From Phycisphaerae bacterium (GTDB lineage: Bacteria > Planctomycetota > Phycisphaerae > UBA1845), in contig JBHHUB010000003.1 in the NCBI GenBank assembly GCA_046753625.1, positions 1 to 55,188 of the forward strand: a DNA stretch of 55,188 bases, written 5' to 3'. Shown one piece after another: positions 1 to 55,188 of the stretch. Both the position numbers and the translations under genes were made by a program. How positions within the stretch are numbered: the first letter of the stretch is position 1; the number at the start of each line of letters is the position of its first letter. The notes under the pieces were generated by a model, which saw only the letters and a program-made list of their open reading frames with translations, did no database searches and was not told where the DNA came from.

Positions 1-275
1 TGGGTTATGATCTTATATTCGGTCGTGAGGCGCCTGCCGTCCTTGCGCCATTCGTCAATCGGGGTGCCGTAGGTCAGCGGGTCGTTTGCCTCATCAATGA
101 ATCCCGGCGCCGGCTCATCGCTGAGCGCGGAGCACAGCACCATCAGAGCCTTGGTGACGTGCACACCTACGTGGTCGTTGACTAGCGTAAACACCCAAAC
201 GAGAATCGCCACGGTCAACAGCGTTGGGCCGAGGGCGGCTAGCCCCCGCAAGAAGAATCGGCGAAAATCATCCAT
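1..275 (-). CDS. DUF502-like membrane protein, 5' part only (runs off the window edge)
   Basis: Manual translation MDDFRRFFLRGLAALGPTLLTVAILVWVFTLVND..., open to base 1. Resembles the DUF502 N-terminus. Not in the ORF track. Confidence 0.6.
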   Translation of the reverse strand, partial: MDDFRRFFLRGLAALGPTLLTVAILVWVFTLVNDHVGVHVTKALMVLCSALSDEPAPGFIDEANDPLTYGTPIDEWRKDGRRLTTEYKIIT

Positions 276-411
276 GAACCCGAGTGCAGTACCTTGAGCA
301 CACCGAAGCAACGATCTAGTTTAACAATCTTACACGCCACGTTATGCCAACGGCGGGAGGCCGTCAACGGTCGACTCGCTGGGCCCGTTGCTGATTCTCG
401 TGGGGCCGAAC

Positions 412-987
412 ATGGATACCTCTAACATCCACGCCACGGGTCGGTCGCGCGCCCTGCTCGCGACGCTCCTGCTGCTTGCGGTCACGACGGCGTTGGCGGG
501 CGCAATGGTCTGGTCCCGGGCGCACCACGTGCTCGGCGAACGGTTTCACGCGCTCGGGTGGGAGATGTCCCTGCGGGTACCCCTGCATTTCCGCCAGGAT
601 GTGGTTTCCGCCAATGCCGCATCGTTCGATGGTTGGACACGGAGCGGCCATCCGGCGCGACTGATCGTCTGGCGCATTCCGCTTCCGGAGCCGGCATCGG
701 CGTCCGAAGTGGTCGCCGGGGTGATGGCTAAGTACGATCGCGCCGAGCGGAATGGCGCACGTCGGGCGATGCGGAGCCAATCCAGCCAACCCATGGGGGA
801 AAAAACAGGTCAGCAATTACTGGACCGGCAACTCGGGGTCATCGCGCGCGCGATTACGGTCCCCTCGATTCCAGCGTTCGCCCTGACGCTCGGTGTTGAA
901 GGTCACGGCATCGACGATAGCACGTACGATCTGTTCGATCGGGTCTGTCGGTCGATTGTGTTCGAGTCCGCCAACCCCGGATCATGA
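412..987 (+). CDS. Hypothetical protein with one N-terminal TM helix
   Basis: ORF 388-987, first ATG at 412; hydrophobic stretch LLATLLLLAVTTALAGAMVW. Confidence 0.6.
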   Translation: MDTSNIHATGRSRALLATLLLLAVTTALAGAMVWSRAHHVLGERFHALGWEMSLRVPLHFRQDVVSANAASFDGWTRSGHPARLIVWRIPLPEPASASEVVAGVMAKYDRAERNGARRAMRSQSSQPMGEKTGQQLLDRQLGVIARAITVPSIPAFALTLGVEGHGIDDSTYDLFDRVCRSIVFESANPGS

Positions 988-1126
988 TGCGGCGCGCGGA
1001 CTACGCCGGCGCCGAACGCGCGCCCGGAAGTGGCCGCGCGGCGCTTCATCGCTTCGCAGGGTAGTGGTATAAGGCGTGCTCCGATGTGGTCGGTTTCGGT
1101 GCTGAAGGTATCTGAGCTACTCGTCG

Positions 1127-1957
1127 ATGCTGCGTGCGTGTGACCATGGCAATGCGGCGCTGCCGCTGATAGGCTCTGGCCGGCGCCGCGCTTTCACCAT
1201 GATCGATGTGGTCGTGGTCATGGCGATCATCGTATTGTTGCTCGCGATTCTAGTGCCGTCTCTGAGTCACTCCAGGGAGTTGGCTCGCCGCGTGCTCTGT
1301 GCCGGCAATTTGCGCCAGTGGGGTGTGGCCACGCGATTTTACCGCGATGACTACAACGACTACCTGCCATCCGAAGGCACGTACACCAACCTCGCCAAGC
1401 CGCATTCCTGGTTCAACGTCTTGCCGCCTTATCTTGGATTGCCCGCCTACAAGGACATCGAGCGCGTCGACAACGCGATCAAGGAGTTTCCGTCGCTTCA
1501 CGTATGGATCTGTCCTTCCAAGAACCTGACCGATGCCTTCAAGAGTCGCTCCGGCAAGAACCAGTTCCACTACGGGCTCAATCAGGTGCTCGATGGTTTG
1601 GGGACCGCGCCCCGGGTTTCCTCGGATACGCCGGGCTATGTCTCCGATGTGGACCATCCGATTTCCGCCTACCCGTTTGCGGCCGAGCCTCATACCGTCT
1701 GGATGTTTGACATCGCGCCGAACTCACCGGCCGGAACGCCCCGAAGCGTGGCCAACCGATTCCAACGCGATTTTCAGGGCCGTCGCATGGGCAGGTTTCA
1801 CGGCGACTATGCCAACGTGCTTTATCTCGACGGCGCCGTTGCCGACTGCCGCGCCGACGATCTGGTCCACGATCGTGATTTCCGCCATGGATCGGTCATC
1901 TGGACCCGTCGCAAGTTGTTCTGGGGCTACCGACCGCATGCACGTTCGACCCCATAG
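1127..1957 (+). CDS. Prepilin-type N-terminal cleavage / H-X9-DG domain protein (DUF1559-like, planctomycete type)
   Basis: RRRA-FTMIDVVVVMAIIVLLLAILVPSL..ARRVLCAGNLRQWG; WICPS; C-terminal HGDYANVLYLDG. Confidence 0.9.
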   Translation: MLRACDHGNAALPLIGSGRRRAFTMIDVVVVMAIIVLLLAILVPSLSHSRELARRVLCAGNLRQWGVATRFYRDDYNDYLPSEGTYTNLAKPHSWFNVLPPYLGLPAYKDIERVDNAIKEFPSLHVWICPSKNLTDAFKSRSGKNQFHYGLNQVLDGLGTAPRVSSDTPGYVSDVDHPISAYPFAAEPHTVWMFDIAPNSPAGTPRSVANRFQRDFQGRRMGRFHGDYANVLYLDGAVADCRADDLVHDRDFRHGSVIWTRRKLFWGYRPHARSTP

Positions 1958-1990
1958 TGCTTTGACATGCCTAAACTTTCGGGTTCGTTA

Positions 1991-2056
1991 CGGATCAAAG
2001 CCGCGGGCGCCAGCCCTCGGACCGGTCCCACCGCTAGCGCGGTGGGCTCTGATTCG
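1991..2056. repeat. Inverted REP-like doublet (family B)
   Basis: Terminal inverted arms cggatcaaagcc / ggctctgattcg (10/12) enclosing two GC hairpins, ccgcgggc-gcca-gccctcgg and cccaccgc-tagc-gcggtggg. Confidence 0.6.
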
Positions 2057-2237
2057 CGGACCCGATTCCGGTTGCTCGGGCGGCGACAACGGACAAATTA
2101 GAGTGTGACGTAGCACTAGCGGCAAAACGGAAGGGGCTGGGCAACGGAACATGGAGGCTTGCCACGGTCGCCGGTTCATCGCCGATCTTTAATCTTGAGC
2201 GGAGCTTGAATGCTTGAATCGTCCATCCCCAACCTTC

Positions 2238-2266
2238 TTGGCTTGATGGTTGCGCGATCGTATAAT
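2238..2266 (+). promoter_or_regulatory. Sigma70-like promoter of the phosphoesterase gene
   Basis: TTGGCT-17 nt-TATAAT. Confidence 0.5.
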
Positions 2267-2353
2267 CCGGGTGCCGGTGGGTGTTTTCAGGATGGGCGAT
2301 CGCGCAAGCGACGGCATGAGGCTCCAAAGGGTCCGTGAGAATCGAGGCACGCT

Positions 2354-2845
2354 TTGCTCGTAGGCATACTCTCAGATAGCCACGGCGACCACCTCATGGT
2401 TCGCGAGGCTGTCAGCCTATTCGACTCGCTCGATGTGGCCCACATCATCCACTGCGGGGACGTCTGTGGCCTCAACGTTTTCGACGAGCTCGCCGGTCGA
2501 CCCGTTACTTTCGTGTGGGGCAATTGCGATGTAGCCAGTGATGCGACCCTCGACTATCTCGAGACCCTCGGCTTGACCGCGCCGGATCACGTTCCGATGA
2601 TCTTGGAGTTGGGCGCTAAACGCTTCGCGGTATTTCACGGCCACGAGCGCGCGTTCGCACGTGCGTTGCACACCTTGGATGTCGACTACCTGCTGCACGG
2701 CCACACGCACATCGCGCGCAACGACCGTATCAACGGAACGCGCATCATCAACCCGGGCGCCCTTCACCGTGCCAACCCCAAGACGGTCGCGATCCTCGAT
2801 ACCGATAGCGACGCGCTTACTTTTCACAACATCGAGCGGGGGTAG
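2354..2845 (+). CDS. YfcE/MJ0936-family metallophosphoesterase
   Basis: Motifs SDSHG, HCGD, GNCD, FHGH, HGHTH, INPG; TTG start. Confidence 0.92.
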   Translation: MLVGILSDSHGDHLMVREAVSLFDSLDVAHIIHCGDVCGLNVFDELAGRPVTFVWGNCDVASDATLDYLETLGLTAPDHVPMILELGAKRFAVFHGHERAFARALHTLDVDYLLHGHTHIARNDRINGTRIINPGALHRANPKTVAILDTDSDALTFHNIERG

Positions 2846-2943
2846 GGGGGGCTGTGCCTTCTCCTGGTCGTGCCCGGCACCCGCTTGGCCGGCAGCAGTT
2901 CGTGCGCAGCGGTCGGGGGGCGACGGGCGGGCGGCCGCGCGCG

Positions 2944-3777
2944 TCAGAGTGCGTTGGCTCGCTGTTTGATCACATTGGGGCTCGATTCGACGATTTCTCG
3001 TTCGTTCGATTCCGCCGCCGCCGGCTGCATGGCTCCTTGCATGGCGCCGATGCATTCGGCCTCGGTATCGGCGGCCGGGCGGAGCCCCGCGGCGATTCGT
3101 TCGCGTACGTAATCATGGATCTGCCCCGGTGTCATCGCCGCCACCTCTTCCACCGACAGCGGCTGGGAAAACCGCAATCGCACCTCGCCCGGTTGAACGC
3201 CCATCTGGTTTCGCCGGCAAACCTTGACCGATCCGTCAATTGTGAAGGGAACGATCATCAATCCCGCACGTTGGCAGATTTTCATCGTCCCTTTGCGAAA
3301 AGGGAGCAGCTTCCCGTCGATACTACGCGTGCCCTCTAGAAAAACGGCCATCGAAATCGGGCGTCGGTGGATCGCCTCAACCATCTTGGTCAGTCGGGCG
3401 AGGGCAACACGCGGGCGATTCTGGTCGATCGGTACGTGCCCGTAGGCGGACATGACCCAGCCCGCAATAGGAATCTGAAACAACCGGTCCAGCGACAAGA
3501 ACCGAAATCGACCGCCCAGCACGGAGATTAGGATGGGCACATCCAAGATGCTCTGATGATTGCCCACAAAGAACTTTGCGTTGTCGCCTTGAAGGAACTC
3601 GGCGCCCTCGACCTTGAGGCGTACACCGCAGATGGCGAGCATCGTGTTGGCCCAAAGCGTGGCCGACCAGGCATACACCCGCCGGGACGGATACACCAAA
3701 CCGATCAAGCAAACTGGAATCCCGATAGGGATCGCCATTAGTCCAAAAACAAACAGCGCAAGGGCCGATCTGACCAT
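2944..3777 (-). CDS. plsC: 1-acyl-sn-glycerol-3-phosphate acyltransferase (PlsC family)
   Basis: NHQSILD (HX4D motif) and FLEGTRS. Confidence 0.88.
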   Translation of the reverse strand: MVRSALALFVFGLMAIPIGIPVCLIGLVYPSRRVYAWSATLWANTMLAICGVRLKVEGAEFLQGDNAKFFVGNHQSILDVPILISVLGGRFRFLSLDRLFQIPIAGWVMSAYGHVPIDQNRPRVALARLTKMVEAIHRRPISMAVFLEGTRSIDGKLLPFRKGTMKICQRAGLMIVPFTIDGSVKVCRRNQMGVQPGEVRLRFSQPLSVEEVAAMTPGQIHDYVRERIAAGLRPAADTEAECIGAMQGAMQPAAAESNEREIVESSPNVIKQRANAL

Positions 3778-4142
3778 ATGTTGAAACTCCTAAGATCACC
3801 TCTGTGGCTTGCACGAGTGCGTGCATGCCAGAACCGACCGCATGGACTGTACCCCATAAGGTGCTTTCGGGCCATACCGAAGTCCTCCGAGAATTCTACT
3901 CTCACTTTTATAATTCATGTACAAGTGGCCGGCATGGTGGATGCGGTTCGTCTCACGGATTTCAGTGGCTCTGGTATGTTGGGCTTGACTGGAGGCCTTC
4001 ATCGCCGGCGTGTGAAGGCGCGACCATCTCGGATCGTCCGACGGTAGGCCTCGGCGCGGTTCTGCTGGGCGCTGCTGCGGCAGGATACCGGGCCACGCTG
4101 CATTGTCGGCCGGGGCATTGCCACGGCCGATCCGGAGCAGGA

Positions 4143-5186
4143 TCATTCTGAGCGCTCACGGGGATTCAGTCTTCCCTTGGCGATTCGCTCCCCCAGCTTC
4201 CGCATGTCCGTGACCGCATCGGTCTCGTCCACGATTTCCTCTCCGATCAGCGACTCCATGCTGTCTTCGAGCGTGACCACCCCGGCCGTACCTCCGTATT
4301 CATCCACGACGAGGAACAGGTGCTCGCGGCGTTTGACGTGCTCGCGGAGCGTGTTGCCGACGGTGGCCGTCTCGGGGATCGCGTGAATCGGTTTGACCAG
4401 GTCGGATATCGGTGTTTGGGGCTTTCCACGGCGTAGCGTTTCGTAAAGATCCTGCTTCAGCACGATCCCGACCACATGGTCCGGGCCGTCATCCTGGACG
4501 GGCAGCCTGGAAAAGCGTCTGACGCCTTCCTGGTTCATCGCCTCGGCGACGGTCGCCGTCCGGTCCAGGAATTGGACCACTCTTCGCGGCGTCATGATGT
4601 CGCTGACGGGCATGTCCGCGATCGCGTGGAGATTGCGGATCACGTCGTATTCTTTGTGGTCGAGCGAGCCTTCCTTACGGCCGACTTCCGCCATGAGCGT
4701 CAGATCGTCCATCGTGGTCCGGCGTGTCGGCTCCGATCCGGCGAAAATGCGACTGATGCCCTGCAAGACGACGATCAACGGATAGGTCAGCAAGATCATG
4801 AATTTGACGATGTAGGCCACGGGCGGTGCCAGTCGATGGCAGTAGGCCGTTCCGATCGTCTTGGGAATGATCTCCGAAAAAATGAGTATGAGCAGGGTCA
4901 GTGTCCCGCTGGCGATGGCTACCCACCCGTCGCCCCATGTCTTGAGCGCCTGGGCGCCGACGCCGGCGGCGCCGACCGTGTTGGCGATGGTGTTTAGCGT
5001 GAGAATGGCCGCAAGCGGGCGGTCGATATTGGCCTTCATTCGTTCGAGGAGGGGGCCGCTGGGTTTGCCGGCGCGCACCAGCCGGGCGATGTCGGACTGG
5101 CGCAAGGAGAGAAGCCCAGCTTCGGCAAGCGAGCAAAGAAACGAGACGCCCAGGGCGAGGGCGAGGTAGAGCAGCATCGCCGTCAT
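4143..5186 (-). CDS. CNNM (DUF21) + CBS-pair membrane protein (CorB/TlyC-like)
   Basis: SFLCSLAEAGLLS, SEIIPK, IMTPR, FSRLPV, VVDEYGGTAGVVTLED. Confidence 0.93.
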   Translation of the reverse strand: MTAMLLYLALALGVSFLCSLAEAGLLSLRQSDIARLVRAGKPSGPLLERMKANIDRPLAAILTLNTIANTVGAAGVGAQALKTWGDGWVAIASGTLTLLILIFSEIIPKTIGTAYCHRLAPPVAYIVKFMILLTYPLIVVLQGISRIFAGSEPTRRTTMDDLTLMAEVGRKEGSLDHKEYDVIRNLHAIADMPVSDIMTPRRVVQFLDRTATVAEAMNQEGVRRFSRLPVQDDGPDHVVGIVLKQDLYETLRRGKPQTPISDLVKPIHAIPETATVGNTLREHVKRREHLFLVVDEYGGTAGVVTLEDSMESLIGEEIVDETDAVTDMRKLGERIAKGRLNPRERSE

Positions 5187-5190
5187 CGAA

Positions 5191-5484
5191 TCACGTACCG
5201 TCTTGCCCGGAGGAAGGAGCCTTGAATTGGTGCTTCGCCTGTCCTGATGTTCGGTATCGCTTTCGGTTTTCGGCGTATTGTTCCACTGTCAAATCGTTGA
5301 GGGCGAACGCGTCCGGATCTTCGGCAATCTTGATCAAGAACGGAACACACCAGCCACAGCCTGTCCCCGCCCCCAGGCACCCGGTCATCAACGACGGTCG
5401 CTGGGGTTTGACGCGCCGGCTGTAGTGCACCAGCTTGCGCATGCTCACATGGTAGCAATAGCAGATTTCGTCATCGATTTCCAT
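5191..5484 (-). CDS. BFD-like (2Fe-2S)-binding protein
   Basis: MEIDDEICYCYHVS...GAGTGCGWC (CxC...CxxC); start trimmed to the ATG at 5484. Confidence 0.85.
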   Translation of the reverse strand: MEIDDEICYCYHVSMRKLVHYSRRVKPQRPSLMTGCLGAGTGCGWCVPFLIKIAEDPDAFALNDLTVEQYAENRKRYRTSGQAKHQFKAPSSGQDGT

Positions 5485-5931
5485 GGCATCGGATTCTACC
5501 CGACCTACACGATGCAATACAGCCGGCCCCGGCGGCGTACCACAAGGCTGCAACAGGCTGCCAACCGGACTCGCGGTCGCGCTGCGACCGATGCCAATCG
5601 AGCCTAAGGGGGCGGCCACCCACCGCGCCGCCTGTGCACCGCACGGAAAAGACGTACCTCGTCAGGGGCAGGCGCGCAGGTAGCGGCGCGACTTCGGGGG
5701 CGGCGATGTGCTTGTCTCCGGCTACGTTGAAGCAGTCCTTCAGCCTGCCATTGCGGTCGCCGATTCTGTCACGGACCCCATCCCCTCATCCCATGGCCCG
5801 TTTTGCACCTGCTTCGACAACGGCGGGGCGGATGGTAGTATGTGGGGCTCGCCTTAGCGGCGGAGAGAATCCCGGACTGGTTGCGGAGAATGGAGCCTCA
5901 TGGCGCTTTGGTGCCGGGGCACGCACGATCG

Positions 5932-8900
5932 ATGATTACGCTGCATGCTACATGGTACGATGGTTGCCTTCATCTTTGGGGGGAGAGCGCGAGCGCCGAT
6001 TCCTATGCCGTTCCGGTCGATGCGCTGCGTTTCCATCTAGGCAACCATTGGGACGGGTTGCTGGTCTCGGGGGCGACCTCGGGGCAGCTTGAGCTCAATC
6101 TCCCTCACCGCGGAGACACCCCGGTCCCATCGTGGGTTGAGCCGGCGGATCAGGCCTCCGAGCCCGTGCACATGGCCGCCACGACCATCCCCTCGCTCAT
6201 GTTCGCACCGGCGGACGCGGTTGATCTCTTGACCATCGATCACGCGCGCGTAGATGGGGCGTTTCGCCTGGCGGCCACGTTCTGCTATTGGTCGAAGGCG
6301 GCGTTGTTGTTGTTGGAATTGCTGGCCGGGCAGAAGTTTGTTCCGGCGATTCACCGTCAGAGCGCGACCCGTTTTCGCGGATACTGGCGGATTGTCGTCA
6401 ACGATGACTCCGCGTCGAGTCGGCTTGAGACGCTGATCGCGACCATGCCGCCGGTCTGCCGTTCTGTGGTCAACGGATCCACCGAAGCCCAGGCCTCCGG
6501 CATTGTTGAGAATTTTCTCTGGATCAGCGCGGACCAGCTCGTGCGACGTTGCCTCAAGAGCGATGAACTGGCGCACGCCATTGTCGATCGCGCATCGGCT
6601 GCCGGGGCAAGCCAGATGGCCTGGCTGCGCTCGCTGGTGTCCGGCGATCCCATGCTCGACGACACGCCCGAAGCCTGCGAAGCGATCCACCAGAAGGTCC
6701 AGGCGTGGATCGGCAAGCTCGAGCCGTCGAGGGATTCACGGCCCATGCGGACCTGTTTTCAATTGCATGCGCCGGAGGTTGCCGAGGGAGGCTCGGATGC
6801 GGCGGCGTTGCCCTGGAAAATAACCGTGCACGTTCAGGCTACCAAGAATGAGGAGCATGTCATCGAGGCATGGCGTCTTTGGGGCGAGGACCGGGATGAT
6901 CCATCCATTTTGGAACGGCCGTTCGAGCATGCCCGGGGGACCGTTGTTTCCGACATCCTTCACGCGGCCAAGCATTTCCCCTTGCTGGAATCGTGTACCG
7001 ATCCGAGCACGGGCATGGCGTGTGAACTATCGGTCGCCCAGACCCACGTATTCCTGCGCGACGCGGTGCCGGTGCTCAAGCTGGAAGGCTTCGGCATTTG
7101 GCTGCCGAAATGGTGGCACGAGGATCAACCACAATTGCAACTCGAGCTCGACATCCATCCGCTGGACGCTTCGAGTGCGGCCGCCGATTCGTCGCTGGGG
7201 CTTCACACGCTGGTCGGCTACAACTGGAAGCTCATGTACGGCACGCATGAGTTGACCGACCTTGAGATTGAGTCACTGGCATCCGCCAAAAACGCACTGA
7301 TCCCCATTCGCAACGAATGGGTCGAAGTGCAACCGTCGGAGGTCGAGGCGGCGCTCAGCTTCGCCCGAAAGCAAAGCCACGGCCGATTGACGGTTCTTGA
7401 GAGCATCCGGCAGGCTTACTTCACCGAACACGCCGACACGGGGCTGCCCATCGTGGGGCTTAAAGCCCACGGATGGATCGAGCGCTTGCTCGACGCCTCA
7501 TCCTACAACGCACAGCTTGAGCAGGTGGTTGCGCCGATCGGCTTTCGGGGGACGCTGCGTCCTTATCAGCTAACCGGCCTCGCCTGGTTGATGTTCCTCG
7601 CGCGACACGGACTCGGCGCTTGTCTGGCCGATGACATGGGCCTGGGCAAGACGATTCAGTTGATCGCCCTCTGGCTGCTCGAACGGGAAGACGGCAAGGA
7701 TGTAGGGCCCACGCTATTGATCGTCCCCATGTCTCTTGTGGGCAACTGGCGGCGCGAGATTGAAAAGTTCGGGCCGACGTTGCGGGTCATGGTACACCAC
7801 GGACTCGAACGGCTGACCGGCAAAGAGTTCGTCGATCAGGTTGCGCATTACGACGTGGTGATCAGCACCTACGGTTTGATGCACCGTGATTTGGAGCACT
7901 TGGCCGCGGTACCGTGGCATCGCGTGGCTTTGGACGAAGCCCAGAATATCAAGAATCCGGCCGCCAAGCAGACGGCGGCCGTACGGTCGCTACGCGCTGA
8001 GCACCGTCTGGCCCTGACCGGAACTCCGGTCGAGAATCGGCTGAGTGAGCTCTGGTCGATCATGGAGTTCTTGAACCCCGGCTATTTGGGGACCGCACGC
8101 GACTTTCGCGGTCGGTTTGCCATCCCGATCGAGCGTCAGCAGGACGCCCGGCGCGGGCAGCGGCTGGCCCGGCTCGTTCAACCGTTCTTGCTTCGGCGCA
8201 AGAAGAGCGATCCCGTGGTTCGAGCGGATCTTCCGGAAAAACTCGAAATGAAGGTTTTCTGCAACCTGACCCGGGAGCAGGCCGTGCTGTACGAGTCCGT
8301 CGTCCAAGAAGCGCTCGGGCGAATTGATCACGCTCAGGGCATCCAGCGGCGCGGATTGATTCTGTCCGCGTTGGTCAAGCTCAAGCAAATCTGCAATCAT
8401 CCGGCTCAGTTCCTCGGAGATGGTTCACCGCTGCCCGGTCGCAGTGGGAAGGTCGCGCGTCTGACGGATATGCTCGAAGTGATCATGGCGGAGGGGGAAC
8501 GCACGCTGGTCTTTACGCAGTTTCGTGTCATGGGGCGTTTGCTTCAGGAACATCTTCGCGAAACCTGCCGATGCGGTGTATTCTTCCTCCACGGAGGAAC
8601 CACCCAGCCCGACCGCGATAAAATGGTCCAGCGATTTCAGACGGATGAGGATGCGCCGCCCGTTTTCGTGCTATCGCTCAAGGCTGGCGGATTCGGCCTG
8701 AATCTCACGCAGGCCAACCACGTGATCCACTTCGATCGGTGGTGGAATCCCGCCGTCGAAGATCAGGCTACGGATCGCGTGCATCGAATCGGACAGCATC
8801 GGCAGGTCCAGGTGCACAAATTCGTCTCCGTAGGCACGTTGGAAGAGCGGATCGATGCCTTGATTGAGCGAAAGCGGGCCTTGGCCGATATTTTGGGAAC

Positions 8901-8985
8901 CGGCGAAAAATGGATCACCGAGTTGAGCACGAACAGCTTGAGGGAGATGTTCGTGTTGTCTCGGGACGCTGTAGCGGAGGATTGA
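5932..8985 (+). CDS. SNF2-family helicase/ATPase (DUF3670-type)
   Basis: LRPYQ, LADDMGLGKT, DEAQ, LTGTPVEN, SLKAGGFGLNL, WWNPAVEDQATDRVHRIGQ; likely start MITLHATW at 5932. Confidence 0.95.
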   Translation: MITLHATWYDGCLHLWGESASADSYAVPVDALRFHLGNHWDGLLVSGATSGQLELNLPHRGDTPVPSWVEPADQASEPVHMAATTIPSLMFAPADAVDLLTIDHARVDGAFRLAATFCYWSKAALLLLELLAGQKFVPAIHRQSATRFRGYWRIVVNDDSASSRLETLIATMPPVCRSVVNGSTEAQASGIVENFLWISADQLVRRCLKSDELAHAIVDRASAAGASQMAWLRSLVSGDPMLDDTPEACEAIHQKVQAWIGKLEPSRDSRPMRTCFQLHAPEVAEGGSDAAALPWKITVHVQATKNEEHVIEAWRLWGEDRDDPSILERPFEHARGTVVSDILHAAKHFPLLESCTDPSTGMACELSVAQTHVFLRDAVPVLKLEGFGIWLPKWWHEDQPQLQLELDIHPLDASSAAADSSLGLHTLVGYNWKLMYGTHELTDLEIESLASAKNALIPIRNEWVEVQPSEVEAALSFARKQSHGRLTVLESIRQAYFTEHADTGLPIVGLKAHGWIERLLDASSYNAQLEQVVAPIGFRGTLRPYQLTGLAWLMFLARHGLGACLADDMGLGKTIQLIALWLLEREDGKDVGPTLLIVPMSLVGNWRREIEKFGPTLRVMVHHGLERLTGKEFVDQVAHYDVVISTYGLMHRDLEHLAAVPWHRVALDEAQNIKNPAAKQTAAVRSLRAEHRLALTGTPVENRLSELWSIMEFLNPGYLGTARDFRGRFAIPIERQQDARRGQRLARLVQPFLLRRKKSDPVVRADLPEKLEMKVFCNLTREQAVLYESVVQEALGRIDHAQGIQRRGLILSALVKLKQICNHPAQFLGDGSPLPGRSGKVARLTDMLEVIMAEGERTLVFTQFRVMGRLLQEHLRETCRCGVFFLHGGTTQPDRDKMVQRFQTDEDAPPVFVLSLKAGGFGLNLTQANHVIHFDRWWNPAVEDQATDRVHRIGQHRQVQVHKFVSVGTLEERIDALIERKRALADILGTGEKWITELSTNSLREMFVLSRDAVAED

Positions 8986-8988
8986 TGG

Positions 8989-9339
8989 ATGGATCGCCAC
9001 GCCGATGGACCGCCGGCTCGTACCGGCCCACCGACTCATTCCAGCGTTCCCCCTTCGCTGAAGGTGGTTCCGACCATTTACCCGACGTCGCCGCCGCTTC
9101 AGTCCTCGCTGGACCGCTTCTGGCAGACGGGGCCGGGGTTCGAGGAAATCGTCATCAGAATTCAAGGACCCGAGTCGCCGTTGGCGATTTTGGAGCAGCT
9201 AGGCCCCTCTCCGTTCGCCCGCGGCGAGTTTCCCCTGGTGGGATTCCTCGCGACCACGTACGACAAGGTCAGCCGTTCCGCGCTGGCACGGTTTCACGAG
9301 GCCGGCCTCTCGCAGACGACCAGGGCGGCGCCACCGTGA
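8989..9339 (+). CDS. Small protein resembling the C-terminal region of SNF2-associated SWIM proteins, without the SWIM finger
   Basis: Starts 3 nt after the SNF2 stop; LDRFWQ...ILEQLGPSPF...LATTYDKVSRSAL; contains no Cys. Confidence 0.6.
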   Translation: MDRHADGPPARTGPPTHSSVPPSLKVVPTIYPTSPPLQSSLDRFWQTGPGFEEIVIRIQGPESPLAILEQLGPSPFARGEFPLVGFLATTYDKVSRSALARFHEAGLSQTTRAAPP

Positions 9340-9484
9340 CCACACCCGTGGGCGTGCAAGACGGAATTGGCGGCGTCCAAGGATCGCCCGTGGCCGGTTT
9401 ACGGGGCGTTCCCGCGAAGTGGGCTACCACGCCGGTCAACCGGTCCTTCTAGGGCCGGTCAGAGGTCATCCATTTCTGTCTCCG

Positions 9485-9625
9485 CCGGCCCGTTTCAACG
9501 GGATTACCCGAAACCAGATAAGCCCGTTGAAACGGGCTGGTGAGCAAAGGAGCAGGGATTGGTCGCTTCCCGGGCGTAGAATGTCCGGGCTAACGGCTCT
9601 TCGGGAAAGACCGCTGAAGCGGTCT
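9485..9625. repeat. REPIN-like inverted doublet plus a third hairpin (family C)
   Basis: ccggcccgtttcaacggg (9485-9502) is inverted to cccgttgaaacgggctgg (9523-9540), 17/18, and each arm is itself palindromic; related hairpin agaccgc-tgaa-gcggtct at 9608-9625. Confidence 0.7.
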
Positions 9626-9877
9626 GCCGGATACGAGCCCCCGAACACACTTCGCCGCCACGCTGCACGGCATGACCCATGACGCACCCGCCAGGCTTGT
9701 CATAGACTCCGCCCGTGGGCCGGCGCCTCCGCCTATTGACGCGCGAAACCACGACGCTTAAAAACGGTTGGCGCCGGGAGGGTCGGACACTCGCATTGCT
9801 CGCCCCGTGCCGGTTTCCGTGGCCGCGGCGGAACCTCGCCCGGGCGGCTTGGTTGCAGCGGCCGATGGGGCAATGCG

Positions 9878-9949
9878 GCCGACATAGCTCAATGGTAGAG
9901 CGCAGCTTTCGTAAAGCTGAGGTTCTGGGTTCGACTCCCAGTGTCGGCT
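9878..9949 (+). tRNA. tRNA-Thr(CGT), CCA not encoded
   Basis: Acceptor stem GCCGACA/TGTCGGC, D arm GCTC-AATGGTA-GAGC, anticodon arm CAGCT-TTCGTAA-AGCTG, T arm CTGGG-TTCGACT-CCCAG. Confidence 0.97.
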
Positions 9950-10025
9950 ATGCGTTTCTCCGATCCAAATCACGCCCGGAAGGAACGGGCCGGCCTAGCC
10001 GCGCAGGTCTCCTGTGGCGCGGCGG

Positions 10026-10829
10026 TCAATCGCTGGCTTCGAGTAGGTAGCTGATATACCAGTCGCGTTCGGTGATGGGCGTTTTGGGGTGGCCCCGCCG
10101 AAATTCGTCGAGCACGCGCAGCCCGGCCAACGCGAACAAGTGGCGGTACTGCACGGGCGTGAGGAACAGCAATTCGTGGACGGACTCAAAATCGGAGAGA
10201 ATCTTTTGTTCTTTTCGATCGATGGTCAGAATCCGGTATTGCAGCGTACACTTTTGATTGATTCGGTCCACGGTGGGGACGGTGGTTCGTATGATCTCCG
10301 TGGTGTCGTTGCTTCGGCTCTCGTACCGCCGGAATTCCGACCGGGGATCGTCGCAAAAGACTGCCGCGCCGTTCCAGAGGTCGATCAGGAAGCGTCCGCC
10401 GGTTCTCAGCCTGCCGCGCAGCAGCCGCAAGTGGTCCAGCATGTCCTCGGCGGAGTTCATGCAATTGAAGACTTGAAAGATGCTGATCGCCGCGTCGAAT
10501 CGGTGGCCGTTCAGACTGGCGCAGAACCGATCAAACGGAGCGGCCTCGAATCGTACCTGGGCCGAGTCGGCGCTGATCGGCTTGGATCGAGCTTCGGCGA
10601 TCATCGCCTCGGACCGATCGACGCCCGTGGCCTGCACGCCCAGAGCGGCGAGCGCCAGCACATGGGATCCACAACCACAGCCGATATCCAGAACGTGGGC
10701 ATGGGGACTTGATCCGGGCTTGACGTCAAGCAAGCCGGCCGCGTAGCGTGCATCGGCCAGGAAATCGCGGTCGGAATACATCGTGTCGTACAGCGCCGCG
10801 AACGCTTCATGGTAATCGGTCACTGGCAT
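10026..10829 (-). CDS. Class I SAM methyltransferase, TylM1/DesVI-like (possible amino-sugar N-methyltransferase)
   Basis: FAALYDTMY, VLDIGCGCG, GVDRSEAMI, FDAAISIFQVF, GGRFLIDLW; start MPVTD overlaps the upstream stop. Confidence 0.85.
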   Translation of the reverse strand: MPVTDYHEAFAALYDTMYSDRDFLADARYAAGLLDVKPGSSPHAHVLDIGCGCGSHVLALAALGVQATGVDRSEAMIAEARSKPISADSAQVRFEAAPFDRFCASLNGHRFDAAISIFQVFNCMNSAEDMLDHLRLLRGRLRTGGRFLIDLWNGAAVFCDDPRSEFRRYESRSNDTTEIIRTTVPTVDRINQKCTLQYRILTIDRKEQKILSDFESVHELLFLTPVQYRHLFALAGLRVLDEFRRGHPKTPITERDWYISYLLEASD

Positions 10830-12319
10830 CGAAAGACTCCTGTCGCCCGAACGGCCATTCGGGCGAGCATCCATCCGTGTTTGAGAAATCTGGTCTTGGT
10901 GGTTCCGTAGGTTCTGGAGCGATAGCGCGTGGGTACTTCGCATATTTTCAGCCCCAGCCTCGTTGCGCCAAAGAGCATCTCGAAGTCGCTGAAGGGATCG
11001 GGTACGCCGAGGAATCCCCAATTGCGTCGGATGCGGCCGAATTGCGTGCGCTCGAATCCTTTCAGGCCGCACAGTACGTCCGACGTGCGCTGCCCCAAGA
11101 ACCACATGAACCACATCGCAAACACCCAATTGCCCACGACGTTGAGGATCGGCATCGCGCGGTGTTCTCGCGGGTAAATGAACCGGCTTCCGTTGACGAA
11201 TTCCGCCCGTCCCGACGCGATCACGTCGAAGACCTTGAGCACATCCTGCGGTGGCGAGGTTCGGTCCGCTTCAAGCAGAATGATCACATCGCCGGTCGCG
11301 GCCTCAAACCCTTCGAGGATGGCGTTGCCGACGCCGTCGCCGCTCTGAACGACGAGCCGGACGTTCTTTTCAGGATAAGCCTCGATCACACGTTCGATTT
11401 CCGCCCGTGTGCCGTCGGACGAATGGCCCTCAACGATGACGATTTCGGTGGAGCGCCCGACCCGGGGTATCGCCCGGACCATGGGCTCTACGTTGTCGCG
11501 CTCGTCGCGCACCGCCATGACGATGCTGGCGCTCTTGCTGGGATCAACCCGGCCTTGAGGCATCGGCCGCGCGACCAGGATGTTGACGCCGGAGAATCGA
11601 TGGATGAACGGCAGCAGCCCGCCCAACGCGTTGAGCAACTTGCCGAGGCCCAGCCACGCATGTTGGCTGTAGAGTTTCGGTTGAACGCAGATCGTCTCGA
11701 ACCCCACGCCGTCGAGCATGACTTGAAGATCGCCGGCGCTCAGCAAGTTCTTTCTAGCATGCGGGTGTTCCAGGCCGAGCCAGGCCGCCAGCCGCCGGAT
11801 CGGCCGTCGGAGGTAGTTGGGCTCCACGATGACCAACCGCGACGTCGGCGTGCACACCCGCTCGATAGACTGAAGAAAGGAAAACACATCGTGTACTTCA
11901 TCCATTACGTCATTGACCACGATGTACTCAAATCGCCCATGAACGGCTCGCTCGTAGCCGGCGGAATGAACGTATTTGTTGTCGGGATGGCGCCGGCGGG
12001 CCACCGCGATGAGATCGGATCGGTCGTCCACGCCGACGCCTCGCGCTGGTTTCAGCGCCGAAAGAGGGGCACCGTCCTCGCATCCGAACATCAGAACGGA
12101 TTCGCCCTCGGGGACGATGAACTGCAAGTATTGCTGGATGTTCTGGTGATAGAAAGGGTTTGCGTTGCGCCATCGGTTCAGCACATCGACCGAATCGCGA
12201 CCCACCGCTTCGCGACGCGCAGGCTGTGGTCGCCGGGGCGTGGACGTGGCTCGGGCGGCATGCTCGGCCTGCGCCTTTCGAGGCTGCGACGGTGTAGCAA
12301 GGGTTGAAGTTGGGTCCAT
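10820..12319 (-). CDS. Methyltransferase-like domain fused to a GT2 (polyprenol-phosphate glycosyltransferase-like) domain
   Basis: N-terminal SVLMFGCEDG Rossmann-like segment; C-terminal SIVMAVRDE, VEGHSSDGT, GDVIILLEAD, SDVLCGLK. Confidence 0.88.
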   Translation of the reverse strand: MDPTSTLATPSQPRKAQAEHAARATSTPRRPQPARREAVGRDSVDVLNRWRNANPFYHQNIQQYLQFIVPEGESVLMFGCEDGAPLSALKPARGVGVDDRSDLIAVARRRHPDNKYVHSAGYERAVHGRFEYIVVNDVMDEVHDVFSFLQSIERVCTPTSRLVIVEPNYLRRPIRRLAAWLGLEHPHARKNLLSAGDLQVMLDGVGFETICVQPKLYSQHAWLGLGKLLNALGGLLPFIHRFSGVNILVARPMPQGRVDPSKSASIVMAVRDERDNVEPMVRAIPRVGRSTEIVIVEGHSSDGTRAEIERVIEAYPEKNVRLVVQSGDGVGNAILEGFEAATGDVIILLEADRTSPPQDVLKVFDVIASGRAEFVNGSRFIYPREHRAMPILNVVGNWVFAMWFMWFLGQRTSDVLCGLKGFERTQFGRIRRNWGFLGVPDPFSDFEMLFGATRLGLKICEVPTRYRSRTYGTTKTRFLKHGWMLARMAVRATGVFRCQ

Positions 12320-12395
12320 GACTCACCTGTGCCTGCACCGGTTCCCTTCGTCCGGAAAACGCGCAAAGATCACGCAGCGCGCGTAGTCGTCACAT

Positions 12396-12409
12396 GGTTA
12401 TCGGCACCT
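12396..12409 (-). promoter_or_regulatory. AGGTGCCGATAACC motif (sigma28-like -10 box), copy 1
   Basis: Identical 14-mer at 18962-18975; contains GCCGATAA; upstream of the GT2 gene. Confidence 0.5.
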
Positions 12410-12685
12410 CAAACGGGCCACTTCGCAACTATCCGTGGATCGCGGTTGCCGCCGGGATACTGCCGTTATCGGACCGAAACAGTAGGTGTGGCGGCGGCAT
12501 TTTGCGGGTGCCTACCTCCTTTGGCGGGGGGGAGCCGATGATGGCGACCGACTGACACCTACGCTAGCCGACGATCCAGCGGGCCGTCGTCTCGCCTCCG
12601 TGTCGGATGGCGTTTGAATACCTGTGGGTGCGATATCATCGGCTTCCCCACGTCCAAGAGGACATGGGGCACCCCGGCGCGTGCG

Positions 12686-14284
12686 CTACTTGGAAGAGGT
12701 CAGGTAGGTGAGGCCGCGAGTACCAGCGCGGTCGCGGCGCCCAAGCGTTTGGAAGTAGGCGACGGCCGACGTGAGTATCGGAGTTACCAGACAGGCGACC
12801 AGCGCCGTGTCCGTCGCCAGCCAGACGAATTGATAGCGCTCGTTGTCGGTGTCGGTTGACCCGCACGCGCCGACGATGCCGGCGTCGAGCAAGTACGCCA
12901 GCGCAAGAAACAGGCAGACCCTTCGATTGAGCCCGAGCATGCCACACAGGATCAGCGCAAACCCCGGCCAGAGGAACGCCACGCTCCGAATCACGCTCAG
13001 GACGTCACAGACGCTCGGCAGGCCGTTGAGGTAGCGAAGCGTCGCGAAAGCCCCGCCATGTCCAAACGGGGCGCGCTGAGCCGCTGCCTGTTTCATCCGG
13101 GCTACCAGCGCCGTGGACTCGTCAATGCTTCGCTCCGGCAGGAACCAATAGGCGTACCAGTGCTCTTGCGGATCGATGCCCGCCCGCACGTCCTCATGCA
13201 CGATGATCGGCGCCTCCTTGGTGGGATGGGTCCAGGAGGCCGAGGGGCCTAGACGGCGTCGCAACAGATGTCGGGTCGTGATGACCGCAAACGCTTTGAT
13301 GTATTTCAGCGGTTCCGCCCAAAACATCTTCAGCCCCGACCGCTTGGCCAGCCGGTTGAACGTCCATTCGTCCATGCCGCCGCGAAGGGCGCGCGCGCGG
13401 GCGACGCATCCGTCCAGTCGGTTGACCGCGAAGGCTTCGTCGCGCGTCCGCTCCCCCAGCAGACCGAGAAACCATGGTGTGCTTTCATCGTCGGACCAGT
13501 CGGATCCTTGAAAGTATCGCGCACGGGTTTGCAGGACCATGCCGAACCCACCGGTGGTCAAGCGAAACTGTCCGCTGTACCTGTAGTTGATGCTGCATTC
13601 AAAGAGGACGCAGCACACCACCGGAAGCATCAGGCACGCCAGACTCATCGCCGCCTTGCGCGGCGCTTTACGGTAGACGAGCAGCAGGACGATCGCGCCC
13701 GATCCGATCAGCGCGACGCCCACAGCGCGGATCAGCCACGCGCACGCCATGAGTAGGCCGGCCGCGGTCATCCATCGATACCCGCGCTTGGCAAAGAGCG
13801 CATGGATGAATGCCAGGGCGCCGTAGCTCAGGAACAGCACAAACGATGCCTCCGACATGATGCGAACACCGTAGAGCGCGGTTTGCAAGCGGGCGATCAG
13901 GAGGATCGCTGCGAGCCATCCGGCCGTGCGGTTCAGCAGCTTGCGCGAGAGGCCGTACGCCGCAAGGGGCAACAAACCCAGAAAAAAATGATTCGCGACG
14001 ACGGCGGACCAGCTCATATTGCCGGTGGCCCATCCGAGCCCGGCGAGGATGTACGAATAGCCCGGCTTGCGAAATGCGAAGTAGGGTTGTCGGTCGCCGC
14101 TGAGCAACGCTTCAGCCGAATCCACGTGCTGAACCGAGTCACCCGTGAACATCGCTCGACCCTGTTTGGGGGCGAAGTACGCGGCTTCCGCGACCAGGCC
14201 CAGGCAAAGAATGAGCAGGACATCTATGACGATTCCGCGACGACGGCGCTTGGCTTGGTTGGTATCGTTGGTGGTGGCGTGCAT
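12686..14284 (-). CDS. GT-C fold (ArnT/PMT-like) membrane glycosyltransferase
   Basis: Many TM helices; first-loop FTGDS...RKPGY; IMSEASF; late ERY. Confidence 0.75.
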   Translation of the reverse strand: MHATTNDTNQAKRRRRGIVIDVLLILCLGLVAEAAYFAPKQGRAMFTGDSVQHVDSAEALLSGDRQPYFAFRKPGYSYILAGLGWATGNMSWSAVVANHFFLGLLPLAAYGLSRKLLNRTAGWLAAILLIARLQTALYGVRIMSEASFVLFLSYGALAFIHALFAKRGYRWMTAAGLLMACAWLIRAVGVALIGSGAIVLLLVYRKAPRKAAMSLACLMLPVVCCVLFECSINYRYSGQFRLTTGGFGMVLQTRARYFQGSDWSDDESTPWFLGLLGERTRDEAFAVNRLDGCVARARALRGGMDEWTFNRLAKRSGLKMFWAEPLKYIKAFAVITTRHLLRRRLGPSASWTHPTKEAPIIVHEDVRAGIDPQEHWYAYWFLPERSIDESTALVARMKQAAAQRAPFGHGGAFATLRYLNGLPSVCDVLSVIRSVAFLWPGFALILCGMLGLNRRVCLFLALAYLLDAGIVGACGSTDTDNERYQFVWLATDTALVACLVTPILTSAVAYFQTLGRRDRAGTRGLTYLTSSK

Positions 14285-14286
14285 GC

Positions 14287-15939
14287 CTACGGCCTCGATC
14301 CTTTCGCCCCGCCCGAATGGTCGCCACCGGTTTCTTCCGGCGCGGGCCAGGAATGGGACATGCGCCTCGTGACGAGCGATGGCGGTCGATCAGTAGGGTC
14401 GCCATCGTAGTCGCCGTCTTTTCGATAGGCGATGAAAACATCGGCGCGAGACAGATGCTTGGAAAGCTCGGGCGCCCTAAAGCGGTCAAATCCCGGTACC
14501 CTGGGGTTCCAGAGATCGTCAACGGACTTAAGTGTGTCTGCGACAATGTAGACGCGTTCGACATCGTCCGCGTCCGCGGCCGGAGTCGGCGCCATCCGCT
14601 TGCGAAGCATGTAGTAGGAAGTCGCCGGCGTGTACCGCATGAGCAGCGCACAGCGGTTCATACCGAATTCGCGGCAATCGTCGAGGATGCGCTCCACGTC
14701 GACCAGCTCATGTTCCCAGGCCGAGAGGTAGCTTTGCCGGCTTACGTTGAACGCGCATCCGATGCCGGCGAGGCTCGCCAGCGCCAGCAGTCCGTAGCTG
14801 GCCCGGGTGTTCAATGGGTTGCCGGGCAGCAACTCAGCCCACTGGAACAGTCCGTACAGAGCGCAGGCCAGCGCCAAGGGCAAAGCGAAGGTCCACGCCG
14901 GCGGCGTAACCGCCAGGCCGCTCAACCGGGCCAGCGCGGGCAAACCGATCAAAACACACAGCGGCACCAGGAAAACGCGCGATCGCTTGCGCCACGCAGT
15001 GCCAGCGAACCCGGCGCATCCTGCGATGATCAGCGCTTGCCAGGCCAGCGGCGTGTGCCGCGTCCACGCGTCCCATGTGGTCTGCAACATGCCACCGTGT
15101 TCACGTAAGAACGCCGCGTGGACGCCCGACCCACTGGACAGCAGGCGGTAGCAGCCGATGGGCCCGGTGATCAGCAGCGCCGGGGCATACAGTATCAGGC
15201 CCAGCGCGAAACAGCTCGCAAGCCCCATCATCAGCCCGAGCACGCCATCGCGACGCAAAGGGTCGCCGCTTGGCAGCAAGAACAGCCGAACGGACAGGGC
15301 GGCGGTCAGCCCGGCCGCTCCGAGCAACATCGCGGGGTGGGCGAACGCGCCCAGCGCGCAAAGCGTTCCCCAGGCAAGCCACAGCCGTCGGCGTTGCGGG
15401 GTTCTGAAGAGATAAACCGTGCATACCGTCGCCAGCGTGAAGGTTAGCGTGAGCAGCGAGTATCCACGAGCGTTGCATGAGTATTCGACCAGGTAGGAGG
15501 AGGAGGCCACGGCCAACATGGTCACCGCCGTGCTGAGGCGATGGCCGAACAAAGCCCACGCAAGCCAGCCCGACGCGGGAATCAACAACATCCCAGCGAC
15601 CAGGGCGGGGAGCCGAAGCGCCGCCGGCGTGTTGCCGAAGAGAAACACGCTCATGCGCATCTGCAGCGTGTGGAGGATGTGGTTGTTCGACGCGACGTAA
15701 TGCGAGACGATGTACCAGGGCGTTTTCATGCCGAACGTCATGTAGTTGAAGGATTCGTCGTAGCGCATGGGGTAGTTGAGAAACCGGAGCCGCAGCAGGA
15801 ACCCCAGCACGACGATGAGCAGGCCGACCATCACCAGGGGCGGTGAGACCGTCGCGCGCACCGACGATGGGCGGACCGATCCCCGGCGCGCCGCGTTACG
15901 GCTACACCTCGCTCGTACCACCGCTTTTCTCCAAGACAA
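14287..15939 (-). CDS. GT-C fold (PMT_2/GT39-like) membrane glycosyltransferase
   Basis: PMRYDESFNY acidic loop, NNHILHT, ALRLPAL, YSCNARGYSL; start uncertain (15921 or 15831 also possible). Confidence 0.82.
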   Translation of the reverse strand: MSWRKAVVRARCSRNAARRGSVRPSSVRATVSPPLVMVGLLIVVLGFLLRLRFLNYPMRYDESFNYMTFGMKTPWYIVSHYVASNNHILHTLQMRMSVFLFGNTPAALRLPALVAGMLLIPASGWLAWALFGHRLSTAVTMLAVASSSYLVEYSCNARGYSLLTLTFTLATVCTVYLFRTPQRRRLWLAWGTLCALGAFAHPAMLLGAAGLTAALSVRLFLLPSGDPLRRDGVLGLMMGLASCFALGLILYAPALLITGPIGCYRLLSSGSGVHAAFLREHGGMLQTTWDAWTRHTPLAWQALIIAGCAGFAGTAWRKRSRVFLVPLCVLIGLPALARLSGLAVTPPAWTFALPLALACALYGLFQWAELLPGNPLNTRASYGLLALASLAGIGCAFNVSRQSYLSAWEHELVDVERILDDCREFGMNRCALLMRYTPATSYYMLRKRMAPTPAADADDVERVYIVADTLKSVDDLWNPRVPGFDRFRAPELSKHLSRADVFIAYRKDGDYDGDPTDRPPSLVTRRMSHSWPAPEETGGDHSGGAKGSRP

Positions 15940-16762
15940 CCAGGCAGCGAAACGACAGAAGCGGCGTAAGCGGCCTGGCCGTTCGCTCGATCCGACTCAG
16001 AATCGGAACCATCCAACGAGGGATCAGGCGGCGTTTTGAAAACCCGCCACTCAGGGGCATGACCAGCATGTCGAAACGCCGGCGATGAACCAGACGCAGG
16101 CGGGGAAACCGCTCGCGAAGCGATCCGAGGTGTCGAAAGAACATCAGCGTGGGAAAAGCGATGTTGGCGTCCCAAGGATTACCCTGCCAATCATGACTGC
16201 CCGTACCGTTGTCGGCGAAGGGATTCACACGACCGTCGATGTGCTCTGCGTGGAAGAAACGCCAGGCGATCCAACTCACCGGCGAGACATACGGCTCGAC
16301 CAGGAGGATGCGGCCGCCTTCACACAGCGCCCGCTGAGCCTCCGCGAGAAACGCAGGCGGATCATCCAAATGGTGCAGCACGTCGATCAGTACGAGATTG
16401 GCTAGGGCTCCGTCTCGGAAGGGCAGGTGCATGGCATCGGCGACGCAGTCCAACCAGGGACAAACGCCCAAATCGGTGGCCACGGTGCCGGGGACGTATT
16501 CCGCGTATCCGCCGTGCCCGGCCCCGATTTCCAGATCGATGCCCGGGGCGTGGCTGCGAAGCTCTTTGATGGTCTGGTAGTAGCCGCAGTAGAGGGCTCT
16601 GGTCAATGGCCGTGCGTCCCAGGCCCGCCGGCGCTCCAACAGACGTGGATCGGCGCTGGAATCCTCTTCGATCCGCAACGGTGCATCGACGGCCGCGCCG
16701 GCGTTCCACTTGCCCTTTGCTTCTAAGACGCTGCTCATGATCCGAGGGTCTCCCACACGCAA
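15902..16762 (-). CDS. Class I SAM-dependent methyltransferase
   Basis: LEIGAGHG, ADAMHLPF, DVLHHL, GGRILLVEP. Confidence 0.88.
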   Translation of the reverse strand: MRVGDPRIMSSVLEAKGKWNAGAAVDAPLRIEEDSSADPRLLERRRAWDARPLTRALYCGYYQTIKELRSHAPGIDLEIGAGHGGYAEYVPGTVATDLGVCPWLDCVADAMHLPFRDGALANLVLIDVLHHLDDPPAFLAEAQRALCEGGRILLVEPYVSPVSWIAWRFFHAEHIDGRVNPFADNGTGSHDWQGNPWDANIAFPTLMFFRHLGSLRERFPRLRLVHRRRFDMLVMPLSGGFSKRRLIPRWMVPILSRIERTARPLTPLLSFRCLVVLEKSGGTSEV

Positions 16763-16765
16763 CCA

Positions 16766-17899
16766 TTACGTCGGATGAGTCTGCGAAGCCTGTCGTTGGA
16801 TTGGAGCTTGGCTCTGAAACGCCTCGATCATGTCGCAGACGTAGCTGACCTGGAGCCCGGTGAGATCCAGTCCGCTGGGCAGCATGAGCCCGCGCTCGAA
16901 AAGGCGCCGAGCATGCACGGGCCTGTGACGCACGATCGAGTTGTCCGAGGTCAGGCTCGGCTGCAGGTGCAGCGGATAGAAGAACCGCCGGGTGGCGATT
17001 TCGCGGGCGTCCAGGAAGCGCGAAAGCCCCTCCGGGTCGTCGACCAGAATGCTGACCCGAAACGGCACGATCCGGCCGAAGCCGTTGGCGCCTAAGAAAC
17101 GCACGCCCGGGCAGGATTGCAGTCGGTTGAAGTAGGCTTGCTGCAACTCATGCTTGCGTTGAATGCTGTGCTGAATCCGTTCCAACTGCACGACGCCGAT
17201 GGCCGCCTGCAGGTCGGTAATGCGAAAGTTGTAACCCATGTGTTCGTGCACGAAACTGCCGCGGCGCAATCGCCCCTGATTCTTGAAATAAATGCATTCA
17301 CGGGCGAGCTGTTCGTCATTGATCAGCAACGCGCCGCCTTCGCCGGTCGTCATGGTCTTGTCGGCGAAGAAGGAAATGCACCCGATCTCGCCGAACGTGC
17401 CCACATGTCGGTCGCCGCAGGTCACGCCCATGCCCTGGGCGGCATCCTCCACGACCAAGAGATTGTGCCGCTTGGCCAAATTCATTAGGGCCGGCATGTC
17501 GCAGGTCTGTCCGTAAATGTGTACCGGCATGATCGCTTTGGTCTTCTCGGAGATGCTGGCTTCGGCGGCCGCGACCGAAATGTTGCCGTCAAACTCGTCG
17601 ACGTCCACCAGAACGGGCTTGGCTCCGGTCAACACGACGGACGACGCGCTGGCGAAGAACGTGAAGTCCGGGACGATCACCTCGTCGCCGGGTCCGACGC
17701 CGAGCACTTTCAGCGCGGCGAACAGGGCAAGCGTCCCGTTGGGTACCATGATCGCTCGCGTGCACCCGCAGTACTCGGCCAGCATGGCCTCAAGCCGTTG
17801 GGTCTTTTTCCCCTCGGTCACCCAGTTGTCCTCAAGCGTTTCGAGGACGCGGGCGATTTCGGCTTTTCCCAGTTGCGGGCTGTATTCGTTAATGCGCAT
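16766..17899 (-). CDS. DegT/DnrJ/EryC1/StrS sugar aminotransferase (perosamine-synthase-like)
   Basis: NGTLAL, PVHIYGQ, VEDAAQ, SFFADKTMTTGEGG (PLP Lys present), GYNFR; start MRINEY at 17899. Confidence 0.93.
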   Translation of the reverse strand: MRINEYSPQLGKAEIARVLETLEDNWVTEGKKTQRLEAMLAEYCGCTRAIMVPNGTLALFAALKVLGVGPGDEVIVPDFTFFASASSVVLTGAKPVLVDVDEFDGNISVAAAEASISEKTKAIMPVHIYGQTCDMPALMNLAKRHNLLVVEDAAQGMGVTCGDRHVGTFGEIGCISFFADKTMTTGEGGALLINDEQLARECIYFKNQGRLRRGSFVHEHMGYNFRITDLQAAIGVVQLERIQHSIQRKHELQQAYFNRLQSCPGVRFLGANGFGRIVPFRVSILVDDPEGLSRFLDAREIATRRFFYPLHLQPSLTSDNSIVRHRPVHARRLFERGLMLPSGLDLTGLQVSYVCDMIEAFQSQAPIQRQASQTHPT

Positions 17900-18848
17900 G
17901 ATCCAGCTCTCGTAAGCAGTTTGCCTCGTACCATTGCACCGTTTCGCGGATCCCCTCGCGAAGCGGCGTCGACGCGTGCCAGCCGGTTTGCTCGATGAAT
18001 CGCGTTCCGTCCAGCAGTTTTTGCATCGCCCCGTCGGCGCGGTCGCGATCGAACACGAAGCGCCCGTCCCAGCCAACCACTTCGCGGATCATTTCCGCAA
18101 GTGCCGCGATGCTGACGCCGGTCGCGTTGCCGACGTTGAAGATCGGATGATCTCCTGGGAACCCGTTGGCTCCGGCGACGCGGCCGACGTAACAGGCGAT
18201 GGCCGAGGCCGCGTCTCGCACGTACATCCATTCCCGAATCGGCCTTCCGCTTCCCCAAATGCATACTTCCGCAGCGTCCGTGCGCTTGGCGTCGACGATC
18301 TTGCACACCAACGCGCCGAGCGCATGGCTGCGCAGCGGATCAAAATGATCCTTGGGTCCGTAGAGGTTGGGCAGAATCAAGTGCGCGGATTCAAACCCGC
18401 AGGCATTGCCGTAAGTCTGACACAAACCCCACAGCATCTTCCGCGGCAGCCCGTACATGAGCACGCTGTCGTGTATCGCGCCGTCCCACCAGCCGGCTTC
18501 GCGATAGATTTCCTGGTGGCCGGGATAGGTGCAGTTGGGCATGATCGTGATCAGGCGCCCGGCGCCGGCGGCGCGCATCCCCGCCAGCAAGCCCATCGCG
18601 ATGTTTACGTTGTCCTCAAACACTTCGACGGCGTGTTGCGCCACATACCCGATTCCGCCGACATGGGCGGCGCAGTGGACGATGAGTTCGGGATTGGCTT
18701 TGGCGAAGAACGCGGCGGCCGCGTCGGCGTCGCGAAGATCGACTCCGGTAGCGCGCGCGCAGATTTCGACGTCGTGTCCGTCGCCTGTCAGCGCAGCCGT
18801 CACGAACGACCCCAAGAATCCCGTACCGCCGGTAACCGCAATCCGCAT
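17889..18848 (-). CDS. GDP-L-fucose-synthase-like NAD(P)-dependent epimerase, atypical active site
   Basis: TGGTGFLG, HCAAHVGGI, PNCTYPG, YGLPRK, NLYGP, SHALGAL, WGSGRPIREWMYV. Confidence 0.85.
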   Translation of the reverse strand: MRIAVTGGTGFLGSFVTAALTGDGHDVEICARATGVDLRDADAAAAFFAKANPELIVHCAAHVGGIGYVAQHAVEVFEDNVNIAMGLLAGMRAAGAGRLITIMPNCTYPGHQEIYREAGWWDGAIHDSVLMYGLPRKMLWGLCQTYGNACGFESAHLILPNLYGPKDHFDPLRSHALGALVCKIVDAKRTDAAEVCIWGSGRPIREWMYVRDAASAIACYVGRVAGANGFPGDHPIFNVGNATGVSIAALAEMIREVVGWDGRFVFDRDRADGAMQKLLDGTRFIEQTGWHASTPLREGIRETVQWYEANCLRELDHAH

Positions 18849-18961
18849 ACTGGCCTCATCCGCGCGTTCGCGCCCATTGTGCGGTGCCGCGTTCGCATGA
18901 CACGGCAGCGCATCGCTTCCGATAAGAGGTCGCCACGGCGACCTCGCATAACGTATATGTG

Positions 18962-18975
18962 GGTTATCGGCACCT
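18962..18975 (-). promoter_or_regulatory. AGGTGCCGATAACC motif (sigma28-like -10 box), copy 2
   Basis: Identical to 12396-12409; upstream of the first gene of the glycosylation cluster. Confidence 0.5.
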
Positions 18976-19097
18976 GGGATAGCGCGCTGGATTGACTTCC
19001 GGCACGGATTGGGAAAATGATAAGAGGAGGAGCGGTTGGCTGTCAGCTTTCAGCCATTGCGATTGCGTGTCTTGTCGAACATTCGTAGGGCGGCGAC

Positions 19098-19172
19098 CGG
19101 GAGGCCGCGCGGGCTGAAGCCCGCAGCTAGGGGGAAAGCCCGCGGCTCGGGGGAAAGCCTGCGGCTCGGGGA
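19098..19172 (+). repeat. REP family A: full palindrome plus two tandem half-copies (19-nt period)
   Basis: ggccgcgcgggctgaagcccgcagctaggggg aaagcccgcggctcggggg aaagcctgcggctcgggga. Confidence 0.85.
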
Positions 19173-19212
19173 GGCGGGGAGATCATGAAGGCGCTTTGCG
19201 TAGCCCGTGCCG

Positions 19213-22080
19213 TTAGACCGGCGCGCGAACGCTTCCAGACGGGCGCGGTTCTGTCTTGGCGACCGCTTTGGTAGCTGTCTTGGCAGGGCTCTTGGCGGTC
19301 TTCTTCTTGACCGATTTCTTGGCCGCCGTCTTGGTGGTTTTCTTGGTCGATTTTTTCTTGGCGGATTTCTTCCGTGCCTTCGACGACGCAGATTTCTTGG
19401 CCTTGGGGGCTCGAGGGTCTTTACCCTGATCGCGAAGCTTTTGCTCGCGGGCGCTCAGCAAATCCAACGCATCTTCCAAGGAAACGGTGGCCGGGTCCTT
19501 ACCCTTGGGAATCGTGGCGTTGACCACGCCATCCGTGACGTACGGGCCGAAGCGGCCGTTCTTGACCTTGATGGCGTCTCCGCGGTCGGGATGCTTGCCC
19601 AACTCCGCCATGACGGCCGAGGTGGCTGATCGCCCGCGGCGTTTGGGTTGCTTGAAGAGTTCGATCGCCTGTTCCAGTGTGATCGTGCGCATGTGCTCGT
19701 GGTCGTTGAGACTGCGCGTATCGGTCGCACTCTTAATGTAGGGACCATACCGGCCGTCTTGAACGGTGACCATTTCGCCGGTATCCGGATGGTTGCCCAA
19801 TTCCTTGGGGAACGAAAGCAGCAAGAGGGCGTCGTCCAAACTGAGCGATTCCATGGTCATGCTCGGCCACAAGCTCGCTCGCTTGGGTTCGGTGCCTTTC
19901 TTGATGGTCCCCTTGGGGGTGAGTTCCGGGTCACCCAGCTGAACGTAAGGCCCGAATCGTCCGGTCTTGAGGTAGACGGGCTGTCCGGTGGCCGGGTCAT
20001 CGCCGAGCACCTTGTCACCTTGGGCTGCCTGCTCGATCAGTTCCATGGCTTTTTCGACGGTCAGCGCGTCCGGGGGAATGTCTTCGGGTACGCTGGCGCG
20101 TTGATCGCCGTCGCCACATTGCAGATAGGGTCCGTACCGACCTACGCGTACGACGATTTCGCTGCCGTCTTCGCAGGTGCCGATCGGGATGCACGATACC
20201 GCTCGGGCGTCGATGTCCTCGCCGCTGGTGGCGACCAGAGCCTTGAGTCCGACGCTGGCGACGCTTCCCTCGCAACCGTTTCCGTTGGTCTTGCCGAAGT
20301 AGAATCGTTCGAGCCAGGGCTCGGATTCCTGCTGACCCTTGGCGATAGCGTCGAGATCGTCCTCCATTTTGGCCGTGAAATCGTAGTCGACCAGGCTGGA
20401 AAGATGACGCGTAAGCAGATTGATTACGGCAAAGGCGGTGAACGTCGGGACCAGGGCGGTCGCTTTTCGCCAGACATAACCGCGGTCTTGAATCGTCTGG
20501 ATGATCGAAGCGTAGGTCGACGGTCGGCCGATGCCCCGATCTTCGAGTTCCTTGATCAGGCTGGCTTCGGTAAACCGCGCGGGCGGCTGGGTCACATGCC
20601 GGCTGCCCTCCACGGTGATCGGGTCGAGTTGCTGACCTTCCGTGAGCGGGGGCAGCAGCTTTTCCTGATCTTCCAGTTCGGCGTCGGGGTCATCGGAACC
20701 CTCCACGTACGCGCGGAGGAATCCGGGGAATTTGATCACCTTTCCCGAAGTCGAGAAGGTGGCGGTTCCGTATGGGCCGGCCGATGCCTGAATCTTGACA
20801 CTGGTGCGCATGCCTCTGGCATCATTCATCTGCGAAGCCACCGTGCGCTTCCAGATGAGCTCGTACAGACGAAATGCGTCGGTGTCGAGCTGGCCTTCAA
20901 GGCTTTTTGGAGTCTGGCATTCATCTCCGGCCGGGCGAATCGCCTCGTGTGCCTCCTGGGCGTTTTTGGATTTTTTCTTATACATGCGCGGGTGTTCGGG
21001 CAGGTACTCGTCTCCGTAAAGGCTTCTGACGCGATCCCGTGCCGCCTCGATCGCCTGAGTGGAGAGATTCGTCGAGTCGGTACGCATGTACGTGATGAAG
21101 CCGTTTTCGTAAAGGCTCTGCGCGACGCGCATGGTGCGCTGTGCACCGAATCTGAGTTTTCTTGCGGCCTCTTGTTGGAGGGTCGAAGTAATAAACGGAG
21201 GGTAAGGCCGCGTTGTAAAGGGTTTTTCGACAATGTTGCTTACGGTAAACGGCTCACGCCGCAGCCGCTCGGCGATGTCCGTCGCCTTGGAGCCGTCGAG
21301 CAGGGCAAGCTCGCGGCCTTCCACGAGCTTGCCGGTGTCCGAATCGAAATCCTTGCCGGTTGCCAGACGCTTGCCGTCCAGTTCGATCAAGCGCACGTCG
21401 AGCGACGCGGGCTGTTGCGTTCGCTCTTTCAGTTGGGCGTCGACGTCCCAATACTCCGCCTCGGTGAAGGCGATGCGCGCTCGCTCCCGTTCCACAACCA
21501 ATCGCGTCGCCACGGATTGCACGCGACCGGCCGACAACTTCGGCCCGACCTTCCGCCAGAGCACCGGGGAAACTTCGTAGCCGAAGAGGCGATCGAGAAT
21601 GCGCCGCGTTTCCTGCGCGCTGACCAGTCGTTCGTCGATATCTCTAGTGGTATCGGCCGCTGCCGTGATCGCAGCTTTGGTGATCTCATCGAACACCATC
21701 CGCCGTACGGGGCACTTGGGCTTGAGAACCTCCACCAAGTGCCAGGCGATGGCTTCGCCCTCGCGATCCTCGTCCGTAGCGAGGTATACGGCGGACGCGC
21801 CCTTCAATTGCGCCTTGAGTTTGGTTACTTGAGCCTTCTTGCTCGCCGGTATGATGTAGACCGGCTTGAATCCGTGATCCACGTCCACGCCGAGACGCGA
21901 CCACGCCTCCTTCTTCAGCGCCGCGGGGATCTCGGCCGCCCGCGACGGCAAATCGCGGATGTGGCCGATCGACGACTCCACTACGAACCCTCTACCCAGG
22001 TACTTCGATATGGTGCGCGCTTTCGACGGGGATTCGACGACTACGAGGATGGTCCCATTCTTGGTGTTCGGTGAACCCAT
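19213..22080 (-). CDS. topA: DNA topoisomerase I (type IA) with C-terminal repeats and Lys-rich tail
   Basis: VVESPSKA, ATDEDREGEAI, SAGRVQS, ITYMRTDS, AHEAIRP, GIGRPSTY; repeated GRY/FGPY motifs. Confidence 0.97.
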   Translation of the reverse strand: MGSPNTKNGTILVVVESPSKARTISKYLGRGFVVESSIGHIRDLPSRAAEIPAALKKEAWSRLGVDVDHGFKPVYIIPASKKAQVTKLKAQLKGASAVYLATDEDREGEAIAWHLVEVLKPKCPVRRMVFDEITKAAITAAADTTRDIDERLVSAQETRRILDRLFGYEVSPVLWRKVGPKLSAGRVQSVATRLVVERERARIAFTEAEYWDVDAQLKERTQQPASLDVRLIELDGKRLATGKDFDSDTGKLVEGRELALLDGSKATDIAERLRREPFTVSNIVEKPFTTRPYPPFITSTLQQEAARKLRFGAQRTMRVAQSLYENGFITYMRTDSTNLSTQAIEAARDRVRSLYGDEYLPEHPRMYKKKSKNAQEAHEAIRPAGDECQTPKSLEGQLDTDAFRLYELIWKRTVASQMNDARGMRTSVKIQASAGPYGTATFSTSGKVIKFPGFLRAYVEGSDDPDAELEDQEKLLPPLTEGQQLDPITVEGSRHVTQPPARFTEASLIKELEDRGIGRPSTYASIIQTIQDRGYVWRKATALVPTFTAFAVINLLTRHLSSLVDYDFTAKMEDDLDAIAKGQQESEPWLERFYFGKTNGNGCEGSVASVGLKALVATSGEDIDARAVSCIPIGTCEDGSEIVVRVGRYGPYLQCGDGDQRASVPEDIPPDALTVEKAMELIEQAAQGDKVLGDDPATGQPVYLKTGRFGPYVQLGDPELTPKGTIKKGTEPKRASLWPSMTMESLSLDDALLLLSFPKELGNHPDTGEMVTVQDGRYGPYIKSATDTRSLNDHEHMRTITLEQAIELFKQPKRRGRSATSAVMAELGKHPDRGDAIKVKNGRFGPYVTDGVVNATIPKGKDPATVSLEDALDLLSAREQKLRDQGKDPRAPKAKKSASSKARKKSAKKKSTKKTTKTAAKKSVKKKTAKSPAKTATKAVAKTEPRPSGSVRAPV

Positions 22081-22515
22081 TAGCAATGTCTCCGGACGCG
22101 GACGCCCACGGCCTGTCCAGCAAATCCCGTGGTTCGGGCTGCCGTGAATGAATCGGCCAGGACTCGCGCGCCCGGTCTTGAGGCACGACTCCGACCTGTA
22201 ATCCCGTATCCTTTTTGATCTAAATAGTTTGCGCCATCACCGGTCCATGTTGTGGTCCCTGCCGGAGCCCGCGCGGCCCATTCCACCGGGCAAACTCGGT
22301 CAGTCTTATCGACCGGTACGGCCCCGGGCTCCACCGCATCATTGTAGGCGCGTTATCGGGTCAAATTGGGGGATTTAGCAGGACTTTCGCGGAATGTCAA
22401 ACCGATGACGGCTTGTTAAATCCGATGAAGACTGATATGGTACCGCGGTCGGCATGGGCGGTTCTGTCGGCCCGTTTTGACTATAACCTATTGTTTCGGA
22501 TGGATTTACACACCA

Positions 22516-24399
22516 ATGATTAAGTTCCTGCGGAAACACAACAAGAAGTTGCTGGCGGTCAGCCTGGTGTTTTTGATGATCGTGTTCATCGGAGGCAGCG
22601 CGTTGCAGAACCTGATGTCTCCGAAATTCAACCCGGTCTTGGGTCGGAGCGACCTCGGCAAGGTTACGCAGGCCGATATAAACGTCGCGAAGACGACGAC
22701 GGGTATTCTCGAGCTGCTCGGCTACCAGTGGCAGTACCCGCTCGGCGCGCTGGCTAAGCCGCTTTCCGAGTTGGATTGGGTGTTGCTGAGCCGGGAAGTC
22801 GAGCGGCTGGGGATGACCCAACCCATTGAAGCCGCTCGCGCCTCCTTAGCCAAGGTCCGCACCGACGATCAGATTGAAATGCTCTGCCGCAAAAGGCGGC
22901 TCCAACCCGATCGCGTGTTCGCCGCCTTGGCCGAGTTGCTCTCGATCTCGCAGACCGCCCGGTCCCTGATCATGTCGGTCCCGCCCAGTGAGGCGGAGCT
23001 GCGCACCGCTGCGTTTAACGCATTGGACAAGATCAGTGTGAACGCGGTCGTCTTGCCGGGACGCGCCTTTATTGATGACAACGCCCCGGTTTCCGAGGAC
23101 CAGCTAGCGGAGTTGTTCGAGAAGTACCGCGAGACCCAGCCCGGTCGGGGGCTCAATTTCGGCTATTTCGTACCGCCGGCTGTGAAGCTGCAATACATCA
23201 AAATTGACCGGGACAAGATCGCCCAGGCCATCGGAATCCCCAACTTGCAGCGTGAAGCGCGCAAGTATTACGACAAGAACAAGGCGGTGCGGTTCAAACG
23301 CATGCCTCAGCCGACCGCGCCGGATGAGGCACCGGCCGAGCCGCAGTCGGAGTTTCTTACCTGGGACGAGGCCAAGGAGGACGCGATCCGTGAAATCCGA
23401 AATCAACGAGCCGAGAACGTGGTCAATCGGATTGTCGCCTGGCTGATCGATTTCTCGACCGAGCCGTTCGTGGAAGTGGAGCGCGGTAAGGACGGCTACA
23501 AGGTGGCTCCGGAGGCGATTCGCAACAGCGGCTACTACGACGAGATCGTGGAGCAGATTCCCGAGAAGCTCCGTTTTCCTGGTGCGATCACGGTGGGCCA
23601 GACGGAGTACTTCCTGCAGCGTGACGCCGGAAGCATTCCGGAACTCGGCGGTACCTACGCCCGCGACGGACAAAACAACTGGTTGGGCGTACTGGGAACT
23701 GTGGTGTTTAGGAACAGATCGATCGTTCCCAAGGTGTACGATGTCCCCGGGGCCAGAACGGACGAGTACGTCTCGCTGCATCAGACCGCTTACTATCCGC
23801 TTTCCGACAACTACGGCAACAAATTCATCTGGCGCGTCGTGGACGTCCGACCGGCCCATGCGGCCGAAAACATCGAAGAGGTGCGCGAGCAGCTCACCAA
23901 GGACGCCAAGCTGAAGAGCGGGTTCGAGGATGCGTTGAACTACGCCAAGACGCTTTCGTTCTCCGCGGCGGACAGCAACCTGAAGGAGGCGTTCGAAAAC
24001 GATGCGGATTTGCAGGAGATCGTCGGCAGTGCCGCCGGCGGCAGCATCCACTATACCGAGCCCGAACCGTTCGCCCGCGCCAGCAGCGCGAGCCTGGGGC
24101 GTACGCCCGATGGCCTGCGCGTCAGCTTTGGGACCATCAGCAATGAGGATGTCGACCGGTGTTTCGCCATGGAGCAGACCGGCGAGCGAGCCATTGTGAT
24201 TACGATGCGGGGGTCCGCGACGGTCGCGGTTGTGGAGTTTGTCGAGCGGATTCCCGGTCGTGAGGATGAGTACGCATCGATGCGGTCGACGCTGCGGAAC
24301 GAACTGGTGAGCCGACGCACCCGCGAGGCGATTGGAGGCTGGTTCGATAGCGAGCAGATTCAGGCGCGAACCGGCTACAAACGCAAAGGTGCCCAGTAA
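22516..24399 (+). CDS. PpiD/SurA-N-like membrane-anchored periplasmic chaperone (putative)
   Basis: MIKFLRKHNKKLLAV..TM anchor; PSEAEL, VSEDQLAELFEKY, VKLQYI, LTWDEAKEDAI, IEEVREQL resemble PpiD-family segments. Confidence 0.6.
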   Translation: MIKFLRKHNKKLLAVSLVFLMIVFIGGSALQNLMSPKFNPVLGRSDLGKVTQADINVAKTTTGILELLGYQWQYPLGALAKPLSELDWVLLSREVERLGMTQPIEAARASLAKVRTDDQIEMLCRKRRLQPDRVFAALAELLSISQTARSLIMSVPPSEAELRTAAFNALDKISVNAVVLPGRAFIDDNAPVSEDQLAELFEKYRETQPGRGLNFGYFVPPAVKLQYIKIDRDKIAQAIGIPNLQREARKYYDKNKAVRFKRMPQPTAPDEAPAEPQSEFLTWDEAKEDAIREIRNQRAENVVNRIVAWLIDFSTEPFVEVERGKDGYKVAPEAIRNSGYYDEIVEQIPEKLRFPGAITVGQTEYFLQRDAGSIPELGGTYARDGQNNWLGVLGTVVFRNRSIVPKVYDVPGARTDEYVSLHQTAYYPLSDNYGNKFIWRVVDVRPAHAAENIEEVREQLTKDAKLKSGFEDALNYAKTLSFSAADSNLKEAFENDADLQEIVGSAAGGSIHYTEPEPFARASSASLGRTPDGLRVSFGTISNEDVDRCFAMEQTGERAIVITMRGSATVAVVEFVERIPGREDEYASMRSTLRNELVSRRTREAIGGWFDSEQIQARTGYKRKGAQ

Positions 24400-24579
24400 A
24401 CGTCGGATCGCCGGGCCGCCTGCCTGAACGTGGCTGAGGCGCGGAGCAGGCCGCCGTCTTTTCGCAGCGGCGATGCGTTAGAGGGAGTGCAGATCACCGA
24501 CAGGCTCGTGTCTGCTCCAGACAAAAAAAAGCAAATGTTCCATTTGCCTTCGCTGGTATTCGGTCCTAACAATAGTCAG

Positions 24580-24912
24580 CGCGGGAGCATTATTCATACC
24601 TCGTTACTCTCCCGCAGCAGCCGGTGGCCACGCCGTTGTGGCCCGTCCAACGCTGTTCGGAAAGGACGCACGCTTTATCATACAAGGCCGCGCTGATGGG
24701 GTGATCCTGTTGGGCGACCCGTCGCGATGAAGCCGGCCACCGTAAGGCTGTGCCGGGGTCATCAGCGCGGTTGCCAACGTGGGGCCCCCGTTGCACCAAG
24801 CCAAGATGGTCTCCCTCTCCCCCCGATCGCGTCGCGTACTTCCCTGAGCGACGCGGACAACCCCAGCGCCGCATTCGTTTGCCTCACAAGCGAATGCGGC
24901 GCGGCCCTTTTT
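24580..24912 (+). ncRNA. Candidate structured ncRNA of unknown family
   Basis: Seven consecutive stems in a non-coding gap between convergent genes, ending in a long hairpin and T5. Confidence 0.45.
24866..24912 (+). terminator. Intrinsic terminator-like hairpin
   Basis: gcgccgcattcg / cgaatgcggcgc (12 bp perfect) followed by ggcccTTTTT. Confidence 0.65.
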
Positions 24913-25026
24913 ACGGGCGCGGATCCTTTCTTACAGAATCAGACGATTGATCGTGGGTCTGGGCGTGATGGCCACCCAAGCGGCGCGGCCCGTGGCATGT
25001 GGACGCACGAGTGGTACGAAGACTTT

Positions 25027-25120
25027 GAGCCCACGGCTCGGATGGGGGGTAAGCTGCCTCGGGAGGCCACGTGGGCTTCAAGCCCGCGGCTCGGGGGCCG
25101 CGCGGAGCCCGCGGCTCAGG
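25027..25120 (+). repeat. REP family A cluster (one full palindrome plus half-copies)
   Basis: cgggaggccacgtgggcttcaagcccgcggctcggggg (25060-25097); half-copies agcccacggctcgg (25028) and agcccgcggctcagg (25106). Confidence 0.8.
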
Positions 25121-25196
25121 CGCGGAGCGGATCGCGAACGGGAGGCTGATCACGGTGGCCCGGCGTGGCGAAGGCGCCGTGTGGCAAAGCACCGGG

Positions 25197-26471
25197 TTAC
25201 GATGGCGCGGCGTTGCCGTTGGGTTCATCGCCGTCGAGTGCGGTGTCGGGAGATCTTTCTTCGGCGGGCGCGGTGCCGGCGGATTCTACTTCATCGGGCG
25301 CGTCGTCGGGGTTTCTGAAGAGCGCGATGCTGGCGGTGAATCCGTGCACGAAGTTCTTGCCTCCTACGGGTCCGAACTCACCGCCGCAAAACGCCCCGGC
25401 CACCGGGACGTCGCCGACTTCCTCCGTGAGCGCTCGGGCGTCGTGATTGGGGTAGGGCCACATGTTGGTGCCGCGGCCGTTGCATCCAAAGATCAAGGCG
25501 CCTCGGTAGTGGCGATCGGCGATGGCACCGAGCAGATTCCTCAGATCCTCGTCGGCGCTGGCCGCGTCTCGAACGTGAAACTGGACGGTCGTGCCGGTGC
25601 GTACGTATCCCTGGACGCCGACGGCTCCGCTGCGCCGATCCACGCCAACGATGTTTTGAACCAGGAAGTCGCCTCGGCCGAAACGCCGCAAGTGTTCGTC
25701 GATGACGCGCCCGACGAAGAGCGACTCGCGGGCGAGTTTTTCATCCTCGTCCGGCAGGTTGATCAGAACCTGATGCAGTTGCTCCAAGACCGGCTTGCCG
25801 CCGAGTTCGTAGATGACGTTGCGGTCACCCCGGGTGATGACGAAGGATTTGCCGATGGGCCGACAGCCTTGCGAAACCACCGTATCCACCTCGAAAGCGC
25901 CGGTCAGCGAGACGCCGACAATCCCTTCGCGGGAAATTTCACCGTTGAGGATCAAGCGGTTCTGTCGCGGGGCGTGGCCGGCGCTCGCCACGCCGCCGGC
26001 GAGACGGGCTTTGGGGCAAAACCGATTGGTCTTTTCCACGAAGTCCTGAATGTCAATGCGAAATGGATCGCCCAGAGCCAGGAAGAATGGATGATTCTCG
26101 GGCGATACGCCGACCAGATGCTCCCAGTCGAACGGGGTGTTGGCGGCTGCGAGCTGCTGTTGGCGTAGGTGAAACGGGCGGATTTCGACGCCCGGCATCG
26201 ATCCGACAAGCAACGACATGGACGGCGCCCGCTCGATCTCGCGACCGACGCCGATCGTCGCTTCGGTCGTGCATCCCAGTAGGACCGCTCCGGGAAAGGT
26301 TTCACCGATCCGCTCGACCACATCACCGAGCTCGTCCTCAAAATGGGCGGTGCTGAAGAGCACGCCCAGATCCACCATGCCCGCTGTAATGGCACGATCA
26401 ATCGAGTCGAGAAGTTCCTGTACGGCTTGCTCGGCCGTGCGGGCTGCTGAAATGGAGGAGGCAAATCGCAT
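25197..26471 (-). CDS. FIST N/C signal-sensing domain protein
   Basis: LLGCTTE, LAGGVASAG, VSQGCRPIG, FHVRDA, FGCNGRG, GAFCGGEFGPVG, HGFTAS. Confidence 0.92.
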   Translation of the reverse strand: MRFASSISAARTAEQAVQELLDSIDRAITAGMVDLGVLFSTAHFEDELGDVVERIGETFPGAVLLGCTTEATIGVGREIERAPSMSLLVGSMPGVEIRPFHLRQQQLAAANTPFDWEHLVGVSPENHPFFLALGDPFRIDIQDFVEKTNRFCPKARLAGGVASAGHAPRQNRLILNGEISREGIVGVSLTGAFEVDTVVSQGCRPIGKSFVITRGDRNVIYELGGKPVLEQLHQVLINLPDEDEKLARESLFVGRVIDEHLRRFGRGDFLVQNIVGVDRRSGAVGVQGYVRTGTTVQFHVRDAASADEDLRNLLGAIADRHYRGALIFGCNGRGTNMWPYPNHDARALTEEVGDVPVAGAFCGGEFGPVGGKNFVHGFTASIALFRNPDDAPDEVESAGTAPAEERSPDTALDGDEPNGNAAPS

Positions 26472-26664
26472 GTTAGGGTCTTGGCCGCCAACCGTTGGTC
26501 GTCAGGTCAAGCTCTCGACCTTTTCCAAGGAAGAGAATAGAGGACCGCTACTGAAGTACGTGGGGCCACCAGGTTATTCCCACCCCCACGCGCAATCAGG
26601 TCGAAGTCCGAGTATACGCCTTTTGCCTGCCACGACGCCAGACCACCGGGTTCGACAATTTCGT

Positions 26665-26692
26665 GGAACCTTTCGCCGCATGGCGGTTCTAA
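26665..26692 (+). promoter_or_regulatory. ECF (sigmaE-like) promoter of the DUF4139 gene
   Basis: GGAACCT-16 nt-TCTAA. Confidence 0.55.
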
Positions 26693-26759
26693 TAAGATGC
26701 CGGGACAAATGTTTATCTTAGTGTCGTCGCTGTCCGGCGGCCAAATGGGAGGATTCGCC

Positions 26760-28334
26760 ATGATGATGTCGGCCAACGTAGACCGCCGCCCCTTCTGCTC
26801 ATGCTGCTTGTTTGCTGTAGTCGTGCTCGTTGCGGCGACCGCCGTATCGGCACGCGAGGGCGATTCCACCGCGCTGACCATCTACAGCAGCGCCACGCCC
26901 GGCGCGGTCTCTCCGGAGCTGTATCGTCCCATTCCCGGCGGACGCAACGTCACACCCAATTACGCCCAGATGATTCCCGGCTACGCCATCATCAAGCAAG
27001 AGCGGGATCTGATGCTCGACGGGGAACGCTCCACGATCCGCTTCACCGATGTGGCCGCCTACATCGAGCCGACTACGGTGGGCTTTACCTCGCTGACCGA
27101 TCCGACCGGTACGCAGGTGATCGAGCAGAGCTACGAATTCGATCTCGTTAGTACGGAGAAGCTGCTTCAAAAGTTCTTGGGCAAGCCGATTACCGTCGTG
27201 CAAGCGCGCGGCGACGGCGTCGAAACCCAGTCCGGGAGGCTGCTCAGCGCCGACGGCGGCATCGTGTTGCAAAACGCCGATGGCGGCGTGCAGATCATCC
27301 GCAGCTACACCGACGTGCGGCTGCCGGAATTGCCCGGCGGGTTGATCATCAAGCCGACGTTGGTTTGGGACGTGCTCGCGAAAAAGCCCGGCAAGCAGCG
27401 CGTGCGCGTGACCTACGAAACCAAGGCCATGACCTGGTGGGCCGATTACAACGTGGTCTTCTCCGAAGGTAAGAACGCCAACAGCGGCCTGCTGGATATC
27501 GGCGCGTGGGTTACGATCATCAACAAGTCCGGTGCGACGTACCCGGACGCCCGGCTCAAGCTCATCGCCGGCGACGTCCACCGCGCCCCGCAACCCCAAC
27601 CGCAGTATAAAGCCCGGCGGCGGATGGAAACCTTCGCCATGGCCGATGCGGCGGGCGTGGCCGGGTTCCAGGAAAAAACCTTTTTCGAATTCCACCTCTA
27701 CACGTTGGGCCGACCGACCACCCTGCCGGATAATGCCACGAGGCAGATCGAACTGTTTCCCACGGCCCGCCAAGTGCCCTGCGAGAAGGTGATGGTTTAC
27801 TACGGTCTGCCCGGCGCCTATCGCGGGTTTTTCTCGACGCCGCGAACCGATCGCAACTTCGGCGTTCAATCCAACAAGAAAGTCGACATTTACTTGCGCT
27901 TCAAGAACGAAAAGGACATCGGCATGGGCATGCCGCTGCCCTCAGGCCGGATTCGCGTAAGTAAGCGTGACGAGGCCGACGGCACGCTCGAATTCATCGG
28001 CGAAGACACCATCGACCACACGCCCAAGAAGGAAGAGGTACTCATCAAGCTCGGCAGCGCGTTCGACGTTGTGGGCGAGCGCAAGCAAGTCGATTTCAGC
28101 GTCGACAATCGCCGCGACACGATGACCGAAACCATCGAAATCAAGCTCCGCAATCACAAGGACGAAGCCGTCAAGGTGATCGTCAAGGAAAACCTATACC
28201 GCTGGACGAATTGGAAGATCACCGAGTCCACAAAGCGGCAGAACAAGATTGACTCGCGGACCATCCACTTTCCGGTGGAGGTTCCTGCCGATGGCGAGGT
28301 GACGATCAAGTACACCGTCCGCTACACCTGGTAG
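26760..28334 (+). CDS. DUF4139/DUF4140-family exported protein
   Basis: Signal peptide; ALTIYS, EQSYEFDL, WWADY, LIAGDV, EFHLYTL, GMPLPSGRIRV, FIGEDTIDHTPK; GGAGG RBS upstream. Confidence 0.88.
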   Translation: MMMSANVDRRPFCSCCLFAVVVLVAATAVSAREGDSTALTIYSSATPGAVSPELYRPIPGGRNVTPNYAQMIPGYAIIKQERDLMLDGERSTIRFTDVAAYIEPTTVGFTSLTDPTGTQVIEQSYEFDLVSTEKLLQKFLGKPITVVQARGDGVETQSGRLLSADGGIVLQNADGGVQIIRSYTDVRLPELPGGLIIKPTLVWDVLAKKPGKQRVRVTYETKAMTWWADYNVVFSEGKNANSGLLDIGAWVTIINKSGATYPDARLKLIAGDVHRAPQPQPQYKARRRMETFAMADAAGVAGFQEKTFFEFHLYTLGRPTTLPDNATRQIELFPTARQVPCEKVMVYYGLPGAYRGFFSTPRTDRNFGVQSNKKVDIYLRFKNEKDIGMGMPLPSGRIRVSKRDEADGTLEFIGEDTIDHTPKKEEVLIKLGSAFDVVGERKQVDFSVDNRRDTMTETIEIKLRNHKDEAVKVIVKENLYRWTNWKITESTKRQNKIDSRTIHFPVEVPADGEVTIKYTVRYTW

Positions 28335-28341
28335 CGGCGCG

Positions 28342-29061
28342 TTACCCGACCGGCTTGGCACTCTTGATGAAGGCCTTGATCGCGTCGGCTGATTTCGCCA
28401 TGGCGGCGCTGGGACCGATGGCTTTGACGAAGTGCGGGCCATTGGCGTGCTTGACAATTGCGTTGATCATGCGCCGGCCGGACGCCGCCGCGCCGCCACT
28501 CATGCCCGCGCTGATCGTGCCTTCAAGATCGACCAGAATCACCTGAACCGCCCCGAGGTTGATGTTCTCGATCCTGGCGTCCGCGCGGGTCATCGGGCTG
28601 CCATCCGGTTTTTTGACCTGAGACACCCATCGCTTGATGTTGAAGTCGTCCATGCCCTCGCGACCGCGCATGTTGGGGTAGTGGGTTACCCGCACGGTGC
28701 AGCCCGCGCCATCGCCGGTCAACTTGTACGAGGCTTTCGCCGCCAGCGGCCCGGGTTCGACCACCTGCGGCACCCAACCGGCGGGCACCGTAAACGAAAT
28801 GCCCCCGTGCGTAAGCACGTTGCCCTTCGCGCCGGCGGCGGCCGCCGGGGCGCTGGGTGGCGCAGATGCGGGCGCCTTGGTCGCGGCCACGGCTTTCGCC
28901 GAGGTCGCGGCCGCATGGCTGGCGGCAGGCGAGGCAGGTTTCGCCGGCTTGGGCGGCTGCTGTTCTTCCTGACACCCGCTCCCCATCCCGACAACCATTG
29001 CCGCCAGGCAACTCCAACGAACCAGAATTGTGATCTTCATCGGCCTGTGCTCCATCACCAT
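28342..29061 (-). CDS. Putative lipoprotein with Ala/Pro linker
   Basis: Signal ending VVGMGSG-C; FTVPAGW, NIKRWVSQV, HFVKAIGP. Confidence 0.72.
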   Translation of the reverse strand: MVMEHRPMKITILVRWSCLAAMVVGMGSGCQEEQQPPKPAKPASPAASHAAATSAKAVAATKAPASAPPSAPAAAAGAKGNVLTHGGISFTVPAGWVPQVVEPGPLAAKASYKLTGDGAGCTVRVTHYPNMRGREGMDDFNIKRWVSQVKKPDGSPMTRADARIENINLGAVQVILVDLEGTISAGMSGGAAASGRRMINAIVKHANGPHFVKAIGPSAAMAKSADAIKAFIKSAKPVG

Positions 29062-29421
29062 TGATCATGCCAAGTGGCCGGATACGTCCGACCCGGCACA
29101 TGGCCGGATTGTATCGTCGATTGCCGAAGCCGCGAACCAGCGGCATGGTTCATCCCCGAGGGCGAGGGTGTGGCGGGCGGAGCATGACGGCATGGGCGCC
29201 GGTGAGTCTGCGTCGGCGTACTCATCCCGTCACGACGGTTTCGGACCGGGTGTATGGCACTTGTAGATGATGAAGCGCTGTTCTTTTCTGCAGCCCTTCA
29301 GGTTGCGGGAAAGGAGGGCGCGTGCGCAATTGCCTGAAGTGTCATCCGCCATGCCACATTCGCTGGTCACAGGTGCCTCTGCCTGTGCCCAGGGCCTGTG
29401 CTCGCGTGCCCGATGCCGATT

Positions 29422-29450
29422 TTGCCCCTTGATGGGTGCGGGTCTATAAT
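29422..29450 (+). promoter_or_regulatory. Sigma70 promoter predicting a leaderless mRNA for the J-domain gene
   Basis: TTGCCC-17 nt-TATAAT, then 6 nt, then ATG at 29457; no Shine-Dalgarno. Confidence 0.65.
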
Positions 29451-29456
29451 GGCACT

Positions 29457-30428
29457 ATGGGAGAATCGCGAGATTACTACGAAATACTCGGAGTGCCGCG
29501 GACCGCGAGCGCGGAAGAACTCAAGAAGGCCTACAAACGCAAGGCCAAGAGGTATCATCCCGATCGCAATCCCGACAATCCTCAGGCCGATGCGAAATTC
29601 AAAGAAGTCCAGCAGGCTTACGATGTGTTGAAGGATGCGGAGAAGCGGGCCCAGTACGATCAATTCGGCCAGGCCGGCGTGGGCCGCGTCCAAACGCGCA
29701 CCGGCGGTCAGCGGGTCTATGAGTGGGGCGGCGGTTCGAGCGTAAACGTGGACGATCTGGAGGACTTGATGTCTGCGTTTGGCGGTGGAGGAGGGGCCAG
29801 CATCTTCGAGGAATTGTTCGGAAGCGGGGCACGCGGCAGGCGACGCCGCGCCCACCCAGAGCGCGGCCACGACGAGGAGCATCGAATCCGACTGACTTTT
29901 GATCAGGCGGTGCATGGCACGACGGTGTCGCTTACGCTCCACTCGGCGCAAAACGGGCAGGGCGAGGCGCTGGAGGTCAAGATCCCCGCCGGCGTCGACA
30001 ATGGGCAGAAGATACGCCTTAAGGGCAAAGGCGGGCGAGGCGCCGGTGGTGGTTCGCCCGGAGACATTATCCTGGTTTGCAACGTTCAGGCGCACCCCTA
30101 TTTCACAAGAGACGGAGCGAACATCCTGCTCGAAGTGCCCGTCTCCGTGACCGAAGCGGCCCTTGGGGCGGCGATCGACGTCCCCACGATCACGGGACGC
30201 GCTACCGTGAAACTCCCGCCGGGAACCCCGAGCGGTTCGAAGCTGCGTTTGGCCGGCAAGGGGTTGCCCGCCAAGCGCGGCCGCAAAAAAGGCGATCAGC
30301 TCATCGTCATCAAGATTTGTCCACCGCGCCGACTGACCAAGACCCAACGGGCGTTGTGGGAGAAGCTGCGGGATGTGGATCAGGAGAATCCGAGGAAGTC
30401 CTGTGCCTGGTACGGGGGGGGGCGGTGA
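29457..30428 (+). CDS. Class B J-domain chaperone (CbpA/DnaJ-like, no Zn finger)
   Basis: [16 protein letters not shown]-rich region, VKIPAGV, LRLAGKG; no CxxCxGxG repeats. Confidence 0.93.
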
Positions 30429-30829
30429 TGGCCGCCGACTCGCTGGGAAGTGATCAGCGCCGAATTCGGCGAGGCATTCTGGTGCTGGTGGGTGGCGTGC
30501 TGCTGGTCCTGTGGGCTTGGGGCAGTTGGATCTACCGCTCCTCGGCGGAAGCGGAGGCGCTGGCGGCCACGAATGCCGGTGCCCGAGACTCGGTGAATCC
30601 CACCGATCTGGGCCAGCCTGTTTCCGCGCTGGGCACGTTGCTGGTTTACGTCTTGATTCTGGTTGCGGTTGTCCTGATCGGCTCCCTCGTGCTGGGCCGC
30701 AGCATCCGCCGGTATTTCGGACACACACGCAGGACTCGATCTGGACAGACTCCGGCCGGCGACATCTGGTCACAGCACCACCTTTCCGAAGATGGATATC
30801 ATGCATCAGACCCTCAAGAGCGGGAGTAG
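30428..30829 (+). CDS. Small two-TM hypothetical protein
   Basis: TGATG overlap with the J-domain gene; two hydrophobic helices. Confidence 0.7.
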   Translation: MAADSLGSDQRRIRRGILVLVGGVLLVLWAWGSWIYRSSAEAEALAATNAGARDSVNPTDLGQPVSALGTLLVYVLILVAVVLIGSLVLGRSIRRYFGHTRRTRSGQTPAGDIWSQHHLSEDGYHASDPQERE

Positions 30830-30989
30830 TCATCCGACACGCTTGTTTTGACGAATTCGCAGAGTCATGTAGGCCGGCCGCCCTCGCCGGGGCGGGTGCC
30901 CGGACGCCGCGGAGCGCCACTGTGCCGCACGGGCTGTCCCATCTGAACCGGGCGACTTGAAGGCGCCGCGCCAGGGAGTTTGGGCCAAC

Positions 30990-31733
30990 ATGCATCTTAA
31001 CGACACGGTGGCCCTTGTGACGGGAGGAGCGCGACGTGTTGGGCGTGCGATTGCACTGGAGTTGGCCCGCGCGGGCTGCAACGTAGCGGTCCATTGCCGG
31101 AATTCCAGGGATCACGCTGAGGCCTTGGCGGCGGATGTGGCACGGCTGGGTCGTCGGGCCGTCATCATCGAGGGTGATCTGTCCGACGCACAGACCTGGC
31201 ATGCCATCGTGCAAGCAGCGGTGAAACCGTGGGGCCGGCTTGACATTCTGGTCAACAACGCGGCCCTGTTCCTCCACGGCAAGTCCGATAATCTGACCGG
31301 CTTCGACCCGGCGAGTTGGGAGCGGATGCTTCGAATCAATCTTCTGGCGCCGATGGGCCTCGCCCATCACGCCGCCCCTCATCTTCGCGCCTCGGGCAGC
31401 GGACGAATCATCAATCTGCTGGACATCGCCGTGGATCGGCCCTGGACCGATCATTTATCCTACGTCGCCTCCAAGGCCGGCCTTGCCGCCATGACTCAAT
31501 CCTTGGCGAGGCTGCTGGCCCCTGACGTGTGTGTCAATGGCGTCGCCCCTGGCGTGGCCGTCTTTCCGGAATCCTACGGGGAGTCGCTGAAGCAGAGAAT
31601 CCTCGACAAAATACCGCTGGATCGCCCTGGTAGCCCGGATGAGGTCGCGCGGGTTGTCCGGTTTCTTGTCCAATCCGCTGATTACATCACCGGAGAAATC
31701 ATCCGCGTGGACGGGGGACGGCACTTGGTCTAG
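30990..31733 (+). CDS. SDR oxidoreductase, pteridine reductase/FolM-like
   Basis: TGGARRVG, LVNNAA, YVASK, VNGVAPG, VDGGRHL. Confidence 0.9.
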   Translation: MHLNDTVALVTGGARRVGRAIALELARAGCNVAVHCRNSRDHAEALAADVARLGRRAVIIEGDLSDAQTWHAIVQAAVKPWGRLDILVNNAALFLHGKSDNLTGFDPASWERMLRINLLAPMGLAHHAAPHLRASGSGRIINLLDIAVDRPWTDHLSYVASKAGLAAMTQSLARLLAPDVCVNGVAPGVAVFPESYGESLKQRILDKIPLDRPGSPDEVARVVRFLVQSADYITGEIIRVDGGRHLV

Positions 31734-31775
31734 GGTCGAAGGTCGAACGTCGAAGATCTGAGGTCCAAGGTCGAG
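31734..31775 (+). repeat. Six degenerate tandem heptamers (GGTCGAA)
   Basis: ggtcgaa ggtcgaa cgtcgaa gatctga ggtccaa ggtcgag, directly after the stop codon. Confidence 0.75.
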
Positions 31776-31888
31776 CGCGGCTTGGGGTGGCGCTCGCCGG
31801 AATCTCCGTCTGACTGATCGTTATTGCCTTTTTCTGGGCGCAGCGGCACTTGGTTCAGGCCGACGATCCGGCGCTATGGGGTCGCGAC

Positions 31889-31916
31889 TTGAAGCCGCCT
31901 TCATTGAAACTACAAT
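31889..31916 (+). promoter_or_regulatory. Possible sigma70 promoter of the pilT operon
   Basis: TTGAAG-16 nt-TACAAT. Confidence 0.45.
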
Positions 31917-32057
31917 AAGGTGCTCGGCGGTTCTGATGTCGGCGAGCGGGACCGTCCTGTTTCGAGTGGGGAGGCGGCCCGGCCTGGGAAGCGTCGGATG
32001 CCGCCGCTAGCTGAAGAAATGGAATCGAATCCCGCCTGAGGGGAGGACCGACCGACT

Positions 32058-33218
32058 TTGTCAGATGGATCGCCACAGACCAACGATGCGGCGGAGGAAA
32101 GCAGCCCGGCGCCGACTGAATCTCGATCCAAGAAGATCGACAAGTACTTCCGCGCGATGAGCAAGCACACCGCGTCGGATTTGCATATGAAAGCGGATAC
32201 GCCCTGCAAGTTTCGGATGAAGGGCGCGATCCGGAACATCGACAATCAGCCGCTGACCCACGAACAGATCGAAGCGATGATGTTCGAGCTGCTGACTGAC
32301 AAGCAGATTGCGCGGTTTCGGCAGGTGGGTTCGCTGGACTTTGCCTACCAGCTCGGGGCCGGCGACCGATACCGGATCAACATTTTCCTGCAGCGTGGCA
32401 AGATGTCCGTGGCCGCCCGCCGCGTGCCTCGGGAAATCCTCTCCATCAAGGAGCTGCATCTTCCCGAAACGCTGGCGGATCTCACGCGGCTCCATCAGGG
32501 ATTGGTGCTTTTTGCCGGCATCACCGGTAGTGGCAAGAGCACGAGCATTGCGGCCCTTTTGGAGGAGATCAACCACGTCCGCCCTTGCCACATCGTCACC
32601 GTCGAGGATCCGATTGAGTTTCTCTACGACGACAAGAAGGCCTTCATCAATCAACGCGAAATCGGTCTGGACGTCGAGAGCTTCTCCGAAGCCCTTAAGT
32701 TCCTCATGCGGCAAGACCCCGATGTCATCTTGATTGGCGAGCTGCGTGACGAAGAGACCTTCGGGGCGGCCATCACGGCGGCGGAAACGGGGCACCTGGT
32801 CTTCGGGACGATTCATGCATCGAGTGCGTCCGCGACCATCGGACGTATTCTCGAGCTTTTCCCCGAAGAGGCCAGATCCATGGTTCGCACCTCGCTCGTG
32901 TTCAATCTTCAGGCGGTGGTGTGCCTGAAGCTCTTGCCGGGCCTCAAGCCGGAGGCGCCCCGGATTCCGGTGTGCGAGATCATGCGGTCCAACAGCTCGA
33001 TCAAGAAGTTGATTGCCGACGAGCGAGACAGCGAAATTGGCGCGGTCATTCGAAACTCGTATCATGAGGGAATGATAGACTTTACGGAGTCGCTCTGGCA
33101 GATGGTCGAGTCGGAAAACATCTCCGTCAAAACGGCCTATGCCGCGGCGCCCAACCCGGATGAACTCAAGATGCGTCTGAAAGGGATTTCCGTCACCAGC
33201 GGCGGAATCATCGGTTAA
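32058..33218 (+). CDS. pilT: PilT/PilU-family type IV pilus ATPase
   Basis: ASDLH, Walker A GITGSGKST, Asp box TVEDPIE, Walker B DVILIGELRD, His box TGHLVFGTIH. Confidence 0.93.
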   Translation: MSDGSPQTNDAAEESSPAPTESRSKKIDKYFRAMSKHTASDLHMKADTPCKFRMKGAIRNIDNQPLTHEQIEAMMFELLTDKQIARFRQVGSLDFAYQLGAGDRYRINIFLQRGKMSVAARRVPREILSIKELHLPETLADLTRLHQGLVLFAGITGSGKSTSIAALLEEINHVRPCHIVTVEDPIEFLYDDKKAFINQREIGLDVESFSEALKFLMRQDPDVILIGELRDEETFGAAITAAETGHLVFGTIHASSASATIGRILELFPEEARSMVRTSLVFNLQAVVCLKLLPGLKPEAPRIPVCEIMRSNSSIKKLIADERDSEIGAVIRNSYHEGMIDFTESLWQMVESENISVKTAYAAAPNPDELKMRLKGISVTSGGIIG

Positions 33219-33276
33219 GCCCGACCGGACAATGACGCCGGTCCGTTCTAGTTGATGCGGTTGATCGTCGACGCTT

Positions 33277-34956
33277 ATGGATTCAGTACTCCTGCTGCCC
33301 ATGCTGGCCTACATTCCCGATGGAAGCGGCTACATCAGCCTGCCCAAAGTTGGGATCGTGGTCGTGCTCCTTTTCCTCTGGGCGCTCGCCGCGCAGTGGG
33401 TCGACCGAGATACCAACGTCGTAAAGACCAAGCGCGAACACTGGAACATGATTGTTCTGGTCGGCGGCTTCGTGGGGTTCTTCGTGCTCTTCACGGTTCC
33501 CTGGCCGGGCGTGCTGTTTGGCGTTGGGATCGCGTTTTGGGCCATTCTGGCCGGGGGCGCCCTGGTCCTCTATGTGCTGCATCGCAATGGGCGGGTGGTG
33601 CCGTCGGCGCGCATTTTGACCATCGACCACGCCAAACGGGCGATCAACGCCCTGATGGGGGACCGTAAGAAATCGGTCGACAAAGGCATGAGGGTCAGCA
33701 TCGAGGACCACGAAGGCAAATTCATCGAACGCCCCGATGACCCCGAGCGACTGCATGAGTATGAGGCCGTCCAGGATTTCCTGTACGAGATTCTCTGGCG
33801 GCGGGCCACCGACGTGGACATGCTCGCCGGCAAGCAGAAATATCGTTTGGTGTACAACATTGATGGGGTCGCCATCGAGCAGGAAGACGGATTGGAGTTG
33901 GAGACCGGGGAACGCGTGTTCCGCTTTTTGAAGCGGGCGGCCGGATTGGACGTTGAGGAGCTGCGTCGTCCGCAGAAAGGGCGGATTCTTGCTGCGTTGC
34001 TCAATCACAACGGCAATCCGGGCCATACCGAAGTGCACACTTCCGGCACGACCGCCGGCGAACGGATGCGGCTCAAGATTCAATCGGGTCCGGCCATCTT
34101 CCGCCTGCCCGACTTGGGCATAGCGCCGCCCCGATTGGAAGCCTTGCGTGAGTTGCTCGGCAAGTCGCGTGGCCTGCTGGTGATCAGCTCCACGCCGCAC
34201 AACGGTGCTTCCGCGACCCAATATGCCATCCTTAAGAGCCACGACGTGTACATGCACAACATTCACGCGCTGGAACGTCGTTCTATGATCGACCTGGACA
34301 ATATCACGCAGCAAATCTACGACGGTGCCAACACCGACGTCGATTACGCGCGCATGCTTCAGACGGTGCTCCGGCGTGAACCGGACATCGTTCTCGTTGC
34401 GGACTGTGATGATCGCGAAACCGTTCTCGTGGCCGCCAAAGCCGCCAGCGAGGACCGCAAGATATATCTGGGAATGCAGGCCAAGGATTGCTTCGATACC
34501 CTGGCTCGGTTGCTCAAGTACCTCGATGATCCCGAGTTGCTGAGTCGAAGCCTGATAGGCATCCTCAATCAACGGCTCGTCCGAAAGCTCTGCGAGGAAT
34601 GTCGCGAAGCCTACAAGCCCGATGAGAAAACGCTCAAAAAGCTCAACTTGCCGTCCGAGAAGATCGAGCGCTTCTACCGTCCGCCAAGTGAACAGCGCGT
34701 CGACAAGAAGGGCCGGGAAATCGTCTGTTCCGCTTGCCAGGGGACAGGCTACATCGGACGCATCGGCGTCTTTGAGCTGCTCATTGTAGATGAGCTGATC
34801 GCCAAGATGATCGCACACGGTTCGCCGCTCAAGGCGATCAAGGCCCAGGCCAGAAAGAACAAGATGTACTACCTGCAAGAGGAAGGCCTGCTCAAGGTGA
34901 TCGACGGGACCACCAGTATGAATGAGGTGCTTCGGGTGCTGCGTACCACGGAATAG
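33277..34956 (+). CDS. PilB/GspE-like protein with N-terminal TM helices and degenerate ATPase motifs
   Basis: QRLVRKLCEEC...CSACQGTGYIGRIGVFELL and GTTSMNEVLRV are intact; Walker A reads STPHNGASAT. Confidence 0.85.
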   Translation: MDSVLLLPMLAYIPDGSGYISLPKVGIVVVLLFLWALAAQWVDRDTNVVKTKREHWNMIVLVGGFVGFFVLFTVPWPGVLFGVGIAFWAILAGGALVLYVLHRNGRVVPSARILTIDHAKRAINALMGDRKKSVDKGMRVSIEDHEGKFIERPDDPERLHEYEAVQDFLYEILWRRATDVDMLAGKQKYRLVYNIDGVAIEQEDGLELETGERVFRFLKRAAGLDVEELRRPQKGRILAALLNHNGNPGHTEVHTSGTTAGERMRLKIQSGPAIFRLPDLGIAPPRLEALRELLGKSRGLLVISSTPHNGASATQYAILKSHDVYMHNIHALERRSMIDLDNITQQIYDGANTDVDYARMLQTVLRREPDIVLVADCDDRETVLVAAKAASEDRKIYLGMQAKDCFDTLARLLKYLDDPELLSRSLIGILNQRLVRKLCEECREAYKPDEKTLKKLNLPSEKIERFYRPPSEQRVDKKGREIVCSACQGTGYIGRIGVFELLIVDELIAKMIAHGSPLKAIKAQARKNKMYYLQEEGLLKVIDGTTSMNEVLRVLRTTE

Positions 34957-34977
34957 CCTGTAGGGGATCGTACCATT

Positions 34978-36819
34978 ATGCTGTTCGCGCTCTCGCTTTT
35001 TATCCTGCTGGCTTCGATTGCCTTGTTTCAGTCGACGCACGGGTTCTTCAGCGCGCTGATCATGATGGTGTTGGCCATCTGCTGTGCTGCGACCGCCGTT
35101 GGAACCTACGAATGGGTGGCTGTGACCTGGATCGCGCCCATGTGGAAGCCCGGCTATGCGGCCCCCATTGCGCTGGCCGGCGTCTTCGCGATCCCCTTGG
35201 GCATCCTGCGTCTCGCCGCGGACAATGTTGTGCCCCGCGCCCCCCTGCTGCCCAGTTGGATAGACCGCCTGGGCGGAGGTGCCTGCGGATTCATCACCGC
35301 GATGATCATGACCGGAATCCTGGCGACCAGCCTGCAGATGATCCCGTTTAACAACGGCTCTATCTTCGGATACGCCCGCGTACCCATTCACCCTACGACC
35401 AAAGCCGAGGACGGCCCCGACCCGAAACCGCCGGAGCCGAATGCCCCGGAATCGGAGCTCTGGCTCAAGCCGGATCGCTTTGCCGTCGCGCTGGCCGGCT
35501 ACATGTCGCACGGCTTGTTCAGCGACCGCCGCGACTTCCTGGCGGACAATCCGGATTTGATCCAGGCGGCCGGGTGGGGCAACGCGGCCCCGGCCATCGC
35601 CGCACGCTACGCGCCGCCGGGTTCGATCGCCGTCGTCCGGACGGAGCCCGTTCGGTTGGTCTATCGCTTCGTGCCGGCGTCCGGGCGGGACGGCTCGCCG
35701 ACCTATGAGCCGCTTCCTCCTCGGGACGGATATGGGCTCCAGATGGTTCGGGTCCAACTCAAACGCGAAGCCCGGCTCGATGCCAAGTCGCACATTTTCA
35801 CGCTGCGTCAATTCCGCCTGGTGGGCATGAGGCACGGGTCCGACCATCTTGAGCAGTATTACCCGATCGCCATTCAGCAGGAAGAACCAACGACGCCCAA
35901 CCGGCACATCAAGATACGCAAATTCGGCCGGTATGGTGATTGGCCGGTTACGGAGTTTCCCTACAGGCCGCGCACCGGCAACAACGCTGAGGTGGAGGTT
36001 GTGTTCGAGCTCCCTGAAGCGTTTCGACCCGAGTACATAGAATACAAACGAGCGGCGCGAGCCCGTCTTTCCTTCGATAGCGATGGCGGCGGTACCTCCG
36101 ATGGGAACGCTTCCACAACGAGGAAGCCGACCCGTGCGGATTCATCGGGGGGGGCAGGCGGCAGTGCGGCAGCCACGCAAACTGCTTCATCCAAGTCTTC
36201 GACGGCCACCGGACGGAAGCGGCGTTCGCGTCGGGGCGGCAACATCCGCGGAGTGGCTGCCCGATCGACGGGTTCCCATTTTGGCGACGCGATGCCGGTT
36301 ACCCTCAAGAAGTATACGCGGCACCCGAGCACGGAGATCACGTCCGGCGCGTTGGTGGGCGGCCACTTGATTGCCTACGTGGATCAGCAAGAGGGTGGTA
36401 CTGATCCCGAGGTGGCTCGGTTCAAGGTTCCCGATGACAAGCGGCTGTTGCACCTGAACACCGAGCAGCTCCAAAGCGGCAGCGGCCTTGGGAAAATTAT
36501 CTCCCAAACGGTGCAGACGCTTCAAAACTATTTCGTTACCGACGCCAAGGGCAATCGGTACAAGGTTGTGGGCAAGTACGCCCTGGCCGACGTCGACGGT
36601 CGGCGCGTTTGGGAGATTCAGTACTTCAGCAATCCGACAGGTTCCATCGGTGGATTGGGTAAGTTCGACAAGATTAAGTCCCGCCACATCACCGGCGACT
36701 ATCGATTCTCGTTGTTGTTTCTGGTCGACCCCGGGGCGCGCATCGTTTCATTCAGCACCGGTGGCTCCGCCACGCGCCAGGAAGACCTGGACACCGAAAA
36801 CCTCGTCGCGCCCAAGTAG
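34978..36819 (+). CDS. CvpA-like membrane N-terminus with a large soluble extension
   Basis: GFFSALIM and IDRLGGGACGFITAMI, about 4 TM helices, then roughly 490 aa hydrophilic. Confidence 0.65.
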   Translation: MLFALSLFILLASIALFQSTHGFFSALIMMVLAICCAATAVGTYEWVAVTWIAPMWKPGYAAPIALAGVFAIPLGILRLAADNVVPRAPLLPSWIDRLGGGACGFITAMIMTGILATSLQMIPFNNGSIFGYARVPIHPTTKAEDGPDPKPPEPNAPESELWLKPDRFAVALAGYMSHGLFSDRRDFLADNPDLIQAAGWGNAAPAIAARYAPPGSIAVVRTEPVRLVYRFVPASGRDGSPTYEPLPPRDGYGLQMVRVQLKREARLDAKSHIFTLRQFRLVGMRHGSDHLEQYYPIAIQQEEPTTPNRHIKIRKFGRYGDWPVTEFPYRPRTGNNAEVEVVFELPEAFRPEYIEYKRAARARLSFDSDGGGTSDGNASTTRKPTRADSSGGAGGSAAATQTASSKSSTATGRKRRSRRGGNIRGVAARSTGSHFGDAMPVTLKKYTRHPSTEITSGALVGGHLIAYVDQQEGGTDPEVARFKVPDDKRLLHLNTEQLQSGSGLGKIISQTVQTLQNYFVTDAKGNRYKVVGKYALADVDGRRVWEIQYFSNPTGSIGGLGKFDKIKSRHITGDYRFSLLFLVDPGARIVSFSTGGSATRQEDLDTENLVAPK

Positions 36820-36976
36820 CTTGGCGGTGCTGTGTGTCCGCCGGCCGTCTCGCCTGCCCGTTCGTAACTGTCTACCTTTTAAGTGTTTATGGTGTGTTTG
36901 TTCGTCGCGCACCGTGACGCCGGGTCTCCCGCGGTAAGCTTACGGGCCCGCCAAGCTCCATCTGCCCGATCCGTAC

Positions 36977-37028
36977 TTGACAAGGGCTATCTTTATGATA
37001 TAATAACAATAGCATAAAGATAAAGGAG
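36977..37028 (+). promoter_or_regulatory. Consensus sigma70 promoter with overlapping inverted-repeat operator and RBS
   Basis: TTGACA-16 nt-(TGn)TATAAT; TATCTTTATG (36988-36997) / CATAAAGATA (37013-37022); AAGGAG. Confidence 0.85.
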
Positions 37029-37035
37029 ATCCGAA

Positions 37036-37911
37036 ATGACGACGACTGAGATTGATCGAAAGACATGGTCCGGCTGGCCGGTCCTGGGGGTGTTGCTCGT
37101 TTTGCTGGCGGGTCTGATCGCGTTTTGGATTTGGGCGGCGCGGAATCTTCCCGGGCCGCGCTGGTGCATCCCCGGCGGATTCGTGTCGCTTGTGTGGGTT
37201 TTCCTGTGGTTCGGGTTTTTCACGCTGCAGCCGAACATGGCGGCCGTGCTGGTGTTGTTCGGCAAGTATGTGGGTACGGAAAAGACCTCGGGGTTTCGAT
37301 GGGCGAATCCTCTGCTGTTGAAGAAAAAAGTGTCGCTTCGCGCGCACAACCTGAATGGCGAAAAGATCAAGGTTAATGATCTGCGGGGCAACCCGGTCGA
37401 GATCGCCGTGGTCGTGGTCTGGCGTGTGACGGACACGGCGCAGGCGACGTTTGACGTAGAGGATTACGAAGACTTCGTGCGAATACAGAGCGAATCGGCA
37501 CTCCGCCATTTGGCCATGGCCTATCCGTACGACACGTTCGAGGGGGATACACAATCGCTCCGTGGTAGCGTGGACGAGGTCTCCTCGGCCTTGCAGCGGG
37601 AAGTGCAGGAGCGCATCAACCGTGCCGGCGTATTGATCGAAGAGGCGAGAATCAGCCACCTGGCCTACGCGCCGGAGATCGCGGGTGCCATGCTGCAGCG
37701 CCAACAAGCCGAGGCGATTGTGGCCGCGCGAAGCCGGATCGTCGACGGGGCCGTGGGGATGGTGGAAATGGCATTGCACAAGCTCGATGAAAACGACGAG
37801 ATAAACTTGGACGAAGAGCGCAAGGCCAGCATGATCAGCAACCTGCTGGTCGTGTTGTGCGGCCATCAGGAAGTTCAGCCGGTGGTCAACACGGGGACGA
37901 TGTATCACTAG
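37036..37911 (+). CDS. SPFH/Band 7 domain membrane protein
   Basis: Two TM helices; [50 protein letters not shown]. Confidence 0.93.
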
Positions 37912-38051
37912 CAGCGTGTCAAGAAACGGGGTCTTTGGTGTGGTGCCGGCTTCCGGCCGGCGAGAACGGGCGCATCGTATGTCCAAGTGAGCCGGCGCCG
38001 GCAGCATCACCGGCAAGATGCCGGTGCCCCAATGCTTCAACAGGCTGCTGG
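37908..38051. mobile_element. MITE-like element with imperfect TIRs enclosing a REP doublet (family D)
   Basis: Ends agcagcgtgtcaag / ttcaacaggctgct; internal tggtgccggcttccggccggc and caccggcaagatgccggtgcccca in inverted orientation. Confidence 0.55.
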
Positions 38052-38096
38052 GACGGCTGCACAAACGGCGAGCATGCTCTGACCGAGGAGGCCTGG

Positions 38097-38267
38097 ATGG
38101 CTTCACGCAAATCGTTCCTATTGAGATTGCCGCCGGAACTCATGGATGAGCTCAACCGCTGGGCCAAGGATGAGCTGCGCAGTCTCAACGCACAAATCGA
38201 GTACCTGTTGCGCGAAGCCTTGCGCAAGCAGCGCCGAACGAAATCGGAGCCCCGGGAAGCGGAGTGA
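38097..38267 (+). CDS. Arc-like ribbon-helix-helix DNA-binding protein
   Basis: MASRKSFLLRLPPELMDELNRWAKDELRSLNAQIEYLLREAL; GAGGAG RBS. Confidence 0.9.
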   Translation: MASRKSFLLRLPPELMDELNRWAKDELRSLNAQIEYLLREALRKQRRTKSEPREAE

Positions 38268-38300
38268 GCATGTCGTGCGGCGCATACGGCGTCTCGGGCG

Positions 38301-39176
38301 TCAATCCGGCTTGTTCTCCGAGGCCGGGGCGTCGTTGGCTTTCTTGGTTTTCGACTCCTTGCTCTTGGGGGTGCGATCCGTGAAGGCTACGCCTTTGGGC
38401 ACCTTGAATTGGAAGTGGTTGGGACGAAACGTCGGGTTGATCCCCATTTCTTCCACGGCCAGCGTATTGAAGCGATGGTTTAGCCGGTCGTCAATATGGA
38501 ACCGGAGTACCACGCCGACGGCCTTATCCACATGATAGGTCACGACGGGGTTGCCCGATTGCGGGCGAGCCTCGAACACGTAGCAATCGTGCGTGCCGAG
38601 CTTCTCGTCCGGCATTAGCTGATAGATGTCAAAATTCTCGAGCTCGGTGAAGAACTGCTCCGCGCCCATGTGCGGAAGCCGGTTGAACTCCACCGCATCT
38701 TTGTAAACGTGTTCCTTAGAGCCGCGCTTTTGGTGGGTGTATACGGACGAACCGTCTGAGATCATCAGAGCCCAGTCGGAGGGGCCGCTCACATGCGTTT
38801 GCCCTGGAATGGGAACGGATTGGGTCCGGCGCTCGGCGCGCACATAGGCCACGCCATCCTTCTTGAGGTAATCATACGTTCCGCCGCCTTCCGTGCGCTC
38901 CAGTACATCGGCTCGCTCAAACTCTCCTTCCGTCGCAATGTGAAGCGTAATCGCGTGCACTTTCGCCCAGCTTCCGAGCAATTCCTTCTTGGCGGACTCG
39001 TAGCGGACGCGGTCTCCGGCGGGTTGGGTTCCCTCGGCCGACGCCGCGTCGTCATTTGGGGCATTCGACGGCGGCGGGGGGACAGCCCCTGGTTGACCGC
39101 AAAAAGCGCCTTCCGGCGCGCCGCACACGGCGACGAGACCGGCCCATATCGCCCATTGATACGTGAATGGTTTCAT
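38301..39176 (-). CDS. Exported LolA-fold-like protein
   Basis: Signal-like N-terminus; MISDGSSVY, DCYVFEARP, HVDKAVG, FQFKVPKGVAFTD. Confidence 0.65.
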   Translation of the reverse strand: MKPFTYQWAIWAGLVAVCGAPEGAFCGQPGAVPPPPSNAPNDDAASAEGTQPAGDRVRYESAKKELLGSWAKVHAITLHIATEGEFERADVLERTEGGGTYDYLKKDGVAYVRAERRTQSVPIPGQTHVSGPSDWALMISDGSSVYTHQKRGSKEHVYKDAVEFNRLPHMGAEQFFTELENFDIYQLMPDEKLGTHDCYVFEARPQSGNPVVTYHVDKAVGVVLRFHIDDRLNHRFNTLAVEEMGINPTFRPNHFQFKVPKGVAFTDRTPKSKESKTKKANDAPASENKPD

Positions 39177-39442
39177 GTGTAGCCACACTCCGCTTGCGTA
39201 CGTCCCCGCCGGGCTGACCATCCGTCACGGATTTCTTGGATGTTCGACTCGGCGACCGGGCGAGCCGCATCCACGACATTCGCGAATCGTACGCTATTAT
39301 AGGACATGAACCACGGTGAGGGTATCGGTGGCGGCGAACTTCATGGCGGCGAGGCGTCGCGTGCCGGGGAGTCCAGGGCGACGCCGCATAACATGTGAGC
39401 CCAAGGTTCGGGCGACAACGGCATTTGAAGAGGAACCGGCGG

Positions 39443-40093
39443 ATGTCCAGTGAAAGACAGCAAACTTTGGATCGCATTCTCGACCGTCGGGTCAGTGCGA
39501 TCATTCGGACTCAAAGCAAACACATGGCTGGGGACGCCATGGCCGCGGCCGTGGACGGCGGATTCGAGCTGGTCGAGTTCACGCTTACGACACCGGGGGC
39601 GCTCGAGTTGATCTCGGAATTCGCGAGCCGACCGAATCTGGTCGTAGGCGCTGGAACCGTCATGTCGGCGGATATGGCGCGGGACGCGGTTTCCAGCGGA
39701 GCGCGGTTCTTGGTCTCGCCCCTTTGCGATCCTGACGTGGTCCGGGCGGCCGCGGACTTGGGGGTGGTCGTTATTCCGGGGGCGCAAACGCCGACCGAGA
39801 TGCATCGTGCCCACACGATGGGTGCTGATTTGATCAAGCTCTTTCCGGCGCCCTTCGGCGGAGTCGATTTTGTCCGGGCGGTCCGCGGCCCCTTACCTCA
39901 TCTGAAGCTGTTTCCAACCGCAGGCGTGGATGCCGACAACTTTCTGGCCTATTTCGACGCCGGCTGCGCGGGAGCCGGCTTTGTTCGTTCACTGTTCAAC
40001 CTGGACGATTTATCGGCCGGTTCGTTTGATGCGATAAGGCGCCGCGCTGCGCTGATCATCGCCCGTCTTGAGGCATGGAAGAAGCGGCGCTGA
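39443..40093 (+). CDS. eda: KDPG/KHG aldolase
   Basis: VEFTLTTP, VGAGTV, GARFLVSP, PGAQTPTE, IKLFPA, PTAGV. Confidence 0.9.
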   Translation: MSSERQQTLDRILDRRVSAIIRTQSKHMAGDAMAAAVDGGFELVEFTLTTPGALELISEFASRPNLVVGAGTVMSADMARDAVSSGARFLVSPLCDPDVVRAAADLGVVVIPGAQTPTEMHRAHTMGADLIKLFPAPFGGVDFVRAVRGPLPHLKLFPTAGVDADNFLAYFDAGCAGAGFVRSLFNLDDLSAGSFDAIRRRAALIIARLEAWKKRR

Positions 40094-40267
40094 GCGTTCT
40101 CGTGCTCGCTTACGCCTCGGGTTACCGGACCCTCGCCCCTCTTGGCCGCTGCCTGATGCGCGCCGTTCCAAGTGGCCATGTCCTGGAAACTTGCCAGGCG
40201 GATTTTCCGATACTAACAAGGGAAGAACGGTATCGCCTGCGACGGGGCTTGATCGGAAGACCAGACA

Positions 40268-41455
40268 ATGAGCAATCTACTCCGGGTGTGTCTCTACGAT
40301 TGTGAGACCGACCACAGCGAAGAATTGGCGGCGCAAATTGGATCGCTCAATTTTGTCCGGCTCATTGCCGTCGTATCCGATGAGGACGAGCTTGCCCACA
40401 AGCTGCAGAGCGGTGATGCCAACCTGGTCTTCTTCCATTTGGATTCTGATCCGCCGCGCATTGTGGATGTGATCGAATCCGTCTCGACGCGTTTTCCGGA
40501 TTTGGCGCTCATCGCGATCAGCCACCAGACGAACCCCGAGGCGATCCTCGCGCCAATGCGCGCCGGCTGCGATCAGTTCGTGTGTGAGCCGATCGTTCAT
40601 GAGGATCTGGCAGCGGCGGTCGCTCGTGTGGCCAGCAAGCGATCCCTTGCGACGACGTCGAGCCGCTGCATTTGTGTCACGGGGGCGAGCGGCGGCGCCG
40701 GGGCCACGACGCTGGCCGCCAATCTGGCGTTGGAGATCGCCTCGCTTACCGAAAGCGAGTGCGCGCTGGTGGATATGGATTTCCAGTTCGGTGATTTGGC
40801 GTCGAGCTTCGACTGCGTACCGAAATACACGTTCTACGATCTAGCCGCCGCGACGTCCGACATCGATCGAACGATTCTGAGCGGTTCACTGTCGGACTTG
40901 GGCAACGGCGTGGCGTTGCTGGCCAGGCCGATGGAGATGAACCAGCACGCGTTTCTGACTCCGGAGCATATTCACAACACGCTGGCCACGCTGACCGGCG
41001 CGTACGAAAACGTGGTTGTCGATATTCCGCGTATCCTTGACGATCGGACCATGGCCGCGTTCCATCAATCCAGTACGACGCTGATCGTTTGCCAACTGCT
41101 GGTGCCCAGCATCCGAAATGCCAAGCGATTCTTCGACGCGCTGGTTCGCGGCGGCGTGGATGCCGAGCGTATCGAGGTCGTGGTCAATCGCGCCAACAGT
41201 TCGGGGGGGCGGGTCACCAAGGCCGATGTGGAGGACTCGATCAAGAAGCCGCCGTTCGCCATCATACCCAATGACTATGAGTATGTTGCTCAGTCGATCG
41301 ATTTGGGCCAACCCATTTCAGCCGTAGACAAGCGCAATCCGGTCCGTCTTGCCATCCACAAGGTCGCCGCGCGCATCACGGGTATCGATGGCACGCGCGG
41401 TGGAGAACAGGCGCAACGGCGCGGCATTCTTGGTCGCCTCCTGTCGAAATCTTAG
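40268..41455 (+). CDS. cpaE: CpaE/TadZ-like receiver + MinD-type pilus assembly protein
   Basis: Receiver-like N-terminus; GASGGAGATTLAANLA, LVDMDFQFGD, VVVDIP, VVVNR, IPNDY. Confidence 0.85.
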   Translation: MSNLLRVCLYDCETDHSEELAAQIGSLNFVRLIAVVSDEDELAHKLQSGDANLVFFHLDSDPPRIVDVIESVSTRFPDLALIAISHQTNPEAILAPMRAGCDQFVCEPIVHEDLAAAVARVASKRSLATTSSRCICVTGASGGAGATTLAANLALEIASLTESECALVDMDFQFGDLASSFDCVPKYTFYDLAAATSDIDRTILSGSLSDLGNGVALLARPMEMNQHAFLTPEHIHNTLATLTGAYENVVVDIPRILDDRTMAAFHQSSTTLIVCQLLVPSIRNAKRFFDALVRGGVDAERIEVVVNRANSSGGRVTKADVEDSIKKPPFAIIPNDYEYVAQSIDLGQPISAVDKRNPVRLAIHKVAARITGIDGTRGGEQAQRRGILGRLLSKS

Positions 41456-41495
41456 GCGGTTTCATCTTGTGTGCCGCGATGGCCGGGCGCTCGCT

Positions 41496-42569
41496 TTACG
41501 CATCCTGCTGTCGGCGCAATTGACCGCAGGCCGCGGTGACGTCCAATCCTCGACTCTTACGCAGATGGGCGCTGACGCCCCGCTCGCGCAAGACCCCAAG
41601 AAACAACTGAGCCTGATCGCTGTCCGGCCGGGCGAAGGGAAGCCCTTCGACCGGGTTGTACCGGATGAGATTGATGTTGCTCCGCATGCGTTTGGATAGC
41701 TCGGCCAGTTCTTCGGCGTGGTGTGCGGTGTCGTTTACGCCCGCGAGCAGGATGTATTCCAAGGTGACCTCGCGCCCGGTTCGCTTGAAGTAGTAATCGC
41801 ACGCGGCGACCAGCTCATCCAAGTCCACGCGCTGTGCCCAAGGAATGATTTCGCGGCGCAGCGTATCGTTGGGCGCGTGCAAGGAAAGGGCCAAAGTGAT
41901 CTGCAGTTGTTCATCGGCCAGCGCGTTCATCTTGGATGGCAGCCCCACCGTGCTGACCGTGATCTTGCGCGCCCCGATGTCCATGCCCCACGGAGCGTTG
42001 ATCGCGCGAATCGCCCCGACCGTTGCGCCGTAGTTGGCCAGCGGCTCGCCCAATCCCATGAACACGACGTTGGAAAGGCGCGTGCCAGAGGCGCAGAGGT
42101 CGCGGATGCGCATCGTTTGCTCGATGATCTCAGCGGCGGTGAGATTGCGCTGCAAGCCACCGATCCCGCTGGCACAGAAAACACATCCCGCCGGGCAGCC
42201 CACCTGCGTCGACACGCACGCCGTGCGCCGGCGCGCCTCCGGAATCAGCACACATTCCGACGATGCGCCGTCGGGCCATTGCAAGAGCAGCTTGATGGTG
42301 CCGTCCGTGGAATCCCGCCGGCAAACGATTTGGGATTGGTAGATCGTCAGTTTCTGCGCCAAAGTGTCGCGGAATCGCCGGGGTAGATTCGACATCTGAT
42401 CGAACGCCGCAACGCCGCGCCCGTACACCCATTGCAGCACCTGCTCTGCGCGGTACCGCGGCTCGCCCAGTTCGCCGACCGCGCGCGTGAACTCCGACGG
42501 CGTCAACCCCAGCAGCGTCGTGGTTCGATCGGTCGGCGCTCCATCCGATGCGGTGGATTCCAGATGCAT
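41496..42569 (-). CDS. rlmN: 23S rRNA m2A2503 / tRNA radical-SAM methyltransferase
   Basis: CVSTQVGCPAGCVFCASG, MGLGEP, SLHAP, AACGQL. Confidence 0.96.
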   Translation of the reverse strand: MHLESTASDGAPTDRTTTLLGLTPSEFTRAVGELGEPRYRAEQVLQWVYGRGVAAFDQMSNLPRRFRDTLAQKLTIYQSQIVCRRDSTDGTIKLLLQWPDGASSECVLIPEARRRTACVSTQVGCPAGCVFCASGIGGLQRNLTAAEIIEQTMRIRDLCASGTRLSNVVFMGLGEPLANYGATVGAIRAINAPWGMDIGARKITVSTVGLPSKMNALADEQLQITLALSLHAPNDTLRREIIPWAQRVDLDELVAACDYYFKRTGREVTLEYILLAGVNDTAHHAEELAELSKRMRSNINLIRYNPVEGLPFARPDSDQAQLFLGVLRERGVSAHLRKSRGLDVTAACGQLRRQQDA

Positions 42570-42687
42570 GAAACCTCGTTGCCGGCGAGTTGTGTTGTGC
42601 GCCCGCAGGGCCGACCGGCCAACCCTTCAAGCCGGCCTGCGTTTCTTTCCGCGCGAGGCTGACGGCCGTGCGTCACGTCAGCTTCCA

Positions 42688-45600
42688 CTACTGACACGGC
42701 ACCGGGCAGCCGGTGGCGTCGTATCCGCTACCCTGGAACGCCTGCACGTCCCGCTGGAGGTCGGCGAAATTCACCGTCCCGTTGGGCGCGCACGGCTCGA
42801 GGTCCGCCCGTTCCAATGATACGTTCGTGAAGTCACCTTGGAAGGCCGCCACGACGAGGAGAATGTCCGCGAAGTTCGCAACGCCGTTGGGCGGTGATTC
42901 CACATCACCCCACATCCACGTTGTCACGGGGGCGGCGAGTGACAGATTGGGATTGCCCGGCGCACCGCAGTCGGCCAGGACGAGGTACGACGAGGATGGA
43001 ATCACCGGCTCGCCGGTGATGGCGACCGTGCCCCATTGGGCTGCGGTTTGGAATACGGGCGTGGCGCCGAGGGACCCGTCCGATTGGACGTACAGGTCGA
43101 CGCAACTGACGTTGATGTCATTGGGATCGCCGGTGACGCGAATCGCCTGCGGCGTGTCGGACATCGGCGTTGCGAGAATCGCACGGCTGCCGTCCGCCTG
43201 AGCCGAAGGGGTCACGCAGGTCGGTGCGTCAACCAGCGTGACAACGACCGAATCCTGTTTGCGGAAGGGCAGGGGCACGCCCGAAGGGTCCAAGAGGAAC
43301 GAATCGATCGGATCCGATACGATCGTGATTTCGAATTGATCGCCGGGTTGGGCGTTGCCGCTGACGGCGAGCGAAAAATCGCCGAGGTAGGCGGGCTGAA
43401 CGCCGACATCGACGCCGCCGGTCAGCAGGACGGACCCCAAGGCGTTGGTGGCGCAACTGACGGCCTGAATGTCCGGCAGTCCCGAAAATACGTAGTCCGT
43501 CCGGTTGCCGTCGATGTGCACGCCGCAGTCGGGCAAGTTGGGGTCGCCCGAGCATCCGGTGCAATCTAGTGTCAGATCTCCGACACCACTTAGTTTGGTG
43601 ACGGAAATCGTCGTCTGGTAGGCGGCGAGTTGCGATACTTCCTGGACGAACAAATCGACGCCGACGGAACCTCCGGCGAAGGCGAGCGATTCGTCAAGAT
43701 TCCATGTGATCAACGTCGGCACCGGTGCGCAAGGCGGGTCGATCGACCCGCAAGTAGAGCCGTTGCCGTTGTAGGTGCCCAGCGTTTCCTCGCATGCGGT
43801 CTGGCTGATCAAATCGCAGCAGGATCCGTCGGTGAAGCAGCATGCACCGGTGATCGGTTCACACTCGTCGGGAATGCTGTTGGCGTTGCAATCCGCAGAG
43901 AGTCCGCAGCCGGGCACGTCGCACGCACCGCCGGGCGCCCCGCAACTCACGTCGCAATCGTCAACGATCGAATTGGCGTTGCAATCACCGCCTTCGATCA
44001 CGCCGACGTAGGTGCCCCAGATGTCGGTCTGGTGGGCGAATTCCTGGAGGGTCCAAATGGTCGTCTCATCCACCGGATCAAGCGACGTGTAGCTGTAATC
44101 CCCCCACCGGTTACGCCCCACGCTGTCGATGTTGTTCTGGGGGGCCAGCCCCATCTTGTAGAGGGTGGGCGTAGCCATGACCCCGGGCGGGTCCAACACG
44201 TTGCGCCCCGTGTAGTAGGCGCCGATGTATTCATTCGCTTTCGATCCGGAAAACGCCATCGCCACTTGGCCGAACTTGTTGACCATAATGGAGGGGTAGT
44301 AGTAGTAACGCGTCGCGCCGGCGACCGTACCCGATTGGATTACCGAGACCGAATCCACGTCCAATTGATACCAGCGGCACGCCGCCTTGCCTGATTGCGT
44401 GATGGTGTGGGCCGTCCAGATGGATCCGTCGCGGTAGACGGACATCATCAGCCTTCGGTCAATCGTGGAAATCAGCGTGGTGCTGCCGAGGGCGGGCGCA
44501 TCGGGTGGCGAGCTGTAGGACGGGACGCCGAAGAATCCCAACTCCGTCAACGTCGGGTTGGTTATGGGAGGATTCACCCGCCTCAAGCGAATGGCCGTAG
44601 ACGAAGGCGTGCTGACGCAGTACTCGCCGGCAGGGTTCCCAAACGTAATCACCGGTTGAATCGCCCCTTCCCAGGGAAGGTTGCGGAAGGCCGTGACCGT
44701 GCCCAGCGAGGGGGATGCGGCGATCAACGGAGCCTTGTCGATCGCGAAAATGGTCATGACGCCGCTGCCTCCGACCATGAAGGCCGAGGTGTAAATCCCC
44801 CAGGCATCGACGCCGAGGGTGGGATAGTCGGGCCACCGCCCCGCATCGGATCCGCTGGCGGTAAAGAAGTTGGTCTTAAACCAGGACTCCATGGGGTTAT
44901 CCGTGGTGGATACGGCCAGATAAATGTGCGCCCCGCTGCTGAAATCGGTCACCAGAACGATCCAGCGCCCCGAATGCTGATCGTACAGGACGCGCGGATC
45001 GCCGTTGGATCCGGGAAGAAAGGTGCCGAGGTTGATGCTGAGCAGTTGCCCACCTGTAGCCTTGTCGAATATGGCGAAGACGCGATTGATCACCTCGACA
45101 AAATGATTCGGCCCCACTGCTCCGCAGGTGTCCGGCGGAAAGGAGAATGAATTGCCGTCGCCTCGAATGACCCCCAGAAAACTATCAGCCAGTGCCGGCA
45201 ACGTGCCGCCACCGGTTGCGACCCCGCCCGTATTGCCGCTTCCGGGCAGCGGCTTGTCGTCAAGACCTTGCGGTATCTTGGGGGCATGCACGACCTCGAT
45301 TTCGCTGAACCCCGTGCCGAACTCCCAGGCCAAACCTGCGTAGTCCGATCCGCTGAGCGTCGTCTTGTAGCTCAGATCGTCAAAATCCACGACGGTGTGA
45401 TTGCGGTCCGGGGCACCCACTGGGGAGTAGGTGAGATCATCCATCCCGTACCAGCCGCCGCCTTGGGTGACGGGTTCCGAAACGATGACAACCCGGTTGA
45501 CGCCGCACAGATCCATCTCGAACCAGTTCGGCTTGCGTCCGATATCGCGAAACGGGCCGGCCCGCTTCACCTCCTGATCATCCAGATAGCCGATCGCGGT

Positions 45601-45981
45601 CAAGCCCGTAGTCCACACGCCCTCGGCCTGCTGTCCCGCAAAGTACGCACCATGCACGTCGACCACTTCCGGGAAACGAATGCCCATGCGCGTATCACCC
45701 CACTTGTTGACCACGTTGTGGGCGCCCGAAGACGGATAGGACGTGCCGCCGCGCGTGGGCACGGTCCACTCCCCGAATCGAAGGCGGGGATTGGAATTGG
45801 CATCGGACCGGATGGTCGCTTTCCGATCCCGCTCGATCGCCGCTTGCATCGTTTCGATGTACCCGCGACCCAAGGCGGCGGCGTCGAGTTTTTCTCCGGA
45901 AACGGTCTGTCCGCTCACTTGGATCGGGGCAGAAACGGCCAAGAGGCCTATAAGCATGGAAACACAAGTCGGAATCTTCAT
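42688..45981 (-). CDS. Large secreted multidomain protein with Cys-rich repeats and a dockerin-like C-terminus
   Basis: Signal peptide; core PPDTCGAVGPNH/DPRVLYD/WPDYP/RWGDYS; DCNANSI repeats; GACCFTDGSC; two PNGxxNFAD repeats. Confidence 0.85.
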   Translation of the reverse strand: MKIPTCVSMLIGLLAVSAPIQVSGQTVSGEKLDAAALGRGYIETMQAAIERDRKATIRSDANSNPRLRFGEWTVPTRGGTSYPSSGAHNVVNKWGDTRMGIRFPEVVDVHGAYFAGQQAEGVWTTGLTAIGYLDDQEVKRAGPFRDIGRKPNWFEMDLCGVNRVVIVSEPVTQGGGWYGMDDLTYSPVGAPDRNHTVVDFDDLSYKTTLSGSDYAGLAWEFGTGFSEIEVVHAPKIPQGLDDKPLPGSGNTGGVATGGGTLPALADSFLGVIRGDGNSFSFPPDTCGAVGPNHFVEVINRVFAIFDKATGGQLLSINLGTFLPGSNGDPRVLYDQHSGRWIVLVTDFSSGAHIYLAVSTTDNPMESWFKTNFFTASGSDAGRWPDYPTLGVDAWGIYTSAFMVGGSGVMTIFAIDKAPLIAASPSLGTVTAFRNLPWEGAIQPVITFGNPAGEYCVSTPSSTAIRLRRVNPPITNPTLTELGFFGVPSYSSPPDAPALGSTTLISTIDRRLMMSVYRDGSIWTAHTITQSGKAACRWYQLDVDSVSVIQSGTVAGATRYYYYPSIMVNKFGQVAMAFSGSKANEYIGAYYTGRNVLDPPGVMATPTLYKMGLAPQNNIDSVGRNRWGDYSYTSLDPVDETTIWTLQEFAHQTDIWGTYVGVIEGGDCNANSIVDDCDVSCGAPGGACDVPGCGLSADCNANSIPDECEPITGACCFTDGSCCDLISQTACEETLGTYNGNGSTCGSIDPPCAPVPTLITWNLDESLAFAGGSVGVDLFVQEVSQLAAYQTTISVTKLSGVGDLTLDCTGCSGDPNLPDCGVHIDGNRTDYVFSGLPDIQAVSCATNALGSVLLTGGVDVGVQPAYLGDFSLAVSGNAQPGDQFEITIVSDPIDSFLLDPSGVPLPFRKQDSVVVTLVDAPTCVTPSAQADGSRAILATPMSDTPQAIRVTGDPNDINVSCVDLYVQSDGSLGATPVFQTAAQWGTVAITGEPVIPSSSYLVLADCGAPGNPNLSLAAPVTTWMWGDVESPPNGVANFADILLVVAAFQGDFTNVSLERADLEPCAPNGTVNFADLQRDVQAFQGSGYDATGCPVPCQ

Positions 45982-46073
45982 AGGAATACGCTCACCAAGA
46001 TGGAACCCCAATGCTCAAACTTCGGGCGGAATCAGGCGCCCCCCCGCAAACAAGCGCCAACCGCAACAACCGT

Positions 46074-46102
46074 AGTATAGCGGATTGACGCGAAACCTTC
46101 AA
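46074..46102 (-). promoter_or_regulatory. Sigma70-like promoter of the secreted-protein gene
   Basis: Minus strand TTGAAG-17 nt-TATACT. Confidence 0.6.
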
Positions 46103-46230
46103 TAAACGGCCCGAACAACGCTTGGCGTCGGTTGCTCGGTGGGTGGGCTCATCTCGCCAGAACTGCTCGGGCCCGGTTCCGCCGCCTGACAACGGCTGGT
46201 ATGAGGCGTCCGGAGGGTCACCCGCAACAT

Positions 46231-48558
46231 TCACGGTGGTCCGAATGTGTTGAAGAGGTCACGAACGTCAGCCATATCCACATCCCCGTCGGCGTTGGCA
46301 TCGAAGGCTACGCAGAGCCCTTTCGGGGACATGGTCCCCGGACCGGACCAACAACCGGCCAGGATTGCCAAGTCAGCCCAATCGAAGATACCGTCACCGT
46401 CCCCATCGCCCGGAACACTGCGGCAATAGATCGCCCCGATCGATACTTCATCAATGGCCGCCTCGGTCAGTGAGTCGTTCGCCAGATCGGACGTGACGAA
46501 ACGGAGTCGAAGCTGATGTCCCGCCACGGGTGTAACGTCGCTCAAGCGCCAGTGCTGCTCAACCCATCCATCCGTTGACGCAATCACCTCCAGTTCGATC
46601 GGCCAGGTCGCGCCGCCATCAAGAGATGCATGCACCGCGAACGTATCCGGTTCCGTGCCCCCGCTGGAAAAGAACCAGCGGGCGTACCGGATTTCGAAAT
46701 CGTCCGCGTCGGCCGGTAGCTCGATCGTGGGTGAAAGCAGCGTAACAGGTCCGCCGTCTACGTCGCCGCTACCCGCGTTGCCGCCGAAATGCTGCCCGGT
46801 CAAAAAGCAATGGGCCAGTTCGCCCGGCGAAAAATCAAAGGCCGGTTGGGCGGTGGTCCCCACGGGAATCACGCGGACCCACTGGCCGGATGTTTGCGTT
46901 CCGCCGGCCGCGGTCGCCGTCCAACCTCGGTCCGCTTCAAAATCATCGTGGAAGACCACGTCCCACCGCAGGGCTTGGGCGGTAAAGACATGCGCAGGTG
47001 CCCCGATCGGATCAAACACGCTCGTGCCCGCCGTGGATTCCGCGACGAAGAAGTATTCGATTTCGCTGCCGCAGGGCAACTCGGGCCAGGTTGCCGAAAA
47101 AAGATTCGGGCCCGACGCGACCAGCGGTATCGATGCGAACGGGGTTCCACCGGCGCGCAAGAAAAGTCGAACCGAACTTGGATTCAATGCTTCGCCCGCG
47201 CCGGCGACGCGCGTGACCACCACGCTGCTTCCGTCAGGGGTCACCGTGTCGGGAAACGGTGTTTCATTTTCAAACCGAAGGGCCGGGGCGGGCGCCATCA
47301 TGAGCGCGTTCAGCGCGTTGATCCGCCCCGATCCGAACAATGGATCGGGGCCCGGACTGCCCAGGTCTTCTGCGCCCAACCGGATCAAATCCCGGACAGC
47401 GGATTCCGGCAGTTGCGGTGCATACGATCGCAGTAGGCCCGCGAGCCCGGCGCAGAACGCCGCCGCGCTGGATGTGCCCGATTGAAACTCGAACGCTGAG
47501 CCTACGGCGAGCGAGTAGATGTGCACACCGGGGCCGGCGACGTCGACGTGCGGTCCGAAGTTGGAGAACCCGGCGGCGTTGTCCGTGTTGTTGGTGGCCG
47601 AAACACCCAGGCAGGTCTCGTATGCGGCCGGATAGGTCAGATCGCTTGCCGCGTCATTGCCGACCGGCGCCACCACCACCACGTCGGCATCGCGGGCATA
47701 CGCAATAGCTTCTTCGAGTACCAAAGCGTCTGAGCCGAAAGAAAGAGGCACCAGGATGACATCCGCCCCTGCATCGACCGCCCATACGATGCCTTCCGCC
47801 GTTGGGGAGGCCGCACCCGTGCACCCGTCGAAAACGCGGACTGGCAGGATTCGCGTCCGGTCGTGCAGCCCGGCGATGCCCAATCCATTGCCCGTGGTCG
47901 CGGCTATGATGCCGGCCAGATGCGTGCCGTGGCCGCAGTAATCACGCGTGTCGAACAGATCGCCCACCATCGACCGCCCAGGCAAGAGCCGATCGCCCAG
48001 CTCGGGATGCGCATCCACCCCGGCATCCACGATCGCCACTTCCGTCCAGGCTCGTCCGGCATAGAAAGTCCACGCGGCCGGCATGTCGATGTCCGCCCCG
48101 GGTAGCCCCGCCACGCCCCCGATTTCCTGACCTTCGTTCAACAGGCCCCATTGCAGCGGAAAATCGGGATCGTCGGTCGCGAGTCGCGCAACGCGACCGG
48201 TCACTTCTCGCTCCGCCCAGATGACCGAGTCGGTCCGGGCTCTGAGGGCTCGAACAATCTCGCTGAGATTGGCGCCCGGTGACAGAACAAGGCGCCAGGT
48301 ACGATCAAGCGCTGCTCCGGGCACAGCGGCCGGACCTTGGGGCCGATGCGTGAAAAGCCGTGCTACCGTTACAACTTGGAAGCGGCGCAAGAGGGATGGA
48401 TCGGGGAAGCGGGGCGTGACCGTCTTGACGATGAGCGTGCGGGCTGCAGTTTGTTCTATCGACGGGCGCAGCGTCTGGTCGGCATGCAGCATTCCCGAGC
48501 ACGTTATGAGGATGAGAACCCAAAGCGAAAAACGAAGCCAAAGTATCCTGAAACCCAT
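46231..48558 (-). CDS. Secreted S8 subtilase with C-terminal beta domains and a dockerin-like tail
   Basis: Triad VAIVDAG, HGTHLAG, GTSSAA; oxyanion GND; GDGDGDGIFDWAD...FDANADGDVDMAD; start chosen at the signal peptide MGFRILW. Confidence 0.9.
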   Translation of the reverse strand: MGFRILWLRFSLWVLILITCSGMLHADQTLRPSIEQTAARTLIVKTVTPRFPDPSLLRRFQVVTVARLFTHRPQGPAAVPGAALDRTWRLVLSPGANLSEIVRALRARTDSVIWAEREVTGRVARLATDDPDFPLQWGLLNEGQEIGGVAGLPGADIDMPAAWTFYAGRAWTEVAIVDAGVDAHPELGDRLLPGRSMVGDLFDTRDYCGHGTHLAGIIAATTGNGLGIAGLHDRTRILPVRVFDGCTGAASPTAEGIVWAVDAGADVILVPLSFGSDALVLEEAIAYARDADVVVVAPVGNDAASDLTYPAAYETCLGVSATNNTDNAAGFSNFGPHVDVAGPGVHIYSLAVGSAFEFQSGTSSAAAFCAGLAGLLRSYAPQLPESAVRDLIRLGAEDLGSPGPDPLFGSGRINALNALMMAPAPALRFENETPFPDTVTPDGSSVVVTRVAGAGEALNPSSVRLFLRAGGTPFASIPLVASGPNLFSATWPELPCGSEIEYFFVAESTAGTSVFDPIGAPAHVFTAQALRWDVVFHDDFEADRGWTATAAGGTQTSGQWVRVIPVGTTAQPAFDFSPGELAHCFLTGQHFGGNAGSGDVDGGPVTLLSPTIELPADADDFEIRYARWFFSSGGTEPDTFAVHASLDGGATWPIELEVIASTDGWVEQHWRLSDVTPVAGHQLRLRFVTSDLANDSLTEAAIDEVSIGAIYCRSVPGDGDGDGIFDWADLAILAGCWSGPGTMSPKGLCVAFDANADGDVDMADVRDLFNTFGPP

Positions 48559-48757
48559 AAGGACACTCCCATCAGATTCGACATCTTTTGGTGCGGCGCT
48601 CTCTTGACCCATGATACCAGGTCGATGCCAAAAATGCACGGGGCACGACGAGGGCACGCGGACCGAAGTCAAAGTGGGTAAGAGCCGGAATTGGTTGGAA
48701 AACGAAATCTTTGGATTCGGTAGGCGCTTCCTGGTGGATGGTGGTCTATAGTGTAGC

Positions 48758-48998
48758 GGGGAGTTCGCGTGGCATGTGTCGTTTGAGATTAATTGGTCTA
48801 AACGACAACCCCCACGGAAGAGCAAAGGCCGCGCGGGCTCTCCATTTTCTTCGTTCCTTCCTCTCCTTGGGGTTGACGCCGACCAATGTAGCCGCGCCGT
48901 CGTCGGCTGGGGAGTGCACCGCCTATAGCTTGTTGGGCACGGGCCTGAACCGCGGAGGGCCGCTGTGCTACATGGCGTGGGTAACGAATCAGGGAGGG
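48758..48998 (+). ncRNA. Candidate two-module structured ncRNA on the strand opposite to the flanking genes
   Basis: TATAGT box at 48747-48752; 16-bp helix 48758-48773/48828-48843; interrupted rod 48861-48998; G.U pairs favour the + strand. Confidence 0.5.
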
Positions 48999-48999
48999 C

Positions 49000-49725
49000 T
49001 TAGCGAAGGTGCGCTTCGAGCAAGTGGCGTGTTGCGCGGTCAGCTTGGCCGCCCACCACAACGGTGAGCGGTGCGTTTCCGCTCCCGGTGGATTCGTTGA
49101 TGGCCGCAACCAAGGCGCGCAGGCAAAGCCACTGCGCGGATGTTATGGAAGCTCCGCTTGAAGATGCAGTCCCCAGCCAGATACGAACGGCGTTGGACGC
49201 CTCACCGATTCTTTTCTGATCGCGCCAGCTAACATCTCGGATTGGTCGGCCGTCCGGCATAATGCGGAAATGCCATGTGTCGGATTCTTCCCCCCAGGGC
49301 GAGCGGGCTTGGCCGGATTCACTTGAGCTGGGATCACCTGGTGCGATCGGGGGCCTGTTGGCAATGGCTGAGAGCAAAGTCGAACGAGGGTGCGGGCGGT
49401 CAGGGACAACCTCGATCTCGTGCCATCGTCCGGGGTCAACCACGACATCTTGCGTAACGGCTTCTCCGGCGAGGGCGACGATGTCGGATGCGGGCAGACA
49501 GTTGAAGCCGGCAGGAAGCGACGGATCGAGCCAGGAAAGTACGGCCGAGGTTCCGGTCATCGAAACCACAAGCGCCACGAGCGTCGCAACCATCCGTGTT
49601 TGCCGTGCCATTCGTCTCCAGTTGGGCCAGCCACCGTCGGGCAGGTATTGGCCTTCTTGCATCAACCGTTCGAACCGGCGTCGATCGTCGGTCGTTTCCG
49701 GCGATCCATGCTCCCGCATACTCAT
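49000..49725 (-). CDS. Membrane-anchored protein, degenerate Amidase_2-like
   Basis: One TM helix, then RWHEIEVVP..WHFRIMPDG..WRDQ..AVRIWL..TSAQWLCLRALV; start uncertain. Confidence 0.55.
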   Translation of the reverse strand: MSMREHGSPETTDDRRRFERLMQEGQYLPDGGWPNWRRMARQTRMVATLVALVVSMTGTSAVLSWLDPSLPAGFNCLPASDIVALAGEAVTQDVVVDPGRWHEIEVVPDRPHPRSTLLSAIANRPPIAPGDPSSSESGQARSPWGEESDTWHFRIMPDGRPIRDVSWRDQKRIGEASNAVRIWLGTASSSGASITSAQWLCLRALVAAINESTGSGNAPLTVVVGGQADRATRHLLEAHLR

Positions 49726-49850
49726 GTCATCGGCTCGGTGCCGCGGAAACCTTTGAGCTTTTTGAGCCGGTCGCATGCACCGACCCACGTTGATCCTTCA
49801 TCTCGCTCGCGGTGCCGCGCCCATGTCGCTTCCCTGCGTGCCTCGCCGGA

Positions 49851-50657
49851 TCACTTGCCGCAATAGTCGATGATCCGGGCGATCTCTCGGCGTAAGTCAC
49901 GGCGATGTACGATCCGATCTACGAAGCCGTGCTGCAGCATGAATTCCGCGGTTTGGAAGCCTTCCGGCAGCTCGGCGTTGATCGTGTTGGCGATGACGCG
50001 CGGCCCGGCAAAGCCCATCATTGCGCCGGGCTCGGCCAGGATGACGTCTCCCAAGCTGGCGAAGCTGGCCGCCACGCCGGCTGTCGTCGGGTCCGACGCC
50101 ACGACCACGTAGAGCCCGCCGGCGTCGTCCAACCGCGCCAGAGCCGCCGCCGTTTTGGCCATCTGGACCAGCGATACCATGCCCTCCTGCATACGCGCTC
50201 CGCCGGAGGCCGTGATCAGAATCAGCGGCAGGTTGTCTTCAATAGCCCGCTCGACCGCCCGCGTCACCTTCTCGCCGACCACCGCGCCCATCGACGCCAT
50301 GATGAACGCGGGATTCATCACACCGAGCACGACGGATCGGCCGCGGATGAAGGCCTTGCCCACGACGATGGCGTCCTGCTCTCCGGTCTTTTGCTGGGTT
50401 GTGGCCAGGCGTTCCTTGTAGGGGACCCGATCATGGAACTCCAGCGGATCGACGGAGCGAAGGTCGTAGGCGAATTCCTCGAACGATCCGGGGTCACAGA
50501 GTTGCTCGATGCGTACGCGGGCGTTGACCCGCCGGTGGTACCCGCATTCCGGGCAAACGTGCAGCGCCTCCTCGACCTCCTTCTGATAGACCGTATGACC
50601 GCAGCTATCGCAGCGCGTCCACAGTCCGGCCGGGACGTCTATTCGTTCGTTAACCAT
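49851..50657 (-). CDS. accD: Acetyl-CoA carboxylase carboxyltransferase beta subunit
   Basis: GLWTRCDSC..VCPEC Zn finger, SGGARMQEG, FAGPRVI, FQTAEF. Confidence 0.96.
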   Translation of the reverse strand: MVNERIDVPAGLWTRCDSCGHTVYQKEVEEALHVCPECGYHRRVNARVRIEQLCDPGSFEEFAYDLRSVDPLEFHDRVPYKERLATTQQKTGEQDAIVVGKAFIRGRSVVLGVMNPAFIMASMGAVVGEKVTRAVERAIEDNLPLILITASGGARMQEGMVSLVQMAKTAAALARLDDAGGLYVVVASDPTTAGVAASFASLGDVILAEPGAMMGFAGPRVIANTINAELPEGFQTAEFMLQHGFVDRIVHRRDLRREIARIIDYCGK

Positions 50658-50753
50658 CTTGGCATCCTCAATCCGCAGGCTTCAAAGCCGCCTGCGCCGT
50701 CCTGTCGCTCGCACGCCGCAGCGTGTCACCGGGCGTGCGCCCGCTGCAATGGA

Positions 50754-51446
50754 TCAGCCGGTTTTCTTATCTGCCGACGGCTGGCATTGGCCGGCTTCAA
50801 CTTGTGTCGACGGCGATACGACGATATCGGCAAAAACGCGCTCTACCACGCAGTACACGCGGTCGCCACCATCCGTGTCCAAAAAATCATAAGCGATCGG
50901 CGCCCCCGAGCAGGAATGGCTCGTGGCCTCACACGGAACATGCTCAAACGATTCCCGCGCCAGCCCGAACGCCAAGGGCCCCAAGACCACGATCGCCGCC
51001 TTGCCGCTTAGCTTGGCCGTTGCCTTTTCGATGGCTTCGGTGATGCGCATCTGAGCCGCGGAGACCGACTCCCCTTCCGGGGGGCAGACGCTTTGAGGCT
51101 CTTCGCGCCATCGCTTGTACACCTTGGGGTAGCGCCGGTTCAACTCCTCGGAGGTCAGCCCCTCCCACAATCCGATGTCCACCTCCGCGAGCCCCGGCAT
51201 GATTTTGTGACGGGTATCGTGCGCGCCCATCAAAATCTCGGCGGTTTCCTTGGAAGCCTGTTCGTCGGCGCTGTACACGCCCGCGACCGTCAGCTCCACC
51301 AACTCCGCCGACCAAGCCCGCGCCTGGCGGCGCCCCCGGTCCGTAAGCGGCAGCGGGGTTCGACTGGACAGACGCCCCGTCGCACTCCACTCCGTTTCCG
51401 GCCAGGGGACCAACAACAAGCTGGATCGAACCGTCTGCTTGGCCAC
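50754..51446 (-). CDS. Histidine phosphatase (PGM-like) fold protein lacking the catalytic RHG motif
   Basis: LLLVPWPETEW..PLTDRGRRQA, LAEVDIGLWEGL, PPEGES. Confidence 0.8.
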   Translation of the reverse strand: MAKQTVRSSLLLVPWPETEWSATGRLSSRTPLPLTDRGRRQARAWSAELVELTVAGVYSADEQASKETAEILMGAHDTRHKIMPGLAEVDIGLWEGLTSEELNRRYPKVYKRWREEPQSVCPPEGESVSAAQMRITEAIEKATAKLSGKAAIVVLGPLAFGLARESFEHVPCEATSHSCSGAPIAYDFLDTDGGDRVYCVVERVFADIVVSPSTQVEAGQCQPSADKKTG

Positions 51447-51458
51447 ATTTGCTCCCCG

Positions 51459-52187
51459 TCACGAACTCGATCGAGCTTGCTCGGCTAGCTCGCCGAGCCG
51501 ATTCAACGCCGCGACCGGCTCCTCCTGGCGAAAGACCGCCGTTCCTGCAACGAAGGTGTCCGCGCCGGCCGAGGCGGCCGAAGCTATTGTCGCCGGATTG
51601 ATGCCGCCGTCGATCTCCAAACGCTGCGTTGCGTCCAGCCGACCGCGCAACGCCTCCACTTTCGATAGTACGTCCGGAATAAACTTCTGCCCACCGTGGC
51701 CGGGCCACACACTCATGACCAACACCAGGTCCACCTCATCGATGATCGTGTCGATGGACTCGATCGGTGTCGTTGGATTCAGCGACACGCCCACCGCCGC
51801 ACCCAAGCCGCGGATGTGGTCGACGACCGCCATCGGCGAATCCGCCACCTCAATATGGAAGGTGATCAGATCGCAACCGGCCTGGACGAAGGCCTCAGCG
51901 TAGCGCATCGGCTCCTGGATCATCAGGTGAGCGTCAAAGAACATCTGCGACGCCCCTCGGATCGATTGGATGATGCCCGCCCCGAAGCTGATGTTGGGGA
52001 CAAAATGCCCGTCCATCACGTCCAAATGCAGCAGCGTCGCGCCGCCGCGCTCGATCAGCGCCACATCGCGGTGCAGTTGCGAAAAATCCGCGGAAAGCAG
52101 AGACGGCGCAATCCGCAGGGCGGGCGACGCCAGCTTGAAGGCCGTTGGATCGCGTTTCATGTCCGGTGCCATGGCTCCCTGATTCAT
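51459..52187 (-). CDS. rpe: Ribulose-phosphate 3-epimerase
   Basis: IAPSLLSADF, HLDVMDGHFVPN, DAHLM, VMSVWPG, IDGGI. Confidence 0.96.
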   Translation of the reverse strand: MNQGAMAPDMKRDPTAFKLASPALRIAPSLLSADFSQLHRDVALIERGGATLLHLDVMDGHFVPNISFGAGIIQSIRGASQMFFDAHLMIQEPMRYAEAFVQAGCDLITFHIEVADSPMAVVDHIRGLGAAVGVSLNPTTPIESIDTIIDEVDLVLVMSVWPGHGGQKFIPDVLSKVEALRGRLDATQRLEIDGGINPATIASAASAGADTFVAGTAVFRQEEPVAALNRLGELAEQARSSS

Positions 52188-53518
52188 GCGTCGTCCAATA
52201 CCTCCAAAGCGGCGAAGGGTTTTCCTTCGAGAAACTCCAGCGACGCGCCACCGCCCGTCGAAATGTGGCTCAATCGATCGGCCACTCCAGCGCGGTCCAC
52301 GGCCGCCGAGCTGTCGCCGCCGCCCACGATGCTTACCGCCCCTCGATCGGTTGCTTCGGCCAGCGCCTCAGCCATGGCCACCGTGCCCCGGTCAAACGGG
52401 GGCATTTCAAACACGCCCATCGGTCCGTTCCAAACGACCGTCTTGGCCGAGCCGATCAGCTTGGCGAAATGCTCGACGCTGTGCGGGCCGATGTCCAGCC
52501 CCATCAAATCCGTCGGGATGCCGCCGCTGTGAACCTCGTTGACGGCATTCGGGGCCATTTCCCGCGCACAGACGCTGTCGGTGGGCAGCACCAGGCGGTC
52601 GCCCGCCTCCGCGATCAGGCTGCGGGCGGTTGCCAACAGGTCCGCTTCGACCAGGCTTCTGCCGACCGATTCACCTTTGGCGGCAAGAAACGTGTAGGCC
52701 ATCGCACCGCCGATTAGTATCGTATCGCATCGCCCCAGCAACGCTTGTATCACGCCCAGCTTGTCCGAGACCTTGGCCCCGCCGAGCAGGCACGCGAAGG
52801 GGCGTTTGGGATCGGCCAGGGCTTCGCCGAGGAATCTCAGCTCTTTTCGAACCAGCAAGCCCACCACCCGCGGTTTGCCGACCATCATCTGCGGAACCGT
52901 CAGCATACTGGCGTTGTCGCGATGGCAGGTGCCGAACGCATCGTTGACGTAGACGTCCGCCATGTCCGCCAGCCCGCGCGCGAACGCATCCTTCTGTGTG
53001 CGAAGTGAAGCGTCTTTGGCCGCTTGGGCATCCTTAATGGTCTCCGCCTGATGGAACCGGAGGTTTTCCAAGAGCACGACCTCGGCGTCAGGCCAAGCGG
53101 CGGATGCTTCCGCCCCCCACGTTGCGGGCTTTCCCGCCCCCTGAGCCGCGGGCTTCTTTGATCCCTGAGCCGCGGGCTTCAGCCCGCGCGGCCCCGCGGA
53201 TACCGCCACACCTTCCTCAACCGCCGCGACCTCGCCGCGAACGAGCGGAACGGGGCAATCCAGCAACTCCCCCAGGCGAACCGCCACCGGCGCCAGCGAG
53301 AACTTCTCCCGATCACCGGGCCGGCCCTTCGGCCGGCCGAGATGGCTCATCAAAACCAATCGCCCGCCACCTTTGCGGATTTTCTTCAACGTCGGAAGCG
53401 CCGCTGTAATCCGCCGATCATCGGTGATGCGCGATTGATCGTCCAAGGGGACGTTCAGGTCCAGCCGGACCAGCACGCGCTTCCCCCGTACCTCGATGTC
53501 GTCAATGCTCTTTTTCAT
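52184..53518 (-). CDS. pgk: Phosphoglycerate kinase with an in-frame repeat-derived insertion
   Basis: RLDLNVP, SHLGRP, LLENLRF, NDAFGTCHR, GGAKVSDK, WNGPMGVFE, STGGGASLE. Confidence 0.97.
   Translation of the reverse strand: MKKSIDDIEVRGKRVLVRLDLNVPLDDQSRITDDRRITAALPTLKKIRKGGGRLVLMSHLGRPKGRPGDREKFSLAPVAVRLGELLDCPVPLVRGEVAAVEEGVAVSAGPRGLKPAAQGSKKPAAQGAGKPATWGAEASAAWPDAEVVLLENLRFHQAETIKDAQAAKDASLRTQKDAFARGLADMADVYVNDAFGTCHRDNASMLTVPQMMVGKPRVVGLLVRKELRFLGEALADPKRPFACLLGGAKVSDKLGVIQALLGRCDTILIGGAMAYTFLAAKGESVGRSLVEADLLATARSLIAEAGDRLVLPTDSVCAREMAPNAVNEVHSGGIPTDLMGLDIGPHSVEHFAKLIGSAKTVVWNGPMGVFEMPPFDRGTVAMAEALAEATDRGAVSIVGGGDSSAAVDRAGVADRLSHISTGGGASLEFLEGKPFAALEVLDDA
53115..53193 (-). repeat. REP family A copy inside pgk (24-nt period)
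   Basis: Minus strand ggccgcgcgggctgaagcccgcggctcagggatcaaag aagcccgcggctcagggggcggga aagcccgcaacgtgggg, encoding PRGLKPAAQGSKKPAAQGAGKPATWG. Confidence 0.9.
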
Positions 53519-53568
53519 GAGGAACGATTCGCGGGATCAGCGCCTCGTAAAACCAAGTTGAGCCGCCC

Positions 53569-53702
53569 GCCGTCAGCTATCAGCGCTAAAGCGGAATGCG
53601 GGTTGATGTCACGTGACGCATCGCCGGGAAACAGGTTCTACTCCGTGTCGCGCCGAGGCTTACCGGTCGCGGGCCTCTGGCTGATAGCTGATAGCTGATG
53701 GC
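53569..53702. repeat. Inverted heptamer (GCTGATA) repeat element between gap and pgk (family E)
   Basis: gccgtcagctatcagc (53569-53584) is inverted to gctgatagctgatggc (53687-53702), 15/16; a related single arm lies at 19039-19054. Confidence 0.75.
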
Positions 53703-53724
53703 TTTTTAAACACGCTCCAATCGG

Positions 53725-54750
53725 CTACAGCGTGGCTACTTTCGCGATCAGATCGGCCGTTCGGCTGGAATAGCCCCACTCGTTGTCGTACCATGAAATC
53801 ACCTTGACCACATCGCCCCCATCGGCTGGCATGGTCATCGTACTCAGGCTATCCACGATTGAACTATGCGGATTGCCGACGATGTCGGTGCTCACCAGCG
53901 GATCTTCGCTGAATTCAAGAACCCCCTTGAGCGACCCTTCCGCCGCGGTCTTCAGCGCCGCGTTGACTTCCTCTTTCGTCACCGACTTGCCGAGCGTCGC
54001 CACCAGATCCACCAGCGAACCATCCACCACGGGCACACGAACCGCCATGCCGTTGAGTTTGCCGTTGAGCTCGGGGAGCACCCGGCCCACCGCCCGGGCC
54101 GCGCCGGTGGACGTGGGAATGATATTGACCGCCGCCGCCCGCGCCCGGCGCGGATCGCTGTGCACCAGGTCGCCGATGCGCTGGTCGTTTGTATAGGCAT
54201 GAATGGTCGTCATCAGCCCGCCGGTCAGCCCGAACTGTTCGTGCAATACCTTGGCCACCGGTGCCAGACAATTGGTCGTGCAACTCGCGTTGGAAATGCA
54301 CTGATGGGCGGCCGAAAGTTGGTCGTCGTTGACCCCCATGACGCACATCAGGTCCGGGTCGTCCTTGGTCGGCGCGCTGATGATGACTTTCTTGGCCCCG
54401 GCCTGCAGGTGATCCCCGTAGCCGCCCTTCTCGCTGGACCGCTTGGTGAACACGCCGGTGGATTCCAATGCCACGTTCACGCCCAACTCGCCCCAGGGGA
54501 GCTTTGCGGGCGCTCGCTCGCTGAGCACCTTGATCTCTTTGCCATTGACCACCAGCGCCTTCCCCGCGACATCGACCGTTCCGGCAAATCGCCCGTGGAC
54601 AGAGTCGTACTTGAGAAGCTGTTTGAGTGTGGCCGGATCGCTGAGATCGTTGATGGCCACGATGTCGAATTCCGAAGACCGCGCGGCCATCGCCCGAAAC
54701 ACAAGCCGGCCAATCCGTCCAAATCCGTTAATTCCAACGCGCACCGCCAT
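53725..54750 (-). CDS. gap: Glyceraldehyde-3-phosphate dehydrogenase, type I
   Basis: [38 protein letters not shown]. Confidence 0.98.
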
Positions 54751-54951
54751 AGTTGTTACTCCAGGAAAGAGGTCGAAAACCACCAACCGCGATCGGACGA
54801 GTCGTTCGCCATCCAACGCGCCCTCGACTGTACGTTACGGACTACGCCGAATACGGTCAAGATTATTTCGCGCCAACGGCGAGAGGTGCGTGCATCCCAT
54901 ATAGCGCGGCAAATCCGCCGACGTTGCTGGGGCCTACGGCCATGGATCTTG

Positions 54952-55053
54952 AGCCACGGAGGACACAGAGCGCACAGAGGGTGGAGGGGGTATCGATGCG
55001 CTTTCGGAAGGTACGGCATGAAAAGCTCTGCGGCCTCGGGGCACTCTGTGGCT
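54952..55053. repeat. Inverted nonamer (CACAGAG) repeat element upstream of gap (family F)
   Basis: agccacggag gacacagag cgcacagag ... ctctgcggc ctcggggca ctctgtggct. Confidence 0.7.
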
Positions 55054-55188
55054 AAACCCGTTCTCTTCAAGAAAGCGGTCCCGGCGCAGAATTCGACCGC
55101 CGGCCACCCCTGCTTCCGGTTGAAGATTGCTTCCCGTCAGGTTGACCGCGTTGGCACGATTCGATCTTGCTAATTGGTGGGGCATTGA

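What the first reader, a model, noticed from the sequence alone, without database searches (positions are those of the whole stretch)
53115..53193. Palindromic repeat translated in frame inside phosphoglycerate kinase
Seen: the palindrome GGCCGCGCGGGCTGAAGCCCGCGGCTC and two further half-copies sit inside pgk and encode PRGL-KPAAQGSK-KPAAQGAG-KPATWG. The same element is intergenic at 19103 and 25065. Its period is 19 nt at 19.1 kb but exactly 24 nt (8 codons) in pgk. The stretch between PVPLV and AEVVLLEN is 51 aa; from memory typical bacterial PGKs have about 17 there, which would make the insertion roughly 30-35 aa. All catalytic motifs are intact. Known precedent: Rickettsia palindromic elements in protein genes. 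Inference: an active repeat family is adding peptide loops to core enzymes in this lineage, with selection for frame.
Basis: partly seen in the sequence, partly recalled or inferred. Interest (0 to 1): 0.85.

Follow-up and report, generated by a model that had tools for sequence, protein, structure and literature searches.

The report
Palindromic repeat inserted in-frame in pgk
A short GC-rich hairpin repeat that litters this Phycisphaerae genome sits in frame inside its only phosphoglycerate kinase gene and adds a 34-residue loop, a real but already known kind of event.

Summary
The single pgk (window 52184-53518, minus strand) carries a 102-nt in-frame insert at about 53114-53215. It consists of one copy of a ~30-nt hairpin repeat plus three 22-24-nt "tail units" that repeat its 3' arm. 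The repeat family has 198 copies in this 4.26-Mb genome: 176 intergenic, 8 at gene edges and 14 inside predicted genes.

The closest relatives (G002 and database protein P0002) have the hairpin at the same pgk site but lack 48 nt, which is two 24-nt units. 25 of 26 aligned relatives lack the insert entirely, and the modal PGK length is 410 aa against 444 here. The conserved PGK motifs are intact and there is no second pgk.

The same family also sits in frame in alaS, a dnaE2-like polymerase, a citE-like lyase, a GT1 glycosyltransferase and a nuoL-like gene. Orientation, frame or copy number differ between sister genomes.

The element behaves like a REP. It lacks the GTAG/CGTC tags, and no cognate transposase could be assigned.

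Intragenic REPs and Rickettsia RPEs are already described, so this is a new member of a known kind.

The parts
52184..53518 (-). pgk, 444 aa. It is the only phosphoglycerate kinase gene in the genome and lies between gap (upstream) and a ribulose-phosphate 3-epimerase-like gene (downstream).
   Evidence: ORF. A Pfam PF00162 search of the whole genome finds only this gene, in two pieces. Best solved relatives are PGKs at E 1e-102. The columns invariant across 30 PGKs are all present.
53114..53215 (-). 102-nt (34-aa) in-frame insert, residues about 102-135 (EGVAVSAGPRGLKPAAQGSKKPAAQGAGKPATWG). The boundaries are uncertain by a few residues.
   Evidence: Gap opposite 25 of 26 aligned relatives and 26 of 29 database relatives. 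Pfam model gap at 53108-53233. PDB alignment gap at query 97-138.
53167..53193 (-). Family-A hairpin with an 8-bp stem CGCGGGCT/AGCCCGCG around the loop GA. It encodes GPRGLKPAA.
   Evidence: Sequence. The nhmmer match to the family model covers 53163-53201 at E 2e-9. An 8-bp stem is found in 122 of 198 copies.
53133..53180 (-). Two 24-nt tail units (GAAGCCCGCGGCTCAGGG + 6 nt). The first overlaps the 3' arm of the hairpin. Each encodes KPAAQG plus two residues.
   Evidence: Period 24. G000 has 48 nt here that G002 lacks, and P0002 lacks the matching 16 aa.
53093..53132 (-). A decayed third tail unit (53111-53132, encoding KPATWGA) and a degenerate end unit (53093-53110, GAAGCATCCGCCGCTTGG). 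The end unit is shared with G002.
   Evidence: Similar GGAAGCATCCGCGGC tails occur after intergenic copies.
19096..19172 (+). Intergenic family-A copy: a hairpin plus tail units with a 19-nt period.
25059..25118 (+). Intergenic family-A copy with a TTCA-type loop and a decayed 5' arm, plus one tail unit. An orthologous copy is present in G002.

Best explanation
**What it is.** A member of a dispersed, REP-like family of GC-rich hairpin repeats ('family A'; about 30 nt, an 8-bp stem, and an unpaired 3' tag CTCrGGG) was inserted into pgk in the common ancestor of this genome, G002 and the metagenomic protein P0002. It was often followed by 19-24-nt tail units that repeat the 3' arm. It landed in the N-terminal domain, between the strand PVPLV and the strand VVLLEN.

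**History.** The original hairpin plus one tail added 54 nt (18 aa) in frame. This lineage later gained two more 24-nt tail units, most likely by tandem duplication or slippage, giving 102 nt (34 aa).

**Effect.** The insert has no stop codon in this frame. It is translated as a Pro/Ala/Gly/Lys-rich loop that the enzyme tolerates.

**Family behaviour.** The family mostly sits downstream of genes. About 7% of copies lie inside genes, and they survive only where length and frame keep the protein open and the site is permissive. The same loops of AlaRS, CitE-like, GT1 and DnaE2-like proteins therefore carry different palindromic inserts in different lineages.

**Shown versus inferred.** Shown: the insertion, its family membership, its phylogenetic distribution and the intact reading frame. 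Inferred: translation, tolerance at a surface site, the duplication mechanism and transposition. The mobilising enzyme is unknown.
For: **The element in pgk**
- Exact hairpin and tail units lie in pgk, and the nhmmer match has E 2e-9.

**Family census in G000**
- 198 copies were found: 176 intergenic, 8 at gene edges and 14 inside my predicted genes. Those genes cover 76.6% of the genome.
- Copies per kb of spacer: convergent 0.40 (39 copies), tandem 0.20 (93), divergent 0.08 (15); 29 lie at contig ends.

**Orthologues**
- Of 26 relatives' PGKs aligned, 25 lack the insert. G002 has the hairpin with 48 nt less.
- Of 29 database relatives aligned, P0002 (90% identity) and P0003 (84%) have an 18-aa insert. 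P0002's hairpin codons have decayed. P0015 has an unrelated 10-aa insert at the same site, and 26 have none.
- The modal length among the 120 best hits is 410 aa.

**pgk looks functional**
- There is only one pgk in a genome rated 100% complete.
- All columns invariant across 30 PGKs are present.
- Insert lengths are 54, 54 and 102 nt, all multiples of three.

**Other genes**
- In-frame copies lie inside Pfam domains of AlaRS, the HHH_6 domain of a DnaE2-like polymerase, HpcH/CitE and GT1, and next to domains of NuoL-like, Wzy_C and a Ser/Thr kinase-TPR protein.
- Relatives lack these inserts or carry other elements, orientations or frames.
- Family-derived peptides give 15 hits in 13 of 2947 predicted proteins, against 1 hit for reversed controls.

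**Distribution**
- An exact 22-23-nt pattern occurs 116 times in G000, 95 in G002, 113 in G018, 86 in G015, 70 in G009 and 37 in G028. It has no match in 25 of 41 related genomes, and backwards-read controls give 0 everywhere.
- The exact 25-mer lies almost only in records titled Phycisphaerae or Planctomycetota.

**Assembly**
- Logan contigs from four runs of one sample match both halves of pgk, up to and into the hairpin, with 0 differences.
Against: - No contig from the four runs bridges the hairpin. The left pieces end at 53192 and the right pieces start at 53167/53168, a 25-nt overlap. The join therefore rests on the original assembly and on the independent G002 and P0002 sequences.
- All four runs come from one sample that may be the source of the window, so they are not independent.
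- Translation and enzyme activity are not shown.
- The hairpin is not more stable than shuffled sequence of the same composition: DNA z -0.4 to -1.2, RNA z -1.27.
- The family lacks the GTAG/CGTC tag of described REPs.
- The one clear RAYT of the genome is flanked by a different palindrome, and its orthologues do not track family-A counts.
- No target-site duplication could be defined.
- My gene calls come from a home-made codon-usage caller, so the genic and intergenic counts are approximate.
Confidence: 0.85

Rival explanations
1. The hairpin inside pgk is kept by selection for a function of its own. It could be a DNA or RNA site bound by a family-specific protein, a site of mRNA processing or translational pausing between the two halves of the N-domain, or a useful peptide loop. 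On this reading it is not merely tolerated.
For: - G000 and G002 differ at 35% of third codon positions in pgk, yet the 33-nt hairpin window is 32/33 identical. Only 6 of 1237 windows reach 32/33, and 4 of those 6 are the hairpin itself.
- The family consensus is identical across genera whose PGKs are only 62-72% identical.
- Some copies keep the stem through changes on both arms (GCAGGC...GCCTGC), with 5-6 such A-T pairs at stem positions 4-5.
Against: - P0002, which is closer to G000 than G002 is, has four changed residues in the hairpin codons.
- The shared alaS copy in G002 has two stem-breaking changes and a 3-nt deletion.
- The shared 25-kb spacer copy has a decayed arm in G000.
- Highly conserved 31-32/33 windows also occur elsewhere in pgk.
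- Folding energy is not better than shuffles.
- The inserted peptides differ by frame and orientation between genes.
Confidence: 0.08
2. Assembly artefact: two pgk halves were wrongly joined through a repeat shared by many loci, or the number of tail units is wrong.
For: - No Logan contig spans the hairpin.
- Summed depth in the two hairpin bins is about 1800-3750, against about 9-27 beside them. This shows a highly repeated word at which assemblers break.
- The genome is a 433-contig assembly.
Against: - Both flanks are pgk, in the same frame and at similar depth.
- The left contigs run through both 24-nt units into the hairpin with 0 differences.
- Independent assemblies (G002, and proteins P0002 and P0003) have the hairpin at the same site and in frame.
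- There is only one pgk.
Confidence: 0.03
3. The insert is not translated. Either pgk is a decaying gene, or the segment is removed from the RNA or bypassed by the ribosome.
For: None directly. No RNA run holds the stretch, so expression is untested.
Against: - The ORF is intact and is the only pgk in a genome rated 100% complete.
- The codon-usage score is like that of other genes: 0.14 per codon, against -0.08 for a shadow frame.
- Invariant PGK residues are kept.
- Insert lengths stay multiples of three in three lineages and in alaS. That would not be required if the segment were removed.
Confidence: 0.03
4. The loop is a native low-complexity stretch of this PGK clade, and it resembles the repeat only through shared GC-rich composition.
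For: - The site tolerates other length changes: P0015 has an unrelated 10-aa insert there.
- The genome is 62% GC.
Against: - The pgk sequence matches the family hairpin over 39 nt at E 2e-9 for the whole genome.
- It includes the exact 16-nt core, found at 2 places in the window (4 matches over both strands) against 0.13 expected.
- The loop is absent from two genomes of the same genus.
Confidence: 0.01

Closest known systems
Intragenic REPs (GTAG- and CGTC-tagged palindromic repeats; Di Nocera et al. 2013, PMC3733652; abstract listing and passages seen)
   Same: - Both are short stem-loop repeats, dispersed and mostly intergenic.
- Both favour spacers between unidirectional and convergent genes.
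- A minority lie in frame inside genes of known function, often as grouped repeats encoding 20-30 aa or more.
- The gene classes named there (uvrA, dnaE2, tRNA synthetases) are also hit here.
- Different REPs at about the same site in related species were noted there for recB.
   Different: - Family A has no GTAG or CGTC tag: at most 9 of 150 copies show any tag or its complement at one position.
- It has arrays of 3'-arm 'tail units' with 19-24-nt periods.
- It is spread through Phycisphaerae.
- pgk was not named in the passages I saw. That paper's supplementary list of interrupted genes could not be read.
Rickettsia palindromic elements (RPE; Ogata et al. 2000, recalled; described in the MITE review PMC10969869, passages seen)
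   Same: Both are palindromic repeats inserted in frame into unrelated housekeeping genes and read through as extra peptide segments without destroying the gene.
   Different: - RPEs are about 100-150 bp and encode a conserved peptide. This core is about 30 nt and is read in at least four frames or orientations.
- The host is a free-living GC-rich planctomycete lineage, not a reduced AT-rich intracellular genome.
- No sequence relation was tested.
REP/RAYT systems (REPtrons)
   Same: - The copy number, size and palindromic form match, as does the location at 3' ends of genes.
- The genome encodes Y1 HUH transposase relatives, including one that passes the NCBIfam RAYT cut-off at 82.8 against 80 bits.
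   Different: - That RAYT is flanked by another palindrome, CCCCATGTCC..GGACATGGGG.
- Its orthologues occur in genomes without family A and were not found in G002, G009 or G015, which have 70-95 copies.
- No REPtron for family A was found in G000.
MITEs that make in-frame fusions (ERIC, Correia, cyanobacterial MITEs; review PMC10969869, passages seen)
   Same: Both are non-autonomous small repeats that can land in genes and be translated.
   Different: - No terminal inverted repeats beyond the hairpin itself were seen.
- No target-site duplication could be defined.
- No parent IS was identified.

Membership tests
Phosphoglycerate kinase (Pfam PF00162) | Match to the family model over its full length | tested here: met
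   Model positions 1-88 and 97-379 are matched at 101.9 and 357.1 bits, against a cut-off of 27. PDB PGKs match at E 1e-102.
Phosphoglycerate kinase (Pfam PF00162) | Conserved substrate- and nucleotide-binding motifs are present | tested here: met
   All columns invariant in 30 PGKs are present in this protein. Examples are R36, H59, R62, R154, H199-R200, K249, N364-G365-P366, E371, G399-D402 and T421-G424. Which of these are catalytic is recalled, not tested.
REP (repetitive extragenic palindromes) | Short (20-40 nt) imperfect palindrome | tested here: met
   The conserved core is about 30 nt. An 8-bp stem is present in 122 of 198 copies.
REP (repetitive extragenic palindromes) | Many dispersed copies, mostly intergenic and biased to the 3' ends of genes | tested here: met
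   There are 198 copies, 176 of them intergenic. Density per kb is 0.40 in convergent, 0.20 in tandem and 0.08 in divergent spacers. The gene calls are my own rough ones.
REP (repetitive extragenic palindromes) | Unpaired GTAG or CGTC tag at one end (Di Nocera 2013 super-families) | tested here: not met
   No tag is conserved at any position in 150 anchored copies. The maximum is 9 of 150.
REP/RAYT (REPtron) | A RAYT gene flanked by copies of the same REP family | tested here: not met
   The RAYT at G000:C36:53-646 is flanked by a different palindrome. The four other Y1 genes have no family-A core nearby. In G028, a class-3-like Y1 domain inside valS is flanked by family-A variant copies. G000 has no close homologue of it: the best is 26% identical.
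Rickettsia palindromic elements | Element of about 100-150 bp encoding a conserved peptide | tested here: not met
   The core is about 30 nt, and four different reading frames or orientations are used in proteins. The RPE size comes from the review passages.
Rickettsia palindromic elements | In-frame insertion into genes of unrelated function without loss of the gene | tested here: met
   pgk, alaS, a dnaE2-like gene, a citE-like gene, GT1 and others all keep open frames, with Pfam domains on both sides of the insert.
Rickettsia palindromic elements | Insert lies on the protein surface, away from the active site | not testable with these tools
MITE | Target-site duplication and a related autonomous IS | tested here: inconclusive
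   ATCCGC occurs on both sides of the pgk insert, but the same words are part of tail units elsewhere. No parent IS was found.

The most novel reading that the evidence does not exclude
In Phycisphaerae, palindromic repeats may be drawn to hairpins that already sit in coding DNA. The same surface loops of essential enzymes (PGK, AlaRS, CitE-like, GT1, DnaE2-like) would then be repeatedly re-written by new copies, inversions and tail-unit expansions. This would be a standing, repeat-driven mechanism of loop diversification. It would be driven by a planctomycete class-3 Y1 HUH enzyme which, in some genera, is itself carried in frame inside valS, flanked by family-A copies.
Probability: 0.2. Interest if true: 0.7.

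Novelty: new member of a known kind. Interest (0 to 1): 0.45.

Why it matters
- This is a clean, well-controlled case in which a selfish hairpin repeat has lengthened a central glycolytic enzyme by 8%. The single-copy gene stays open and its conserved motifs are kept.
- The stepwise history is visible in three relatives: no insert, 18 aa and 34 aa.
- It extends 'REP-decorated' proteins to an uncultured hydrothermal-vent Phycisphaerae lineage and to an untagged repeat family.
- It warns annotators that odd loops in conserved proteins of this clade are repeat-derived.
- The recurrent use of the same loops in several enzymes offers natural experiments on which sites in these folds tolerate insertions.

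Tried and rejected
Each retry came after the stated wait. No model and no mapping onto the fold were obtained.

**Expression and read support**
- No RNA holder was listed for the stretch, so expression could not be addressed.
- Logan contigs of four runs of one sample do not bridge the hairpin. They neither confirm nor contradict the join.

**Known RNA families and folding**
- An Rfam scan of the whole window at gathering thresholds found only a tRNA at 9878-9949 and nothing at the repeat.
- Folding energies of the hairpin and of the 126-nt insert region are no better than shuffles. I dropped any argument from thermodynamic stability.

**Search for the mobilising enzyme**
- Pfam Y1_Tnp hits occur in 39 of 41 related genomes and do not separate carriers from non-carriers.
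- The RAYT on C36 has other flanking palindromes, and its orthologues do not track family-A counts.
- The Y1 gene on C295 is flanked by yet another repeat.

**Other analyses set aside**
- My hairpin registration picks the best-pairing register, so I do not use it as a covariation test.
- A target-site duplication could not be defined.
- I did not test whether repeat copies break other genes out of frame. The 8 'edge' copies were not examined.
- Three of 30 PGK loci (L012, L019, L027) failed my ORF filter and were left out of the alignment.

**Literature**
- A search for Phycisphaerae + palindromic + repeat + intergenic found 0 papers.
- 'Repetitive extragenic palindrom' + Planctomycet found 9 papers. 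Only PMC3733652 and PMC6006769 looked relevant by title or abstract.
Additional file 3 of PMC3733652, the list of genes carrying REPs, may already include pgk or planctomycete cases.
Full report
**What is in the window**

The minus-strand ORF 52184-53518 encodes a 444-aa phosphoglycerate kinase. It lies downstream of gap and upstream of a ribulose-phosphate-3-epimerase-like gene.

It has an 8-bp stem (CGCGGGCT/AGCCCGCG) around the loop GA. It is followed by:
- two 24-nt units that repeat its 3' arm (53157-53180 and 53133-53156);
- a decayed 22-nt unit (53111-53132);
- a degenerate end unit (53093-53110).

Tandem Repeats Finder reports period 24 x 2.4 copies at this site. It reports period 19 x 2.9 copies at the intergenic copy at 19117-19171. 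A third copy lies at 25059-25118.

The 16-nt core occurs at 2 places in the window, each scored on both strands (4 matches), against 0.13 expected by shuffling.

**The repeat family**

The window is contig C3 of a 4.26-Mb, 433-contig genome with 61.8% GC.

- The 12-nt 3' arm occurs 152 times, against about 2.5 expected.
- A profile built from 136 seed copies finds 198 copies at E <= 0.01.
- The conserved core is about 30 nt (gGCCGCGCGGGCT-GA-AGCCCGCGGCTCGGGg). Common loops are TGAA (63 of the 136 seeds), TAAA (28) and TTCAA (13).

No gene finder was available, so I trained a codon-usage caller. It gave 2947 genes covering 76.6% of the genome, and it scores pgk and gap positive and a shadow frame negative. 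On these rough calls, 176 copies are intergenic, 8 touch a gene edge and 14 lie inside genes.

Intergenic copies favour convergent spacers:

| Spacer type | Copies | Copies per kb |
|---|---|---|
| Convergent | 39 | 0.40 |
| Tandem | 93 | 0.20 |
| Divergent | 15 | 0.08 |
| Contig end | 29 | not computed |

Tail-unit periods between genes peak at 19 (11 cases), 21 (11) and 24 (7). The 24-nt period in pgk is therefore one of the family's normal periods, not a product of coding.

The family has no conserved GTAG or CGTC tag. Its folding energy is not better than that of shuffled sequence. Rfam finds nothing at the repeat.

**Is it an insertion?**

Yes.
- A Pfam search of the whole genome finds one pgk, with the model split at positions 88/97 around 53108-53233.
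- Solved PGKs align with 40 query residues opposite 6.
- In 41 related genomes, 39 have a PGK match. Only G002 (same genus, 84% identity) matches the query end to end. All others match in two pieces that skip roughly query residues 95-140.
- I aligned 27 PGKs, after three loci failed my ORF filter. 25 of the 26 relatives have 34 fewer residues at the site. These include G001 and G003 of the same genus.
- G002 has the identical hairpin at the same place (SAGPRGLKPAARG) but lacks exactly 48 nt.
- Among the 120 best database relatives the modal length is 410 aa.
- In an alignment of 30 PGKs, P0002 (90% identity, 428 aa) and P0003 (84%, the G002 protein) carry the 18-aa form. P0002's hairpin codons have decayed (GPGGLKSTAK). 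P0015 has an unrelated 10-aa insert at the same site, which suggests a permissive loop.

The simplest history has two steps. A hairpin plus one tail unit entered pgk in the ancestor of this small clade. G000 later added two 24-nt units.

**Is pgk still a working gene?**

Everything testable by sequence says so.
- The frame is open.
- Its codon usage is gene-like.
- Every column that is invariant in 30 PGKs is present.
- No second pgk exists in a genome rated 100% complete.

Expression could not be examined, because no RNA run holds the stretch.

Logan contigs of four DNA runs match both sides with 0 differences but stop inside the hairpin. The two sides overlap by only 25 nt. All four runs come from one hydrothermal-vent metagenome sample, which may be the window's source. 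The join is thus supported by the original assembly and by the independent G002 and P0002 sequences, not by these contigs.

The hairpin bins have a summed depth roughly 100-200 times that of their neighbours. This agrees with a highly repeated word.

**Other genes**

The 14 copies inside genes include clear in-frame cases within or beside Pfam domains:
- AlaRS: reverse orientation, EPRASARAD, inside tRNA-synt_2c.
- A DnaE2-like polymerase: PRGLKPAARG, inside HHH_6. The 90-position model is stretched over 151 residues.
- An HpcH/CitE-like lyase: AARTEARGSEE.
- A GT1 glycosyltransferase: AARAEARGSG, which splits the domain.
- A NuoL-like protein, a Wzy_C protein and a Ser/Thr kinase-TPR protein.
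- The N-terminal region of UvrA, which may lie upstream of the true start.

Four of the five open frames of the element are used. The sixth frame carries the loop's TGA or TAA stop. Family-derived peptides give 15 hits in 13 of 2947 predicted proteins, against 1 hit for reversed controls.

Comparison with five relatives shows turnover at these loops:

| Loop | G000 | G002 | Other relatives |
|---|---|---|---|
| AlaRS | reverse copy | same copy, with decay and a 3-nt deletion | G003: three other elements, including a forward family-A copy. G011: three copies of an unrelated palindrome. G001 and G018: empty |
| CitE-like | forward copy | a reverse copy (plus a possible decayed forward remnant), 9 aa longer | G018: forward copy. 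G003: empty |
| GT1 | one frame | another frame | absent from four relatives |

**Distribution and age**

An exact 22-23-nt pattern occurs as follows:

| Genome | Matches |
|---|---|
| G000 | 116 |
| G018 | 113 |
| G002 | 95 |
| G015 | 86 |
| G009 | 70 |
| G022 | 48 |
| G028 (another family of the order) | 37 |
| G003 | 27 |
| 25 of the 41 genomes, including G001 | 0 |

Backwards-read controls give 0 everywhere. The 80 records listed are, with one exception (a bin labelled Alcaligenaceae), titled Phycisphaerae, Phycisphaerales or other Planctomycetota.

Some copies are old. The 25-kb spacer copy and a remnant of the 19-kb one are present at the syntenic sites of G002.

G000 and G002 pgk are 81.5% identical in DNA, and 64.5% at third codon positions. 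The hairpin window is 32/33 identical, among the best 6 of 1237 windows. This could mean constraint or gene conversion. However, decay of the same hairpin in P0002 and of the alaS copy in G002 argues against strong constraint.

**How it moves**

This is unknown.
- G000 has five Y1 (HUH) transposase relatives.
- One, at C36:53-646, passes NCBIfam's RAYT cut-off. It is flanked on both sides by a different palindrome. Its orthologues occur in genomes without family A and were not found in three genomes with 70-95 copies.
- Y1 genes as a class are present in 39 of 41 relatives.

I therefore file the element as REP-like by behaviour, not as a demonstrated RAYT-mobilised REP.

**Relation to what is known**

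Rickettsia RPEs are the textbook case of palindromic repeats read through in housekeeping genes (review PMC10969869, passages; the original 2000 report is recalled).

Di Nocera et al. 2013 (PMC3733652; passages) described intragenic GTAG- and CGTC-tagged REPs in several phyla. They named uvrA, dnaE2 and tRNA synthetase genes, reported inserts of 20-30 aa and more, and noted different REPs at about the same site of recB in two species.

The present case is therefore a new member of a known kind. It differs in these ways:
- It is an untagged family with tail-unit arrays.
- It lies in Phycisphaerae.
- It hits pgk.
- It has an unusually clear stepwise history.

My two literature searches found no description of such repeats in Phycisphaerae. 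Supplementary lists could not be read.

**A side observation**

While looking for the mobiliser, I found a 1422-aa ValRS in G028. It carries in frame a Y1/HUH-like domain flanked by family-A variant copies. Six copies lie inside the ORF and one lies just outside it.
- The same insertion is present in valS of G003 and G018.
- It is absent from valS of G000, G029 and G036.
- Its Y motif resembles the planctomycete 'class 3' Y1 proteins of Quentin et al. 2018 (PMC6006769, passages).

This looks like a REPtron-like unit inside an essential gene and is the best lead to the family's enzyme. However, G000 has only a 26%-identical standalone relative.

**Verdict**

It is of moderate interest.

Noticed in passing
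L211:1951-6216 (= G028:C3, minus strand); also valS of G003:C344 and G018:C159: A 1422-aa valyl-tRNA synthetase carries, in frame, a Y1/HUH transposase-like domain (about residues 520-700, with motifs TYGTWLPGDDRGS and DHVHIL). The domain is flanked by inverted family-A variant hairpins. Six copies lie inside the ORF and one lies just outside it. The insertion is present in valS of G003 and G018. It is absent from valS of G000, G029 and G036. It looks like a REPtron-like unit inside an essential gene.
   Followed up: partly
L037:1-720 (= G000:C36): A 198-aa REP-associated tyrosine transposase (NCBIfam NF047646, 82.8 bits against a cut-off of 80) is flanked on both sides by a different palindrome (CCCCATGTCC-4 nt-GGACATGGGG). 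That palindrome has 68 copies in the genome at up to 2 mismatches, and on contig C228 it directly abuts family-A hairpins.
   Followed up: partly
G000, many contigs (e.g. C7:1319, C9:13735, C24:6177): A second hairpin family (GGGCTGGCGCCCGCGGCTCTGA) has 106 copies at up to 2 mismatches. A longer double-hairpin form of about 95 nt has 44 copies, 6 of them within 150 nt of a contig end. A third family (GAGCCGCATGCTTCAGCTTGCGCGGC, 23 copies) is also read in frame in the dnaE2-like gene and in G003 alaS.
   Followed up: partly
L036 (= G000:C295:1856-2527, minus strand): A class-3-like Y1 gene (motifs TYGTWLHGDERGS, NHLHVV and YVLEGQ) is flanked by copies of yet another repeat (AAACCCGTCGCTGACGCTCCGGGCTCCGAT). 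It appears to be inserted near the end of a restriction-modification-like ORF, whose last residues are repeated after the element.
   Followed up: partly
window 53572-53586 and 53680-53702: The gap-pgk spacer holds an inverted pair (GTCAGCTATCAGC ... GCTGATAGCTGATAGCTGATGGC) about 95 nt apart. A related GGCTGTCAGCTTTCAGCC lies at about 19038-19055, beside the 19-kb repeat copy. The word CAGCTATCAGC occurs 18 times in the genome.
   Followed up: no
pgk residues about 159-180 (window about 52979-53044): All Phycisphaerae PGKs aligned carry an extra segment of about 13 residues (ETIKD..AA.D..LR..KD.F) after the ENLRF motif. The best solved PGK lacks this segment. It is a conserved clade feature unrelated to the repeat.
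   Followed up: no
protein P0016 (database PGK, 69% identical): This PGK has a 10-residue insert (EIARDEARGS) at a different loop, just before the PV.L strand. The insert resembles the AARAEARGS reading of family A. Only the protein was seen, not the DNA.
   Followed up: no
L064 (G011 alaS loop): The AlaRS loop that holds family A in G000 holds three copies of an unrelated AT-richer palindrome (GCAAAGATCCTCTTTGC) in G011. It encodes GTQRSSLHEGG repeats.
   Followed up: no
L086:200-1030 (G002:C84): At the spacer syntenic with window 18.9-19.2 kb, G002 has about 600 nt of extra DNA with an apparent minus-strand ORF. Only a degenerate remnant of the repeat is present there.
   Followed up: no
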